From Cladosporium halotolerans (Eukaryota), in NCBI RefSeq assembly GCF_011745625.1, contig NW_027191464.1:434001-498000 (forward strand): a DNA stretch of 64,000 nucleotides, given 5' to 3'. The notes beneath the pieces were generated by a model, which saw only the letters and a list, made by a program, of their open reading frames with translations, did no database searches and was not told where the DNA came from. This document shows, piece by piece, positions 1 to 64,000 of this stretch. Both the position numbers and the translations under genes were made by a program. Numbering within the stretch: position 1 is the stretch's first letter; each line of letters starts with the position of its first letter.

Positions 1-480
1 GTTGGTGAACTTTACCCAACCCGCTACAGAGCCACTGCCATGGGTCTCGCTACGGCCTCGAACTGGACATGGAACTTCCTTATCTCCTTCTTTACGCCCT
101 TCATCACCGGTGCGATTGACTATCGCTATGGCTACGTTTTCGCGGCCTGCAACTTTCTTGGCGCAGTGGTTGTCTACTTCTTCCTATGCGAAACCCGCGG
201 CCGCAGTCTGGAGGAGATCGACACCATGTACATCCTCCACGTGTCGCCGCGAAAGAGCACCAACTGGGTTCCGCCCCAGGGCGAGGACCTCGTCACCGCC
301 GACGCATTACACTTGGCTCCTGGCGCGAGGAACATTCGCAAAGCCGACGCCGCAGGTATGGAGGGTGAACAGCGCATTGACTCTATTCCGGCGCCGACTG
401 CGCAGCACGGCATCCATGATGTCTCCGGTACCGACTACGCGGCGGAGTCGGGTGGTGTGCGCGGACAGTCTGTTTATTAG
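1..480 (+). CDS. MFS hexose/sugar transporter, C-terminal part (5' end outside window)
   Basis: Frame 1 is open from base 1: VGELYPTRYRATAMGLATASNWTWNFLISFFTPFI...ETRGRSLEEID. These are the E-x-YP-x-x-x-R and PETKG-like sugar-porter motifs. Confidence 0.93.
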   Translation, partial: VGELYPTRYRATAMGLATASNWTWNFLISFFTPFITGAIDYRYGYVFAACNFLGAVVVYFFLCETRGRSLEEIDTMYILHVSPRKSTNWVPPQGEDLVTADALHLAPGARNIRKADAAGMEGEQRIDSIPAPTAQHGIHDVSGTDYAAESGGVRGQSVY

Positions 481-1273
481 TGATGCGATTTAGAAGACGA
501 TGATACCATGGTTTGTGAGGCATAGATAATCTTTCGTTTTCTATTAGTTCTTACGGAGTGAATTCAGCATTTCATACCGCCTCTTAAACCTTCTTCGATG
601 TGTTGTATTAGTAATCGTCTGCAAACTAAGATTGCTGAGCATCAAATTCCAGACTTCAATTTGCGTGAAGCATTGCTCCCATGAATCCAAAGACATTGGA
701 TATTGGCACACGTGGTTGGCCGATGATCCGACGCCACGGCTTGCAGATCGGTCGTCATCAACGTCTGACGTCCGATCTTCAAGACAGCGATCGTCTTTGC
801 GCATCAAGAGCCGCAAAACGATTGCTTCGCTTCTTCCATCAAACGTTCTTCATGTTTTCAATCTCGCGTCTGAGTCAAGAGTCATATGATATGGCATCCC
901 ACTCCATACCGCATCCGCCTGGGCCAAGACACGCAGCGCGCCAATACAATGTCATTTCTTATTGGTGCGGCCGATGAAATACCAGCCGCCCGCTCTCGGC
1001 TCTGCACGCCCTTCGCCTAGCGCGGGGCCATCCACCAGACAGATCTCGTCGATCAAAAGGGAAGAGTGGTTCGTGACTCTTCTTCTTTCGGGTTTGCTCG
1101 ACTTTCACTGACTGAAGAGCCTTCTCTCTCTGGCAATTTTGTGCATTTTGCTCATGTATCTGTATACCCTGTGCACTTCCACCACCATCGCATCTTCATA
1201 GCTTCTATATTCTCCTGTATTCATGACGCCACACCTGCTTCTCAAGTTGCACGCCAGAACCTGAGAACGTAGA

Positions 1274-2842
1274 ATGACCACGCCACCGCCGAAGTCGGAG
1301 CTCACGGCTGACAAAGCTCTATTGGCCAACTATTCAGAAGACCAGGCATCACCTACGGAATATCACATCGTATCAGGATCCAGAGGCAGATCGCAGAGCA
1401 CGAAGAAAGATGCCGCGGATCAATCGCAGAAACACCTTCGCGCCCCGTCGAGCCGGCCGGCGAGGCCGATGTCTCCGGATGCTTCATCAATCCTCTCAAC
1501 GGACGAGTACGAGCAATTAGCACCGCAACGATCGAGAAGCCAGCCTTCGCAAATCCACTCTTCAGCGGAGCGATCCGAGGAGCAGAGTGAAAGTTGGAGA
1601 TCACGCCTTCGAACGCTATGGACCCGCAACAAAGGCATCGCGTATATGCTGATGGCCCAGGTGTTCGGCGTTTTGATGAACGTCACGACTCGCCTTCTGG
1701 AAGTTGAAGGCAACAAAGGCAAGGGCCTGCATCCTTTTCAGATTCTCTTCGCGCGCATGGCTATCACCGTCGTCCTGGCTTCTGCTTGGATGTGGTACAA
1801 GAAGACGCCGGATTTTCGTTTAGGCAAGCCAGAGGTCCGTTGGCTCCTGGTTGCTCGTGGACTTTCGGGCTTCTTTGGCGTATGGGGAATGTATACGTCT
1901 TTACAGTATCTTCCTCTAGCTGACTGCACTGTCCTGACCTTTCTGGCGCCAGGTCTGGTGTGCTGGCTCTGTGCGGTTTTGCTGAAGGAGCCCTTTACCC
2001 GGCGGGAGCAAGTCGCCACGCTCATATCGTTCCTTGGGGTAGTCATGATTGCCCGTCCGACATCCTTGTTTTCCAAGTCCGGTGAGACCCCGCCAGCTTC
2101 AGGCCCAGGTGACGCGGAGCCAGGCGCAAAAGGCAAGCCTTCTTCTGGAGACGCGTCTGACTTTGACAACGTCACGCCGGAGGAACGTTTGTATGCGGTC
2201 AGCATAGCGCTGCTGGGTGTATGCGGAACTGTCATTGCATTTACCTCGATCAGATGGATAGGAAAGCGCGCTCACCCGCTCATATCGGTAAACTACTTCT
2301 CTGTGTGGTGCACTATCGTGTCTTTCGTCATGCAACTCGCGCTTCCAGGCGTAGGGTTTCTCCTTCCGGCTGATCTGAAAGAATGGAGCTATTTGGTCTT
2401 CCTGGGCATCTGCGGCTTCATCATGGTAAGTGTTTTCTCTGATGACGTTGGCTGCCAGTGGTGTCCGCCAGTACTTACCAGTGATCTGCAGCAATTCCTC
2501 CTCGCCGCCGGCCTCGCCTATGAGAAGTCTTCCCGCGCGACCAACATGACCTACACGCAGATGCTCTTCGCTCTGACTTTCGACAAAATCATTTTTGGCC
2601 ATTCGCCAGGCTGGATGTCCATCATCGGATCGTCGCTGATCCTTGGTCCGGCGATTTTTGTGGCCATGCAGAAAAATGTTGACGAATCAAAGGAGGCTAA
2701 TGAAGGGAGCCAGGGGCCTGGGGATGAGGAGTCTCAGAGAGCTTTGCTCAGTGGCGAAGCTGCGGAGGAGAGACTTGATAGTGTGGAAGGAGATGGGATT
2801 AGGATGCCAGTACCGGAGGTGCAGATGAGGGCTTTGAGATGA
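1274..2842 (+). CDS. EamA/DMT-family membrane transporter
   Basis: Two hydrophobic EamA-type repeats (ARGLSGFFG...SLQYLPLADCT; Y.QMLFAL.FD.IIFG..P). Probable 66-nt intron at 2426-2491 (GTAAGT...CAG), in frame. Confidence 0.88.
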   Translation: MTTPPPKSELTADKALLANYSEDQASPTEYHIVSGSRGRSQSTKKDAADQSQKHLRAPSSRPARPMSPDASSILSTDEYEQLAPQRSRSQPSQIHSSAERSEEQSESWRSRLRTLWTRNKGIAYMLMAQVFGVLMNVTTRLLEVEGNKGKGLHPFQILFARMAITVVLASAWMWYKKTPDFRLGKPEVRWLLVARGLSGFFGVWGMYTSLQYLPLADCTVLTFLAPGLVCWLCAVLLKEPFTRREQVATLISFLGVVMIARPTSLFSKSGETPPASGPGDAEPGAKGKPSSGDASDFDNVTPEERLYAVSIALLGVCGTVIAFTSIRWIGKRAHPLISVNYFSVWCTIVSFVMQLALPGVGFLLPADLKEWSYLVFLGICGFIMVSVFSDDVGCQWCPPVLTSDLQQFLLAAGLAYEKSSRATNMTYTQMLFALTFDKIIFGHSPGWMSIIGSSLILGPAIFVAMQKNVDESKEANEGSQGPGDEESQRALLSGEAAEERLDSVEGDGIRMPVPEVQMRALR

Positions 2843-4212
2843 TTTTGCATATAGGGTTTCTTCACAGCGTTCTGTAACTTGGTTTGATCAGTCGATATAG
2901 AGGTTGTTTAGATATTTAGGAGAACATGAATTCCGCGAATTATGGTTGATACCCATCATTTACCTCGCACAGATGACTAAGGCATTGGTATAAAAGCGCA
3001 CACGCAGAGAATGATAGTGCGAATTATGCCGCAGTAGTCCAAGATCTCGCTCTCGTTGTGCCGGCTCTCGTCGTGAAAGGAACGGCGCCAAGGAATCCCA
3101 GAATCTAAGATGCTGATATCCGACATTGGCTATGTTTGCAAAACAAGAAAATCACGAGAAGAGCTCGGACCTTTCACATGCTAGGGGATGAAGTGAAGTA
3201 AATCCCTGGACTGGCGCCTTAAGTCCCGGACTTAGATGGAGAGGAAGAAGGAAACTCGAATGAAAATTCCAAAGGAACAACGTGAGCGCTCAATGGTGTT
3301 TCTAAAGCCTCGAATCTGGAGCACATCAACCGATGAGGGCTCGGAAACCAGATCGCCTGCGTTGCGCCTCCGGAGTTGCCAAGCAGCTTACCATCGCGGT
3401 GGGCGAAACAATACTTCTGCAGTACTACAGCCAAGGTAAGGCTTGCAGCATCGTAGCCTAGCATGCAGCACATAACATCGGACCCAGGTACCTACTTCTC
3501 AGCTCTCCATTCGTACGCAAAGACATGATCCAGCCGTCAGCTTCAAAAAGGCGAGATCATATTGCTGAATTAAAGAGAAGCTCAAATCTTTCTTTCAGGT
3601 GAAGAAGCAATGAGTATCACTGCAAGCGAGAAGCTGGGTGCAGAGCCTCGTCGTTCCACATTCGCCGTTGCGCGGTCAGGCTTGCATGCTGGAATCCTGA
3701 TGCTATTGGGCAGCCTCCGATATCATAGGGTCTAAGAATAGTCAATCCCAATACGCCACTTGAGCTTCACGCAGATTCGATTCTGATACGCCTTCAGTTG
3801 TCCGAGGTGCGAGACCGGACATGCAACCCTCAGAAGCGAAGATGCGCGACGGGTGACCAATTCTGGCTGCTTTGCTACCAAGCGATCCCAATCAAATAAG
3901 TAGGCAGACCGTAGAAAACATTCCAGCCTTTTTTGAGCATTGGGGCTGGGCAACGCCGAGCTCATGTAACTCGGGCGCTGGTGTAAGGTTACCCGGTTGC
4001 TCTTTGTAGCTTCGAAGACGTGTGGTACGTAGCAGCGTGGCGCCCGTTCAACTTGAAGGACTTCGATGCGCAGCCTCGCTTACCACAGCCTTCTCTCTTA
4101 TGAACACCATCACCAACTAACAGCTCGTGGACTGGGTCATGTCGCTGGCCAGACTTGTGGTTCCGTAGCACAGATGATATCCTCACAATTTCTTCCACGA
4201 TTTCCTCCATCC

Positions 4213-5188
4213 ATGGTCTCCTTGAAAGCCCTCTGGCTATGTGCCATTATCCTGAGCAAAGCCCTTTGCCAACCGGCACAGGACTACTGGACTTTCCCAC
4301 AGGCTCTTTCTGCTGTCACTCTAGGTCGGAACTTCACTGTGAGATGGGAACCCAGCATTCGCGAGGTGTTCAGCACATACTGTCCTCCTTGCGATACATC
4401 TCTCGTCGACTTATGGGTGCAGACTGGCCATAATACGAACAATCAGTATCCGATCGCCGGTATTTAACCCCTGTATTAGGTGCAGAATGTCAGCTTACGG
4501 GCTTCTAGACAACGTCAACCTCAAAACGACATCGAATCTCACATGGCCGGTCGGAATACCATCTCAAGATCTGCGTCGCGACGGAGAGTGGATTCTCCGT
4601 TTCGTCCCAAACGGAACTTTCTCCGCATACATACAGGAGGAGGGGAAGAATGTCCCTTCTCCGTTGTTCTACGTTCTCCCTTCTGACGGTACGACGACTT
4701 CTGCCTCAGCTTCAGAACCCACGAGCTCACCCGATGGCGCACCTGATACTGCGCCCAGGTCGTCGACTACATCCACGTCTACAATTTCCGACAACACACC
4801 AACGCCTACGCCCTCCGCGGATGAGGTGTCGAATGCTCTTAGTACTGGGGCAAAAGCAGGAATCGGAGTAGGTATAGGCGTGGGCGTTGTGCTCTCTGTT
4901 GCGGCATTGCTGTTCTTCTTGATAGCCAGAAGAAAAGGACAGCATTCCTACGGGTGGTTTGGAAGGAGCAACCATCCTGCTGATCAGGATGGATTGCCCG
5001 TGGACCACAAAGTAGACGAAAATGCCTCGGAAGGAAACTTCACAGGCGTGCCGCCTGCCTCTTCGATGTTGCCAGAGCTACGAGGCCAAGAACTGTCACA
5101 AGAGCCACAGAAACATGAACTTCCATCGGAGTCGCAGACACATGAGTTGGAGGGGAACCGTCGTCTCGCATCCGAACTGGACAGCTAG
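4213..5188 (+). CDS. Single-pass cell-surface protein (signal peptide, Ser/Thr-rich stalk, Mid2-like TM helix)
   Basis: Signal peptide MVSLKALWLCAIILSKALC. Intron 4460-4508 (GTATTT...TAG) joins the two ORFs in frame. TM segment LSTGAKAGIGVGIGVGVVLSVAALLFFLIARRK, followed by cytoplasmic ELP/ELE motifs. Confidence 0.8.
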
Positions 5189-5721
5189 CCTCTGCGGTGA
5201 TCTCGTCGGTGCAACGCTTGGAGGCGAGAATCTCGAGTACATAAGGCAGGCGTCCAAGGGATAAGTGTGTTCGTAATCGAGTCTCGATATTGTTGATGAG
5301 CATGATGGGAATACGAGCCCTAGAAGGCAGCCCGCAAAGAATTCAAATGGTCTTTCTTCACATTATCTGCTTGTGTCAGATCGCGTCGTGACGAATATCC
5401 AGAAGACACTTCATAGTGTGCGCCTGGCGAATCTCGGTCTCTGGCCGCAGGCAATAAAGGCCGTCCAGAGGCTCGCTGTTATCGATAAATGCCTGAGGCA
5501 ACAAAGTCCCTCACTAGCTGACCTCATCGCCGCCTGTTAAAGCCGCCCGCGGCGCTAGCGACCACATTCACCTACACTGTGGCCTTTCAGCACCCAAACC
5601 TTCTGCGCCACGTTCTTTCAATCCTAGGGGATCGGGGCTTGCAACTAACTCGATCAAAGTGTAAATCCCGAGTATCCCGCTCTTACAGCTTCGATACGCT
5701 TGCCAAAGAGGTCAATCCAAG

Positions 5722-8700
5722 ATGGCGGACTCATCGATGTCTGATGCGGACAAGGTATATTACCTTTCGCGCGACTGATCGCCTAGATATGCTGACACTT
5801 CCAAGATCCGTGCGAAACGTCTAGCGAAATTAGGAGGGCCTGCGAGCACAGTACCTAGTCAGTCACCTGGTGCACCAACACAGTCTGAACCCTCCGGGTC
5901 CGACCAACCTCCTACCAGTTCGCCACAAGGGCAGCAGACACCCCAGCCGGCCACGCCGTCAGCAAATGGAGGCAACACTACAACACAAGAGAAGAAGCCT
6001 AGCACTCCTAAGATTAATGTACAGCCTCGCCCAGCTTCCCCAGCCAAGCGCGAAAGAGATGGTTCTCAGAAACCCAGGCCAGCAGTTGAGAAGGCGCCGG
6101 AGAGCTTGGAGACATGGCAGGATAAAATGCTGCGCCAGGTCTTCAGGGTGACACTGAAGCCGGAAGAGCTTAGGGATTTGCAGGGACACCCGTTGATTCA
6201 CCTTGCGAGCACGCGAGACGACCTGGAGGAGCAGTCTGCGCCTTTGCTCTTGAATGTCGAGGTCGTCGAGCCTGCGATTACGGAAGCGGCATCAAAGGCG
6301 CCTGCTGGGAAACCTTTCAAATATCTGCTGGGTTCATTCAAGCGAGTCTCGCGCACTATCCGACAAACGAAGTATTCTGGCCCCGAAGATCCGAAGCACA
6401 CCATTCTCAGCGAAACCAGGCGATTATGCATGAGCTATTGCGTTTTCGCAATCACGATGCCGGAAATGTTCGGCGAAGGCGTACCATCTGGCAACCCGCT
6501 TGTCGATCACATGCTGAACGACCCCGAGTCGGACGCTGGCATCTGTTACGATTTCCTCACGGAGGCAAGCTCGAGGTTTGAAGAGGACGAGAGCATCAAA
6601 GAGGCCATGGTTGGAGCAGTGGAAGAGCTCAGCTCGAGGTTATCCGTGAAGAGCATGCTGGGCGAGGAGAGAGTCTTCGTGAATGCACTGCGGAACTTCT
6701 TACGATTCCCCAAGCTCGCTGATGCGATTTCGCAATCTCCGATGTTCTTGCCTGCAGACATTGCGCCGCAAGACATTGAAACGAAGACGCTACTCGGTCC
6801 ATTCTTCCGCCTGTCGCCGATGCAGCAGGAGGTCGCGAACAACTACTTCTCAGCACCAAAGACAAGAGACCGAGGTTTCATCGCAAATGCGCAGAACGCG
6901 ATCCGCATGACCCTTAGAACGCACCAGGGCGATCTTTTCCAGATTGCCGATGCTATCATCCGTGCTGGCCCTGCGCCCAGGGGCAGGATTTTGGACTGGT
7001 TTGCCACCTGTGTGAACAAGAACCACAAGAAGCGCGCTATGCGTGTAGATTTCAAGACAGTCTCCAGCGACGGCTTTATGGTCAACGTTACCAACATTCT
7101 TGACCAGCTTTGCGATCCTTTCATGGATGCTCGATTCGGCAAGATTGAACGCATCGACATCGACTACCTGCGTCGCAATCCCCGTGTTGACATCTCCGAC
7201 GAGACAAAGATCAATGCAGATCAGAAGACCGCGGACGACTTCTATGGCCACGAGGTCGCAGGTACGAACAACTTCATTTCTGAACTTTTCTTCCTGACTG
7301 TTGCCTCGCATCACTATGGCGCCGAGGCTGCCCAAACGCGGATGTCAACTCTGTCCAAGACAGCCAAGCGCATGGAGAAGGACTTGCAGGCGTTCGAGGC
7401 GGATAGGCATAAGTACGCCAACGATCCTCGATACTTGGCTCGCTTTGATGAACACGTTAATCGCATCAAGAGGACGATCGACGAAACCTGGTCCACCATT
7501 CACGCCACAACCGGCGTTTTGCTGGATGACCTCAGTCAGGCTCGGTCGATGCAATTCATGCGTTACGTTATAGTATGGCTTCTGCGGCTTGCATCGAAAC
7601 AGAATGTTCCCCAGGAGCAGCTCAACTTGCCATTATCTTCGGAGCAGCCAGACGTTTTCACTGTACTTCCTGAGTACTTCCTGGAAGACATCGTTGACAA
7701 CTTCAAGTTCATCACCCAGAACATCCCTCACATCATCACTCCTCAGCAGTGCGATGAAATCATCCAGATTTGCATCACTTTCCTGCGCAATACCGAGTAT
7801 GTCAAGAACCCTGGTGTAAAGTCCGGTCTCGTTACCATTTTGTTCTTCGGCGTGCAGCCCTTCCATCATCACTCGAAGGGTGTGCTTGGCGACCTCCTCA
7901 TGGGGTCACCTTTCGCTCACAAGCATTTGCTCCACGGCCTGATGAGGTTCTACATCGAAGCAGAGTCCACCGGCCTTTCTTCGCAGTTTTACGACAAGTT
8001 CAACATCCGCTATGAAATCTTCCAGGTCATCAAGGCGATCTGGCCGAACACCATGTACCGCGACAACCTCCGCAAGGAAGCCCGTGTCGATACAGACTTC
8101 TTCGTGCAATTCGTCAACATGATCATCAACGATGCAACTTTCGTCCTTGACGAATTGCTCGGTGCTTTTGCAAAGATTCACGATTTGTCGAAGGAGCTCG
8201 AAGGTTGGCCAGAGAGTGATGATGAGCAGAGGAAAGAGAAGGTGGATCTTCTCGAGGACAGCAAGGGTAAAGCCAAAAGCTACATGCAGCTTACCCGCGA
8301 GTCCATGGCCACCCTCATCCTCTTCACGGAAGCTCTCTCTGGTGCCTTCACGATGCCTGAGATCGTCCAGAGATTGGCGGACATGCTTGACTACAACCTT
8401 TGGACCATGGTTGGGCCGAAGAGCAGCAACCTGAAGGTCAAAGAGCCGGAACAGTACGGCTGGAACCCTCGCCAGCTGCTGATGGATATCATGACCGTCT
8501 TCATCAACCTCTCCGGCGAACCGACTTTTGTCCAGGCTATTGCCCGTGACGGCCGCAGCTACAAGCCCGAGAACTTCGACAAGGCTGTAGAAATTTCTCA
8601 GCGCTCCGCTCTCATGTCGCCCGAGCAGTTGCGCGTCTGGAAGGAGCTTGGTGACCGTGTAGCGGAATCCAAGGCGGCTGAGGAAGAGGAGGAAGAGGAT

Positions 8701-8967
8701 CTCGGCGAGATCCCTGACGAGTTCCTCGACCCTCTGCTCGCGGATCTGATGGAGGATCCTGTCATCCTGCCCACAAGCAAGAACACTGTCGACCGGTCTA
8801 CCATTCGCGGACACTTACTCAGTGTTCCTCATGACCCCTTCAACCGTATGCCGCTGAAAATCGAGGACGTTATTCCCAACACCGAGCTGAAGGCGCAGAT
8901 CGAGGCGTGGAAGGCTGAGAGGAAGGCTGCCAGAGCTGCGGAGAAAATGGACACCAGTTCTGGATAA
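5722..8967 (+). CDS. UFD2: Ubiquitin conjugation factor E4 (Ufd2 core + U-box)
   Basis: Exon 1 MADSSMSDADK, intron 5755-5805, then IRAKRLAKLG. Contains QFYDKFNIRYEI and the C-terminal U-box IPDEFLDPL..LMEDPVILP. Confidence 0.96.
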
Positions 8968-9167
8968 GTAGCGTGCATGGAAACGGTGGCAACGGAGCTT
9001 GACAGGCTCAGGCCCTTGTAGGTTTGATTTTGCTTTTCCTATTCTCATGATGAGCGTCTAAGCCACCCAATAAGCGATCGGCTCTCTATTGGCGTTTGAT
9101 AGATCATGAATCCCAATACACTGAAGACTTTCCGAATACCGCAGGTGCGGTGCCGATAGCCATCTTG

Positions 9168-9804
9168 TCACACGTCACTGAGCCAATGCTTGTTGAAAGA
9201 AGGCTTCTCCCTGCCGCTGTGATCTTCCTGGGTATAAATTCTGACTTGCGGTAAGCAGAGATCGCAAAACCTGAAGATACCCAGAACCAGCTTACCTGAT
9301 TCGCCTGCCATCCGGGTCCTACATCTCGAAGTCAGCATGTCCTTCTCCTAACGACCAATCCCAGATCCCACAACTCACCTCAAAAACAACCAACCAACCC
9401 CGCATCCCCGTCAACACCCCGGAGTGCTTCGTTCCACATAAATCCAACCACTTCATCCAAATGGCTAGATCATTCCTGCTCCGCACTACCATCGTGACGG
9501 CGTCCCAGTTGCGGTCGTCCAGCGCTCTGATTGCGTTCTCGCGCAATTCCAGACATAGTCCACCCCAGTCGGGCATCTCGCAAACGACGGCGAACCGCGT
9601 CCCGCTGCTGTCAAGGTGGTCGAGAGATGGAATGCGCGAGGCGCCGAGGACGCGCGAGTACCAGGCGAGGGAGAAGGAGAGGTTGGAGACGGCGAATTTG
9701 AGATGGTGGATGCCGAGGACTTTGGGGCGGGTTGTCTGGGGGTTGGACATGCTTGTTGAAGGGGTGGAGGTGGTGCTCGAGCTGATACGCTGGTTTGCGG
9801 CCAT
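9168..9804 (-). CDS. VOC (glyoxalase/bleomycin resistance/dioxygenase) family protein
   Basis: N-terminal motif GIHHLKFAVSNL..SLAWY.RVLG. Introns 9319-9378 and 9241-9295 restore the C-terminal FEDPDGRRIRIYT motif, with stop at 9168. The start could alternatively be the ATG at 9750. Confidence 0.85.
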
Positions 9805-11395
9805 GGATCATCGGTGAAAATCAGTGTGGCCTTGCGTGATGCTGTTGCTATTGCGGGACTTTTGCTCAGGTATATATCGCCGCATCCTCGCGGTGTGCTG
9901 CTTGTTCCACCAAGTTCTTCGTCCTTGCACGGGTCGAGCGGCACCGCGAGGCATCGAGGACATCTCGGCTCAAGAAGTGGCCACAGCCATCTATCGTCGA
10001 GTGGCGAAACCACATTCTGTTCGTCGCTCGGAATCCAGCGCATATTCCTCATGCCGACCGTGTGTAAGATAGTACAGAAAGTAGCTGAGTAAAGCCGCCC
10101 ACACCGATATCGCGGCCACCTCGATATCGGCTTATGTTACGGACGAAACGACGTTTTTCGTGCGAGAGTCGTTCCGCCAATCCCGAGTGTCCATTGCGCC
10201 AGATTGAAAGCTCGTCCTCCCGGTCTGGCAGTTTCGTGCTGTGAAGTCAGCAGTTTCGGTCTCCCGTCGCACCCGGTCAGGGCCGACGTGGCGTGGGAGG
10301 CTGACAAGACGAGACATCAGGTACGGGAGGCTCAGGTACCATCAGCACTGTAAAATTGGTCCAGCCAATGGAAAGTTGACTAGAAATCGAGCCTCGGTAT
10401 CTTCGTGGTGAGGTCAGTCGTGATAAGGCGCACTTCTCCCACTGGCGCAAATAGACGCCGCTACTCATTAGGGCTGAGAGCTGTTCTCGCGTAGTATTGC
10501 TGTGAAAGCTATGTGCTTTCACATACATCGGCTATTGCGGGTTCATGGTGTAACCTACACATTGGTGCGTATTGTAAGAAGCGGCTCAATGCGCCTTGTG
10601 CAGTGTGCCGAGACATGCAGACTTCACATCACCTCCCTCCATCATCGCGCTCATCCATCTACCATCATCAACCGTTACCTTGATTTCCCTCAGCATGCTA
10701 GCTATCATGTGCGACTGCCCCAAGAGAGCATGGCAGTGCAGGGTGGTCATTATTCCCGACTACTCGTATCTCGTATTTTGCGCCTTCCACTGTCTACCAA
10801 ACAGGACGCCTAAACCAAGCCACATCCCGCAAACTGATCAAAAAGAACACATGATCTGCATGCTCGCGCTAGTGTGACGATCAAAGAAAAGGCAAACTTC
10901 ATGCAATAGCTCACCGCGGCTAATCCTCCGAGCTTCGCATATAAGGTTTCAAACCATTGACAGCTATAGTAGCGGCCGTTGTGAATAGGCATGACGTGCG
11001 TCACGGAACGTCACAACTCCAATTATCACACGCAGATTGACACGCGAGGTGAAGTATGTCGATACACTTGCATTGAGTTCCGTTCGCGGTGTGATGGACG
11101 GAAGCTGCCTTACCCTTCGTCTCTCTCTCACCAATCGCTCTCGAAATCGAGATACGCGAGAAAGTATATGTCTGTCAACCTAGAACTCACATTTCCACAC
11201 CATTACCGTTGGATTGGTCGAAAGCTAGAACAGCGACCGAGGGACGATCGCTCAAAGAAACCGAGGCACGCCCGTTCATCACCCACGTATATCTTCAACC
11301 AAGTATCAAACAAACAACAACCTCCAATCCCTCCTACGCACCTACCAAACACCCACCAACCCAAACCCACCACCACACCACCACCACCACCAAAA

Positions 11396-11959
11396 ATGCA
11401 CCTCCCAACCCTGGCCACCACCCTCCTCCTCCCCTTCACCACCCTCGCCGCCTCCCTCCACCGCCGCACCATCCCCGCCTCGACCATAATCCAAGACATC
11501 GAGAACATCCACCAAGGCGTGCTGGCCAACACCGCCGCGACCGAAGCCTACGACGGCGGCAACCTGCTCACGACGCTCGTGACCGGCACGCCCGTGCTCG
11601 CGACCGTGGGCGCCATCCACGTCGCGAACAGGAAGGGCTTCGTCGACGCGAACCTGGCGCCGCAGTACGGCGAGGCGGACACGCGCGCGATCTTCGACAA
11701 GGTCGTCGACACGGTCGCCGTGTCGATCCCGGCGGCCGTGGAGGTGATCGTGGGGAAGAAGGAGGCGTTCGAGGACGCGGGGCTGGGCCCGGTGGTGCTG
11801 GCGAGTCTGAGGCTGTTGATTGATGATCACGATACTTTTAGTGCGGCGGTGACGGCGAAGAGTTTCATGGGCGATGCGGAGCTTACGGCGGAGGGGGAGA
11901 AGGCTGTGGATGATATTCACGATGCGATCCAGCGGGGGATTGATGCTTATTCTTCTTGA
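11396..11959 (+). CDS. Secreted HsbA-like (hydrophobic surface binding/cell-wall mannoprotein) protein
   Basis: Signal peptide MHLPTLATTLLLPFTTLAA plus RR site. The ~165-aa helical domain has KK.AF...GLG..VL.SL..L....D.FS.A and a terminal I..GI.AY. Strong C/G third-position bias. Confidence 0.7.
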   Translation: MHLPTLATTLLLPFTTLAASLHRRTIPASTIIQDIENIHQGVLANTAATEAYDGGNLLTTLVTGTPVLATVGAIHVANRKGFVDANLAPQYGEADTRAIFDKVVDTVAVSIPAAVEVIVGKKEAFEDAGLGPVVLASLRLLIDDHDTFSAAVTAKSFMGDAELTAEGEKAVDDIHDAIQRGIDAYSS

Positions 11960-12616
11960 GGGAAAGGGCGGTTGGGTGAGATTTAGGGCATTTTGACGGG
12001 GATTTCGAGATGGCGATGGAGGGGGGCGAGCCTGCGAAGGCGATGTATTCGTCGATTGCCTGTACCCTAAGGGCTAGACGACGGTACCATATATATGTGT
12101 AATTTCTTATGGGATTCAATTCCTTCGCTTGCGAATATGAACGTGATATCACGAGTAGGTGTCCTTCGAGTCATACTTGTATCACCACCCCAGCGTCAGG
12201 CCGGAATCCTGCACATTGGCAGGAAAGTCACATCTGAAGAAAGGCCAAACCGTTCCAGCAGCAGCGCAAACGGCTCGCGCCCAACGAAAAGTGTTCATAC
12301 AAACCGACCTCCCCTTCAATCTTTTTTCCACCTGCTATCCATCGGCGTCGGAAGCGCCAGTATATCTATCCCAAGCCATCATATATCTACGCTACACATG
12401 CCATTCATCCAAGACCGAAATAGGCAGCGAGCCCATGGCATGCCGCGTCACCTCGCCATGGAAATGCCAGAACCAAAACAAAACTAAAACATTAGATTCG
12501 ACCTCCTGTTTCTCCCTTCCATCCAATCCACCTCTTCCCCCAACCATCCAAACATTGAAGCGAAGCGATCAAGAAACGAGGATCCTGTTCCCTCCCCGCC
12601 CTCTCCGCGCACTCGC

Positions 12617-14852
12617 TCACTCCCTCCACCCCCTCCTCGCCCTCATCCGGCCCAAAATCTCCTCATTCTCCCTCCTGATCTCCGGATCCACCGGCTCCCC
12701 CGCCACAGCCACAGGCTCGCCGCCCCCCTCCCCAGGCCTCAGCAGCCTGCGCACGATGCGCGCCGGGTTGCCGGCCACTTCCGTGTAAGCCGGGACGTTC
12801 TGTTCGCCATCGTGTTAGCATTGCCTTCCTCAAGGGGAGTAAGTGATGACAGTACGTACCCTCGTAACAACCGCCCCGGCCCGCACCACGCACCCCCGTC
12901 CCAGCACCCTGCACGCCTCCACCACGACGCCAGCCCCAATCCACACGTCTTCTTCAACCACGATCGGCCCGCCCGCGAGCGCCGCCTGGCTCCCCGTCGC
13001 TTGCGCACTAGCCCCGTCCGCAGCCCGCGGCACCGCATTGCCCGCGAACGTCACGCCGGCGTCGACGTGCGTCCTCGCGCCGATGGAGATCTCGCAGGGG
13101 TCCTGGAAGTGGCAGCGCGGGCCGACGGCGACGTCGTCGCCGAGCAGCACGTTGTAGCCGTAGTCGGCTGCGAAGGGCGGGGCGATGACGACGCGGTGGC
13201 CGATGCGCGGGGGGTGTTTGGCGCTGTTCGTGTCGTGGTGGCTTGCGCCGGAGCCGGAGCCGCCGGGGCGGAGGGCGGGGTCGAAGACGGCGGCGAGGAG
13301 GTGGCTGCGGTGCTCGGGGGAGGAGGCGTGCGGGGCGCGGAGGGCGGTGGTCCAGGCTTCGATTGCGGCGGCGCAGGCGAAGGTGTCGGCGCGGAGGGTG
13401 GGGTCTTGGAAGGCGAGGTAGGGTTTGCCGAGGAGCATTTTTTCGCGCTCCGTGGGGCTGCTGGAGGGGAGGTGGGGGGTCGAGGGGGGGATGCTGGAGG
13501 GGAGGCTCGTGGGTGCGGCGGGGCCGGGGAGGGAGCGGTAGGGTGGGAGGTTGTGGTGGGGCCAGGGGTCGCGGGCGGGTGGGGCTTCGTTGGGGTACAT
13601 TGCCATGGGGGGAATGGAGTGGCCGTATTCGGTGTGAGGGACGGAGTTGAAGGGGTAGGACGGGTCTCGTTGGTGTTGGTATGGGTGGGTTGTCCAGTCG
13701 CGGCTTGAGGAGCGGCGTGTTTCGACTGGGCTGTGGGGTTGAGGATAGCGATTGTGGACATCCTGGGTGGTCGGTGAAAGAGGCATCCTCCCCCAGTGAT
13801 GATAACGTGGGCCGTCTGAAGATAATGTCCTGTCCGGTTCTTGGGGTGGATCCGGACCTTTTGACTGCATGTATATGGCTCTGTTCCCTGTATTGGGTGC
13901 CTTTGTGCCCACTGGCTTCGGTCCGTAACCAAGACATCCAAAGCCACCTCGCAAGCAATTTGTGCAGGTAGGTTTCGTCTCGTCGCACTTCTTCTTGCGA
14001 TTTCTACAGGTGTGGCAGCCAGTCTTCACGCGGTTGCTGAAGTTCCTCTTGCGCTTTCCTGTGGGATCGGCTCCATTGTCATCCGGATTGTAGGGGTCAC
14101 TATTCAGGTCGTTGTAGGAATTGATGCCTGCAGGGCCCTGTCCATCACCGGTGGTGCCATCATTTTCGACGCCCTGCAGGTGTGTGGCCAGTGATTCTGC
14201 AAGATGCGCCTCGGTCTCCGGTCTAACTTGGGGCGGAGCTACCCTTTGATGACGAGTCGGCACGGGCGACCGTTCCCTTGAGCCTCTGTCCCTGTGTTCT
14301 GTCAGGGGATGTTCTCACTGCTCAGCCACGCTTCATTTACCTGTTCATGAATTCTGTCGACAGCCGCCTGCTCAGGAGTCTATCGCTACTGTCTCGCATC
14401 GAAAGCAATTCGTCAGGAGTGTTGGAATGCTCCTTGCTACTCGACTCGGTCATGCGACGCTTGGACGGCGCCAGTTCCGTAGGCGATTGGCTTCCACTAC
14501 CTACCGGTTCGATACTCTCGGCGATCGAACGTTTCCTTTTGGCCGTGTCCGGGCTTTGTTTGATGGCGGGCTCGGAACACAAAACGGAGTCGTTGCGACC
14601 AGATGATTTCCGGGACTGTTGGCCGACCTCGACTGATCGATCCGCAGAGGTGGCGGCGAGACCAGGTCTGTCCGACGGATGGGCTGGTTCCTTGGACATG
14701 TTCTCCGAAGGCAAGGAGGGCTGTCGTCGATCGAGCACGTTGACGGCGGTGAAACCTTGCGCGGGCATTATATCCTTGATGGGAGCGACGGGTCCAGTGA
14801 CGTGGGCATGATCCGAGGGCGGCCTGTTCAGCAGCTCGAGCATGGGCTTCAT
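12617..14852 (-). CDS. Zn(II)2Cys6 protein fused to a C-terminal maltose/galactoside O-acetyltransferase-like (Mac + hexapeptide LbH) domain
   Basis: Exons 14852-14341, 14291-12860 and 12799-12617. Zinc cluster RKRNFSNRVKTGCHTCRNRKKKCDETKPTCTNCLRGGFGC. Acetyltransferase motifs TEREKMLLGKPY, PPFAADYGYN, DVWIGAG and VAGNPARIVR. Confidence 0.9.
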
Positions 14853-17000
14853 GGGCCGGCGGGCGTCAAAGAAGGGAGGGCGGCGGTGACAGATAAAGGG
14901 CGAAAGTCAATCGAGGCCGGTTGGCTCAGGCAGTGTGGCGGAGGAATCGCCACAGCAGGACGGCGGACCAGGAGAGGATGCTTGAAATAGGCGCGGCCGG
15001 GGCTGCAGGCGTGGTCTTCAAGGCAAAGCGCTGGGTGGGGCAGGGCGCATGGAGAAGCGCCTAAGGTCGGCTAGCTAGACGCGGCGCAGCAGGAGCCACG
15101 GTGCGGAAGCGGGAGGTGTAGGTGAGGTAGGTTGAAAGTGGGATTGATGGGATGCAGGAGGAGGATGGCGGCGATGTGTGTCTAGCGGGCGGCGGCGCGA
15201 GTGGCACGCAGGTGCAGGCGCAGGCGTGCAGGCGCGGACGCAGACGCAGACGCTCGGTGGCAGATGGCAGTTGATATCACGGCAGGGCGTCAGGGCCTCA
15301 GGCAGGGTGCGGGCGAAGGTTTGCCGATCGCGGCTCGAGGGCTGCGGGACTTCGGGCGGCAGCAGGCGGGGCGGCCGGAAGGCGACAGGGCCCCGTCAGT
15401 GAAGAGTGAGCGACGGTGGAGGCGGCCGGGCGGCGAGTCAGCGCCGCGCCCAAACCCTCGTCGATCGCGCAATCCGCCTGACGCGCGCCCGGCCCTGATC
15501 CACTCGCTGCCAACGGACGGCGGCACTGGAGGATCAAGGATGCTGGCGGGTGACAGGCAGACTGGCGGACGGGCGCGGGCTGGCGCGGCGGGCAGGAAGC
15601 CGGCGGTATACGCATGCATGGTGCATGCATGCCTACCTACAGTGCATGGATGCATGCACGCACGCGACGCGGCGAGACGATGCGAGACGAGACGGGGCAA
15701 GAGGCGACTGGCGGCGACTGGAGACTGGCGACGTTGGCGACGGGGAGCAGGCAGGGCGTGCGTGCGGAGGGCAGAGATGCAGCAGCCCATCCACCATCGC
15801 CCACACATCCCTCCTCCACAGCCCACACATCCACACCCACACCCACACCCACGCCCTGCCCGCCCATCGCCATCGCCGTCGCCATCGCCATCGGCCTCGT
15901 CACGCTGAACCCAAACCCAGACCCCCCCGGCCCTGCTCCACCATCCGTCGCAGCGCCTCATCGCCGTCACAGCCCAGCAGCGCCTCAGCACTTACAGGAT
16001 TAGCGGCGTCTCGGACGCGCCAGTGACGAACCCCGACCGCGACCCGCCCAACGGCCGCCGGCCTGCCCCAGCCAAACCGTAGAGCTAATGCTAACCTCCG
16101 TAGCCTTGCTGAGCGTGCGTAGAACACCGCGCATCTTCGACGAAGCGGGCAGTGCTAGTCCAGTGCGAGCGGGCGCACCCACCACACCTCTCATCTCCTC
16201 TCCACTCCCTCCTCGAGGTCTCATCTCACAACCTTCACAGACGCCGTCCGCGCGCGTCGGCTGTCGCGCCTACTCGGGCGCCTGCCGCTTACAGTACCTA
16301 CAGCGCTTGCTTCGGCGTCCTGTCCTGTCCTCGGCCGCCCGCAGGCAGCCAGGCAGCCCAGTACCACCGCCCGGGCGTCCCCATCGCGGCACACTGTGCG
16401 CAGTCGTCGTCGCGTCGGGTCTGGTCCGTCGGAGCAGGACCTGCTCGCCTATTGCCTAGCGCGCGCCGCCACAACGCAACCCAGCAGCTGCAGCCAGCGG
16501 CAAGCCCAGGAAGGATGTGCATTCCCTCGACCCTGTTCTCTGCTGCGAGTCCCGTGCTGGATGGATGGCTCAAACGGGTACTGCACCGCCCGGCCGTGCG
16601 TGCGTGCGTGCAGCTGCAGCCAGCAGCGGCAGGAACACCCTTCCCTTTCCTTCCCCTCCCCTCCCGTTCCCTCTGATCAGTGATGAGCCCTAAACCGAGC
16701 CCTGAGGGCTGACGAGCTGAACGCCCGGGGCCCGCGCGCGCGCGCCAGAGGCGGCCCCAAAACGCGCCTGCAGGCTGGCTGGCTTGCTCTGTCTCTCGCG
16801 GAAGCGCGAGCCCGCGCCGCCCGTCCGCGCAGAACGATGCAGGGCGCGCGGTGCGCGCGGAGTGGGCCCTGTGCGCGCTTGGAGCCTTTCTCCTCACCAT
16901 CGTCGTCGCTCGGTGCTCTTCTTCGCTAAGCGTCGCAGGGTCTGGCATGTGCGCGCTCGGACGCCATATCCGCGTGGTGTTAAGGTTCGTCGAGGGGAGG

Positions 17001-17027
17001 GATGTGGATGTGGATGTGGATGTGGAT
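17001..17027. repeat. (GATGTG)4 microsatellite
   Basis: Read directly: gatgtggatgtggatgtggatgtggat. Confidence 0.85.
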
Positions 17028-18528
17028 ACGCTGCGCTGCGCTGCGCTGATCTATCAGAAGCGCAAGCGCAAGCGCAGGCGCAGGCGCCGACCGCCCGCCG
17101 CCCGCCGCCGGTCTGCCTTCGAGGTGTGGCATGCATTCGTGCCCAGCAGCTCTGCATCGTCATCGACGTCGAGCCCAGCACATGTACCCACGCGCGCACA
17201 TCGTCTTGTGCTCTGAGAAGAGTACTCTGCCCGGCCCTCCCCCACCCCATCGCGCCTTTCCCTCCCACCAACCCGCGCAGCGCAGCGTCTCACACACACG
17301 CCGCGCCCCCGCAGCTCAAGCCCGCCCGCCCAACGTCCGGCCGGCGCGCGCCGGCTATTCCGCAAACGGCACGGCGCGGCGCCGGCGGAAGCGCGATGCC
17401 GGTGAAGGATGTGTGTCTATGTGTGCGTGTGTGTGCCTGTGCACGGCTACGGGTATATGCTTGTCTGTGATCCGGAGGCCGGACATGCAGCTACGCGAGA
17501 GAGGCTAGTTGGAGGGATGGATGCGGATGTACCGCAGTTTCGAGGGTGGCATTGGTGGAGGATGCGAATGGGGGATATGGGGGCGATCTTTTGGTGATCG
17601 TTTGGAGGGGATGGGCTGGGCGAGAGAGTTGTTGAGGGTAGGGTAGATGGGGAGGAATGCGGATCTTTGGGTACGGAGGTAATACGAGAGACATCATTGT
17701 TTCTGCTCTGTCGTAGCAAGGCAAGCAAAGTAGGTGGAAGAGGATGTGGAACGTGGTCAAGTGCACAGACGCCAATGGCATTTCGCGTCGTATTCTTCGC
17801 ATTTCAATATCAATCCGACCGTGGTTCGACGACACACTACTGTACATACTAGTAGCAGTTGGCCAGGCCGACCACTTCCCCTTCCAATCTGATTAGACAG
17901 ACACAGGTAAGCTACTCTCGCCTCGACCGCACTGCACAGCCGCGCAAAACATGCACAACCCAACACTCCCAGCGGCAACTCGCGCGGCTTCTTCCCAACC
18001 CAATCCCAGCGCAACGGTTCGCCCGCGCGCCGCCGCCCTCGCCGTCGTCGCCGCTTTGATTAAACCGCATCACCATATGCTCCCCAAGCACTCTGTAAGC
18101 GCGAGACGAGGCTCGCCGGCAAGGGCGTGCGCGTCTAGCCACAGGATACAGTATCGTAATCAATGTATCCTGGCTCTCGCGCGTGCGTGCCAACCAGCGG
18201 ACCAAAGTCCGAAGACGCCGTCAGTCTCATCAGGCTTGGTCATACCTTATTACGGGCATTGCCTCGTTGTGGCAAGATATCCTCACGGCGCCAGAACTCC
18301 CCTGTTGCCTGCCTGCCGGCCTGTCTGCCCGTGCGGCCTGGCCTATGTATCCGTCTGTGCCTGAACCGCGCCCTGAGCGCCAGCCGCTCGACCCTACACG
18401 TCTCACAGCATCCCACGCTGTCTCATGAGCCTGCGTCGGTCGAGACTCCAACTCCCACTCCAACTCCAACTCCAGCACCGTTCCCTCCATCGATAGACGC
18501 CCTGCCTCCCGTCCCGTGCTGTGGCGCT

Positions 18529-18548
18529 CGCGCGCGCGCGCGCGCGCG
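18529..18548. repeat. (CG)10 dinucleotide tract
   Basis: Read directly from the sequence. Confidence 0.9.
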
Positions 18549-19596
18549 GAGTCTCCGCCCTTCCTGCCATGCCGCTTCCCGTCCTGCGCCATCCTGCACA
18601 GCACAGCGCAATACCTTACCTTACCTTAGACCAAGCACGCCCCACGCTTGCGCGGCTGAAGGGCAGCAGGCCAGCACCCTTGCTCTGCGCTCCCGTTCTC
18701 TGCATTTCTGTCGCAGTACTCTACTCTACTGTACATTGCGGTGTTCCAGAGCCCTCGCGCTCGGGACCGGGGCGAGCGAACCGCTCGCAATCATGGGCCC
18801 GGGGTTGTGGGTGCCGGGGATGGGGTGGGATGGGGACGAGGGATGCGGTGTGACTGGAGGCGCATTTTCTTGTTTGAGACGGGTTGGTCGTGCTGGTCGT
18901 TTCCCATCGGCGGGTTGATGTTGTTGGCTTGATGGTTTGGCGAGAGAAAGCGCTGAGGGGGGATGGGGAGAATGTAGGCTTTGGCACTTGCTTGACTTGG
19001 TTGGTTCGTTGCATGAATCTGTTGTGATGTGACTTTTTGTTGACCGGAGCACCACTGCCATTCCACTTCGATTTACGATTGACGTTGACCGCCGATCGAT
19101 TGGACCAGACGAGACGAGTAGATCGAATTCGAACGGTGTTTTCCACCTAACACTACAGCTCCTGCACTCCCAACCGCTCTCAATCCACGACACGACCTCC
19201 AACGCGTCGTCCTCGAGTTCTCGACCTCTCCCACGCGTGGACTTTGATCAAGCTCAATGTGACAAAACACCCCGTACAACCCTTCCCCAGTCCCATACAA
19301 CCCATCGGCTTTTTCCCACAAACTCCCCGAAGCGCAGTGCAACGCTCGCGACACCTCAACGGCATCCTACCGGGCCCCATTCGCTGGCTGGGTGGTCGCT
19401 GACGCCGTGGAAGCGGGTGCGCCGGTCCGTGGCCGGGGGAGCTGTTGTGCGAGGTGAGAGATCGTCTGCATGGTTGGGTTTATATCGATTTGCGGGCGTA
19501 CGTGCCGGGAGCGAGAACAATCGAGCCGGCTGACGGCGCCTGTAACAGACTTGCTTGGCGGCAGAGTGGAAAACAAAAAGTGCAAATCTCATTATT

Positions 19597-19613
19597 ATCA
19601 TCATCATCATCAT
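19597..19613. repeat. (ATC)5 microsatellite just downstream of the carboxylesterase stop
   Basis: Read directly from the sequence. Confidence 0.8.
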
Positions 19614-19655
19614 AACCAACCCAACCGTCTATCTATCTATCCACCCCCACCTCCC

Positions 19656-21284
19656 TCACTGCCTCAACGCCTCCCCAATCCCACTCAAATACTCGCACCG
19701 CCCCCTCTGCCCCGCATCCACATCCTCCATCCCCGTCGCGTTCGTCCTAAACTTCAGCGACCTCCACTCGTTGCCCGCCCTCCACGCCTCCCACACCGGC
19801 GTCCCGGCCTTCCTCAGCACATTCGGATCGTACGCCCGCACGAAACTCGTCCAGTACCCCTGCACGACGTCCACGATCGCCGCGTTCACGCCGCCCGGCA
19901 GGTAGCTCGCCGGCGCGCCGGGGATCAGCTCAGGCCCCCAGATCGCGTTGATCTCGACCGTGTGCGTGACGCCCGCGCCGGAGGCCTCTGAAGGCGGGTC
20001 GCGCACGTCCCAGCGGTAGTTCCAGGCCGGCACGCCGAGGCGCGCGTACACGGCGTTGATGAAGAGGCCCGGGCAGTTGTAGCGCATCTCGCCGTAGCCC
20101 GTTGCCGTGCTGCGCCAGAAGCGGCCGGTGGAGGGGAAGGACGGGTAGGCTTCGACGGGGTAGAGGGCGTTCCAGGCGCGGAGCTGGGAGAGGGTGATGT
20201 AGGGGAACTGGGCTTTGATGAAGGTGTTTGCTTCGCCGTAGGAGGAGGTGGTGTTGGGCGTGAAGATGGTGCCTTCGTTGGTGGTGTCGCCGTAGATGGC
20301 GGGGAGCTGGACGAAGTTGCCGTTCGCGTAGGCCGGGTAGGTGTACTCTTTGATGAAGTCGTTGTCGAGGGTCGGGCCGTACATGTAGAGGGGTGCGGTC
20401 TGGGCGCCGGGGAAGGGCGTGTTGATGTTTTGGCGTTGGATGTCGTCGGCTGTGAGGTTGCGGAGGCAGGCGAGAGTGGAGTTCGAGGTGGCACAGCCGG
20501 TGCGGATGACGAGGTTGTCGTACATGAATTGGCTTTCGCCAACGGTGTTGATTGTGGCGAAAGATTGGGATTCGGCGGCGCTGGCGTGGAAGAGGTGGTC
20601 GTCTCGGCCGCCGTATGCTGTCAGTTGCAGGTTGATGCTCGCTGCTCCGGCGCTGTCGCCGGAGAGAACGACGTGGCCTGGGTCGCCACCGAATTGCTCG
20701 ATGTGCTTTTGAACCCACTCGAGGGCCTTGCGTTGGTCTTTGAGACCGTTGTTGATGCTGCCGCCCTCCAAGATTTCCTGTGCAGCGAGGAAGCCGTAGG
20801 GCCCGACACGGTAGTTAAATGTTACGACAATCATGTCCCTCTGGCCTGCTACCACCAGTCCGGAGCCATTGAAGTTGGCGTTGGAGTTGGTGTTGAAGCC
20901 ACCGCCTTGGATGAAGAACATCACCGGCAGCTTTGACTCGCAGGAAGCGTTGCTAGGCGCGTAGATGTCCATGAACAAGCAATCCTCTTTCATCGTGGAT
21001 GATGACAGCGGAGCTGCCTGCCCCGAGGAAAGCGTGCTCAAGCATATCGGTCCGTGAGCGTCTGCTTCTAATGTTTCATTGGTTGCGAGAGGATCTTGAG
21101 GTGCAGCAAACCGGAGGTCTCCAAGAGGCGGCGCAGCATAGCGGAGTCCGAGCCATTGTGTAACACCGTTCGACAGAGGCACGCCGGTGTATGTCGAGTA
21201 TCCTAGATTGACACGTGGGTCGACTGCTGAGACATGTTGATACAGCAAGGCCCAGCCGGCTGTGATGGAGACGACTGACTTCAT
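19656..21284 (-). CDS. Secreted type-B carboxylesterase/lipase
   Basis: Signal peptide MKSVVSITAGWALLYQHVSA. Motifs EDCL, FIQGGGF, NYRVG..GF, nucleophile GDSAG, TTNEG and GVTH give a complete Ser-Glu-His triad. No intron. Confidence 0.93.
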   Translation of the reverse strand: MKSVVSITAGWALLYQHVSAVDPRVNLGYSTYTGVPLSNGVTQWLGLRYAAPPLGDLRFAAPQDPLATNETLEADAHGPICLSTLSSGQAAPLSSSTMKEDCLFMDIYAPSNASCESKLPVMFFIQGGGFNTNSNANFNGSGLVVAGQRDMIVVTFNYRVGPYGFLAAQEILEGGSINNGLKDQRKALEWVQKHIEQFGGDPGHVVLSGDSAGAASINLQLTAYGGRDDHLFHASAAESQSFATINTVGESQFMYDNLVIRTGCATSNSTLACLRNLTADDIQRQNINTPFPGAQTAPLYMYGPTLDNDFIKEYTYPAYANGNFVQLPAIYGDTTNEGTIFTPNTTSSYGEANTFIKAQFPYITLSQLRAWNALYPVEAYPSFPSTGRFWRSTATGYGEMRYNCPGLFINAVYARLGVPAWNYRWDVRDPPSEASGAGVTHTVEINAIWGPELIPGAPASYLPGGVNAAIVDVVQGYWTSFVRAYDPNVLRKAGTPVWEAWRAGNEWRSLKFRTNATGMEDVDAGQRGRCEYLSGIGEALRQ

Positions 21285-22133
21285 GTTAACAATACTTGAA
21301 GGAAGACATGCGATGAAGGCAAGGCTGGGAGGGTGAAAACAAAGCGAGAAAAAGGTCGCAGTCGACTGAGACAACGACGCAAGAACATTATAAGGAAACC
21401 GTCTGACGCTACCTGTGTCTTTAGCTTTCTGTAAAAGCGCGGTGGCCGGCAATTGCTGTCCGGCGCGCGGTAACAAGGCATGTTGCGGCACACTGAGCCG
21501 GACGTTCTTCACCGCGGAGGGCTATTCAGGGCGGGGACGCCAATTTGGACGGTCATCTAGCATGCCTGTATGATCAAGAGCCAAAAGGTTGAGCACGTCA
21601 GATGACCCCATCAGAGCCGCGGGATGATGTCGTGGGGATGAAAGTGGCAGGGAAGTGGCCGGGATGATGTGGAGAGCGGACGGCAGACACCCTGGAGACG
21701 CGGGGGCCTAAAACAATGGAGCACGGGGTCGGCTTTCCAAGAGAGCAATGGGTCACTGCGTTCTGTGGGGATTTCTTCTATGAACGGACAGTGTGGAACA
21801 ATAAGACGATCGCCTTAAGGGCATTTTCTTTTGCTCGATTGTTGGGATGCATTCCTATCACATTCTCAATCCTCGGTTCTGCTTGTGATGAGGCCAGCCT
21901 CATCACCACCCTGCCGTCCGTGCATTATGCATGGAGCAAAAGCTTAACGAGTAATACCGTAGAATAAGATTCGAGATCTCAAGTATCGCAATACTAGGTC
22001 CGCCATTTGGCGCTCTAGGCGTGCGGACCCGCCTCCTTGCGGGTGAAGGTTCTTCCATGTGCCTGCTGAGACTCCCGATCTATGCTCCAAATGAACGCCG
22101 GGATATCAAACCACGATACTCTCTAACCGCCCA

Positions 22134-22355
22134 TCATTCCTCAAGCTCATACTCCAACGTGTAGTCTTCACTACATTCGCCGCAGTAGAACTTGCTGATT
22201 CCGGCGAAATTGACCACCTTGCCTTCGCACATGTCATTCGACCAGCCGTCGACCGAATAGCCGGAGAAGATGCGGTTGCTGCAGAACTCGACGCTGTCGG
22301 AGAGCATGTAGTAGTCGCACCCACAGTAGTATTGGATGTACGTGTAGGAGCACAT
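22134..22355 (-). CDS. 73-aa Cys/Tyr-rich microprotein (MC...Y.CGC...C...C...CxxC), putative metal-binding
   Basis: Good start context (GCAGCCATG), coding-like codon use and 7 Cys. Probable 5'-UTR intron at about 22413-22488. Confidence 0.7.
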   Translation of the reverse strand: MCSYTYIQYYCGCDYYMLSDSVEFCSNRIFSGYSVDGWSNDMCEGKVVNFAGISKFYCGECSEDYTLEYELEE

Positions 22356-23212
22356 GGCTGCCTTCTTGGAGAATGATCGATAGAGTCGATTCGTGGGTCT
22401 CCAGATTCTTCCCTGTCTTCGTATGCAGTGTCAACTCGCCGTCCGAACGTACCTTACAATCTCGTGCTCAAATAGCCTGGCAACATACTTATCTTGAAGC
22501 AAACGGTGAAAGAAGATGGTACGGAAAAAGCAAGACCCAAAACACCGCAAATACAAGAAGCCTACCTGCATCACACGATCGGGCATCGCAGACTACTTAA
22601 ATAATCCCAAGGTAACAGAGTAATCAGTAAGCACATTACTGAGGCGAGCTACAGCATACCGCCACGTCCTGGCGTCCAGTCGGCAGACGAGTAGCCATGT
22701 ACCGTACGCGCTGGCCCTGCAGCCACACCGACCCGACCTTATCCGCATGATTTTCGGAAGCGTATTTGCCATCTCAGTCAGCGAGGCGACGTCGCAAGAT
22801 GATACGGTAAAGGGCAAGAAACCTCGAGAGTTTTGTGCAAAACTCAAAAGGATTCCTTCTGGTTAGGGCAGAGCCCGTATCCGACTTTTTGTTGCCACAA
22901 GATTAAGGTTTGAAGTCGGAGGCTCTGCGGAAGGTAGAGAAAAAGACCGCACGGCCGTGGAATAACCTTGCGGTGAAGGATTTGGTGCGTGGCCATGCAG
23001 GGACTTGGACCCTTGTGCTTCTGATAAGAAGTGTACAACATGCTGACGAAGTAATTGCACTGGTAGGGTGCGCAAATCTCAGAATTAGGCGGTCTGGATC
23101 CATGGTGAAAGCAAGTAAGATCAATGAGTATGTACAAGAAGTTCGTAAAATCTATCATATCTACTGTGCCTGCGCTCTGTCGACTCCTCTTAAACTTGCC
23201 AAACAATAAAAT

Positions 23213-25047
23213 CTAAAGGGGGGAAGCGTTCAGTCCCATATGTCTCCTCACGCTCAAATATATCTCGTACACCCTCAGCTTGACAGCGACTTTGGCGTAA
23301 GCGGCCAGAGCGATGCCGTATCGTGCGAAATTGCTTGGCCACAGCAAGCTGCCTTTGATGTTGTCTAGGCTCTCCTCGTAGACGGCGCGCGCAGCGTACC
23401 GCGCGAGGATCATGAACGTCCGGATCGGGCCCTGGCGAGTCTGCAAGTTCTCATCCAGGCTGCGTGTGAGGTCGTTCGTCTTCAAGATGAGGAGGATGAC
23501 ACGGGGCACTTTGCCGAGCAAGTGGACGAGCTGCTCGAGGAGGCCATCGCCTAGGGCATCAGAGATCGCTTGCTTCTCGGTCGAGTTGCGCTCTTTGGCG
23601 ACGGAAGATGTGACGACGCTGTAGTCTCGGCCTGTGATGGCGGACGCGAACAGAGGGAATTCCTCGTCACCAATACCTGCAACATCGTAGGCGTACTTGC
23701 GCATCGCTTTCTCGTCCACGTCAAGGACTGCAAGCCAAAGGTGTGCGTAGGCTCGTCGCAGGTCCATGGGGATGTCACGGTAAAGACCATGGTCGTACAG
23801 GATCACGTCGAAGTTTCGTGGCTTGCGCTTGTCGGGGTTCAGGCGAATGGCGAGGTTGCCCCCATGAGGGTCGCAGTGCAAGGGCGCCCCAGTGCCAAAG
23901 ATCATCTCGTTGAAAATTCGCGAAAGGGCGGCGGAAACTTCGTCCCTGTCAATGCCGTTCGAGTCAAGGAACTCCAGGTCGTCAGGCCGGTGTCCTTTCA
24001 CACACTCCATGACGAGAATCCTCCGCTGTGCCCAGATCACATCCGGAATGACGATGGGCAGGCTCGGAATATGGGAGAAGTACTCTTTCGCGCGTTTGGC
24101 GTTCTTGCCCTCCTCCCTGAAATCGAGCTCTTTCGGTAATGAAACCTCCATCTCCTCGCTCAGCCAAGTCATGTCGTATTCAGGGAAGAATCTCTTCAAT
24201 GTCCGGAAGGAAAACCGTGTCAATGCCAGATCCAATTTCGCCCACTCATCCAGAGCCGGATGTTGCACTTTGACGGCCACGCTTTCGCCCGTTCCCTTCA
24301 GCTTCGCCATATGCACTTGCGCCAGGCTCGCAGTGCCAATTGGCCGCCGATTGAATTCCTCAAAGAAGTCGTCAAGGTTCTTGCCAGTGTCCGCCAGTAC
24401 CATTTCCTCAATGCTCGAGTATCCAGAGACAGGACATTTGTCTTGAAGCGGGATGAAAGTGTCGCACCATTCCGAAGGTAGCAGGTAGTTCAGCGAAGAC
24501 AAGTGCTGTCCGAGTTTGATAAAGATGCTGCCGTTCTTCTCCATCGCAACCAGAGTACGTTGCGCACAGCGCTTGTGACATGCCGAGAGCAAAGCCGCAT
24601 AGTTGGGATCTTCGTGTTTCTTCAACGTGTTGCGATAACTGGACCACGACTGTCAGTCTCCTTCTTTGTCCTGACGGATGATCTAATAGCGTTTGAGACC
24701 TACTCATTAACACAAAGCGCAAGCGTAACACCAACCCTCCCACTGCGCTCGCAAGCGGTATAGAAATGCCTCGCCTGCTCACTGAACGCCAGCGCTCCAG
24801 CGCCCGCGAGAAACACCACCGTAGCCGCAATCGCAACCTTCCTCCTCTCCCGAGGGTTCTTCATCTTCTCCCGCCACGCCCTCTTTCCCGCCTGCGTGTA
24901 GGCATGTTGCGACGTCGAGAACCTAAGCCTGGCTTGCTGTTGGATCTGCTGCGATTGGAAACATGATCGGCACGTCCAGGGCGCGGCGGCGTTGCGGCGG
25001 AGGAGGGAGGAGGCGGAGAATGCGCTCCGCGCTGTGAAGGTGCTCAT
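23213..25047 (-). CDS. Mitochondrial ABC1/UbiB atypical kinase (ADCK1/Mcp2-like)
   Basis: Arg/Ser-rich presequence, intron 24639-24703, and motifs FIKLGQ, ASLAQVH, VAVKVQ, ELDF..E, HCDPHGGN and DHGL. Confidence 0.92.
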
Positions 25048-25529
25048 CTCATGGTAGTCCGGAACGGGGAAGTCGGGTTTTTGTTTGGCGAGCACAAGCG
25101 CCCGGGTACTGTGAGGAAAGGACTGGCAGTTTTCGGGGCGTCGGGGGTTGAAGTGATGAGATCAGATCGCGACTTGACTTTGCTAGCCCCCATGGTGCTG
25201 CGGGCCGACGCGGAAACAGATCACTAGGTACAAGAGAGCAGCATTTACAGGAAGCGATATGCGTGGAATTCTGAAGATATCGAATGAACATGTTTGATTT
25301 TTTGATGAGAGAATCGTATGTAGTTAGCCTCTTTCGAAGAAGCCGTTTCGTCACCTAGTTTGCCGGGCAGGCGCTTTCGCTGCACGCACTCGGTCTGATC
25401 AACCAAACTCATTGCCCATTCGCCATAACGCCACGCTGATGTTGAAAATACACGTCGCTTTCCCATGTGCAGCCTTTGCCGAGTCTTGAAGCAGAGTATA
25501 AGTCCCGGAAATGCCTCCAAACCCAAGTC

Positions 25530-26177
25530 TCAGGGCGCCTGGTTGTCCTTGACGATCTTCCGCACTTGCTTCTCGTACGCTACACGATCCTTCTTGAACA
25601 GATTGTAGGCCTCGGCCTGCGCTGGCGACTCAGGGTTGACCTCGTCGAGAAGCATTTGGATGCCGAGAAGGATTTGCTTGATGGTGATGGCGGGCTTCCA
25701 GGCTTCCTCTTCATTCAGGATCGAAAGGCAGACGGTGCCGGAGGGGTAGACGTTCGGGTGGAAGAGCGGGGGTGTGAATTTGCCTGTCATGATTTGTAAG
25801 TATACATCGCTTACCAACGACTTCATAGAAACGGGGTTGCGTACACTTCGGCGGCTTGGTAGGGTACTCTGCGGCATGCGTCAGCGATTTGCATTTACCC
25901 AACCGTTCAGCTGCCATGTCTTACCGTCAGGAAACTGAACCTCAAGTTTGAGCAAAGCGCCCTCCCAGATAGTCTTGTCGCGGCCAGGGATCATACACTC
26001 CCAACGCTTCAGGTCAAGCGCGCCTTGCGAGTTCTTCATGGGCTTTGCGACAAAGCCGAACGGGTGATCTTTACGCCATGCCTTCCTGTTGAGATATGAG
26101 TATGTTGATCACTTTCTCTTCATGAGATCGTCCTCCTCTTACCTCTCCTCTTGCAATCTGCTCATGCAAAGCGACAT
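25530..26177 (-). CDS. UBC9: SUMO-conjugating enzyme E2
   Basis: Four exons (introns 26086-26142, 25869-25924, 25784-25844) give [23 protein letters not shown]...[15 protein letters not shown]. Confidence 0.96.
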
Positions 26178-26592
26178 GGCTGTGTGTGTCCAGAAGGTTT
26201 GCGACGGTGGTTCTGCTGTCGGAAGCGTCTGTTGCGGAGCTTGTGATCCTAATGCGGTCGCAGCGGTCGGTGATGCGGTTGTGTATTGTACAAGCGAAGG
26301 TGAGTGACAAAGACAGCTGTGAAGCCTTGTCGCTTGAGGATGCGCTATGCAGTTTGCGATTGTAACAACGTTACTGCTGATGCAACATGTTGAAGCCCGT
26401 GCAACATGTTGCTCAAGCGGAATCGGCTTGCCGATCGCGGCGGATCTTCCCGCGATCGATAAGATTTACCTCGGAACATCATGTGAAAGTGGGACAGGGT
26501 GGCACCTAGTCACCGCGGCGAATAGGGCCATACTCTTTACTTCGCTGTCAATATTTCGAGTGTCTAGAGCGTCCTTGCTGTAGCACATCACC

Positions 26593-27704
26593 ATGGCGGA
26601 CAAAGCTAAAGAACAGGTCGAGACAGCTCCTGACCCAGACGAGGATGACCTCGACGACCTGGACGGTACCTCATACCACGCAAGCCACCTCCAAACGCAA
26701 AAGCCAGCTTTACTGACCCCAACGCAGACGTCCTCGACCAATTCTCCGCGCAGCCCAAAGACGCCCCTAAAGCACCAGCAGCAGCAGGAAGCACATCAAC
26801 CTCCTCCGGCCCCAGCAAACCGCCTCAAGATGCCTCGCAACCCTCCGGCCTCCCGAAAGACGACGAGCTCTCCGCCCAGCTCCAAGCCGGCATGCAGAGC
26901 CTCATGGGCGAGCTGGACTCCAACCCGGAGATGCAGAAGGAGTTCGAGCGCATGATGCAGGAGCTCGTGCAAGCCGGGCAAGCGCCCAGCGACGCCGCGG
27001 CCGCCGAGCACATCGGCAAAGCGACCGAAGCGATCCAGCAGACTCCTCCTCCGCCTCCGCACACTACGCCTGCTGCTGAGAGCTCTGGCGCGAGCTCGAG
27101 TAGCAAGAAGGCTGGCGCGGGCCAGCAGGAGAGCTTCCAGGATACGATCCGGAAGACGATGGAGCGCATGCAGGCGTCGGGTGCGTCGGCGGATGCGGCG
27201 GCGGCGGAGGGCGCGCCGTCTTCGGAAGAAGATATGATTGCGCAGATGATGAAGGAGCTGCAGGCTGGTGGTGGGATGGGCGGCGGGGGAGAGGAGGATT
27301 TCAACAAGATGCTCATGGGGATGATGGCGCAGCTGACGAACAAGGAGATTCTGTACGAGCCGATGAAGGAGCTGCACGACAAGTTTCCTGCTTGGATGGA
27401 GAAGAACAAGGCGAGTACGGGCAAGGAGGATCTGGCGAGGTATGAGGAGCAGCAAAGTCTGGTGAAGGAGATTGTTGGTAGGTTTGAGAGGAAGGGTTAC
27501 TCGGATGATAATGATGATGACCGCGAGTATATCGTTGAGAGGATGCAGAAGGTGAGTCTTTTCCCATCGGCTTGTGCAAAGTCGACAGTTGCTGACATCC
27601 TCAAGATGCAAGCCGCAGGCTCGCCACCGCCGGACCTTGTTGGCGACATGAGCGCTGCGCAAGAAGCTCTGGGCGAGCTCGAGGGTGGATGTCCCACACA
27701 GTGA
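26593..27704 (+). CDS. PEX19: Peroxisomal biogenesis factor 19
   Basis: N-terminal DEDDLDDLDDVLDQF after intron 26666-26727, LTNKEILYEPMKEL, second intron 27552-27605, MQAAGSPP and C-terminal CaaX box CPTQ. Confidence 0.95.
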
Positions 27705-27924
27705 AGAAAGCGTGGTGACGTTTGGTTAACGAATCTGAACGGCGGACGGAAGTGATCTTTTTACATTCTGTAGCCCATGATACCCCGGCAAAATGAAGTA
27801 CCGCGTTGGAACGCGCCGTTTGAAAAACAAGAATCCTCGGTGTCGCTCGTGCTGTGAGCTGGTTGTCCCTTTCCCCAACGCCTCGCTAAAAGTCCATCAA
27901 AAGAATCGAGCCGCCATCTCACTA

Positions 27925-28838
27925 TTATGACATGTCCATGGCATCGCCACTCCCTTCAGGCACCTGAGCCTGATCGAACCCACCGACCGTCTCATGCGCG
28001 TCCGCGTTGATGAAGTCCGAGAAAAGCGCATCGTAGTCGTCGGCGTCGCTGCCAAAGTGTTCCGACATCTGCTCTTCACCCTGCTGCTCCTCATTCGAAC
28101 CGAAACTCGGCTGCTGTCCCTGCGCCTGCTCTTGCGCCCCCTGCAACTCCTCCCCAGGAAGCAAACTCAATAACGCATCCAACTCCTCCCTCTCCCTCTC
28201 CGCAACCTCGTCCGCCTCCTCCTGCGTCGCCTGCCAACCCCACTGCTGCTGCTGCTGCGACCCCGGCGCCGAAAACTGCATCGCATCGTCGCCGCCAGCA
28301 CTCGATTCCGGAATCCCAAACACATCCCCCACCTCCTCCTCTTCCTCAAGCCCCTCCTCCTCGCGAACGAAAGGCGCCGCCCGCGCCAGCTCCGCCTCCC
28401 AAGCCCGCTGCCTCTGCACGAAGTCCAGCCGCATCATCTGTGTCAAATCCAATCAGCAACTCCACCTCTGAGGCAAGAGAGAAAGCCATAAAAAAAAAAG
28501 ATACTCACATCCTCCCCCCTCCTCCCCCACCGGCTCTCCTCCCGCCCCTCCCGTACTTTCCGCAGGAACATCCCGCGCCGCCGCTCTTTCAGCGCGTCTT
28601 GGCTCACGGCCGGGGCGCGCTTGATCGCGCGCTGCGAGTAGGGAACCTGTGATTGTTGGGGCTGCGGGTTGGCGGACATCGAGAAGACGGGTTGCGGCGG
28701 GCGCTGGGGCGGAGGGCCATGGGTTTGGGCGTTGCTGCTGCTGCTGCTGCGCCGCGGGGAGAGTGGCGAGGGGATTTTGGGCAGGAAGGAGAGCTCGTGG
28801 GTGTGCGGGTGGTGGCGGTGTTGGGGCGTGGCGAGCAT
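27925..28838 (-). CDS. Uncharacterised fungal protein (basic RR.MFL.KVR motif, acidic C-terminus)
   Basis: Intron 28438-28508 (GTGAGT...CAG) joins ...KERRRGMFLRKVREGREESRWGRRGED to MMRLDF...DADDYDALF. Confidence 0.75.
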
Positions 28839-29331
28839 GGTTGCTCGGCTTTTTTTTTTGGCGTGCGCGAGGATAGGTTGCGCGATGAGATGGGTGGTGG
28901 GAGGGTTTTCTTGAGGGCGGCGCGGGTGGGATTTGGGGCGCTTCTGGGAGGACGCGTCGGGCGCGGGCGGGGATGGACGTCACGCGTTTTGCGGAGGGGC
29001 TGGCTGGCTTGCAGGCGACTGCGAGGCGGCGGGCGAGGCATTTGGCTTCCTAGAGCTTGAGCACATCGCATTTTTCGCGGCCGCGTTATTATTAACAGTA
29101 GTGATTTTGCGTACCTTTTGAATTTGGCCATACTGAAGACGGGACAACCGGGTCATAACGACAGGTATTAGTACAGATGGTACATACATGACTGCAACCC
29201 CGTCGCAAAAAGACAGATAATCCCCTCTCCCACTCCCAAGCGCCTCGCTAAACAGATTCAAATCATAACGATGTCCCCAAAAAAATGACAATGCCCTCTC
29301 AACCCGTCCGCCAACATAGATCCTCCCCTCT

Positions 29332-31939
29332 TCAAGCCAAAATCCACGCCAACAGCCCTCCACTCCCCACCGCATCGACGAGCAACGTAACACCCGCAAC
29401 CCCCCAAGCCACCGCCCCGACACCCCTCTCCCGCCAGAGCGCCGCGAGGCCTACGACCGCGAAGATCAACGAGCTGACGATCGCGAACACCACCCCCGCG
29501 TCCACCGTTGTCGCCAGCTTGTGCCGGCCCGTCGCGGCGAGCAGGTACGCGACCACGAGGATCACGAGCGACGCGACGAGCGAGACGGCCGCGAACTGCG
29601 GGAGCTGCAAGTGCTGGAGTTCGCGCTGGCTGTGGGCCAGGCTGCGCGGGCGCGGCGTCGCGCTGAGGGAAGGGATGGCGCCGTAGGATTTGGGCCGGCG
29701 CGCGGTGAGCTGCGATTCTTCGTCTTCGGAGGAGGACTCGTCGTCGCGCGGCGTGGGGGGCGTGGGAGGGAGGCCTTCGGGTTCGGGGTCCCGGGGCTTG
29801 CGCGAGAAGAGCCGGCCGAGCTTCTCGAAGAAGAGCTCGAAGGAGGACTTCTCGTTCGGGTCGATGTAGATCACGTAGGCGTCGCCGCCGGCGTCGGAGC
29901 CGTCTTCCGGGTGGTCGTATTCGCTCCAATACCGGGCTTGCTGTTGGGCGGGGGCGGCTTCGGGGTACTCGCGGCGGCGTTTCTTGCGGAAGGCGCGCAG
30001 GGGAGGCGCGGTGCTTTCGCTGTCGCCGTAGCCCATGCTGGGGTGTCGGGAGGTTTCGACTGCGGTCGTCGCGCCGTCGGTGGTGCCCAGGACGGAAGAG
30101 CCGTTGGATCCCGTGGTCATGGCTACTGGTGATACGGCGGCATCGGGAGTGCCGCGGCTGGTTGTGCGTTTAAGGGTTGCTGGTGGAAGTTTGCGGATGT
30201 CTTTGGTCAGGGTGGTGACCCAGAAAGGAGCAGCGACAGTGCTTGGTTTGAAGAGGTGCCACACAGCGTGATACTCCATGGAGAAGCCGCGGACGCGCTC
30301 GACCAAGTGACTGCCGTCCAGTGTGGTAAGCAAGCTCGAGTCAGCTGTGCCTTCGTGTCGCACTTGGAGCAGCGCGAATGGGAAGCCAGTCTTGCTTTCA
30401 GGTTTGTTTGCCGCTTCGAATGATACCGCGTTGTCAAGCGATGCTAGCAAAATGCCGTTGTCCGAATTGCTAAGACCAACGAATCGCGATCGGTTGGATG
30501 ACATGGAAAACAGTGGCGCTACGTCCTCGTTGCTAGTGAGGACATCACGAACATCGCTCAATTCGGTTGCCGTGCCCTGCGCCGATTCTCTCCGGGGCAG
30601 AAAGGGTGCGCTCTTATCGAAAAACGCACCGACGTGCTTTTGCTTTAATCGGTAGGTGCTGAGTTTCGAAGGCCCTGTCCGGGCGACAGCGGTTGCATCT
30701 TCTCCAACATTCCACCGCGCACAAAGCTTCGTCTGCTGAAGCGCTGATCCCGCACCGTGCTCGCGCTCATCCACCGTAACCGCACTCTGCTCTTGAATGA
30801 AGTGATCAGGGTTGTCCGCGGCAGTCAGGAAGTGGTTGCTTGGCTGCTCTGGCGAATCTCTGGATCTCAATGTTCGTGGGGTTGGAGGAGAAGAGATCTC
30901 TGTCGGAGTCGATGCACTCCTTGAAAGAAACCTGACATGTTGCAATAGAAGCACCTGGAGCTCGACAACATTTTCAGGATGAACAAAGTAGCTAGCGAGC
31001 GTGCCGCGGCTCTCCAATGGAGCCGTGGCGAAGGTGGTGTCGAAGTCTGTTCGTGAGCCACTGGCTATGCTCGTCTGAAGTTTGGCAATCGAAGCTGACC
31101 GCGCAATGGATGCAACGGGCTGCGCGTTGGACTTGTTGGTGGTAGCTTGCTGTAACCTAGTCTCATAGAGCGCGCGAATGTCGTGCAAGGTTGAAGAGTA
31201 GTCGTCCAGCATAGGGCCGAGGTCGTACTGAGTAAAGCTCTTGGGATCGTCCAACACCTCCCGGCGCACGCGCTCCTCCAAATGTGTCGACCCGGTCCAT
31301 TTCTTATATTTCTTCAGCAGCTTGCGGAATGCTGTGCGCTGCGCGCCGACGAATCGTGACAATGACTTGATCTCCTCGCCTGCCTTGAGCACGTCGTTCT
31401 CCAGTTTGCCATATCGCTCTAGTCTGCTGATCGGGATTCGCTGGTCGGCGGTCGGCTTGCGCTTCGCAAGATGTCGCAAGCGTTTCCTAGCATCCTCTGT
31501 GTAAAGTTAGCAATTGGTTGGATAAGATGCGAGGGCTGCTTCCCTCACCTAATCTGTGCTGGATCTCTCGCGCCTTGCTCTTTACAAACAAGTCAATGCG
31601 CAGATGCTGCTCCTCGAAGATGAGGTAGAGGTCATTCTCAAAGGCCTGAGCCTGCTCGTCGCTGCGACCGGGCACGGCGACCGTCTTGCCTTTGCCCGGT
31701 GTGGTGCGCTCTTTGATAAAGTTTTTGATGTCGTCGTAGTCAATGTTGTCTGCGTGCCAGGATTAGTGGGTCGTGGATCATTGCAGGGCGTGATCGGCCG
31801 CCGCTGGTATGTAGCACAGCCAATGATTGCATCACCGCGCAGGCGGGTGCGTGGCTGGAGGATGCGAAATGCAGGTGTGAGACTCACATGCGCTCCAGGC
31901 CGGTATGGACCGCTGTCGGAGCGTTTGTCCGTACTTCAT
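29332..31939 (-). CDS. SPX-domain protein with divergent VTC-like domain and C-terminal TM helices
   Basis: Introns 31750-31887 and 31497-31548 give MKYGQTL...W..YNIDYDDIK and AFRKLLKKYKK (SPX). ASLD...FPFALLQVR...LVERVRGFS is VTC-like. Three hydrophobic helices at the C-terminus. Confidence 0.85.
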
Positions 31940-34390
31940 GGCGTCAGGATGATGGAGCCGGCGCTGGGGGGCGACAGCCGAGTGCGTGCGGCGACGAGAG
32001 GCGCTCGAGACCGGTAGCGGGCAGCGGCTACGTTAAGTAGGGCAGAGGAAGGCAAGCAGCGGCGAACATGAGCGGAAGAGGCAGGGTGAGGTGCAGCTAT
32101 GTGGGTTTGGGAATGTCACTGGAAAGGCGAGGGAAGATGACCGCCGGCAGCGTGGGATAGACTCGCGACTCAATGGCTGGGCTGTGTGCTGATAGCGGGC
32201 TAAGGGCAGGTACCGTATCGCACCTTTGACTCGGGGCGACCAGCATGGCGCCGCTACGTCAGGTCGCCATTGGGCCGTGCAGCCGGGGCGCGGACGTTGG
32301 CCTAGGCTGGTTGCGGTACTCGAGCACACGACACTGGCAGCCTGAGAGCGCTGCTGTCTCACGCTCTCCTCTGGCTCGGGGCAGACACAGTGGCGCATCG
32401 CGATCTGAGAATCGCCGCCGCTCGAGCGCTCGCGCTGCTGTGAAGCCCGGATTGCTGCGGGTGCGACAGTCGTGCGCTGGCCGAGCCAATCGACGCTTGT
32501 CAGATCACCGCGCGATGTCTCGCCGGCTAAACAGAATACAACATCGAAGCTCGATCGCAGGCGCTGTTTGCACAGGCCAGGCGTGACTCGGATCGCATCG
32601 CATTCGGCCTCCAGTGCACGAGACGTGCCATCCTCGCCTCCCACGGCCGCGATGGCCATATCGTGTAGGATACCCACTACGCGGTGCCTCCATGCCTCCA
32701 CAGGCTAGCGGCGGTCCCTGGACTACACCTGGCCAGGGTGCGTGTGGACTGTGGAGGGATCGCGACTCGCATTCTGGCGAGGTTCGCGGATGGGATTCGC
32801 AGCAATGCGCTAACCAGCGGCATGCTCAGTCGATGCATGCAGATCGCTTGTCTGCGAACTTCACGACAGCAGTAGCCGCCTGCCTGGGCCAAGCACCGCT
32901 GGTCCCCCAGCGTCGGGCGCGAATCTCATCAAACTCTCGTCCCCTCGCAGGATTCTGACTTTTGCACAAAGCTACGGTAGAGGCCGACAAGTGTGACAGG
33001 CTCCCAATAGCAACACCTGCCCGTCGGCGCCGAGCAATTGTCCGCTCAATTGAGTTGAGCTCCCCCTCGCATTGCCTTGCTCCACCCACGCGCACGTTTC
33101 GGCCGGCGCGCGCGACGGGGAAGCGCTCACGCTCCCGTTCTAGAACCCTGCGCTCTGCGCTCTGCGCTCCCACACAGCGTCGCCGCCCACTGCTGCCCAC
33201 TTCCCACCTCTGCCCGCAGCAGTAGCGCGCCCACGTGCTCGCTTCGAGAGGCTCACAACCCTCGACGCCGCCCTCAATCTGCACCTCCACCGGCGCCCTG
33301 CAGCACCGCCGCCTTCGCCTTGCTGGACAGTTTTCTTTCTGCGCGCACGCGAACGGCACATCCCAGCTGCCGACCCTTTCATCGGTTCCCGGCTCTGCTC
33401 GCCATAGGGCCTCAACTACCTGATGGGCCCTGGGCTCTGGCGGAGAACGGCATGAGTGCTGCTTTCGCCGCCGGCTCTTGCGCTTGCATGTGAAGAGGGC
33501 CGACACGACTCGACACCGCTCGTGCCCCCCGCAGCGCCCGCCCACATGGCCCGTCCGACGATTGTTGTACAGGCCGGCGATACATACATAGGGCCACGCC
33601 CGATTGCCGATGAGGTGCGTTTTTCCGAGGCGCCGGGCGATTGCCTATCGCGGCAGGAGGTCGCGTGCGCTTCTTTCGCTCGCGGTGGTCGAAAAGTCTT
33701 GCCTTGGCAGGCGAGATCTACAAAGTCGAATGATATGCTATATGTGCTACACGCAGACAGGGACGGATTGCGCAACAGCGTTCGACAGCTGTAGGTACCT
33801 CACCTGCAGCCTGCAAGCACTGCAGCGCTCTGCTGTGGCTCGTGGCTGCTTAGTCGCGGCGGCGGGAGGGCTGGCCGACGTGTGTGTAGGTAGGTATCAC
33901 TGTACTCGAGATCTGCGCGCGCTGCAACTTCGAGTCTGACAGACGCCGCTTATCGCTTACATTACGCAAATGTCTAGGCATCACGATGCTACTGCTGCCC
34001 TGTTTTGCCGAGCTCCGTGGCGTTGCGTTGCGAGTGGGACGCTGGTTTATAGAGCATGCAGCGTGACGACTGGCTTGTGAGGTTAGACCCGATCTGAGCG
34101 CTTTGACGTGGGATATCAAAGCCCGATCTGCCGCTCCTCGTATGCTGTGGAAGAATTGATCGGAGTGCACATTATTGCTCTCATGCATTCGGCCGCTCTC
34201 TGTCGAACTTCCGTTTTGTTGCCTCGTTCATCCATGAGATTCTCGAGGTTCACCGCGTCTCATCGATCGCCGTAACAATGGCGCAGTAGCTGCTCAATAC
34301 ATATCTACATCGCCGTACGGCCCGGCCTCATCGACTCATGGCTCGCGACAAGCTACAAGCGACCTGCAAAACCATCACACAAACGCCTCT

Positions 34391-35189
34391 TCACCTCCCG
34401 CCGTTGCCGTTCTGCGCCATCGTCATCGCCTGCCGCTTGCTGAAAGGGCTCAGACTCCGCTCTCGCGGCGGTTCGGGCGCGCGACTGGGCTCCTGCCTCG
34501 CTGCGGCTAGCTGCTCGACACCGTTCGACCGCCGGTGGGGACTCCTCGACCGCGACCGCCGCGGCTCGCGCCTTCGCGGGCTTTCTGGCGAGCGCGAACG
34601 GCGCGAGAGTTTGCCGTGCGGACTGGGGGATCGTCGGGCGTGGGCCCTGGAGATTCGGTCGTCGTAGTCGTCGTCGCGTCTCCTGCTGCCGTGTTTCGTG
34701 GCAGACTGGTGTCGGTCTCTAGAGCGTGAGCGCGATCGTCGGGGTTTGCGGCTGTCTGCTTTGCTGCGGGTTGGATGGCGCGGTGGCGGTGAGCGCGAAG
34801 GCGATCGGTTTGTTGAGATCGAAGAGACGGAGTCTGATCTTGAGTGCGAGGATACGGATGGTGATCGCTGGCGGCTGCGAGAGGCGACGCTTGATTTTAT
34901 GATGTCGGCGGCGGATGTCCTGTGGTTGCGGTCAATGATCAAGACTCGCATGTGCGTTTCAGTAAGGGCATGATGCTTACTTGGGCGTCTCATCTTTGGG
35001 AGCGGTGTTAGTGATTTTTGGTGCTAGTTTTGGGTTCAAGAGTTGCTGTGTTCGTGATGGACGGGAAATGTAGGGCCTGTCTTGCTGTGATGCTGTGCAC
35101 TCGTAGCTAAAGTGACCGCGCTTGAGGCATTTCTGACAAAGTGTCGATGCTGAGGCTTTTGAGGGGCCTCCGGCGCGATATCGATTCAT
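34391..35189 (-). CDS. Zinc-knuckle (CCHC) protein with RS-rich tail (ZCCHC10/SREK1IP1-like)
   Basis: CQKCLKRGHFSYEC...RPYISRPSRTQQL, intron 34920-34980 and Arg/Ser repeats. Confidence 0.87.
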
Positions 35190-35808
35190 GTCTGTTGAGG
35201 AGTAATTTGTGTTTCGCTTCCAAAACCTCAACTTGATATTCCTCAAAGATGTTTTCAAGGTATGTCCTGGTCAACCTTCATCAAGCTTTGGAAGAGTGAA
35301 TGAATAGCGGGGACGGCAACTAGCGCACGGCACGGGCCTGCCTCCCGCTTCCCGCCCACGAGCCGGAGGCCGTGGTTCTTCGCGCAACTTTTGAACCTCA
35401 AACGACATCACCGCCCTCAAGTCGTAGCAGTGGACGCAATACCCACCGCGACTACTGGACCGCATCACCCACAGTCGCTCGAGCGAGGCGACAGCTGTGG
35501 CCTATCCCACACATAGGCACGCTGCCGCACACCGTACACCCCCGTCGATTCATTGGACATCGCCGACACCCTCAAATGTGCCTTCTACGCCATGAACGAA
35601 CTTTTGGCTCTGGAGTTGACGATTTTCCTTGAGCCGCCGGTTTCCTGAGGTCTTTTCGGTTTTCCCTGACAGATATACACTCCTTCACCGAAGAACAGGG
35701 CAGCATTGCAATCGCGCCCAACCCAGGAAGCTGCGGCTCTCGGTTCCGTCACTCTTACTAGGACTGGAGCTAGACGCCTCACTTGCACCCTACACCGCAC
35801 TCGGCATC

Positions 35809-38368
35809 ATGGCATCATCTGCGGAAACGGTTCCCAAAGCGGCCAGGCCGTCTTTTGCGAGAGTGCGTTGTCTTATTTCGAGGACCGAGTGAAGGTCGTA
35901 ATTCTGACATGTCCCAGATCGCTGCCGCTGGAATACAGCCTCCGAGTGCGCAGCAAAATTCGAAATCCACTTCCCACAGTGCTCAGCACTCTTCTGCCAT
36001 TTCACCCTTGCCTAACGGCCCTAATAATGACCTGAACACCAAATCTTCGCATGAGCCAACCGGTAATGCGCAACAAGCACAGCTTTCGCGTATTGAGGGG
36101 ACGAATCTGCAAGAGCCGGGCGGAACCTCCTCTGCAGGGCCAGAGGTTCATATCGAAGCCGTAGATGGAACTTCCACTGCTAAGGAAGAGAACGGCCCAG
36201 AAGGCTTGCTGTCCCCAAACAACGTGGATGAGACTGGAACACTAGTCTCGTCTTGCGATGGAGATGGAAAGCCATCCAGTTCGGACGAGAAGAGCGTTGC
36301 ATCTGGAACCACTTTCGCACTAGACGAGAAAGAGTCTCTGCGTCCGGACGACAGTGCAAGCGTTCAAGCATCCGCCGAGGACGATGATCTTGGCTACCCG
36401 CCAGGCACTGGCGCTCCAACTTCGCGTCTCGGATCCGAAGATGGCGTGCGTGCATTCCGTGATCAATTGCACGAGATTCACGCCATGGAGCCTGCAAGGC
36501 GACCCCAGACCGGAGCAGGTGCTGAGGGAAGCGCACGTCAAGGCGTACTATATGTGCCACCTGAAGGCTCAGGAATAGGCAGCGTGCCGCGCCCGAATCG
36601 TCAGGCTACAGTGACAGCGGATTCTGGTGCAGCTGTCCCTGACACGAAGCTGCTCGAGGCCTTGGAAAACCCTCGTGATCGCATCTGGGTCTTGAAATTG
36701 GAGCAAGATGTCATTGACTTTGTGAAAGACGCCAAAGAGTCTTCTCTCAATCTGCCTCAGTGCAACTCATTTTACAGGATGTTGGCGCACAAGATGGCGG
36801 ACTACTATATGCTTGGACATTCCGTGGATGACTCGAATTCGGCCGTTCGCTTATACAGGACTCCTCACTGCCGCATCCCGCAACCGTTGACTGGCGTAGT
36901 CACACCATCGACTGCTGCTAGCACACCGCCGCCAGCAGGCCCTCAAATTAAGCTTCTGCGCCGTGGCATTGACCCTGGACCTGCAATCGCAAATGGTTCC
37001 AACATGAACTCCAAAACCAATTCGGATGAGGAAAGTGGTGACGACAAAAAGAAGCCGGTCTCACGAGAAGAGCGAGAGGCACGCTATGAGGCTGCTCGTC
37101 TCAGGATCATGGGCTCAGCAAAGCCCACCGAGTCCGAGATTGTGAAGGAGAAAGATGAGTCCAGGTCAAGCTCCGCCGCTGGCAAAAGGTCGAAGAAGAA
37201 GCAGCGCGACAACAGCGATGATGGATTCGAAGCTAGATCGGCGTACAGCTCGTTCTTCGCTCCGACATATTCGTCAAACGGTGGCTACACAAGTCAACCC
37301 GTCGCCTATCAGAACCCGCAAGGCGCTAATGCGTCCCAATTCACTCCTAGTCCTTACACCAACCCAGAGCTCGGCGGTATGCCTCAATATGGCGCACAGA
37401 ATGCAGGTCAACAGTGGGGCGCTTCGGCGTATCCAGGGGGAGACGGTAACCAGTCATGGTACCAGAGCTCGCAGCCCTATGATCTGAACAAAAATTTCAA
37501 CCAGGCCATGTCCTTTCAGACTCCGCAGGCGATGGAACAGCAGCAGACTACGCACAGCCCCTACGCACAGGGCTACATGCAACAGTCTTACGCATCGCCG
37601 AATCCATGGCAGCAGCATGGATTTGGAGCAAGTCAGCAACCCACGACAGGTTTCGGCTCTACTCAAGGCTTCCCTGACAGAAACCCAATATCGGGTTATA
37701 CGCCGCAAATGCAGCAACATCAGCCGCATCAACAGCAGAATTATCCATTTGGGCAATTGCCAAGCCAGAATATGGGCAGGGCGCCGAACGCGCTGGAACA
37801 TCCTCTACCTGGTAGCTGGAAGAGCCCACACTTCAACCCGCAGAGCCAAGCCTTCGTGCCGGGACCAGCTACCAACCCTTCATTCCGTCCCTTCACGCCT
37901 CAGAGGCAGACAGCAGGCGCAAACAATGGCGGCCCTCAAGGAATGCAGTATCCTTTGGAAAGACAGATGTCTTCGCATTCACAGGGCTCCTCCTTTGGCT
38001 CTCCGCACCACGCCATGCACGCCGCTGGTGGACCTCCGCGCATGCCAACACAGCCTCTCACTCATCCACTACCTCAGCCCGTCTTTCCCCGCCAACCTTC
38101 CCCGAACGTCCCCCTGCCGCCCAAGCCGATGTCAGGCCCTCTGCTGGAACAAGCGCGACACTCGCCCTCGGCCGCAAACCAGATGTCGCCGCAAAACTCC
38201 AGCATAGCAAAATGGGGCGCGCCGGCCTCTCTCCCCGCCAAGCCACCGCCTTCCGCCGAGCCTTTCGACGCTTCTCGCTTCAACCCCGCCCAGCGTACGC
38301 CGGCTTTCAACTCTGCGGCTGCTGCTCGTCTGCCCGGCGCCGGCTTGTCGGGCTACGGACCTATGTAG
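35809..38368 (+). CDS. R3H + SUZ domain RNA-binding protein (Rbs1-like) with Q/P-rich tail
   Basis: Exon 1 MASSAETVPKAARPSFAR, intron 35863-35917, R3H motif NSFYRMLAHKMADYY and SUZ motif SREEREARYEAARLRI. Confidence 0.9.
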
Positions 38369-38911
38369 TTCCTGAATCGTAGCCGCACGGTTAACGGCTT
38401 TGGGCCTTCTGCTATCGATGGGTAATCATATGGGAGGCGTTAGGGTGGGACTGCTGTTGGTGACTCGGGGTTTTCAGATCGTGGTTTGCATCTTTGGGCA
38501 TTGGTTGTGTTGCATCATAGTACGCTGGTTATATAGCATGGTTATTACAAAATATTCCATTAATGATCTCTGTTTGCTCGAATGCACCTCTCGCGCGCTT
38601 GGGCATCTGCCTGGATTCAGACGTTTGCTCTTATCTTCAGAAGAAACTTCATACGAGGATTGCTCAACTCGGTCGGGCCGGTGTATTCTTCCTTAAGAGG
38701 TGGTTTATTTGCATGTTCAACGATTTCATTAAGTTGAGGGTTTGACCTCGAATCATGATCCTGATCCTGTCAGGTCCATTCTGTCTATGATAACATTCTC
38801 CCCAACCACCACGAGCCAACGTGCACACTACTCCCCCTGCCTTGGTATAATCTCCCTCATCCTCAACACCCTCCTTCCCTCCAACCCTCCCACCCAGAAA
38901 CCCCAACGCCC

Positions 38912-39322
38912 TCACTTCGACACCTCCTCCACCCCCTCCCGCCCCTTCTCGAACGCCCGCCTCCACAGCCCCGCGACCTTATCTTCCAACCGCTCCCTCG
39001 CCGCGCCCCAGTCCGCCGTCTGCAGCGTCCGCACGTTGCGCTCCAGCTCCGCGTTCCACCGGTCCTTCGCCGTCTCGAGCAGGCCCTGCTGCACGTGCCG
39101 GTCGATGGGTTGGGGCGCGAGAGGCGCCGGCTCCACGATGCCGGTTAGCAGCTGCGCTTGTTGGTGCAGGAGGGCGGACTGGTGCAGGCGGTTGCGCGCG
39201 TGCAGGTTGAGCGAGAGGTAGAGGATGGTCGTTGTTAGGGTGAAGCCGCCGAGCTGGGGATTGTTAGTTTCGTGTCGGGGATCGTGGCGCTGGGGACGTA
39301 CGAGGCCGGTTGTGAAGCCCAT
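38912..39322 (-). CDS. MIC12: MICOS complex subunit Mic12-like
   Basis: Removing the in-frame intron 39254-39301 gives MGFTTGLLGGFTLTTTILYL...ETAKDRWNAELE. Confidence 0.8.
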   Translation of the reverse strand: MGFTTGLVRPQRHDPRHETNNPQLGGFTLTTTILYLSLNLHARNRLHQSALLHQQAQLLTGIVEPAPLAPQPIDRHVQQGLLETAKDRWNAELERNVRTLQTADWGAARERLEDKVAGLWRRAFEKGREGVEEVSK

Positions 39323-39707
39323 TGCTGCGAGTTGCTGCTCGGCGGCGCGAGGGTTGTTTGTTGCGCCTTGAGGGTTTTGAGTTGGTTGCGATGCGCAAGT
39401 GGTGATGCGAGATCATCGGTGCTGGTGCTGGCGCATTGGGCGCGGAAGGCTTCCGAAACGGGCTGGGATCGCCGCGGGTTGCGGGTCGCGGAGTTGGACT
39501 TTGGCTGGAGGGTTTCTGGAGTTCGAGATTGGGAACTTCACGTTCGTTCGCACTGCTGTGTCCGGTTTCGCTTTGCTGGGCTGGAGATTATTGCAGGGTA
39601 CGCCAGCTCAAATCAACAGATACAAACGAGGAGAATCTACCCACAGGGAAAGCGACGGGACGCACGATACCTAGAGGAGAGAAAACCCGCGGCGCAAGGC
39701 ATAAACC

Positions 39708-40372
39708 ATGGCGGGAGGCGCGATCAAATACCGACACTTGAGCAGAAACTCTGCGCACCGCAAGGCGCTGCTGCGAAACCTGGTCACATCGCTCATCGAG
39801 CACGAATCCATCTCGACAACATGGCACAAGGCGAAGGAGGCCCAGCGGGTGGCCGACAAGCTCATCACCCTGGGCAAGAAGAACACCGACGCTAGCAGAC
39901 GCTCTGCCATGGGCAGATTATTCGTACGTGGTTCTTTGCCTTTTTCCAATCCTCCAGAACATTTCCAATCGCTAACACAATATCCCAGAGACCCCACGAA
40001 ATCCTCCCCAAGCTCTTCGGCCCCCTCCGCGAACGCTACGCCGACCGCCCCGGCGGCTACACGCGCGTGCTGCGCATCGAGCCCCTCAAGGAAGACCAGG
40101 CGCCCTCCGCCATCCTCGAGCTCGTCGACGGCCCCAAGGACATGCGCTTCGCCATGACGGCGCGCACGATCGCCAAGGCGCAGGCCGCCGGCCGCAAGAT
40201 CAACGACATGACCGCCGCCAACATCCACAAGGTCACGCGCTTCCGCAAGACGGCGGACAAGGACCTCGAGGAGATGGTGGAGAAGTTCGCGGAGATGGAG
40301 GCCGCGGGCGATTTTGGCGATGACAAGGTCGAGAAGAAGAAGGTTTACCCTAGGCAGGAGAGGAGTAGGTGA
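39708..40372 (+). CDS. MRPL8: Mitochondrial ribosomal protein bL17m (yeast MRPL8 homolog)
   Basis: RHLSRNSAHRKALLRNLVTSLIEHESISTT..KAKE, intron 39924-39988, then RPGGYTRVL. Confidence 0.93.
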
Positions 40373-41035
40373 GGGGTTTGGTTGAGGGAATGTAAAATCA
40401 AGGCATTAAGTTTTGGAGTTTGGGGATTTGCTCTGCTGTGGCATGTTTTCAGCAGAAGGCGGAGGAGCGGGCATCGTGCCTGGGTGTGTCGGGAGGACAT
40501 CAGAGAACTCCAGTTCAATATGCGAGGACGGCCCACCATGCCACCTCAAGAGTACGGGCTCAGAGGGTGATTCAGCGCCTGAGCCCGACCATCCGGCACA
40601 TTGCGAGTCTGCTGGGCTTGCATGTCGTCCAGTGTATCTTAAGATCATGTACAATGTAAAAATACCATAAGAGCGGTTTCTTCCATCCTTTTCACAGGTG
40701 TGAGCATCAGGGTTTGTGAGATCAAACTTCCGGACGATCAAATACCGACGATTGAGACTCATCTGGGAGAATAGCAAGATATCGTGAGAATGAGATTCGT
40801 TTCCATACGTCTAAAAAAATGAGAATCCCACACAGCCGGGTGACGCGTTTTCAAAGAGTGAGGTAATGACATACGAAAAGTTATCAGCCCGGAAAAGAGG
40901 CATTCAGCGAGAGACCATCGTCGGGATATCGTGTGCGTAGGGAAAGAAAATGAGCACCAACGCCACGCTGTTGACCAAGAAAAGCAAACCCAAAAAAGAA
41001 CATCACGGCTCCAGTCCTTCATTGTATCTCATTTC

Positions 41036-42109
41036 TCACACGTTCGCCTTCCAGCGGAATGCCTCGCTCTCGCCGGTACGGCTCGGGTGGAGAGCGCTGT
41101 CGGGGCGCTGAACAAGGTGTGCGAACTGCGGGTTGATCCCCTGAGGAGACGAGATCTCCATCTCCCTGCCACTGTCGCCGCTCACGTTGACCGGGAGCTT
41201 CGGACCAATGCTCTGACGGGACTTCCTGAACGGCCAGACCTTCTTCTTCGTGCAGTCGGTTGCGCGAGAGTACTTGCTGGTCGGAGAGATGGGAGCCGGG
41301 TCGCGGTGCACAGGGTACGGTGGCGAAGATGGCGAGCTGGTGTGGTAGGATGGCAGGATGGAGTCGCGGCGCTCGGAGGTCAGGATGCGGAAGGGGTTGC
41401 TGCTGGATTTGGTCGGCGTGACGGGGTTGTTGATGTAGGACTGCGCGAGCTCGGGGGCGGAGGGAGTGCTGTGTGCGCTCGGCGGCATGGGAGTTTTGTG
41501 GACGGCGACGGCGCCGTGGGCGCGGACTTGACGGGCGGTTACGCCGCGGCTGCGGTCGCGGAAGACATAGCTCTGGAAGTGATATTAGCGAGTCTTGTTT
41601 TGCGTGGATGGGGTGCGTAGTGAGCTTACTGCGACCAGGTTCAACCAGCCTAGGATGAAGACGAGAATACCGGAGGAGATGACGATGCGCCAGAAGGCGA
41701 GACCGAGAGATTGCTGACTCGTAGCTTCCTTGTTAAGGTTGCCGAGCATGTTGACTCCCAGAACGATCATCGCAAGAGCTAGAGTGACGAAGCCATGCGC
41801 CGGGCTCAGAAGGGGCCAGTTGCGGGCGAAGAAGCCACGGAAAAGAGAGAGTTCAGACACCAGCAGAAACACTGTCGTGGTGTTAATATTGGACTTGCGG
41901 GCACGGTCTGAGGTATACTTACTGCTCGTGATAGCCGTAAGGACGTGTGTGACCGCGTCGAAAAAGAAGAACTTGGAAGACACAGAGGTCTTAACGAGCA
42001 TGACCACGCTCGCGGCAATAACGGCGAGGAATCCGATGATGTTCATAACGCGCATGCCGTTGAGTATGACATAGCCTGGACCTGCCAGAGACTTGGACGA
42101 GAGCGTCAT
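41036..42109 (-). CDS. Conserved fungal four-TM membrane protein with Ser/Pro-rich cytoplasmic tail
   Basis: MTLSSKSLAGPGYVILN.MR.MNII, coding introns 41872-41922 and 41573-41629, and a probable 5'-UTR intron at 42207-42254. Confidence 0.8.
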
Positions 42110-43310
42110 CTTGCTAGGGATCGGAGTCGACTGTTTGCCTTCGTTCGGGCCAAAGATTTTGGTGATCCTGCTGACGTTGGTTGCGTCGATGGGCAGGTAA
42201 ATTAGCCTTTTAACGTTAGGATGTTGCATTCTACGTCGTCGAAGGATCTCTTACTTTTCGGTCGGGTAAAGGCGCAGGAACATGTGTAAGATTTCTGGGT
42301 ATTCGCGTTTGAAGTGACTGGCCAGCAGTCTTTTTTGAGCAACGAGAGCGTTAACAAAGAGGCGGATCGACAAGTGGAAGCAAATGTGTAAATTTGAAGC
42401 AGTGAATTAATAGGGTAGAATGCAAGAAGGATGTTCAAAGCCGTGGAGGCGATGAGATACCCGACAATAGGGAAATTGAACAATAGGGAATGGGTCGAGG
42501 GAAGGAAATGCTGTTCGTTGAAGGAGGAGGGTGAGGTGAGTTCAGAAGCGCTGACTTCGCAGCGGGATTGTTGCTATTGTCATGCGACCCATTCACGTGG
42601 GTTCACGCGCCCGCGCGACGCTATTGTCGAAGGTTCATCGATCTCGTGCTCGACGTGGAATCTGAAACGCAGCATGTGAATTTCTGGGCGGCTACGGTGG
42701 CGATGGATCTAAGCACGGTCGACATTCTCGAGCAATTGCTTCCAAAATCCGACCTAAGATATCTCTATTGGTCGTGGATGCTTGCAAATCCTCTGCGAGC
42801 CCGACGTGTCGAGTATGAGGCATGCCATACCGATTGACTGGCTGAGCGTTGTGCTGCAGTCGAGCAAGCGCCGTGTTTCAAGTCGCATGCACGCCATTTT
42901 GGGCGCCGTGGAGAGCAAAGCTAAATGGGGTCGATTGTCTGAGCTTTGCAGGCACCAATGTTTGGTATGGACCTGAGATACCTGCCTCGTTCATGACCAC
43001 TGTTGTTGTAACGAAGGCTAGTACCGTCACCGGCAAGATCGAAGGAAGTGAACGGAATACCCGAAGCACGTGCAAGCAGAGGCTAAAGCTGGCGCGCACG
43101 GGCCAGCCGAGCAGTCTGGATCTCAGCTTCCGCCTGCTTGCTGGGAAAAATATCGCGCGGTGCTGCTCTGTCCCTTCTCTCTTTCTGACAGGCCATCACA
43201 TCCACGCTCAACAGATTTTAGCAACTGCACACGCGCAGCTTCGTGTGATTTTTTCCGTCCATTTCTGCAATCTGTCAACAAAATAACACTTTGAGACCCT
43301 TCAAGCCAAG

Positions 43311-43614
43311 ATGGCCCGTGGCAACCAGCGTGAGAAGGCCCGCGAGGCTGCTCAGAAGAAGGCTGCCGGTGTGGTGCGTATCGCGATATCTTGTCTCTTT
43401 CCCGCCATGCCACGCATCTTCTGACACCCCAATAGAAAAACAAGACCACCATGTCCGGCTCCCAGCAGGCTGCCGACAAGGAGAAGGTCGCCGCCATCAT
43501 GCAGGCGAAGCAGGCCGCAGGTAAGCCGGATGTGCTGCGAAGCGCTCTCAAGAATATACACGCTAACAACATGTACTAGCTGAGGCGAAGAAGGCTGAGG
43601 CTGGGAAGAAATAG
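43311..43614 (+). CDS. SERF/4F5 family small protein (missing from the ORF track)
   Basis: MARGNQREKAREAAQKK is the SERF signature. Introns 43374-43435 and 43521-43579 give ...AAIMQAKQAAAEAKKAEAGKK*. Confidence 0.92.
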
Positions 43615-44229
43615 GCGCAGTCTTCAAATCACTCAGCAGCGCCTGCGTACTCTCAAGATAAGCGACAGGCTGGAGTTTTCAGGGGCTCATGGGTAGGAGT
43701 TCAGCATGCACGAAGGATTTCCCTTTTGAATAGCGACAAAGATACCAAAAATGATATTACGGCCTCGTTCAGCGATTAGAGATTCCACCCTTCTCATCCA
43801 GGGGCCACTGGCGTATCGAAGTTGCTCGAATGCCTGTGTTTCAGCTTGGCTTGGTGGTAGGCATCGTGCTTTGTGTTGAGGACCACTAGGTTTGACAGTC
43901 TCGCGACTCATCGATCATGTAGCTATGTGTACTAGTGGGTGAGATATGAGTGAGTGAGTGCTTGTTCGCCACCCTGTCTGTATTGTTGGCCATAGCACCA
44001 TTATATTGAGCTGCACAGCCCCAGTGTTTCGACGGGCATCTTCGAAAAGACTCGCTGACTTGCGACGACTGTGGAGGAGCCGGCCGGCGGGGCCAAGAGC
44101 AGGGTCCAACACGGGGTCTGGGTCTGGCTGTTTTAACGTTCAACGCCCGCATGGCATCATGCCTTCACATTGACACGACAGCTTGTACCTGTTGTACGCC
44201 TGGATACCCTCTCACAGACGTTGGTTGCA

Positions 44230-45502
44230 ATGTCTTCGTCAGTCGCTACCGCTACCACCACGCAGCGGCGCGCTGCCGCTTCAACACCACCACCGGCAAA
44301 GGAGCAGGCCTCCTCCAAGGACGACTTCTTTTGGACGTACACGGAAGAGCCGCATGCTACGAGGAGGCAAGCAATTATCAAGGCACACCCTGAGGTACAG
44401 AACAACTGAATACAGAGAGACAAGTCGACGGTCGTGAATATGTGAGGCTCACAGCTTCACAGGTTCTGAAGCTCTGCGGACCAGAGCCCTTGACCTTCCC
44501 TGTTGTCTTGGGAGTCGTCGGTCTGCAATTATTCTGCGCTTACGCACTGCGCAACACGCCGTTTTTGTCATGGCAGACGTTTGTCACGGCATACGTGATT
44601 GGTGCAACTGCGAACCAGAATCTGTTCCTGGCTATTCATGAGATTTCTCACAACTTGGCTTTCAAGTCGCCATTGGCGAACAGACTGCTCGCAGTCTTCG
44701 CGAACCTTCCTATTGGCATTCCTTACTCTGCCTCATTCAGGGTATGCTTGCATTCTGCCTTCCACATCTTGATCTTGCCTCTGACTTGCTCTCCCAGCCT
44801 TACCACCTGACTCACCACAAATCTCTCGGCGTGGACGGTCTCGACACCGACCTGCCTACTTCCCTCGAAGCATGGTTCCTCGACTCGGTCGCTGGCAAAG
44901 CCTTCTTCGCGACTTTTCAAATCCTCTTCTACGCCCTCCGTCCTATGATGGTGTACAACCTCCCGCTCACCAAGATCCACGCTTTCAACGTCGCTGTGCA
45001 AATTGCCTTCGACTACCTGCTCGTAACCAACGTCGGCGGCAAAGCTCTCGGCTACCTGATCCTGAGCTCTTTCCTCGCAGGTTCCCTGCACCCCGTCGCT
45101 GGCCACTTCATCGCCGAACACTACGTTTTCGCCCAGCACTCGCGCTCCCAGCAGAAGTCGGACGAGAAGAAGAGCAAGGAAGCAGAGTCGGCGCCGCCGC
45201 CCGAGACTTTCTCATACTACGGCGCGCTCAACCTGCTCACGTACAACGTGGGTCTGCACAACGAGCACCACGACTTCCCCGCCATCCCGTGGACGCGGCT
45301 GTGGAAGCTCAACGAGATTGCCAACGAGTTCTACTGCGACCTGCCCTGCCACCACAGCTGGGTCAAGGTCATCTGGCAGTTCATCTTGGACAAGGAGGTT
45401 GGTCTTTGGTGCCGTGTCAAGAGGGCCGAGGGCGGCAGGAAAGTTGGTGCTGCTGCGGAGGTCCCGGCTCATGCGCAGCAGCCGCTGAGTAAGGTCGCTT
45501 GA
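44230..45502 (+). CDS. DES1: Sphingolipid delta-4 desaturase
   Basis: DFFWTYTEEPHATRR..I.KAHPEV, introns 44395-44462 and 44742-44797, and His boxes HEISH, HLTHH and HNEHH. Confidence 0.95.
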
Positions 45503-46530
45503 TCTATGATGCTGCAAGCTATGGATGTAACTTTGCTCACTCGTTTGTACAAATTTGGAAGCACGCTCATTCCCATTCGAATCCCATCAATTCATGGAAA
45601 TTCGTTTCTTTCGCAAATCGTCGATGGATCTTTGGTAAACGACTGATTGGGCTGCCGTGAGTGACCGGGCTCCCCTCACGGCAAACTATGACATCTTAGG
45701 AAATTGTTAGCAAATCTCGGCCTGCCGTAAGCATGTAGTGTTGTGAAGAATATCGCGCGGGATATCATCGGCATGTCAAGATCCAGAATCATGGGCATGC
45801 TTCCCGGCATCCATGCCACATTTCACTGCATAGGCGTTTTGTCATGAAAGGCCAGCACGTGGCGAGCACGTGTAAGAGCTAGTGCGAACGCCATCACCGA
45901 GGCCGTGCTTTTTTAGTGATAGCTTGGAAGAACTTGGACGGTTCATGCATGCCGTATCTCGGAGGGCCGCCCAGAGCAGCCGCCTGCCGGAGGCTACCAG
46001 CCGAGGCCCTACATAAGCGCCACGTGAGAGCGCGGCTATCGCCGCTTCCACGGCCTCTTCTCCGGCCGCGGGCCCTGAGCATCCACATTTAACATCTGCC
46101 GGCATTCTGGATTTGCCATGGACGCAGGAACCAAAACCTTTTTTGGCCACGAACGTCAGTTTGCTTTACCGGGCCATGACTCGTTTGGCACCATTCTTTG
46201 CATCCTGTCCAATCACAGCCGTGTGCCTAGATCTTCAAGCACTATCAAGAATGGCAAGCTCCGTCCCGTGAAGCTTTCGATAATGTCTCTGCAGACGTCG
46301 AGATGCCCTCGCTCTCCGGAACGAAGGTGGGACTTTTGCAAATCATGGCTGACCTCGACAGGCGTGGCCCGTTTTGGACGATGTCAACGTCTGTAGCCTC
46401 GCTATGCGTGTGTATAAAACCACGACAACTCCCAAGACGATTGCTACCATTTTGTCACAGCAAATTCACATCCTCCTCTTGACGCCAATACAGCTCAGAC
46501 CTCTTTGTCTTTACATTTAACATTCTCACA

Positions 46531-47904
46531 ATGCGTGTCTCTACCGCGCTTTCTGCAGCACTGCTCGCCAGTTCGGCTGCCGCTGCGCCGACACCTACTC
46601 CCGGCCTTCTCTCCAGCATCCTGGGCAAGATCAACAATGATCTGAACTCCATCCTCAAGTCCCTCGGCGTCACCCTCCAGACCAATGGCAACGCTCATGG
46701 CCCTCACGTCGACTTCGAGGCTCAATGCCCCTTCGATATTAAAGAAGTTGTGCCCAGCCTTTCTCGCTTCGTGCATGACATCGTCTGGCCGCGTGGAGTC
46801 AACGGAGGCAAATACGTAGACTGGAAGACCTTCAAGGCCAACGGTGCCAACCTTGGGGGCTGGCTTGCGAAGGAAAAGAGTCACGACCCATTTTGGTTTG
46901 AGTCGGTGGGCGGCCCCGATGTTCCGGACGAGTGGACTCTCTGCCAGAACCTTGGCTCGCAGTGCGGACCTGTCCTTGAGGCTCGCTACTCCTCTTTCCT
47001 GAACACTAGCACTATCGATCAGCTGGCTTCTGTTGGTATCAACACGCTTCGCATCCCGACGACCTACGCCGCATGGATCAAGGTTCCTGGGTCTCAATTT
47101 TACAGCGGTAACCAGCAGGCTCACCTGAAGACGATCACCGACTATGCCATCAAAAAGTACAACATGCACGTCATCATTGGCCTGCACTCTCTTCCTGGTG
47201 GTGTCAACAGCCTTGACATTGGCGAGGCTATCAACCACAAGGATTGGTTCTTCAACACCACCAACCTCGGCTACTCTTTCCAGGCAGTCGACGGTGTCCT
47301 CAGCTTCATTAGGTCTTCCGGCCACATGAACGCTTTCACCATTGCCCCGATCAACGAGGCCTCCGACAACCGCGCCGGCTTCGCCACCGCCGCCGGCCTT
47401 ACCGTCAACGCCACCAACTGGATCAACACGTACATGAACGGCGTGCTCAAGAAGATCGCCAAGGTCGACCGCCGCATCCCCATGATGATCCAGGACAATT
47501 TCATGGGTGCCTCGTACTGGGCTCCTTTCTACGACGCTAATGCCAACATCGTCTTCGACTCGCACGTCTACTACTTCGCCGCCGCCGGCGCCTACTCCCA
47601 GTACACCGCGCCTGCCGTCTGCGGTCAGGCCGTCTACATCGCCGAGAACTCCAAGTTCCCCGTCTTCATCGGCGAGTGGTCCCTGCAGACTAAGTACAAC
47701 AACACCCTTGAGGGCCGCAAGACTCTCTTCGATACTCAGCGCTTCGCTTGGCATGAGCATGTCTCTGGCGGCGCTTTCTGGACGGCTGTCTCTTATGCCA
47801 ACGCCCCGGTTAATGGTGAGGGTACTCAGCGCGAGTACTGGAGCTACACTGATCTCATCAGGGACGGTGTGATTACTAAGGCTACCAATGCTTCTTACTG
47901 CTAG
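46531..47904 (+). CDS. Secreted GH5 exo-beta-1,3-glucanase-like hydrolase
   Basis: Signal peptide, GANLGGWL..E, NTLRIP, LH.LPG, acid/base INEA and nucleophile GEWS. TATAAA near 46413. Confidence 0.92.
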   Translation: MRVSTALSAALLASSAAAAPTPTPGLLSSILGKINNDLNSILKSLGVTLQTNGNAHGPHVDFEAQCPFDIKEVVPSLSRFVHDIVWPRGVNGGKYVDWKTFKANGANLGGWLAKEKSHDPFWFESVGGPDVPDEWTLCQNLGSQCGPVLEARYSSFLNTSTIDQLASVGINTLRIPTTYAAWIKVPGSQFYSGNQQAHLKTITDYAIKKYNMHVIIGLHSLPGGVNSLDIGEAINHKDWFFNTTNLGYSFQAVDGVLSFIRSSGHMNAFTIAPINEASDNRAGFATAAGLTVNATNWINTYMNGVLKKIAKVDRRIPMMIQDNFMGASYWAPFYDANANIVFDSHVYYFAAAGAYSQYTAPAVCGQAVYIAENSKFPVFIGEWSLQTKYNNTLEGRKTLFDTQRFAWHEHVSGGAFWTAVSYANAPVNGEGTQREYWSYTDLIRDGVITKATNASYC

Positions 47905-48893
47905 ATGGGGTCGACGTGGCCGTGTGAGATACAAACGGATTAAATGGGCGCTTTGGGCATGAGTAACGGTTTTTTTGTTTTTTTGTTCAAGTGTATATGT
48001 AATTTTGCAATTACTATTTTCCAAAAAGACCACTATCGCCGCACTAATTGCCAAGACCTTGAATGTTCAAGTTTGCAGAAGTACGACGACCTTACCTCTC
48101 GGAATTGACGGCTCGACTTGACCTTTTGGTAAGAATACCTGTGCCCACCCGAAGAAATTTGATCGCTTGAGCAGAAGCTGCATAATAAGCCGACGTGGCC
48201 GTCCAGAGTTCGCCGCGTCAGCAAACTTGGAGGTGCACGGCATGTCGGGATTCAAGGGAGGTGCATCTCCCGTTGCGATGCCAGGTAAGAATCGCGAAAA
48301 GATGCCGAAGGTTTTCGCCATCTGGCACTTACAGAAATGATGCTTGCCTCATCAAACCGATCATACATTGCTAGACTCGGCAATCCAACCGACTCGACTT
48401 TCGAGCTTATACATCTTACAGTGGTGTCGACGTTTGTTACAATGCCACCACTCGACCGGAACAATGCCGTAGCTCGCTCACTTCGGCCAATTGACGTTTT
48501 CTCAGGTGACGCTTTCATCGTTGCATACGTACCTGTCTCAATGGCCAAGGACTTTTTAGTATTCAACGGGAAGCCGTCAGCCGCCCGGCAGATGACCTTC
48601 AGTCTGTATGGAAGCATGGCAAACTATCTTGCAGAAAGACTGCCAAGGTTCACTTCCGCCGGAAAATGAAGCTACAATGCTCTTCCGGAATGAAGTCAGC
48701 GATGGCGCGGAGGCTTTCACGTGCCGTCGCTATGCGGACCTAGCTTGTTGCTAGGCAGGTCACAAGACTTCCCACTCTGGTCAATGAGAGTGAGTTGAAT
48801 GTTGTTCTCATACACATCCTTCATTACTCTCACAACCTACTCCAGCCACGAACAATCTACGCTATCGATCCAGACGTTGACACGACCCTCACC

Positions 48894-51116
48894 ATGGCTT
48901 CATTCAATTCTCAACTGCTCGTGCTTGCTTTTGCAGTCCTCGTTTTGTTCTCCAATACGAGCATTGCTAAGCCCACCTTCACACCTGTCTTACCTCCATC
49001 ATACCCGTTGGCGGTCCGCAACCCTTACCTCTCTGGTGAGTCTCATCATTTACACAGGTCGGAGCATGTACTGACTTCTACTAGCTTGGCTACCTGGCAA
49101 TCAAGCCGCGAATCTTCCATCCGCAGTCGCACAATTCTGGAATGACCAGAAGCTCACCTGGTCCGTCATCGCTCGCATTGACGGCCAGGCATATAGCCTC
49201 TTCGGCGTCCCGCGCCCAAGCGATCGAATCAAGCCTGCTACCGTCATTTCTGCCGATCTCACCGCGACCCACACGACGTTCAAGCTCACTGCAAAGGATG
49301 TCGACTTTGTGTTGGACTTTTTCTCTCCTGTGTCGCCGCATGACTATGTTCGGCAGAGCATGCCATACAGCTACCTCACTGTGTCAACTTCAAGCGCAGC
49401 ATCTGGTTCGCCGAGCATTCAGGTTTACTCAGATATCGACAACGCATGGATCGGACAGTTTGGTACCTCTGCTCAGAATACTTATGGTTGGGAAGCGGTT
49501 GACCGCTTAACTCAAGTTTTTTCGATAACTCCTGAAGGAACTGCGAAGTTTTCCGAAGACAGAGACATGGCTCTCTGGGGCAGTGCGGTATATTGTACCA
49601 GAGAGAACGCTTCTAAACTTAGCCGTGGCGTCGGTATCGTCGACAATGTGCGCGAGTCTTTCGTGAGAAATGGCACGCCTGGTGATCTCGGAACCTTCAA
49701 AGCGGGTAGCGTGCTTGCTTTCAGTCACGACCTGGGATCTCTAGAGGGAACTGAGAATGTCACCTTCGTGATTGGCCATGTCAGGGACGAGGCGGTCAAT
49801 TATCTTGGAAAGGACCGATATGGCTACTTTCGCAGCGAGTGTAAAGACTTCAATTGCGGCTGCATGCATGCACTTGACGACTTTCACTCGGCAGACCAGG
49901 AGTCTCGCGGCTTGGATGATTTCATTGCCGCTTCTGATGTTGGCAGTGCAAACTATAGCAACATCCTTGCTTTGTCGACGAGGCAAGCGTTTGGCACAAT
50001 GGATCTCACAATCCCAGCAGAAACTTTGGACACCAAGGAAGTTCTCGCGTTTGTCAAGGAGATCTCAAGGTTTGTGTTTGTTCCTTCTCCAGAATCTGCT
50101 GGTATAAGTACTGACTCGGTGACAGCAACGGCAACACCAACACAATGGATGTCATCATGCCTATGGCACCAATACTCTACGTCCTAGCTCCGGATTATAT
50201 ACGTCTCGCATTGCAACCAGTCTTGTCATACCTCAACTCCGGCAGCTGGCCTCATGACTACACGATCCACGACATGGGCTCGCACTACCCAAACGCGACT
50301 GGACACAATGATGGAAAGGCCGAGGAGATGCCGATCGAAGAATGCGGTAATCTCCTCGCCCTCGTCTATATGTACGAGCTGGCGACCGGTGACACCGAGT
50401 ACAAAACGAAGTACCTCGACCTCCTTACAACATATGCAGAGTACCTGCTCAACCACGGCCTGTATCCTGCTGAACAGCTTTCCACTGACGATGGAGCGGG
50501 TCTCGCGCCTAATCAGACTGGTCTCGCGATCAAAGCCGCCATTGGTCTCAACGCATTCGGCGTCATGACGAACCAGCGCAAATACATCGACGCCGGCAAG
50601 CACTTCGCCGACACGCTGTACAGCAAGCGAGTCGGCACCGACCCCGAGCGCAGCCATTTCACCCTGATCGAGGGTGAGCACGACTCCTGGAGCACGCAGT
50701 TCAACCTGTACCTCGACGTCCTCCTCAAACTCAACACTTTCCCCACCTCCGCTTACAAAATGCAGACCGACTTCTACCCATCCGTCCGCCGCGACGCCGG
50801 GGTCCCGCTCGACAACAGAGACCTCTGGGCCAAGACGGATTGGATGATCTTCGCGGCTGCGGCGGCCATGGCGCCTGGTGTCGACAACGAAGGCGTCAGG
50901 GATATGTTTGTCAATGACGTTCACGCGTTCATGACGAATGGGAAGGTCGGGGTCCCGTTCAGCGACAAGTTCTGGGTCGATACGGGCGCGGACGGGAAGG
51001 GCGCTCGTCAGGAAGCCGGGCTTCATATTGGGTATAAGGCGAGGCCGGTCGTAGGTGGGCATTTTGCGCTGCTTGCGCTTGAGGGTCCGGATCAGGTCTT
51101 TGGGAAGAAGGGATGA
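48894..51116 (+). CDS. gtaA: Secreted glutaminase GtaA-family protein
   Basis: Signal peptide, PPSYPLAVRNPYLSAW, introns 49036-49084 and 50070-50125, and motifs KEISSNGN.NT.DV, HDMGSHYPNA.GH, MPIEECGN, QLSTDD and ARPVVGGHFA. Confidence 0.92.
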
Positions 51117-51376
51117 TTGGATCGCATCTTATGTGACCCGAAAGGGCATTGTAGTCTCGACGAGCGGGGCTCTATCGAGTGGCATCCACACGGCGCGGCA
51201 TGTGCCGAAGTTCTTGGGTTGATAGTGACTGTAGGCAGAAATTGAACACAATGAGTCTCGTGCAATATATTCGAGCAGCAAGGCAAGTTGGCCTCCCGAG
51301 TCACTGCTGGATCTCCTTTCTCGGCAGTCTATGACAAGGAGAGTGTCTGTCCCTCCTCTTTGATACAGCCGCGCGC

Positions 51377-53137
51377 TCAGCTCTCTTTGCTTACCAAAGC
51401 AATCGCACTCGCGTTCAACCCGGGCCACTTCTTGCGTCCCCACGCAAACCAACCAACTCCAGCGCAAAGCAGCAAAAACGCGTAGATCGGCAGCGCATAG
51501 TTCATGTTCGTTCCGTCTACCCCGTAGCTCGTCGGGAAGGGCAAGTAAATCGTGATGTAGATCGTCCAAACCAGTGCGTATATGCTGATCGGCACAGCAA
51601 ATGATTTGGGAAGCCTCCACTCGCCATAGTGTACCCTGGCCGTCGATGTATCCCCGAGCAGACCTGTTAGGCGAGCGTGGAGAAGACATGATATTGCTAT
51701 GATGTACGAAGAGTAAAGGCCTAGCGAGGACAATGACGTGAAAGCAGAGAATGCAGTCGCAGCCGTGGAGCCGATATTGAGAAGCGATAGGAGGGATACG
51801 ATCAGGATTGGAAGCCACAAAGCGCGTACAGGTACTTTGTGCTTAGGGTCGACTTTGGCAAAGTATTTCGGCAAGGCTCCGTCGCGAGCCCAGGCCCAGG
51901 TGATGCGGCCGACTGAGGCGAGGGAGGCGGCTACCACGCAGTAGGTGATTATCAGGAGGCCGAAGACGAGAGCGTTGGCGGCGTGCGTGCCGGCGATTGC
52001 CATGAAGATCGGGATGATGGGATAGCCAGACTCCAGGTAGGGAGTGACGTCTCCCATCTGGAACATGATGACCAGGGCCATGATGAAGGCGAGCGTGCCA
52101 TTTATCAGAATGGTGTATACCATTGCTCGAGGCACGGCGTGTCGGGCTCGACGAACTTCCTCTGACATGTGATTCACGCCGTCGAACCCGATAAAGCCCC
52201 ATGCCGGCACGAGCATACCAATGTTGAAAGCCACGAACTTGCCCCAACCTGAGTAAGAGGTGCTGTCCGTGAAGACGACGTCAGCGGTGTTGCCAGATCC
52301 TAAGCCTGCGAAGACACCGACAAAGATGAAGAATAAAAGTACATGGCATACACCGGAAGCCAGTTCGAGCCAGGGAACGATGCGGAAGGCGTAAGAGTTG
52401 ATGAGCCCTGTAGTAACCAGAATCGCGATCATGATAGGCGCAAGGTGCCAAGTTTGTTGTGCGTCGGCATAGCCTGGCATGTTCTCTGCGATGATGCCTT
52501 GCAAGCTAAATGCCAGGCTGGAGCTGCTGCCGCCGAGAGCAGAGACCCACGCAAACCATGTCACCCAGCCTTGAAACCATGTGATAACTCTCCTTGATTT
52601 CTCCGGAGCCAGCATATCTGTCCAGTGGTATTGGGCACCAGCAATGGGTAGGATGGAGCCGAGCTCTGCCATCGAAAGCGCCTGCGCCAGCGACCCTACG
52701 ACAACCAGCAAACAGCCCCAAACGAGCGCTCGAGAGCCACCGTTGTATAGCGAGGCACCCATGTTCCTGTCATCAAGAGTCAGCGACCACCTTCTGCTCC
52801 GAACGACTGCTACTCACATGGCAATGACCTCCCAGCTTGACATGAACGTAAGTGCAAATGCGAGAAGCTGAACGAAGCTGAAAAGGCGTCTGAGCCGACC
52901 TTGATTAGCAGCAACTTCTTCATCTTCATAAGCGATCTCCGACTCGCGGTAGGGGTTCTTTAAATGTTTCGGGTGCGATTGAAGCTTTCCCACGGTCACG
53001 GCTGCGCCGTCGCTTTTCTCTATCGCGCTGTCAGCGCTCACGTTGGCTGAATCGGTCTCGAGCGGCAGGCTCAGTAGGGGAATAGCGCTCTCAGTTTCAT
53101 TCACAAAAGAAGCATTGAAGTGGTGAGAATTGGGCAT
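51377..53137 (-). CDS. APC-superfamily amino acid/GABA/choline permease
   Basis: Intron 52767-52817, motifs L.NGG, SMAELGS..P.AG.QYHW, GFD...HMSEE and W..ARD..LP, and about 12 hydrophobic segments. The start codon is tentative. Confidence 0.9.
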
Positions 53138-54282
53138 TAAGGAGCCAAAGTTTTGCTCGAGCACTCCAAACGCAACTTATTTGCGGCTGAAGGAACAAGC
53201 GCCGCAGCCGGTAACTGACCGGTCTTCGAGCTGGTAGCGAGCGATAAGCTTGCATGGATCTAAACTGAAGGGAATGAATGCTGCGGGGTAGGCGTGGCGC
53301 AATTCGTTGTTTCAATGGTGCAGACCGGGTGCCGATCTATTGTCCATTACGGTTTGGTTGGCGAAACCATGTGCAAGCCAAAGAGCTAGATGGGGTTTCA
53401 CGACCGCGCCAGGATGGCACATCAGGCATCAGTGGACAAGATTCGCGGGACTTCACTCGACAAAACCTGTGATTGCATCTGCATTATTCACCGTAGGCGT
53501 TCGAGCAAACCCAGTGTGTCGTGCCATTTCTGCATCTTTCTGACTGCAATGACATTGCCAGAGACCTTTCTAGAAGGTAGATTTCCCTTCATAGTCGTTG
53601 TCATCCGTCTCAAAGATTTTTTCGAACACTGTCTCGATCTCTTGTGACGTCGCGGAGGCTTGTGATCATTTCGCAGTGTTGCAATGCAGAGAATGTCATT
53701 GATCTGTAGCTGCCATGTGCCTGACAAAGTCCCGGAAGCACTCACTTCATGCTCTCATCGCTTGTAGGCACGTAGAGGCTAGAGCAGTATTTTTGAGCCT
53801 TAGATCGTTGTTTATGTCCGCTCTTACAGCTCTTTAGGATTTAGTGCCGGTTCCAACACATTGGTGCTCTTGCGATGCCTGTCGATGACATATTTCGTGC
53901 TGCGCAATGCCATGGCATGTGTCACGCAAGCGAGTCGTACGGGGGATCCGAGCCGTGAGAATGGGAGATTATTGGAAGCTGCACAGGTTGCAAGATGTAG
54001 TAGCAAGACCCATCATTGTGACAAGCTTATGGGTTCGCAATGTATCGCATCAAGAGACGGAGGTATTGATCAAAGGTTTAAAGCAAGCCTTACTAGGAGG
54101 TCGCAGAATGGGGAGCGAATGCACTGCTTACAGCTCATGGTGGTCACAGGAGCCGCGAGGCGCTCACGCACCTACAACAATGCCCACAGTCGGGGACATT
54201 GACAGGCGAGCGACAGGATGCGCCGGGGTAACGTAACTCGGTCCCCTGGCGCCTCAGGCCCATAGAAGAGCGCAGACTTACC

Positions 54283-54290
54283 TATATATA
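54283..54290 (+). promoter_or_regulatory. TATA element upstream of the candidate Pol III ncRNA
   Basis: TATATATA about 30 nt upstream of the inferred start site near 54318-54320. Confidence 0.55.
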
Positions 54291-54317
54291 CGCGTGTCGT
54301 TCACTTTGGGTATCAGA

Positions 54318-54526
54318 ACATGAATAGTCGACTTTGGGTTCCGTGTCGAAGTGGGCAACGCGCGGGCTGGGTCTCACGGCCTTCGGCTTAAATTAGTGAT
54401 TGTTCTGCTACACCCCAGAAAGTAAAACCCTTGGCCAAGGTTTTCTTCCCTAACGCCGAATGCGGCGGCCAGGTTCTTTTGCTGGTGAGTTCGAATCCCG
54501 GAGTCTGCTATTCCATTTGTTTTTTT
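54318..54526 (+). ncRNA. Candidate structured RNA polymerase III transcript (~205 nt) of unknown family
   Basis: A-box-like TAGTCGACTTTGG (54325-54337), B box GTTCGAATCC (54489-54498) and T7 run (54520-54526). The 5' segment GAATAGTCGACTTTGGGTTC pairs with the 3' segment GAATCCCGGAGTCTGCTATTC. At least four internal hairpins are visible. Confidence 0.7.
54520..54526 (+). terminator. Oligo-dT Pol III terminator
   Basis: Seven consecutive T directly after the 3' arm of the terminal stem. Confidence 0.6.
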
Positions 54527-54836
54527 GTTAGGGGCAAGTCATGTCACGTGCAGCGGGCTTGCCATGCTTGCCATTTGGGGTTCGTAGCCGTCCTGATTCT
54601 GCACATCCTTCAGTTGGTCAACTCCCGTGAAAGATCGCTACGGGTGGGAAACTGTCATTTGCTGTCGCTCGTTAATTACATGCGTTATGGTGTGTATCTT
54701 ACGATTTTCATGTTGCGAAGCCTGGCTCATATTGCAACCTTGAAGTCCACCACACTCACAATGTCGACCAGTCTGCATTGTTGTACAATTGAGCTTCAGA
54801 ATAAGCCTCGTTCTTTGAAACTCTCTCAATGTCCAT

Positions 54837-55288
54837 CTATTCGTCATCCTTATTCCTCTTTCCAAACGCGTAGGCCAACCCGCCTCCGACGATGTTCGCG
54901 ACACACAAGCCGACGGTGGCGCCTCTAACAAGCCCTCTAGCACCAACCTTGCTGCCAAAGCCCTGCTTTCTCCTCCCAGCGAGGATAAGGTATGCCGCAC
55001 TCCAGGCGGATGTGAGGCCCGCGCTGTCTGTCTTGAAGCCGTTGACGTTTAGGTAGGAAGAGAAGAGGAGGATGGGCGGGAAGAGCATAGGTAGAGTCTG
55101 GAATGGGCGGGCGTGCTGTGCGAAGACGAGGGTTGCCAGGAGGGTCGCGGGTAGAGGGTTCTCTGTTGGACGTGGTTAGCTGGAGACGCTGAAGGTCAAT
55201 GTCAGTCGCACGTACCTCCCCAAGCTTTGGCATATTGCAGAACGCCTTTCTTCGCCTCCTCTTCGGGGGATTTTCCTGGCATTGGCAT
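54837..55288 (-). CDS. Aim19-like small mitochondrial membrane protein
   Basis: Exon 1 MPMPGKSPEEEAKKGVLQYAKAWG, intron 55163-55215, then ENPLPATLLATLV.AQH.RP...DSAGLTSAWS. Confidence 0.75.
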
Positions 55289-56087
55289 GATGGGCAATTG
55301 ATGCAGCACCGATTAGAATGCGATGCCGTCAAGAGGTTGGGATGTCGCGTGAGCAGCTACTTGCTGCAGACCGATTGCTATAGCCTACCTTAGCGCGCAA
55401 GCGCGTGAAGTGACGTTGTGAGGTCGTTCATTGTTGTGCCTCAGGCACACATCGACGGATTCGAAGAAAATCAACATTTCTTGATAGTGTATATAGCGAA
55501 GATTACCCAATGAAGACTTGCCCGTTGGAATATCAAATTACTTATTACTGGTCTTTTTCGATCTATCTTAGACAATCAAGAAGGCTCCGAGAGCTGTACA
55601 ATGTGGTGTTCTCGCAGTTCAAAATGCAACTGTCGATCTGTAGACTTGGTTCCATTTGCTGAGGAGATACCACAGCGATTGCGAATCAGAACATACGCAC
55701 ATCTTTCAATAATGCAGAGACAAGTGTAGTAGCACGAAAACATGATCCGTGTAGACAGCAGACAACGAAACACATGGAAGGTCAGATAAGACCACGCGGA
55801 TTGTCCCGTGGGGTTCTGGAAATGTGGCTGCTTCGAGCGTCCGGACTCCCGCGCGTGTGACAGCCCGCCAGGACCCTTCGTCAACTTGCGGAACGGCGGC
55901 GCATTATTACCATACCTACTCTTGCAATCACACCAACCTGCTAGCATTTACGGTACGCAGTCGCGCATTGGTCGCCCGCGCTCCACGACCAACCTGAAAC
56001 CCAGCCTCATTTTGCGCCCTTGCAGCGCGCCACGCAGCCAGCGCCTGACGACCGCCGCCTACGTCCCCCGCACACTCCGGGCCTGTC

Positions 56088-57238
56088 ATGGCCTCAAACC
56101 ACTCCCACAACGACGGATCCTCGACGCGCGCATATACCGTGGAGCAGAAAGCCGCCGTGCTGCGAGTGAAGAAATGTGGGAACACGGATTACTACGACAT
56201 CCTGGGACTGGAGGAGAAGAAGGCAGTCTGCACCGATGCGGAGATCAAGAAGGCGTACAGGAAACTGAGTTTGTTGACGCATCCCGATAAGAATGGCTAC
56301 ACTGGAGCGGACGAGGCTTTCAAGAGTATGTGACAGATTACCGCGCCGCTGGCACACCGACTGGGGAAAGGGATGCTAACACCATGGTGTAGAGGTCTCG
56401 AGAGCCTTCCAGATATTATCTGACCCGGACAAGAAATCGAAATACGATAAGTTTGGTGGTGATCCTGAATCACGATTCTCTGGTGCTTCTGCGTCAGGCG
56501 CGTCGCCTTTCTCTGGATTTGCGTCGCAGCGTGCGCCGCGAGGAGGACCGATGTTCGAGGAAGAGATCAGCCCCGAGGAGTTGTTCCGGCAATTCTTTGG
56601 TGGAGGCATGGGTGGAGGGCCGTTTGGTGGTGGACCGTTCGGCGGCTTCGGTGCGTATAACACATCAGAAAAGATGTTTTCGAAGGCTGACGATATGGAT
56701 AGGCGGCAACGGTTTCGTTTTCAACATGAACGGCGGCGGACCCGGAGTCAGGATACACCAGATGGGAGGCGGCGTACCACGAAGACGGCCGCACAACCAT
56801 GCCAACCAGGAGCCAGCATCTCCGCTCGCTGCTCTACAATCATTGCTGCCCTTGCTGCTACTCTTCATCGTCCCTCTGCTCTCTTCGCTTTTCTCTGGAT
56901 CAGCCCCGACCTACCCTTCAGTACGCTACGACAATCCCCTTCCGCCACAAACCCTACACCACGTCTCCTCTAAACTGAAGGTCGACTATTACGTGAATCC
57001 TGTGGAAATCAACGACTACACACCGAGCAAGTGGAAAAATCTGGACAAGTACGTCGAGCAGAGATACGTACAGCGCTTGAGTTCCGACTGCGAGTGGCAA
57101 ATGGCGCAACGGCAGAGAGCTTTCCAAGAGGCACAAGGTTTCTGGAGCAGAAACGAAGAAAAGTGGGAGCAAGCGACGAACATGGGGATGCCCGCTTGCA
57201 AGAAGCTGGAGGGCTGGGGTTACAGGATCGCGTATTAG
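56088..57238 (+). CDS. HLJ1: ER-membrane J-domain co-chaperone (Hlj1/DNAJB12 type)
   Basis: J domain DYYDILG...[17 protein letters not shown], introns 56326-56392 and 56651-56702, [14 protein letters not shown], one TM helix and a lumenal domain. Confidence 0.9.
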
Positions 57239-57688
57239 GCCGTTTTTGTTGAGCATGTTCAAGCGTTCTTGGTTGGGATTTTTGCATACGTGCGCGCATC
57301 GCACTCGAGCGAACTGATGACCTTTTTTGTACAGTGCAACAATTGCCATCTTTTAATCCTCTATTTCACTCATCGAGTATCACAAATGGCAATCTACGGA
57401 CCTGAAGTACAAACGACGGACGCCACATCATGGACAGTACAGATACGCTGATGGAGCACGAAAGGATAGTAAATGTTGCAAGATGAGGGTAATCATACAA
57501 AGGGGATATCTAACCAAAGTCGACAGAAACGCCATTACGAGATCTGCGCGATCATACATTACCCGAGAGTACCTTCGAGTAAGATGTGCGGTAAAGTGCA
57601 TCTTTTATTTCTCCTTCCGGGAGATGTTGCGGTACAACTAGGACATCTCGAGGAGTGCCCTCATCGCCGCACCGTCAAGACCAAATGC

Positions 57689-58792
57689 TTACGCAAGACC
57701 ACCGAGAGCGCTGGTGGCATCAGCGGACGACTCCTCAGCATCAGCGGGAGCGGCCTCATTCGTCTCCTCAGTGGGGTCAACCGGCTCCTTGGGTTCCTTG
57801 GGCTCCTCAGGGACGGCCTGGTCTTTGCTGCTCTCGTCCTCGCCGCCGAGGAGGGATCCAAGCTGGCGCTTGGTGAGGCCGCCGAGAGCGCTGGTGGCGT
57901 TGGCAGCGGAAGCTCCGTCAGTCTCGACAGTGGTGGTGTTGTCCTCGGTAGGGTCGACGGGCTCCTTAGGCTCCTTCGGCTCCTTGGGGATGACATCCTC
58001 TGCCTGGCGCTTCAGCAGGCCGCTGGTGGCGGAGTCATCTGCCGGCGCGGCTTCCGCATCCTTAGCTGGGGTCTCAGCGGGCGCAGTAGCGTTCTTCTTG
58101 TCGCCGCCTCCAAGTAGCGAGGGGACGTTTTCCAGGCCGAGCCCGCGCTTCACAAGACCGCTGCCCGCAGCGGCATCCTCAACAGGCGCGGCGGCATCAG
58201 TCGTAGGAGCGGTCGCGTTCTTGTCTTTGTCGCCACCAAGGAGACCCATCAGGCTGTCCAGCTGCCTCTTCGCAAGAGCGCTGGTCGCGCTGTCCTCCGC
58301 AGGGGCAGTCGCATTCTTCTCGTCCTTGCTACCACCGAGAAGACCCATCAGGCTGTCCAACTGCCTCTTCGCTAGAGCGCTGGTCACGCTATCCTCCGCA
58401 GGCGCAGTGGCATTCTTCTCGTCCTTGCTACCACCAAGAAGACTCATCAAACTGTCAAGCTGCCTCTTCTCAACGGCGTCGGTCGCAGGAGCGGTAGCAT
58501 TCTTCTCGTCCTTGCTGCCACCCAGAAGACTCATCAAGCTGTCCAGCTGTCTCTTCGCGAGGGCCTCTTCTGCAGGAGCAGTCGCGTTCTTCTTGTCCTT
58601 GTCGCCACCCAGAAGGCTTCCGATACCGCCCATGCCGCCCAGAGCACCGATCTGACGCTTGATCGCGCCAGCGCCAGCGCCTTTTGTAACGCTGGTGACT
58701 GTGTCGAGACCGGGCAACTCCTGGCGCGGCGCGACGGGCATAGCGACTGCCAGGCCGGCAGTGGTGACGGCAAGGAATGCGGAGAACTTCAT
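57689..58792 (-). CDS. Secreted Kex2-processed repeat protein (KEP), 367 aa
   Basis: Signal peptide MKFSAFLAVTTAGLAVA, eight KR sites separating repeated units QLDSLM(S/G)LLGG..DEKNATAP, and TATA-like TTATAA at 58971-58976. Confidence 0.88.
   Translation of the reverse strand: MKFSAFLAVTTAGLAVAMPVAPRQELPGLDTVTSVTKGAGAGAIKRQIGALGGMGGIGSLLGGDKDKKNATAPAEEALAKRQLDSLMSLLGGSKDEKNATAPATDAVEKRQLDSLMSLLGGSKDEKNATAPAEDSVTSALAKRQLDSLMGLLGGSKDEKNATAPAEDSATSALAKRQLDSLMGLLGGDKDKNATAPTTDAAAPVEDAAAGSGLVKRGLGLENVPSLLGGGDKKNATAPAETPAKDAEAAPADDSATSGLLKRQAEDVIPKEPKEPKEPVDPTEDNTTTVETDGASAANATSALGGLTKRQLGSLLGGEDESSKDQAVPEEPKEPKEPVDPTEETNEAAPADAEESSADATSALGGLA
58190..58620 (-). repeat. Imperfect tandem coding repeats (~87-120 nt units) inside the KEP gene
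   Basis: Recurrent + strand blocks such as ttcttctcgtccttgctaccacc..gaagac.catca..ctgtc.a.ctgcctcttc. Confidence 0.85.
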
Positions 58793-60149
58793 TTTGCGGG
58801 TTATGCGTTGATTTGCTGGAGGGAAAGAATGCTGTATGATCTGCTGTATTGCTCTGAACAACGACTGAGCCGGCTTCAACCACGAAAAGGAGCGTGAGGT
58901 GGGTAAGGAATGACAGACACGAATGGCAATGGAGTAGAGGAAACTCAAAGCAATCCCAGGAGCGTTACCCTTATAACTCCCTCCTCTTCTCTCCGAGAGT
59001 ACTCACCGAAGAACGCGTCACCAAAACATCTGCATCCAGCAATGAAGCGCATCATGGAGGCAAGGTTCGGCCAACTAGGGGAGGAGGTCCAAGACATGCG
59101 CGCATTGCGATCAACCGTTGCGCGACTGCGATTCTGCAAGGCCTGTGAATGACGGGAAGTTGCCGTTGAGGAGCGTGACAGAGTGAGCACGCTGTTCGCT
59201 GCTCACAGGAACGGGGGTCAATCGCAATCTTGCCTTGGGTGTGCTTAAAGGGGACAAGCAATGAGCGGCGAGCGCTAGAGGAAAGATGTCTCGGTTGCGT
59301 GGGAAGTCATTGGGCGTTGCGTGAGCGAATGTAGGTCGGACGTCGGAAATGCGTCGATGATAGACGTCGGGCGATGTTTAGGGGCTCGTCCCATGGTATA
59401 TCTGCGCTGCGTTATATATGAAGCTGAACGGTCGGCGCGCGCGATCGAGCTTAGTCACGCCACCTCTTAAAAGGATCACATCACAATACAAAGGGAGATC
59501 AGGGAGCCGTGCATCCTGGAGGCAAGGTTCAGATATTCTGTGAATGCTGTGCAGTCAGGCATTTGAGACTGGATGTCATGAAATGCTGGAAGTCGGTCGG
59601 TGGAGCGCCTTGAGAATCTGTTTTGGCAAGAAATTGTTTGTGGACCCGTCAATCCGATAGAATACAAGACAGCTCGTCATCTTTACCGCCATAGAAGCAT
59701 TTGTAGTCGCGTTCCAAATTCACGACGGTATGCATTTTGCGGTACCCTGAGATCATTGAATGGATGGTCATTGAGGGCGTCTCAAATACGGCCTCTGGCC
59801 TTGCGCCGAAAAACGACGTTGAGTGATATGCCATATTGGCATGCTACACAAATGAATGGATGAAGTCAATTATTGGAAGCCATGCGTTAGAGCGATAGGT
59901 AGTGTTATCATCACACAGAGATGGCGATGGGATGGACGAGCTCCGAGATCGCCGCGCTGCATGGCACTGGCAGCTTTCACCCCACCCACGTCACACTTCA
60001 AGATTTCAATCGCAGCATCACTTCGTCTGAACATCACACGATCTCTCGCACCAGCCGGGGAAGAAGACGTTTCATCGCAGTCTCTCTTGAGCAACTAACC
60101 CGGCGATCTCCAATTAGCATCTTGCGGCCGCACCCGCGCAATAGAAAAG

Positions 60150-61448
60150 ATGCCCGCAACAATCTCGCCGCTGGCAACCCTCACCCCGCCCTGCAACTCG
60201 CGCGCCTGGTCGAGCCATCCACACCCTCATCTCCCCATAGTCGCGACAGCCTGCTCCGACAAGACCGTGCGGATCTACTCCCTCACCAACTTCGCGCAGC
60301 AGTCGTCCATCGCCGGCGGCCACAAGCGCTCCATCCGCTCGTGCGCTTGGAAGCCCAACAGCGTGGGCGAGAGCGTGCTCGCGACGGGCAGTTTCGACGC
60401 GAGCGCGGGGATCTGGCGGCGATGGGAAGAGGGTGCTGGGAAGGCGGAGGCGGCGAGAGAGGTGGATTTCACGAGTGGGTTGGCGGGCGGAGACGGTGCT
60501 GCGGACGAGGAGGACGAAGAGTGGAGGTTTGCGGTGATTTTGGACGGGCACGATTCGGAGATCAAGAGTCTGGGGTTCGCGACGACGGCACCGCTGCTGG
60601 CGACATGTAGTCGTGACAAGAGCGTTTGGATCTGGGAGGAGCTGGAGGATGATAATTTTGAGACGGTCGCGGTGTTGCAGGAGCACGAGGGCGATGTCAA
60701 GTGTGTAGCATGGAGTCCTGCCGAGGAGCTGCTCGCGAGCGGGAGCTACGATGACCAGATCAGGCTCTGGCGGGAAGATGTGGATGATTGGGCGTGTTGC
60801 GCGATGCTGGAGGGTCACAAGGGGACTGTGTGGTGGGTGGAGTTTGAGAGCGCGGAGAGAGTGGGCGCGCTGGCGAAGACAGACGGTCTCAACGACGAAC
60901 AAAAGGCGCTACTCGATGTGAGAGACACGGCTGGGCCCAGACTAGCGTCATGCTCAGACGACATGACTCTGCGGATATGGAAGCGAGTGCCCAAAGAGAA
61001 ACCTTCAGAGCCTACAGGCCAGGGGAAGATGCCGAGCATCTGGAAGAACAAGGATTTTGATGAGGAGTGGGTGCAGGAAGCTATTCTTCCTCAGGTTCAC
61101 GAGCGTGCAGTCTACGCTTTTAGTTGGAGTAAAAAGACCGGCAGAATTGTTAGCACCGGCAGCGACGGCAAGATTGTTGTCTATGAAGAGCGGTGGTGTA
61201 ACAGAAGCGGCGCTGATGTGGCTATGAGAGACGTCTCACCCGCACCTGGAGCCGAGGAAAAGGTGCCTGGCAGCGGACTCACAGAATGGGTCGCAGTGGC
61301 GGTAACGGAGAACGCCCACGACGTATTCGAAGTCAACCACGCTGTCTGGGCCCCTCGTTCAGACAAAGACAAGCGCTACGACGGCGAAGAAGTCATCGTC
61401 ACAACAGGAGACGACGGCGAAGTGAAGGTTTGGACCTTGGACGAATGA
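60150..61448 (+). CDS. CIA1: Cytosolic Fe-S protein assembly WD40 protein
   Basis: GHKRSIRSCAW, LATGSFD, GHDSEIK, LATCSRDKSVWIWE, LQEHEGDVKCVAW, LASGSYDD and AHDVFEVN. Confidence 0.94.
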   Translation: MPATISPLATLTPPCNSRAWSSHPHPHLPIVATACSDKTVRIYSLTNFAQQSSIAGGHKRSIRSCAWKPNSVGESVLATGSFDASAGIWRRWEEGAGKAEAAREVDFTSGLAGGDGAADEEDEEWRFAVILDGHDSEIKSLGFATTAPLLATCSRDKSVWIWEELEDDNFETVAVLQEHEGDVKCVAWSPAEELLASGSYDDQIRLWREDVDDWACCAMLEGHKGTVWWVEFESAERVGALAKTDGLNDEQKALLDVRDTAGPRLASCSDDMTLRIWKRVPKEKPSEPTGQGKMPSIWKNKDFDEEWVQEAILPQVHERAVYAFSWSKKTGRIVSTGSDGKIVVYEERWCNRSGADVAMRDVSPAPGAEEKVPGSGLTEWVAVAVTENAHDVFEVNHAVWAPRSDKDKRYDGEEVIVTTGDDGEVKVWTLDE

Positions 61449-62385
61449 ACGTCAACGTACGATTGGAAATGATTCGGATAGAACGATACAATGCAGGAAC
61501 GCGGTATCACCAAGGGACGCATTCCGCCAGGAGCAATCACATCCCAAGAGTGTGGATGTAATCTTGTCCATATACTGTTGAGATCCTTCGTGATAATGGA
61601 AAGCCCGGAGGTTGGGATGAAGTCTGCGTTAGCATAGCCAAGCTCATAGGCGAACAAGATGCCGGCGCCGGGAAGGCTGGAGGCCCCTGTCGGCGCGGTC
61701 ATGTACGTCCTAACATCGGAGAAGCCCAATGAAACGATCGATTGCCCGCCGGGAAGAAGTGGTGTTTGGCTTCGCCAAGGTGTTAATAGCGTTGGCTATC
61801 ACATCTATCCAATGAAATGGCCATTGCTTTTTGACGAAACGGGCGTGGAGCACGCGAGATCCTGAAGCTCGTTCCCAGTCTAGCCCGCCTTCTTATGAGC
61901 AGGGCGAGACACATCGCGTGAGCCGCGCTCTGGGGCGGATGCAAGCCGAGCTGTTTTGGGACTAATAGCGCAAGGCACCATAGCCTTCCACGGCCAATGG
62001 AAAGCGCTGAGTTGCGTGTTCTCGCTTATCGCCTTAGGTAAGGCTCCATTGACAGGGTTGTTGGACGTGGCCGCGCTTGCGCCAACGGTCGGGCCGCTCA
62101 GCCCCGGGGTTGACAGGTATATAGACAACCCTTCCCTATAACGAAAAACATGCACACGGCAAAGTCCATCCTGGAGCGAACGAAAGTCTAGGCGTCGGCA
62201 CGATGACACGGGTGTGCGTCCTGGTTGTCCAGCGTCTCATGTATACAAACGGATGACCTGAGAAGACCGGGTCCACGGTGCTCGCCAGGATTCTTCTACC
62301 GTCGTACCACCCTTGTGTTTTCTGATCCCTCTGCAAGCCACTTTCGTTTTGCCCATTCCTTTGGATCGATCTTACATTGACGAGA

Positions 62386-63749
62386 ATGGCTGACGCTTAC
62401 GACGAAGAATTTTCCTCGCAGCATTCGACGATCTCTGGATATGCCTCGCAAACCTCTCTCTACGTCGTGGCCGTGATCTTCACGTTGATCGCTGGTCTCG
62501 TCGTCCTCGGACGTGTGTATGCTCGCACGTTCGTTGCGAAGCAGGCAGGTCTAGATGACATCCTAATTATGCTCTCCGGTGTCCTCTCTATCACCTTCTG
62601 TATTACTATCTACAAGCAGACGGAGTTTGGCATGGGCAAGCATGCGTGGCAATTCCCCCACAGCGACAAGGCCTACATCGTTCTCTGGTTCTGGGCGTCA
62701 ATCTGGATCTACTACCTCTGTCTGGGTCTCACGAAGCTTTCAATCCTGATTCAGTATCTGCGTATCTTCCCGCAAGTCAACTTTCGTCGAATGTGCTGGG
62801 CCATGGTTGGCATAATCATCGTTTGGACTCTGTGGGCCACTCTGAGTGCCATCTTCATGTGCACGCCAGTCAACGTCTTCTGGTCGTCCGCAGACTACTT
62901 CGATGACCCTCGCTGCATGCCCAGATCGATCATTTGGTAAGTGTGTCGAGATATACTGAACTGGGGCAAGCCACTGACTTCTACAGGTACACCAACGCCG
63001 GCATCAACATCGTCACCGACTGCGCAATCGCCCTCCTGCCAATGAAAGTCATCCAAAGCCTCCAAATGCCCCGCCGCCAGCGCAACCTCCTCTACATCCT
63101 CTTCGGCGTTGGCTTTATGTAAGTCAAATGCCCCACCACACTCAATCCACCCCCCGCTAACCCTCCCCCCTCCAACAGCACCTGCTTCATCTCCCTCCTC
63201 CGCCTCGTCTACATCTACCCCATGGCCGTCAACCCAGACATAACCTGGCACTCCCCGCTCTTCTGCATCTGGTCCGCCGTCGAGCTCAACGTCGCCATCG
63301 TCTGCTCCTCCGCCCCCGCCCTCAAGAACCTCATCAAGCGCGTCTGGCCCCAGATCCTGCAGTCCTTCTCTTCCTCTGTCAAGCGCAGCGGTGGAAGTGG
63401 CGCCAGCGACTCCGCTGCCACAGCGATCAATTCCGCCAGCACGGTCTACAGCACGAAGGGCTCGACGCTCAAGGGCTCGCATGTGGCTTCCATCGAGGCG
63501 CAGACGATGGCCGCGCCAAAGAGGGGGTTTGTCAACCGGGCGCTGAGACTTTTTGGGCGTGGTGATGGGCGCGGCAGGCTGGGGAGTGATATTGCGCTTG
63601 ATGATGATGTGACGCATCTCAGGAGGGAAAGCACGAGTCCGCCGGCGTCGCATGTCGCGAGTAAGAGTATTGAGGTGCAGACTGCTGTTAATCAGAGGGT
63701 GGATGTTGAGGAGGGAAAAGGGGGGTTTGTGCTTGGGGAGCGGTGTTGA
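62386..63749 (+). CDS. PTH11-like (fungal rhodopsin-domain) integral membrane protein, no CFEM domain
   Basis: R..AR......GLDD, G.GKH.W, KLSIL.QYLRIF, C.PV..FW, N..TD.....LP and W...E.N..I.C.S.P. Introns 62937-62986 and 63119-63178. Confidence 0.92.
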
Positions 63750-64000
63750 TGGGCTTCTCGTTTGTTCTGGTTGGTTTGCTGGGAGATGCTTCGATTCTTG
63801 GCCGTTTGGCGGTTTTCCCTTTCTACGCCGTGGTCATATTGGAGATTACGGCGATCCCAGACTGCATGTGTCGTCGATCGCGGCGGTGCAGACTTGGGTA
63901 ATTATTGTTTGGCTCGTTGGGTGGAAACAGTCCTTTCCATTTCTTTGCTGTCTGCTTTCTGTGTCTGTAAATCTAACCGTACTTCGACAACCTAACCTAC

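What the first reader, a model, noticed from the sequence alone, without database searches (positions are those of the whole stretch)
54283..54526. Unannotated Pol III-type structured ncRNA gene: TATA + A box + B box + T7, with a panhandle and multibranch fold
Seen in sequence, in the correct order: TATATATA (54283-90), A-box-like TAGTCGACTTTGG (54325-37, about +8 from a start near 54318), B box GTTCGAATCC (54489-98) and TTTTTTT (54520-26). The two ends pair over about 20 nt with G-U pairs, a small mismatch and a bulge (54322-54341 with 54493-54513), so both promoter boxes lie in the terminal stem. Internal helices are CCGTGT/GCGCGG (54341-65), CTGGG/CCCAG (54367-54418, enclosing TCAC/GTGA and GGCCTTCGGCT), AAAACC-TTG/CAA-GGTTTT (54424-44), CGCCG-AATG-CGGCG (54454-67) and CCAG/CTGG (54469-85). 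Established knowledge: this is a type-2 Pol III promoter layout, and a panhandle with the B box next to the terminator resembles vault and adenovirus VA RNAs. It is not a tRNA, because there is no T-stem around TTCGAAT and no cloverleaf. I found no U6 ACAGAGA, SRP helix-8 or RNase P/MRP P4 motif. Inference: an independently transcribed ~205-nt fungal ncRNA of unknown function. It may be new, or it may belong to a poorly characterised class such as the Aspergillus Afu_ RNAs or Neurospora Pol III pri-milRNAs.
Basis: partly seen in the sequence, partly recalled or inferred. Interest (0 to 1): 0.9.

Follow-up and report, generated by a model that had tools for sequence, protein, structure and literature searches.

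The report
Orphan Pol III-type small RNA gene
A short gene-free stretch in this fungal genome very probably encodes a roughly 200-base folded RNA made by RNA polymerase III; it fits no catalogued RNA family, has at least one sister copy in related fungi, and its job is unknown.

Summary
An A box + B box + T-run arrangement arose in 7 of 1500 simulated windows, and in 0 of 1500 with a TATA box. The 5' and 3' ends form a 16-bp helix (pair probabilities >0.96; 6 of 3450 background pairs as stable).

Public read sets add three points:
- A cDNA contig from a close relative ends flush at 54322, the first base of the helix and 32 nt past the TATA box.
- The RNA body changes less than its flanks.
- Relatives carry a second locus sharing only two blocks (54336-54361, 54473-54501), followed again by a T-run.

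There is no Rfam match even at E 10, no tRNA, no target-site duplication, and only two copies in one relative's contig set.

Verdict: probably a real Pol III small RNA gene of an uncatalogued, lineage-restricted family. Function, strand and polymerase are not shown. Two contigs run past the T7.

The parts
54283..54290 (+). TATATATA, the proposed upstream TATA element. It ends 32 nt before the inferred start at 54322.
   Evidence: Read. It is the only TATATATA in the 64-kb window. One related haplotype has A>T at 54286.
54322..54526 (+). Proposed primary transcript of about 200-205 nt, from G54322 into the T7 run.
   Evidence: The X18 cDNA contig (54322-54719) ends flush at 54322, and nothing was laid on 54295-54321. 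X18 is cDNA because one of its contigs skips the AIM19 intron 55165-55217. The body shows 2 differences in 205 nt against 10 in the next 193 nt (Fisher p 0.018). No Rfam hit. Only two 23-codon ATG ORFs overlap it.
54322..54338 (+). 5' strand of the terminal helix (panhandle).
   Evidence: Pairs with 54497-54513: 16 bp and one C x U mismatch, pair probabilities 0.96-1.00, -22.2 kcal/mol, 6 of 3450 background pairs as stable.
54497..54513 (+). 3' strand of the terminal helix. It overlaps the last bases of the B box and leaves a 3' overhang, CAUUUG plus the U-run.
   Evidence: The sequence was read.
54336..54361 (+). 5' block shared with the second locus in relatives. It contains the A box and lies in a hairpin, stem 54341-46/54360-65.
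   Evidence: record 16 of X9 (a 14.6-kb contig): 26 nt with 2 mismatches. The same joint is seen in X17.
54344..54354 (+). A box TGTCGAAGTGG, 10 of 11 to TRGCNNAGTGG (consensus recalled).
   Evidence: It is the only A box (<=1 mismatch) within 30-250 nt upstream of a B box with a T-run in the window.
54454..54467 (+). CGCCG-AAUG-CGGCG hairpin, the only interior helix that is robust in the folding ensemble.
   Evidence: Mean pair probability 0.81.
54473..54501 (+). 3' block shared with the second locus. It contains the loop GUUCUUUUG and the B box.
   Evidence: record 16 of X9: 29 nt with 1 mismatch, and 99 instead of 111 letters between the two blocks.
54488..54498 (+). B box AGTTCGAATCC, 10 of 11 to GGTTCGANTCC (consensus recalled).
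   Evidence: It is one of 3 B-like sites (<=1 mismatch) in the window and the only one followed by a T>=5 run.
54520..54526 (+). T7 run, the proposed Pol III terminator.
   Evidence: One related haplotype has T6. The second locus has a T5 run about 16 nt after its 3' block in two relatives (loose ends). Against: the contigs of X18 and X20 run through it.

Best explanation
This is a real, independently transcribed small-RNA gene with a type-2 (tRNA-like, internal A box + B box) RNA polymerase III promoter, helped by an upstream TATA box.

**Inferred mechanism**
- TFIIIC binds the B box (54488-54498) and the A box (54344-54354).
- TFIIIB is placed over the TATA box (54283-54290).
- Pol III starts at about G54322 and stops in the T7 run (54520-54526). 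This gives an RNA of about 200 nt with a U-tail.

**Shown by computation**
- The first 17 and last 17 body nucleotides close into a 16-bp helix. The 5' end is flush and about 10 U-rich nucleotides overhang at the 3' end.
- The helix encloses about 160 nt of short hairpins whose exact fold is unresolved.

**Family**
- The gene belongs to a small family restricted to this fungal lineage, probably a dothideomycete. Relatives carry at least two loci.
- The two box-bearing blocks are kept between loci, while the centre and the terminal-helix sequence differ.
- This pattern is typical of tRNA-gene-derived Pol III RNAs such as vault RNAs.

**Most likely role (inference only):** a stable RNA that is bound by La at the U-tail, carried by its terminal helix, and serves as the RNA part of a ribonucleoprotein or as a tRNA-like decoy. 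I do not think it is a guide RNA or a message.
For: - **Motif order and spacing.** One such arrangement in the real window. It arose in 7 of 1500 simulated windows without TATA and in 0 of 1500 with it.
- **TATA.** The only TATATATA in 64 kb sits 32 nt before the inferred start.
- **Terminal helix.** Pair probabilities >0.96; 6 of 3450 background pairs as stable.
- **Transcript start.** In the cDNA set X18, shown to be cDNA by the spliced AIM19 intron, a contig of mean depth 48.5 ends flush at 54322. The 184-nt contig upstream has depth 3.1, and nothing was laid on 54295-54321.
- **Constraint (tests).**
  - X18: 2 differences in 205 nt of body against 10 in 193 nt downstream (p 0.018).
  - X17 contig 54247-54509: 2 in 192 nt of body against 4 in 71 nt upstream (p 0.047).
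  - Against the flanks of X17's more distant haplotype (71 in 689 nt), p is 2.5e-6. Against the closer haplotype (26 in 694 nt), p is 0.063. Which haplotype the body contig represents is not certain.
- **Second locus.** X9 and X17 carry a second locus that matches only 54336-54361 and 54473-54501, with 99 instead of 111 nt between them. A T5 run follows at nearly the same distance.
- **No coding alternative.** No ORF longer than 23 codons overlaps it, and there is no Pfam hit for the upstream ORFs.
Against: - No direct evidence exists for Pol III, for the strand, or for a discrete 200-nt species. Contigs carry no strand and no local depth.
- The X18 contig runs on through the T7 to 54719, where it meets the AIM19 3' end. 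The only piece in the metatranscriptome X20 (54425-54622, depth 5.7) also crosses the T7 and lacks the 5' half. Either termination is leaky, or these pieces come from the opposite strand or from DNA, or the transcript is longer than proposed.
- Whole-RNA folding energy is not exceptional: z -1.63.
- In the X9/X18 lineage the upstream spacer is also well kept (3 differences in 184 nt). The contrast in conservation is clear only downstream for that lineage.
- No homologue beyond close relatives could be fetched, so there is no covariation test.
- The A box lies 22 nt from the start, somewhat further than in tRNA genes (recalled).
Confidence: 0.62

Rival explanations
1. A TATA-driven Pol II non-coding transcript of about 400 nt or more starts near 54322 and runs convergently into the 3' end of AIM19. 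On this reading the A box, B box and T7 are relics or coincidence.
For: The X18 contig spans 54322-54719 without a break at the T7, and the X20 contig (54425-54622) also crosses it. A TATA box 30-40 nt upstream of a start also fits Pol II (established knowledge).
Against: - The second locus keeps exactly the box-bearing blocks and a T-run at the same distance in two relatives.
- Differences rise from 2 in 205 nt to 10 in 193 nt right after the T-run region.
- A+B+T+TATA arose in 0 of 1500 simulations.
- A T7 run would be an odd feature inside a conserved Pol II RNA.
Confidence: 0.13
2. This is a decayed tRNA gene or a low-copy SINE-like retroposon. It may still bind TFIIIC (an 'extra TFIIIC' or boundary site between the permease promoter and AIM19), and any RNA is a by-product without its own function.
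For: - It has tRNA-type A and B boxes.
- With thresholds lowered to 80%, ARAGORN draws a tRNA-like fold for 54362-54509, with a 7-bp acceptor stem (two G-U pairs) and a 53-nt intron.
- Relatives have at least two loci.
- Low-copy tRNA-related SINEs of 140-493 bp have been reported in Aspergillus fumigatus (PMC5063351, passages seen).
Against: - There is no tRNA at default thresholds and no Rfam tRNA hit at E<=10.
- Only 2 records of X9's contig set were laid on the stretch, the orthologue and one paralogue.
- There is no target-site duplication around 54318-54530, and no A-rich or LINE-like tail.
- The whole 200-nt body, not just the boxes, is kept. It shows 2 differences in 192-205 nt.
- The locus is orthologous, with the same flanks, in four read sets.
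- None of 7 strings from this RNA (GTTCGAATC and six others of 8-10 letters) occurs in the SINE sequences printed in that paper.
Confidence: 0.12
3. It is a strongly diverged member of a known RNA class that Rfam models miss in this lineage, for example a spliceosomal snRNA (a U1-like 5' motif and a Sm-like site are nearby), a 5S-derived RNA, or U3.
For: - AGACTTACCT at 54274-54283 matches 9 of 10 letters of the U1 5' end (motif recalled).
- AUUUGU followed by U-run at 54515-54526 looks like a Sm site. A GGCAAG/CUUGCC hairpin (54532-54563) follows it (read).
- Aspergillus has two U1 genes (PMC2377427, Table 3).
Against: - No Rfam family, including U1, U2, U4, U5, U3, 5S, SRP, RNase P/MRP, vault and Y, matches 54150-54650 on either strand at E<=10.
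- cDNA cover over 54111-54294 has depth 3.1 against 48.5 from 54322. An RNA starting at 54274 is therefore not seen.
- The stretch 54286-54309 carries 3 of the 6 differences of the X17 contig.
- Paralogues of one snRNA would share their whole length, not two blocks.
Confidence: 0.05
4. There is no gene. It is a chance meeting of short motifs in an intergenic spacer, and the cDNA cover comes from an extended AIM19 3' UTR on the minus strand.
For: - The motif criteria were set after the fact, and about 2 A+B+T arrangements per genome are expected by chance (extrapolated).
- The fold z-score is weak.
- Contigs carry no strand.
Against: A second locus with the same two blocks and a T-run cannot be chance. 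Three further points argue against it: the contig end coincides with the first base of a 16-bp helix and with the TATA distance; the body is constrained; and the helix is rare.
Confidence: 0.06

Closest known systems
Vault RNAs (vtRNA; Pol III, internal A and B boxes)
   Same: - Internal A and B boxes sit near the two ends.
- The 5' and 3' ends pair into a panhandle.
- It ends in an oligo-U terminator.
- Paralogues keep the ends and differ in the centre (features of vtRNA recalled; here).
   Different: - It is about 200 nt rather than about 80-150 nt.
- There is no Rfam Vault hit at E<=10.
- Major vault protein is, as far as I recall, absent from ascomycetes. It could not be checked here because no genome is held.
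- The upstream element is a plain TATA box.
Adenovirus VA RNA I and its 'minihelix' terminal stem
   Same: - It is a type-2 Pol III gene.
- The RNA closes with a long terminal helix that has a paired 5' end and a short 3' overhang. In VA RNA this shape is the export signal (recalled).
   Different: - This is a cellular fungal gene at a syntenic chromosomal locus.
- There is no sequence or Rfam similarity.
- In VA RNA the A and B boxes lie close together near the 5' end (recalled). Here they are 144 nt apart.
Y RNAs, including bacterial tRNA-like YrlA
   Same: - A terminal helix is made from both ends, and the RNA has a Pol III U-tail.
- The loops AGUGGG (54351-54356) and UUCGAAU (54490-54496) resemble tRNA D and T loops, as in YrlA (recalled).
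   Different: - There is no Rfam Y_RNA hit.
- No Ro60-type bulged helix was recognised.
- A T stem would have only 3 of 5 pairs (read).
- Whether the organism has a Ro60/TROVE protein could not be tested.
Orphan Pol III transcripts of budding yeast (RNA170, ZOD1)
   Same: They are lineage-restricted Pol III transcription units of unknown function with tRNA-type boxes. They were found by occupancy rather than by homology (recalled, no paper read).
   Different: No sequence relation is expected or was tested. The present RNA has a strong terminal helix and a paralogue.
Aspergillus fumigatus Afu_ ncRNAs (Jochl et al. 2008, PMC2377427)
   Same: They are unclassified, intergenic, 110-320-nt RNAs of a filamentous ascomycete. 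Four are conserved within the genus (section 16).
   Different: - They come from a different class of fungi.
- The paper's main text does not contain the terms 'polymerase III', 'Pol III', 'A box' or 'B box'.
- afu-182 lies next to insA (PMC13439689), not next to a permease or AIM19.
- Their sequences could not be compared because the supplement was not readable.

Membership tests
Type-2 Pol III transcription unit (kind, not family) | Internal A box and B box in that order, matching the consensus | tested here: met
   A box 54344-54354 and B box 54488-54498 each have 1 mismatch. It is the only such pair with a T-run in the window, and it arose in 7 of 1500 simulated windows. The consensus strings are recalled.
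Type-2 Pol III transcription unit (kind, not family) | Run of T>=5 shortly after the RNA body | tested here: met
   T7 lies at 54520-54526. A related haplotype has T6, and the paralogue has T5 in two relatives.
Type-2 Pol III transcription unit (kind, not family) | A transcript with the predicted ends | tested here: inconclusive
   The 5' end fits: the cDNA contig ends flush at 54322. The 3' end does not: the contigs of X18 and X20 pass the T7. Neither strand nor local depth can be read from contigs.
Type-2 Pol III transcription unit (kind, not family) | Occupancy by Pol III, TFIIIC or TFIIIB | not testable with these tools
   No ChIP data were available.
tRNA | Cloverleaf recognised by a tRNA finder or the Rfam tRNA model | tested here: not met
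   ARAGORN finds 0 genes in the window and 0 in 54201-54700 at default settings, with or without introns of up to 200 nt. Folds appear only at the 70-80% threshold. There is no Rfam hit at E<=10.
tRNA-derived SINE | Many dispersed copies | tested here: not met
   The window has one copy. In X9's contig set, 2 records were laid: the orthologue and one paralogue.
tRNA-derived SINE | Target-site duplication and an A-rich or LINE-derived tail | tested here: not met
   No direct repeat brackets 54318-54530. The element ends in a T-run.
Vault RNA | Match to the Rfam Vault model; size of about 80-150 nt | tested here: not met
   No hit at E<=10. The length is about 200 nt.
Vault RNA | Organism encodes major vault protein | not testable with these tools
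   No genome is held for this window.
Y RNA | Match to the Rfam Y_RNA model and a Ro60-binding helix | tested here: not met
   No hit at E<=10. The presence of Ro60 could not be tested.
SRP RNA, RNase P/MRP RNA, U1/U2/U4/U5/U6 snRNA, U3, 5S rRNA | Match to the family's covariance model | tested here: not met
   There are 0 matches from 4227 Rfam models, at gathering score on the whole window and at E<=10 on 54150-54650, both strands.
Aspergillus Afu_ ncRNAs | Sequence or syntenic identity with a listed Afu_ locus | tested here: inconclusive
   The organism is not an Aspergillus by its best protein matches. The afu-182 neighbourhood differs. The Afu_ sequences were not readable.
Neurospora Pol III pri-milRNAs | Small RNAs of about 19-25 nt processed from the transcript | not tested
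   No small-RNA data were laid, and no paper on them was read.

The most novel reading that the evidence does not exclude
This is the first member seen of an undescribed family of abundant, structured Pol III RNAs in dothideomycete-type filamentous fungi. It would be a fungal counterpart of vault/Y/VA-type RNAs. Its conserved D-loop-like and T-loop-like blocks would form a tRNA-like elbow on top of a 16-bp export helix. The RNA would then act as a tRNA mimic or RNP scaffold, for instance titrating a tRNA-binding or La/exportin-type factor, rather than only carrying promoter boxes.
Probability: 0.25. Interest if true: 0.72.

Novelty: new variant of a known kind. Interest (0 to 1): 0.52.

Why it matters
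The known set of Pol III products in fungi is short: tRNAs, 5S, U6, SRP RNA, RNase P RNA, and in budding yeast snR52 and a few orphans (recalled).

A conserved, structured 200-nt Pol III RNA with paralogues in a filamentous ascomycete would add a new RNA family. It would also give a small, easily deleted gene with which to ask what lineage-specific Pol III RNAs do in fungi.

The promoter (TATA + A + B + T7) might also be worth testing for guide-RNA expression in these fungi.

If it turns out to be only a TFIIIC-bound relic, it is an ordinary curiosity.

Tried and rejected
- **Rfam.** Searched at gathering score and at E<=10. Nothing was found.
- **tRNA finders.** Only sub-threshold folds were drawn.
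- **Own genome.** None is held, so I could not count copies or look for MVP or Ro60.
- **Homologues in public collections.**
  - Metagenome scan with the two box cores and a variable gap: 3 hits, all coding-looking chance matches.
  - Prokaryote genome scan: 15 hits, all bacterial chance matches.
  - Both caps are now used, so I could not fetch the syntenic AIM19 interval of other fungi, and no covariation test was possible.
- **Earlier findings of this scan.** Nothing bears on this locus.
- **Literature.**
  - String searches for pieces of the RNA gave nothing relevant.
  - Term searches for fungal Pol III ncRNAs gave no description of such an RNA. The listings only were seen.
- **AfuSINE paper.** 7 strings from this RNA are absent from its printed sequences.
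- **Jochl et al. supplement.** It was unreadable, so the Afu_ sequences were not compared.
- **U1 reading.** Considered because of the AGACTTACCT motif and rejected (see rivals).
- **U2-, U5-, U3-, 5S- and RNase P-like stretches.** I noticed these from memory of those RNAs. They are short, were not tested beyond Rfam, and carry no weight.
- **X20.** It holds a single 198-nt piece (54425-54622) and nothing else of the 1.6 kb. This says nothing firm about expression or habitat.
- **First Monte-Carlo script.** It timed out and was rerun in a faster form.

Full report
**Setting**

The window is fungal nuclear DNA. The candidate lies in a spacer of about 1.7 kb.
- On one side is an amino-acid permease gene on the minus strand (ORF 51377-52762, Pfam AA_permease_2, E 2e-62). 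Its promoter faces the candidate.
- On the other side is the 3' end of an AIM19 gene, also on the minus strand (54840-55088, Pfam Aim19, E 3e-5, below the curated cut-off). A DnaJ/DUF1977 gene follows it.
- A neighbouring glutaminase gene has its best named matches (61-64% identity) in Teratosphaeriaceae, Hortaea and related black fungi. Aspergillus and Penicillium match at 49-52%. The organism is therefore probably a dothideomycete, not an Aspergillus. This rests on one gene.
- No whole genome is held for the window.

I tested the arrangement against chance with criteria fixed after seeing the locus: a B box with <=1 mismatch, T>=5 within 70 nt, and an A box with <=1 mismatch 30-250 nt upstream.
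- The real window has exactly one such arrangement, this one.
- Among 1500 third-order-Markov simulated windows, 200 (13%) had B+T, 7 (0.47%) had A+B+T, and none also had TATAWA 20-90 nt before the A box.
- Scaled to a whole genome, a couple of A+B+T arrangements are still expected. Motifs alone do not prove a gene.

The panhandle is solid. G54322-G54338 pairs with C54497-C54513: 16 pairs and one mismatch, every pair with probability 0.96-1.00, and a duplex energy of -22.2 kcal/mol. Only 6 of 3450 equally spaced segment pairs from the window do as well.

The interior is not solid.
- The fold of the whole RNA is not unusual: z -1.63, with 10 of 200 shuffles as good.
- Only the CGCCG/CGGCG hairpin is stable in the ensemble.

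**What known thing is it?**

None that the tools can recognise.
- Rfam 15 (4227 models) gives no match in the whole window at gathering score. It gives none in 54150-54650 on either strand even at E<=10. This covers tRNA, 5S, SRP, RNase P/MRP, U1-U6, U3, vault and Y RNA.
- ARAGORN finds no tRNA at default thresholds, with or without long introns. At 80% thresholds it draws a poor tRNA-like fold for 54362-54509. I take this as a hint of tRNA-gene ancestry at most.
- No ORF above 23 codons overlaps the RNA.
- No direct repeat brackets the element, and it has no A-rich tail.

**Evidence from public read sets**

Twenty of the 23 listed runs hold part of a 1-kb stretch around the locus. I laid four of them on 53600-55200.

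(a) *Transcript start.* X18 is cDNA.
- Its depth ranges from 3 to about 1700 across the stretch.
- One of its contigs joins 55164 to 55218, skipping a 53-nt GTACGT...AG intron of AIM19.
- A 399-nt contig of mean depth 48.5 covers 54322-54719 and ends flush at 54322. That is the first base of the terminal helix and lies 32 nt after the TATA box.
- Nothing was laid on 54295-54321. The contig upstream (54111-54294) has depth 3.1.

(b) *Constraint.* All differences of two contigs are listed; tests are.
- X18 has 2 differences in 54322-54526 and 10 in 54527-54719 (Fisher p 0.018).
- X17's contig 54247-54509 has 4 differences in the 71 nt before 54318 and 2 in the 192 nt after it (p 0.047).
- X17 holds two haplotypes or species whose flanks differ from the window by about 4% and about 10%. 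Against the more distant flanks, the body's 2 in 192 gives p 2.5e-6. Against the closer flanks, it gives p 0.063. I cannot tell which haplotype the body contig represents.
- In the X9/X18 lineage the upstream spacer is also quiet (3 differences in 184 nt).

(c) *A second locus.* In X9, a relative's DNA in which one 114-kb contig holds the whole orthologous stretch, a different 14.6-kb contig matches only two blocks.
- It matches 54336-54361 (2 mismatches) and 54473-54501 (1 mismatch), with 99 rather than 111 letters between.
- X17 shows the same joint.
- Beyond the blocks the letters differ from this locus. A T5 run follows about 16 nt after the 3' block in both relatives, where this locus has its T7 (T6 in one haplotype).
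- Two loci that share the box-bearing blocks and a terminator at the same distance, and differ in the centre and in the terminal-helix letters, cannot be coincidence. This is the pattern of a small Pol III gene family.
- Whether the paralogue's ends also pair could not be settled from the 30 letters shown on each side.

**Evidence against**
- The X18 contig does not stop at the T7. It continues to 54719, where it overlaps the abundant AIM19 3'-end contig.
- The only piece in the metatranscriptome X20 (54425-54622, depth 5.7) also crosses the T7 and lacks the 5' half.
- Contigs carry neither strand nor local depth. These pieces may be read-through, a minus-strand extension of the AIM19 3' UTR, or DNA. 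They also fit a longer Pol II transcript from the same TATA box.

**How it most likely works**

Shown:
- the motif layout
- the terminal helix
- a cDNA end at 54322
- lower divergence of the body
- a paralogue in relatives.

Inferred:
- TFIIIC binds the B and A boxes, and TFIIIB sits on the TATA box.
- Pol III starts at G54322 and terminates in the T-run, giving an RNA of about 200 nt.
- The flush 5' end and the roughly 10-nt U-rich 3' overhang on a 16-bp helix resemble the terminal 'minihelix' of VA RNA and the closed ends of vault and Y RNAs (recalled). La would bind the U-tail.
- The kept loops AGUGGG and UUCGAAU may be only promoter boxes, or may also form a tRNA-like elbow.
- I put 0.62 on a genuine Pol III small-RNA gene of an uncatalogued family. 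The rivals and their odds are in their own section.

**Comparison with what is known**
- It works like a vault- or VA-type Pol III gene but fails the membership tests for vault, Y, tRNA and SINE that could be run.
- It is not one of the Aspergillus Afu_ RNAs as far as could be checked. The organism is of a different class, and afu-182 sits beside insA (PMC13439689, passages).
- Jochl et al. (PMC2377427; outline, section 16 and a term search seen) do not use the terms 'polymerase III', 'Pol III', 'A box' or 'B box' in the main text. Their sequences were in a supplement that could not be read.
- 7 strings from this RNA are absent from the SINE sequences printed in PMC5063351.
- I found no description of such an RNA in searches by sequence string or by terms. 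These searches cover only the held open-access library.

**Verdict**

This is probably a real, new small-RNA gene family of a known general kind. The function is unknown, and the evidence is indirect and limited to close relatives.

Noticed in passing
window 54274-54283: AGACTTACCT lies directly upstream of and overlapping the TATA box. It matches 9 of 10 letters of the U1 snRNA 5' end (motif recalled). ACTTACCT occurs once in the window. cDNA cover there is only depth 3.1, and Rfam finds no U1.
   Followed up: partly
window 54557-54574: There is an exact 9-nt tandem duplication, GCTTGCCAT x2, just downstream of the T7. One related haplotype in X17 lacks 9 letters at 54557, which is one unit.
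   Followed up: partly
This looks like a small local duplication around the start site. Its meaning is unknown.
   Followed up: no
window 54526-54599: At lowered threshold only, ARAGORN draws a tRNA-Gly(GCC)-like fold right after the T7. It has a B-box-like GGTTCGTAGCC at 54579-54589. This is probably noise, but X20's contig covers it.
   Followed up: no
window 55165-55217 (minus strand): A 53-nt intron of the AIM19 gene (GTACGT...AG) is spliced out in a cDNA contig of X18. The main AIM19 3' end appears to lie near 54691-54719, where the contig depth drops from about 940 to 48.
   Followed up: yes
window 57689-58792 (minus strand): A 367-aa ORF has a signal-peptide-like start and many repeats of the type ...KRQLDSLMSLLGGSKDEKNATAPA..., each preceded by KR. 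It looks like a Kex2-processed repeat protein, a possible peptide precursor.
   Followed up: no
window 53900-54900, run list: Six runs from different coded organisms and from dust, surface and soil samples hold nearly the same share (0.46-0.48) of the 1-kb stretch's sampled words. This suggests one widespread related lineage. Only X9 of these was laid.
   Followed up: partly
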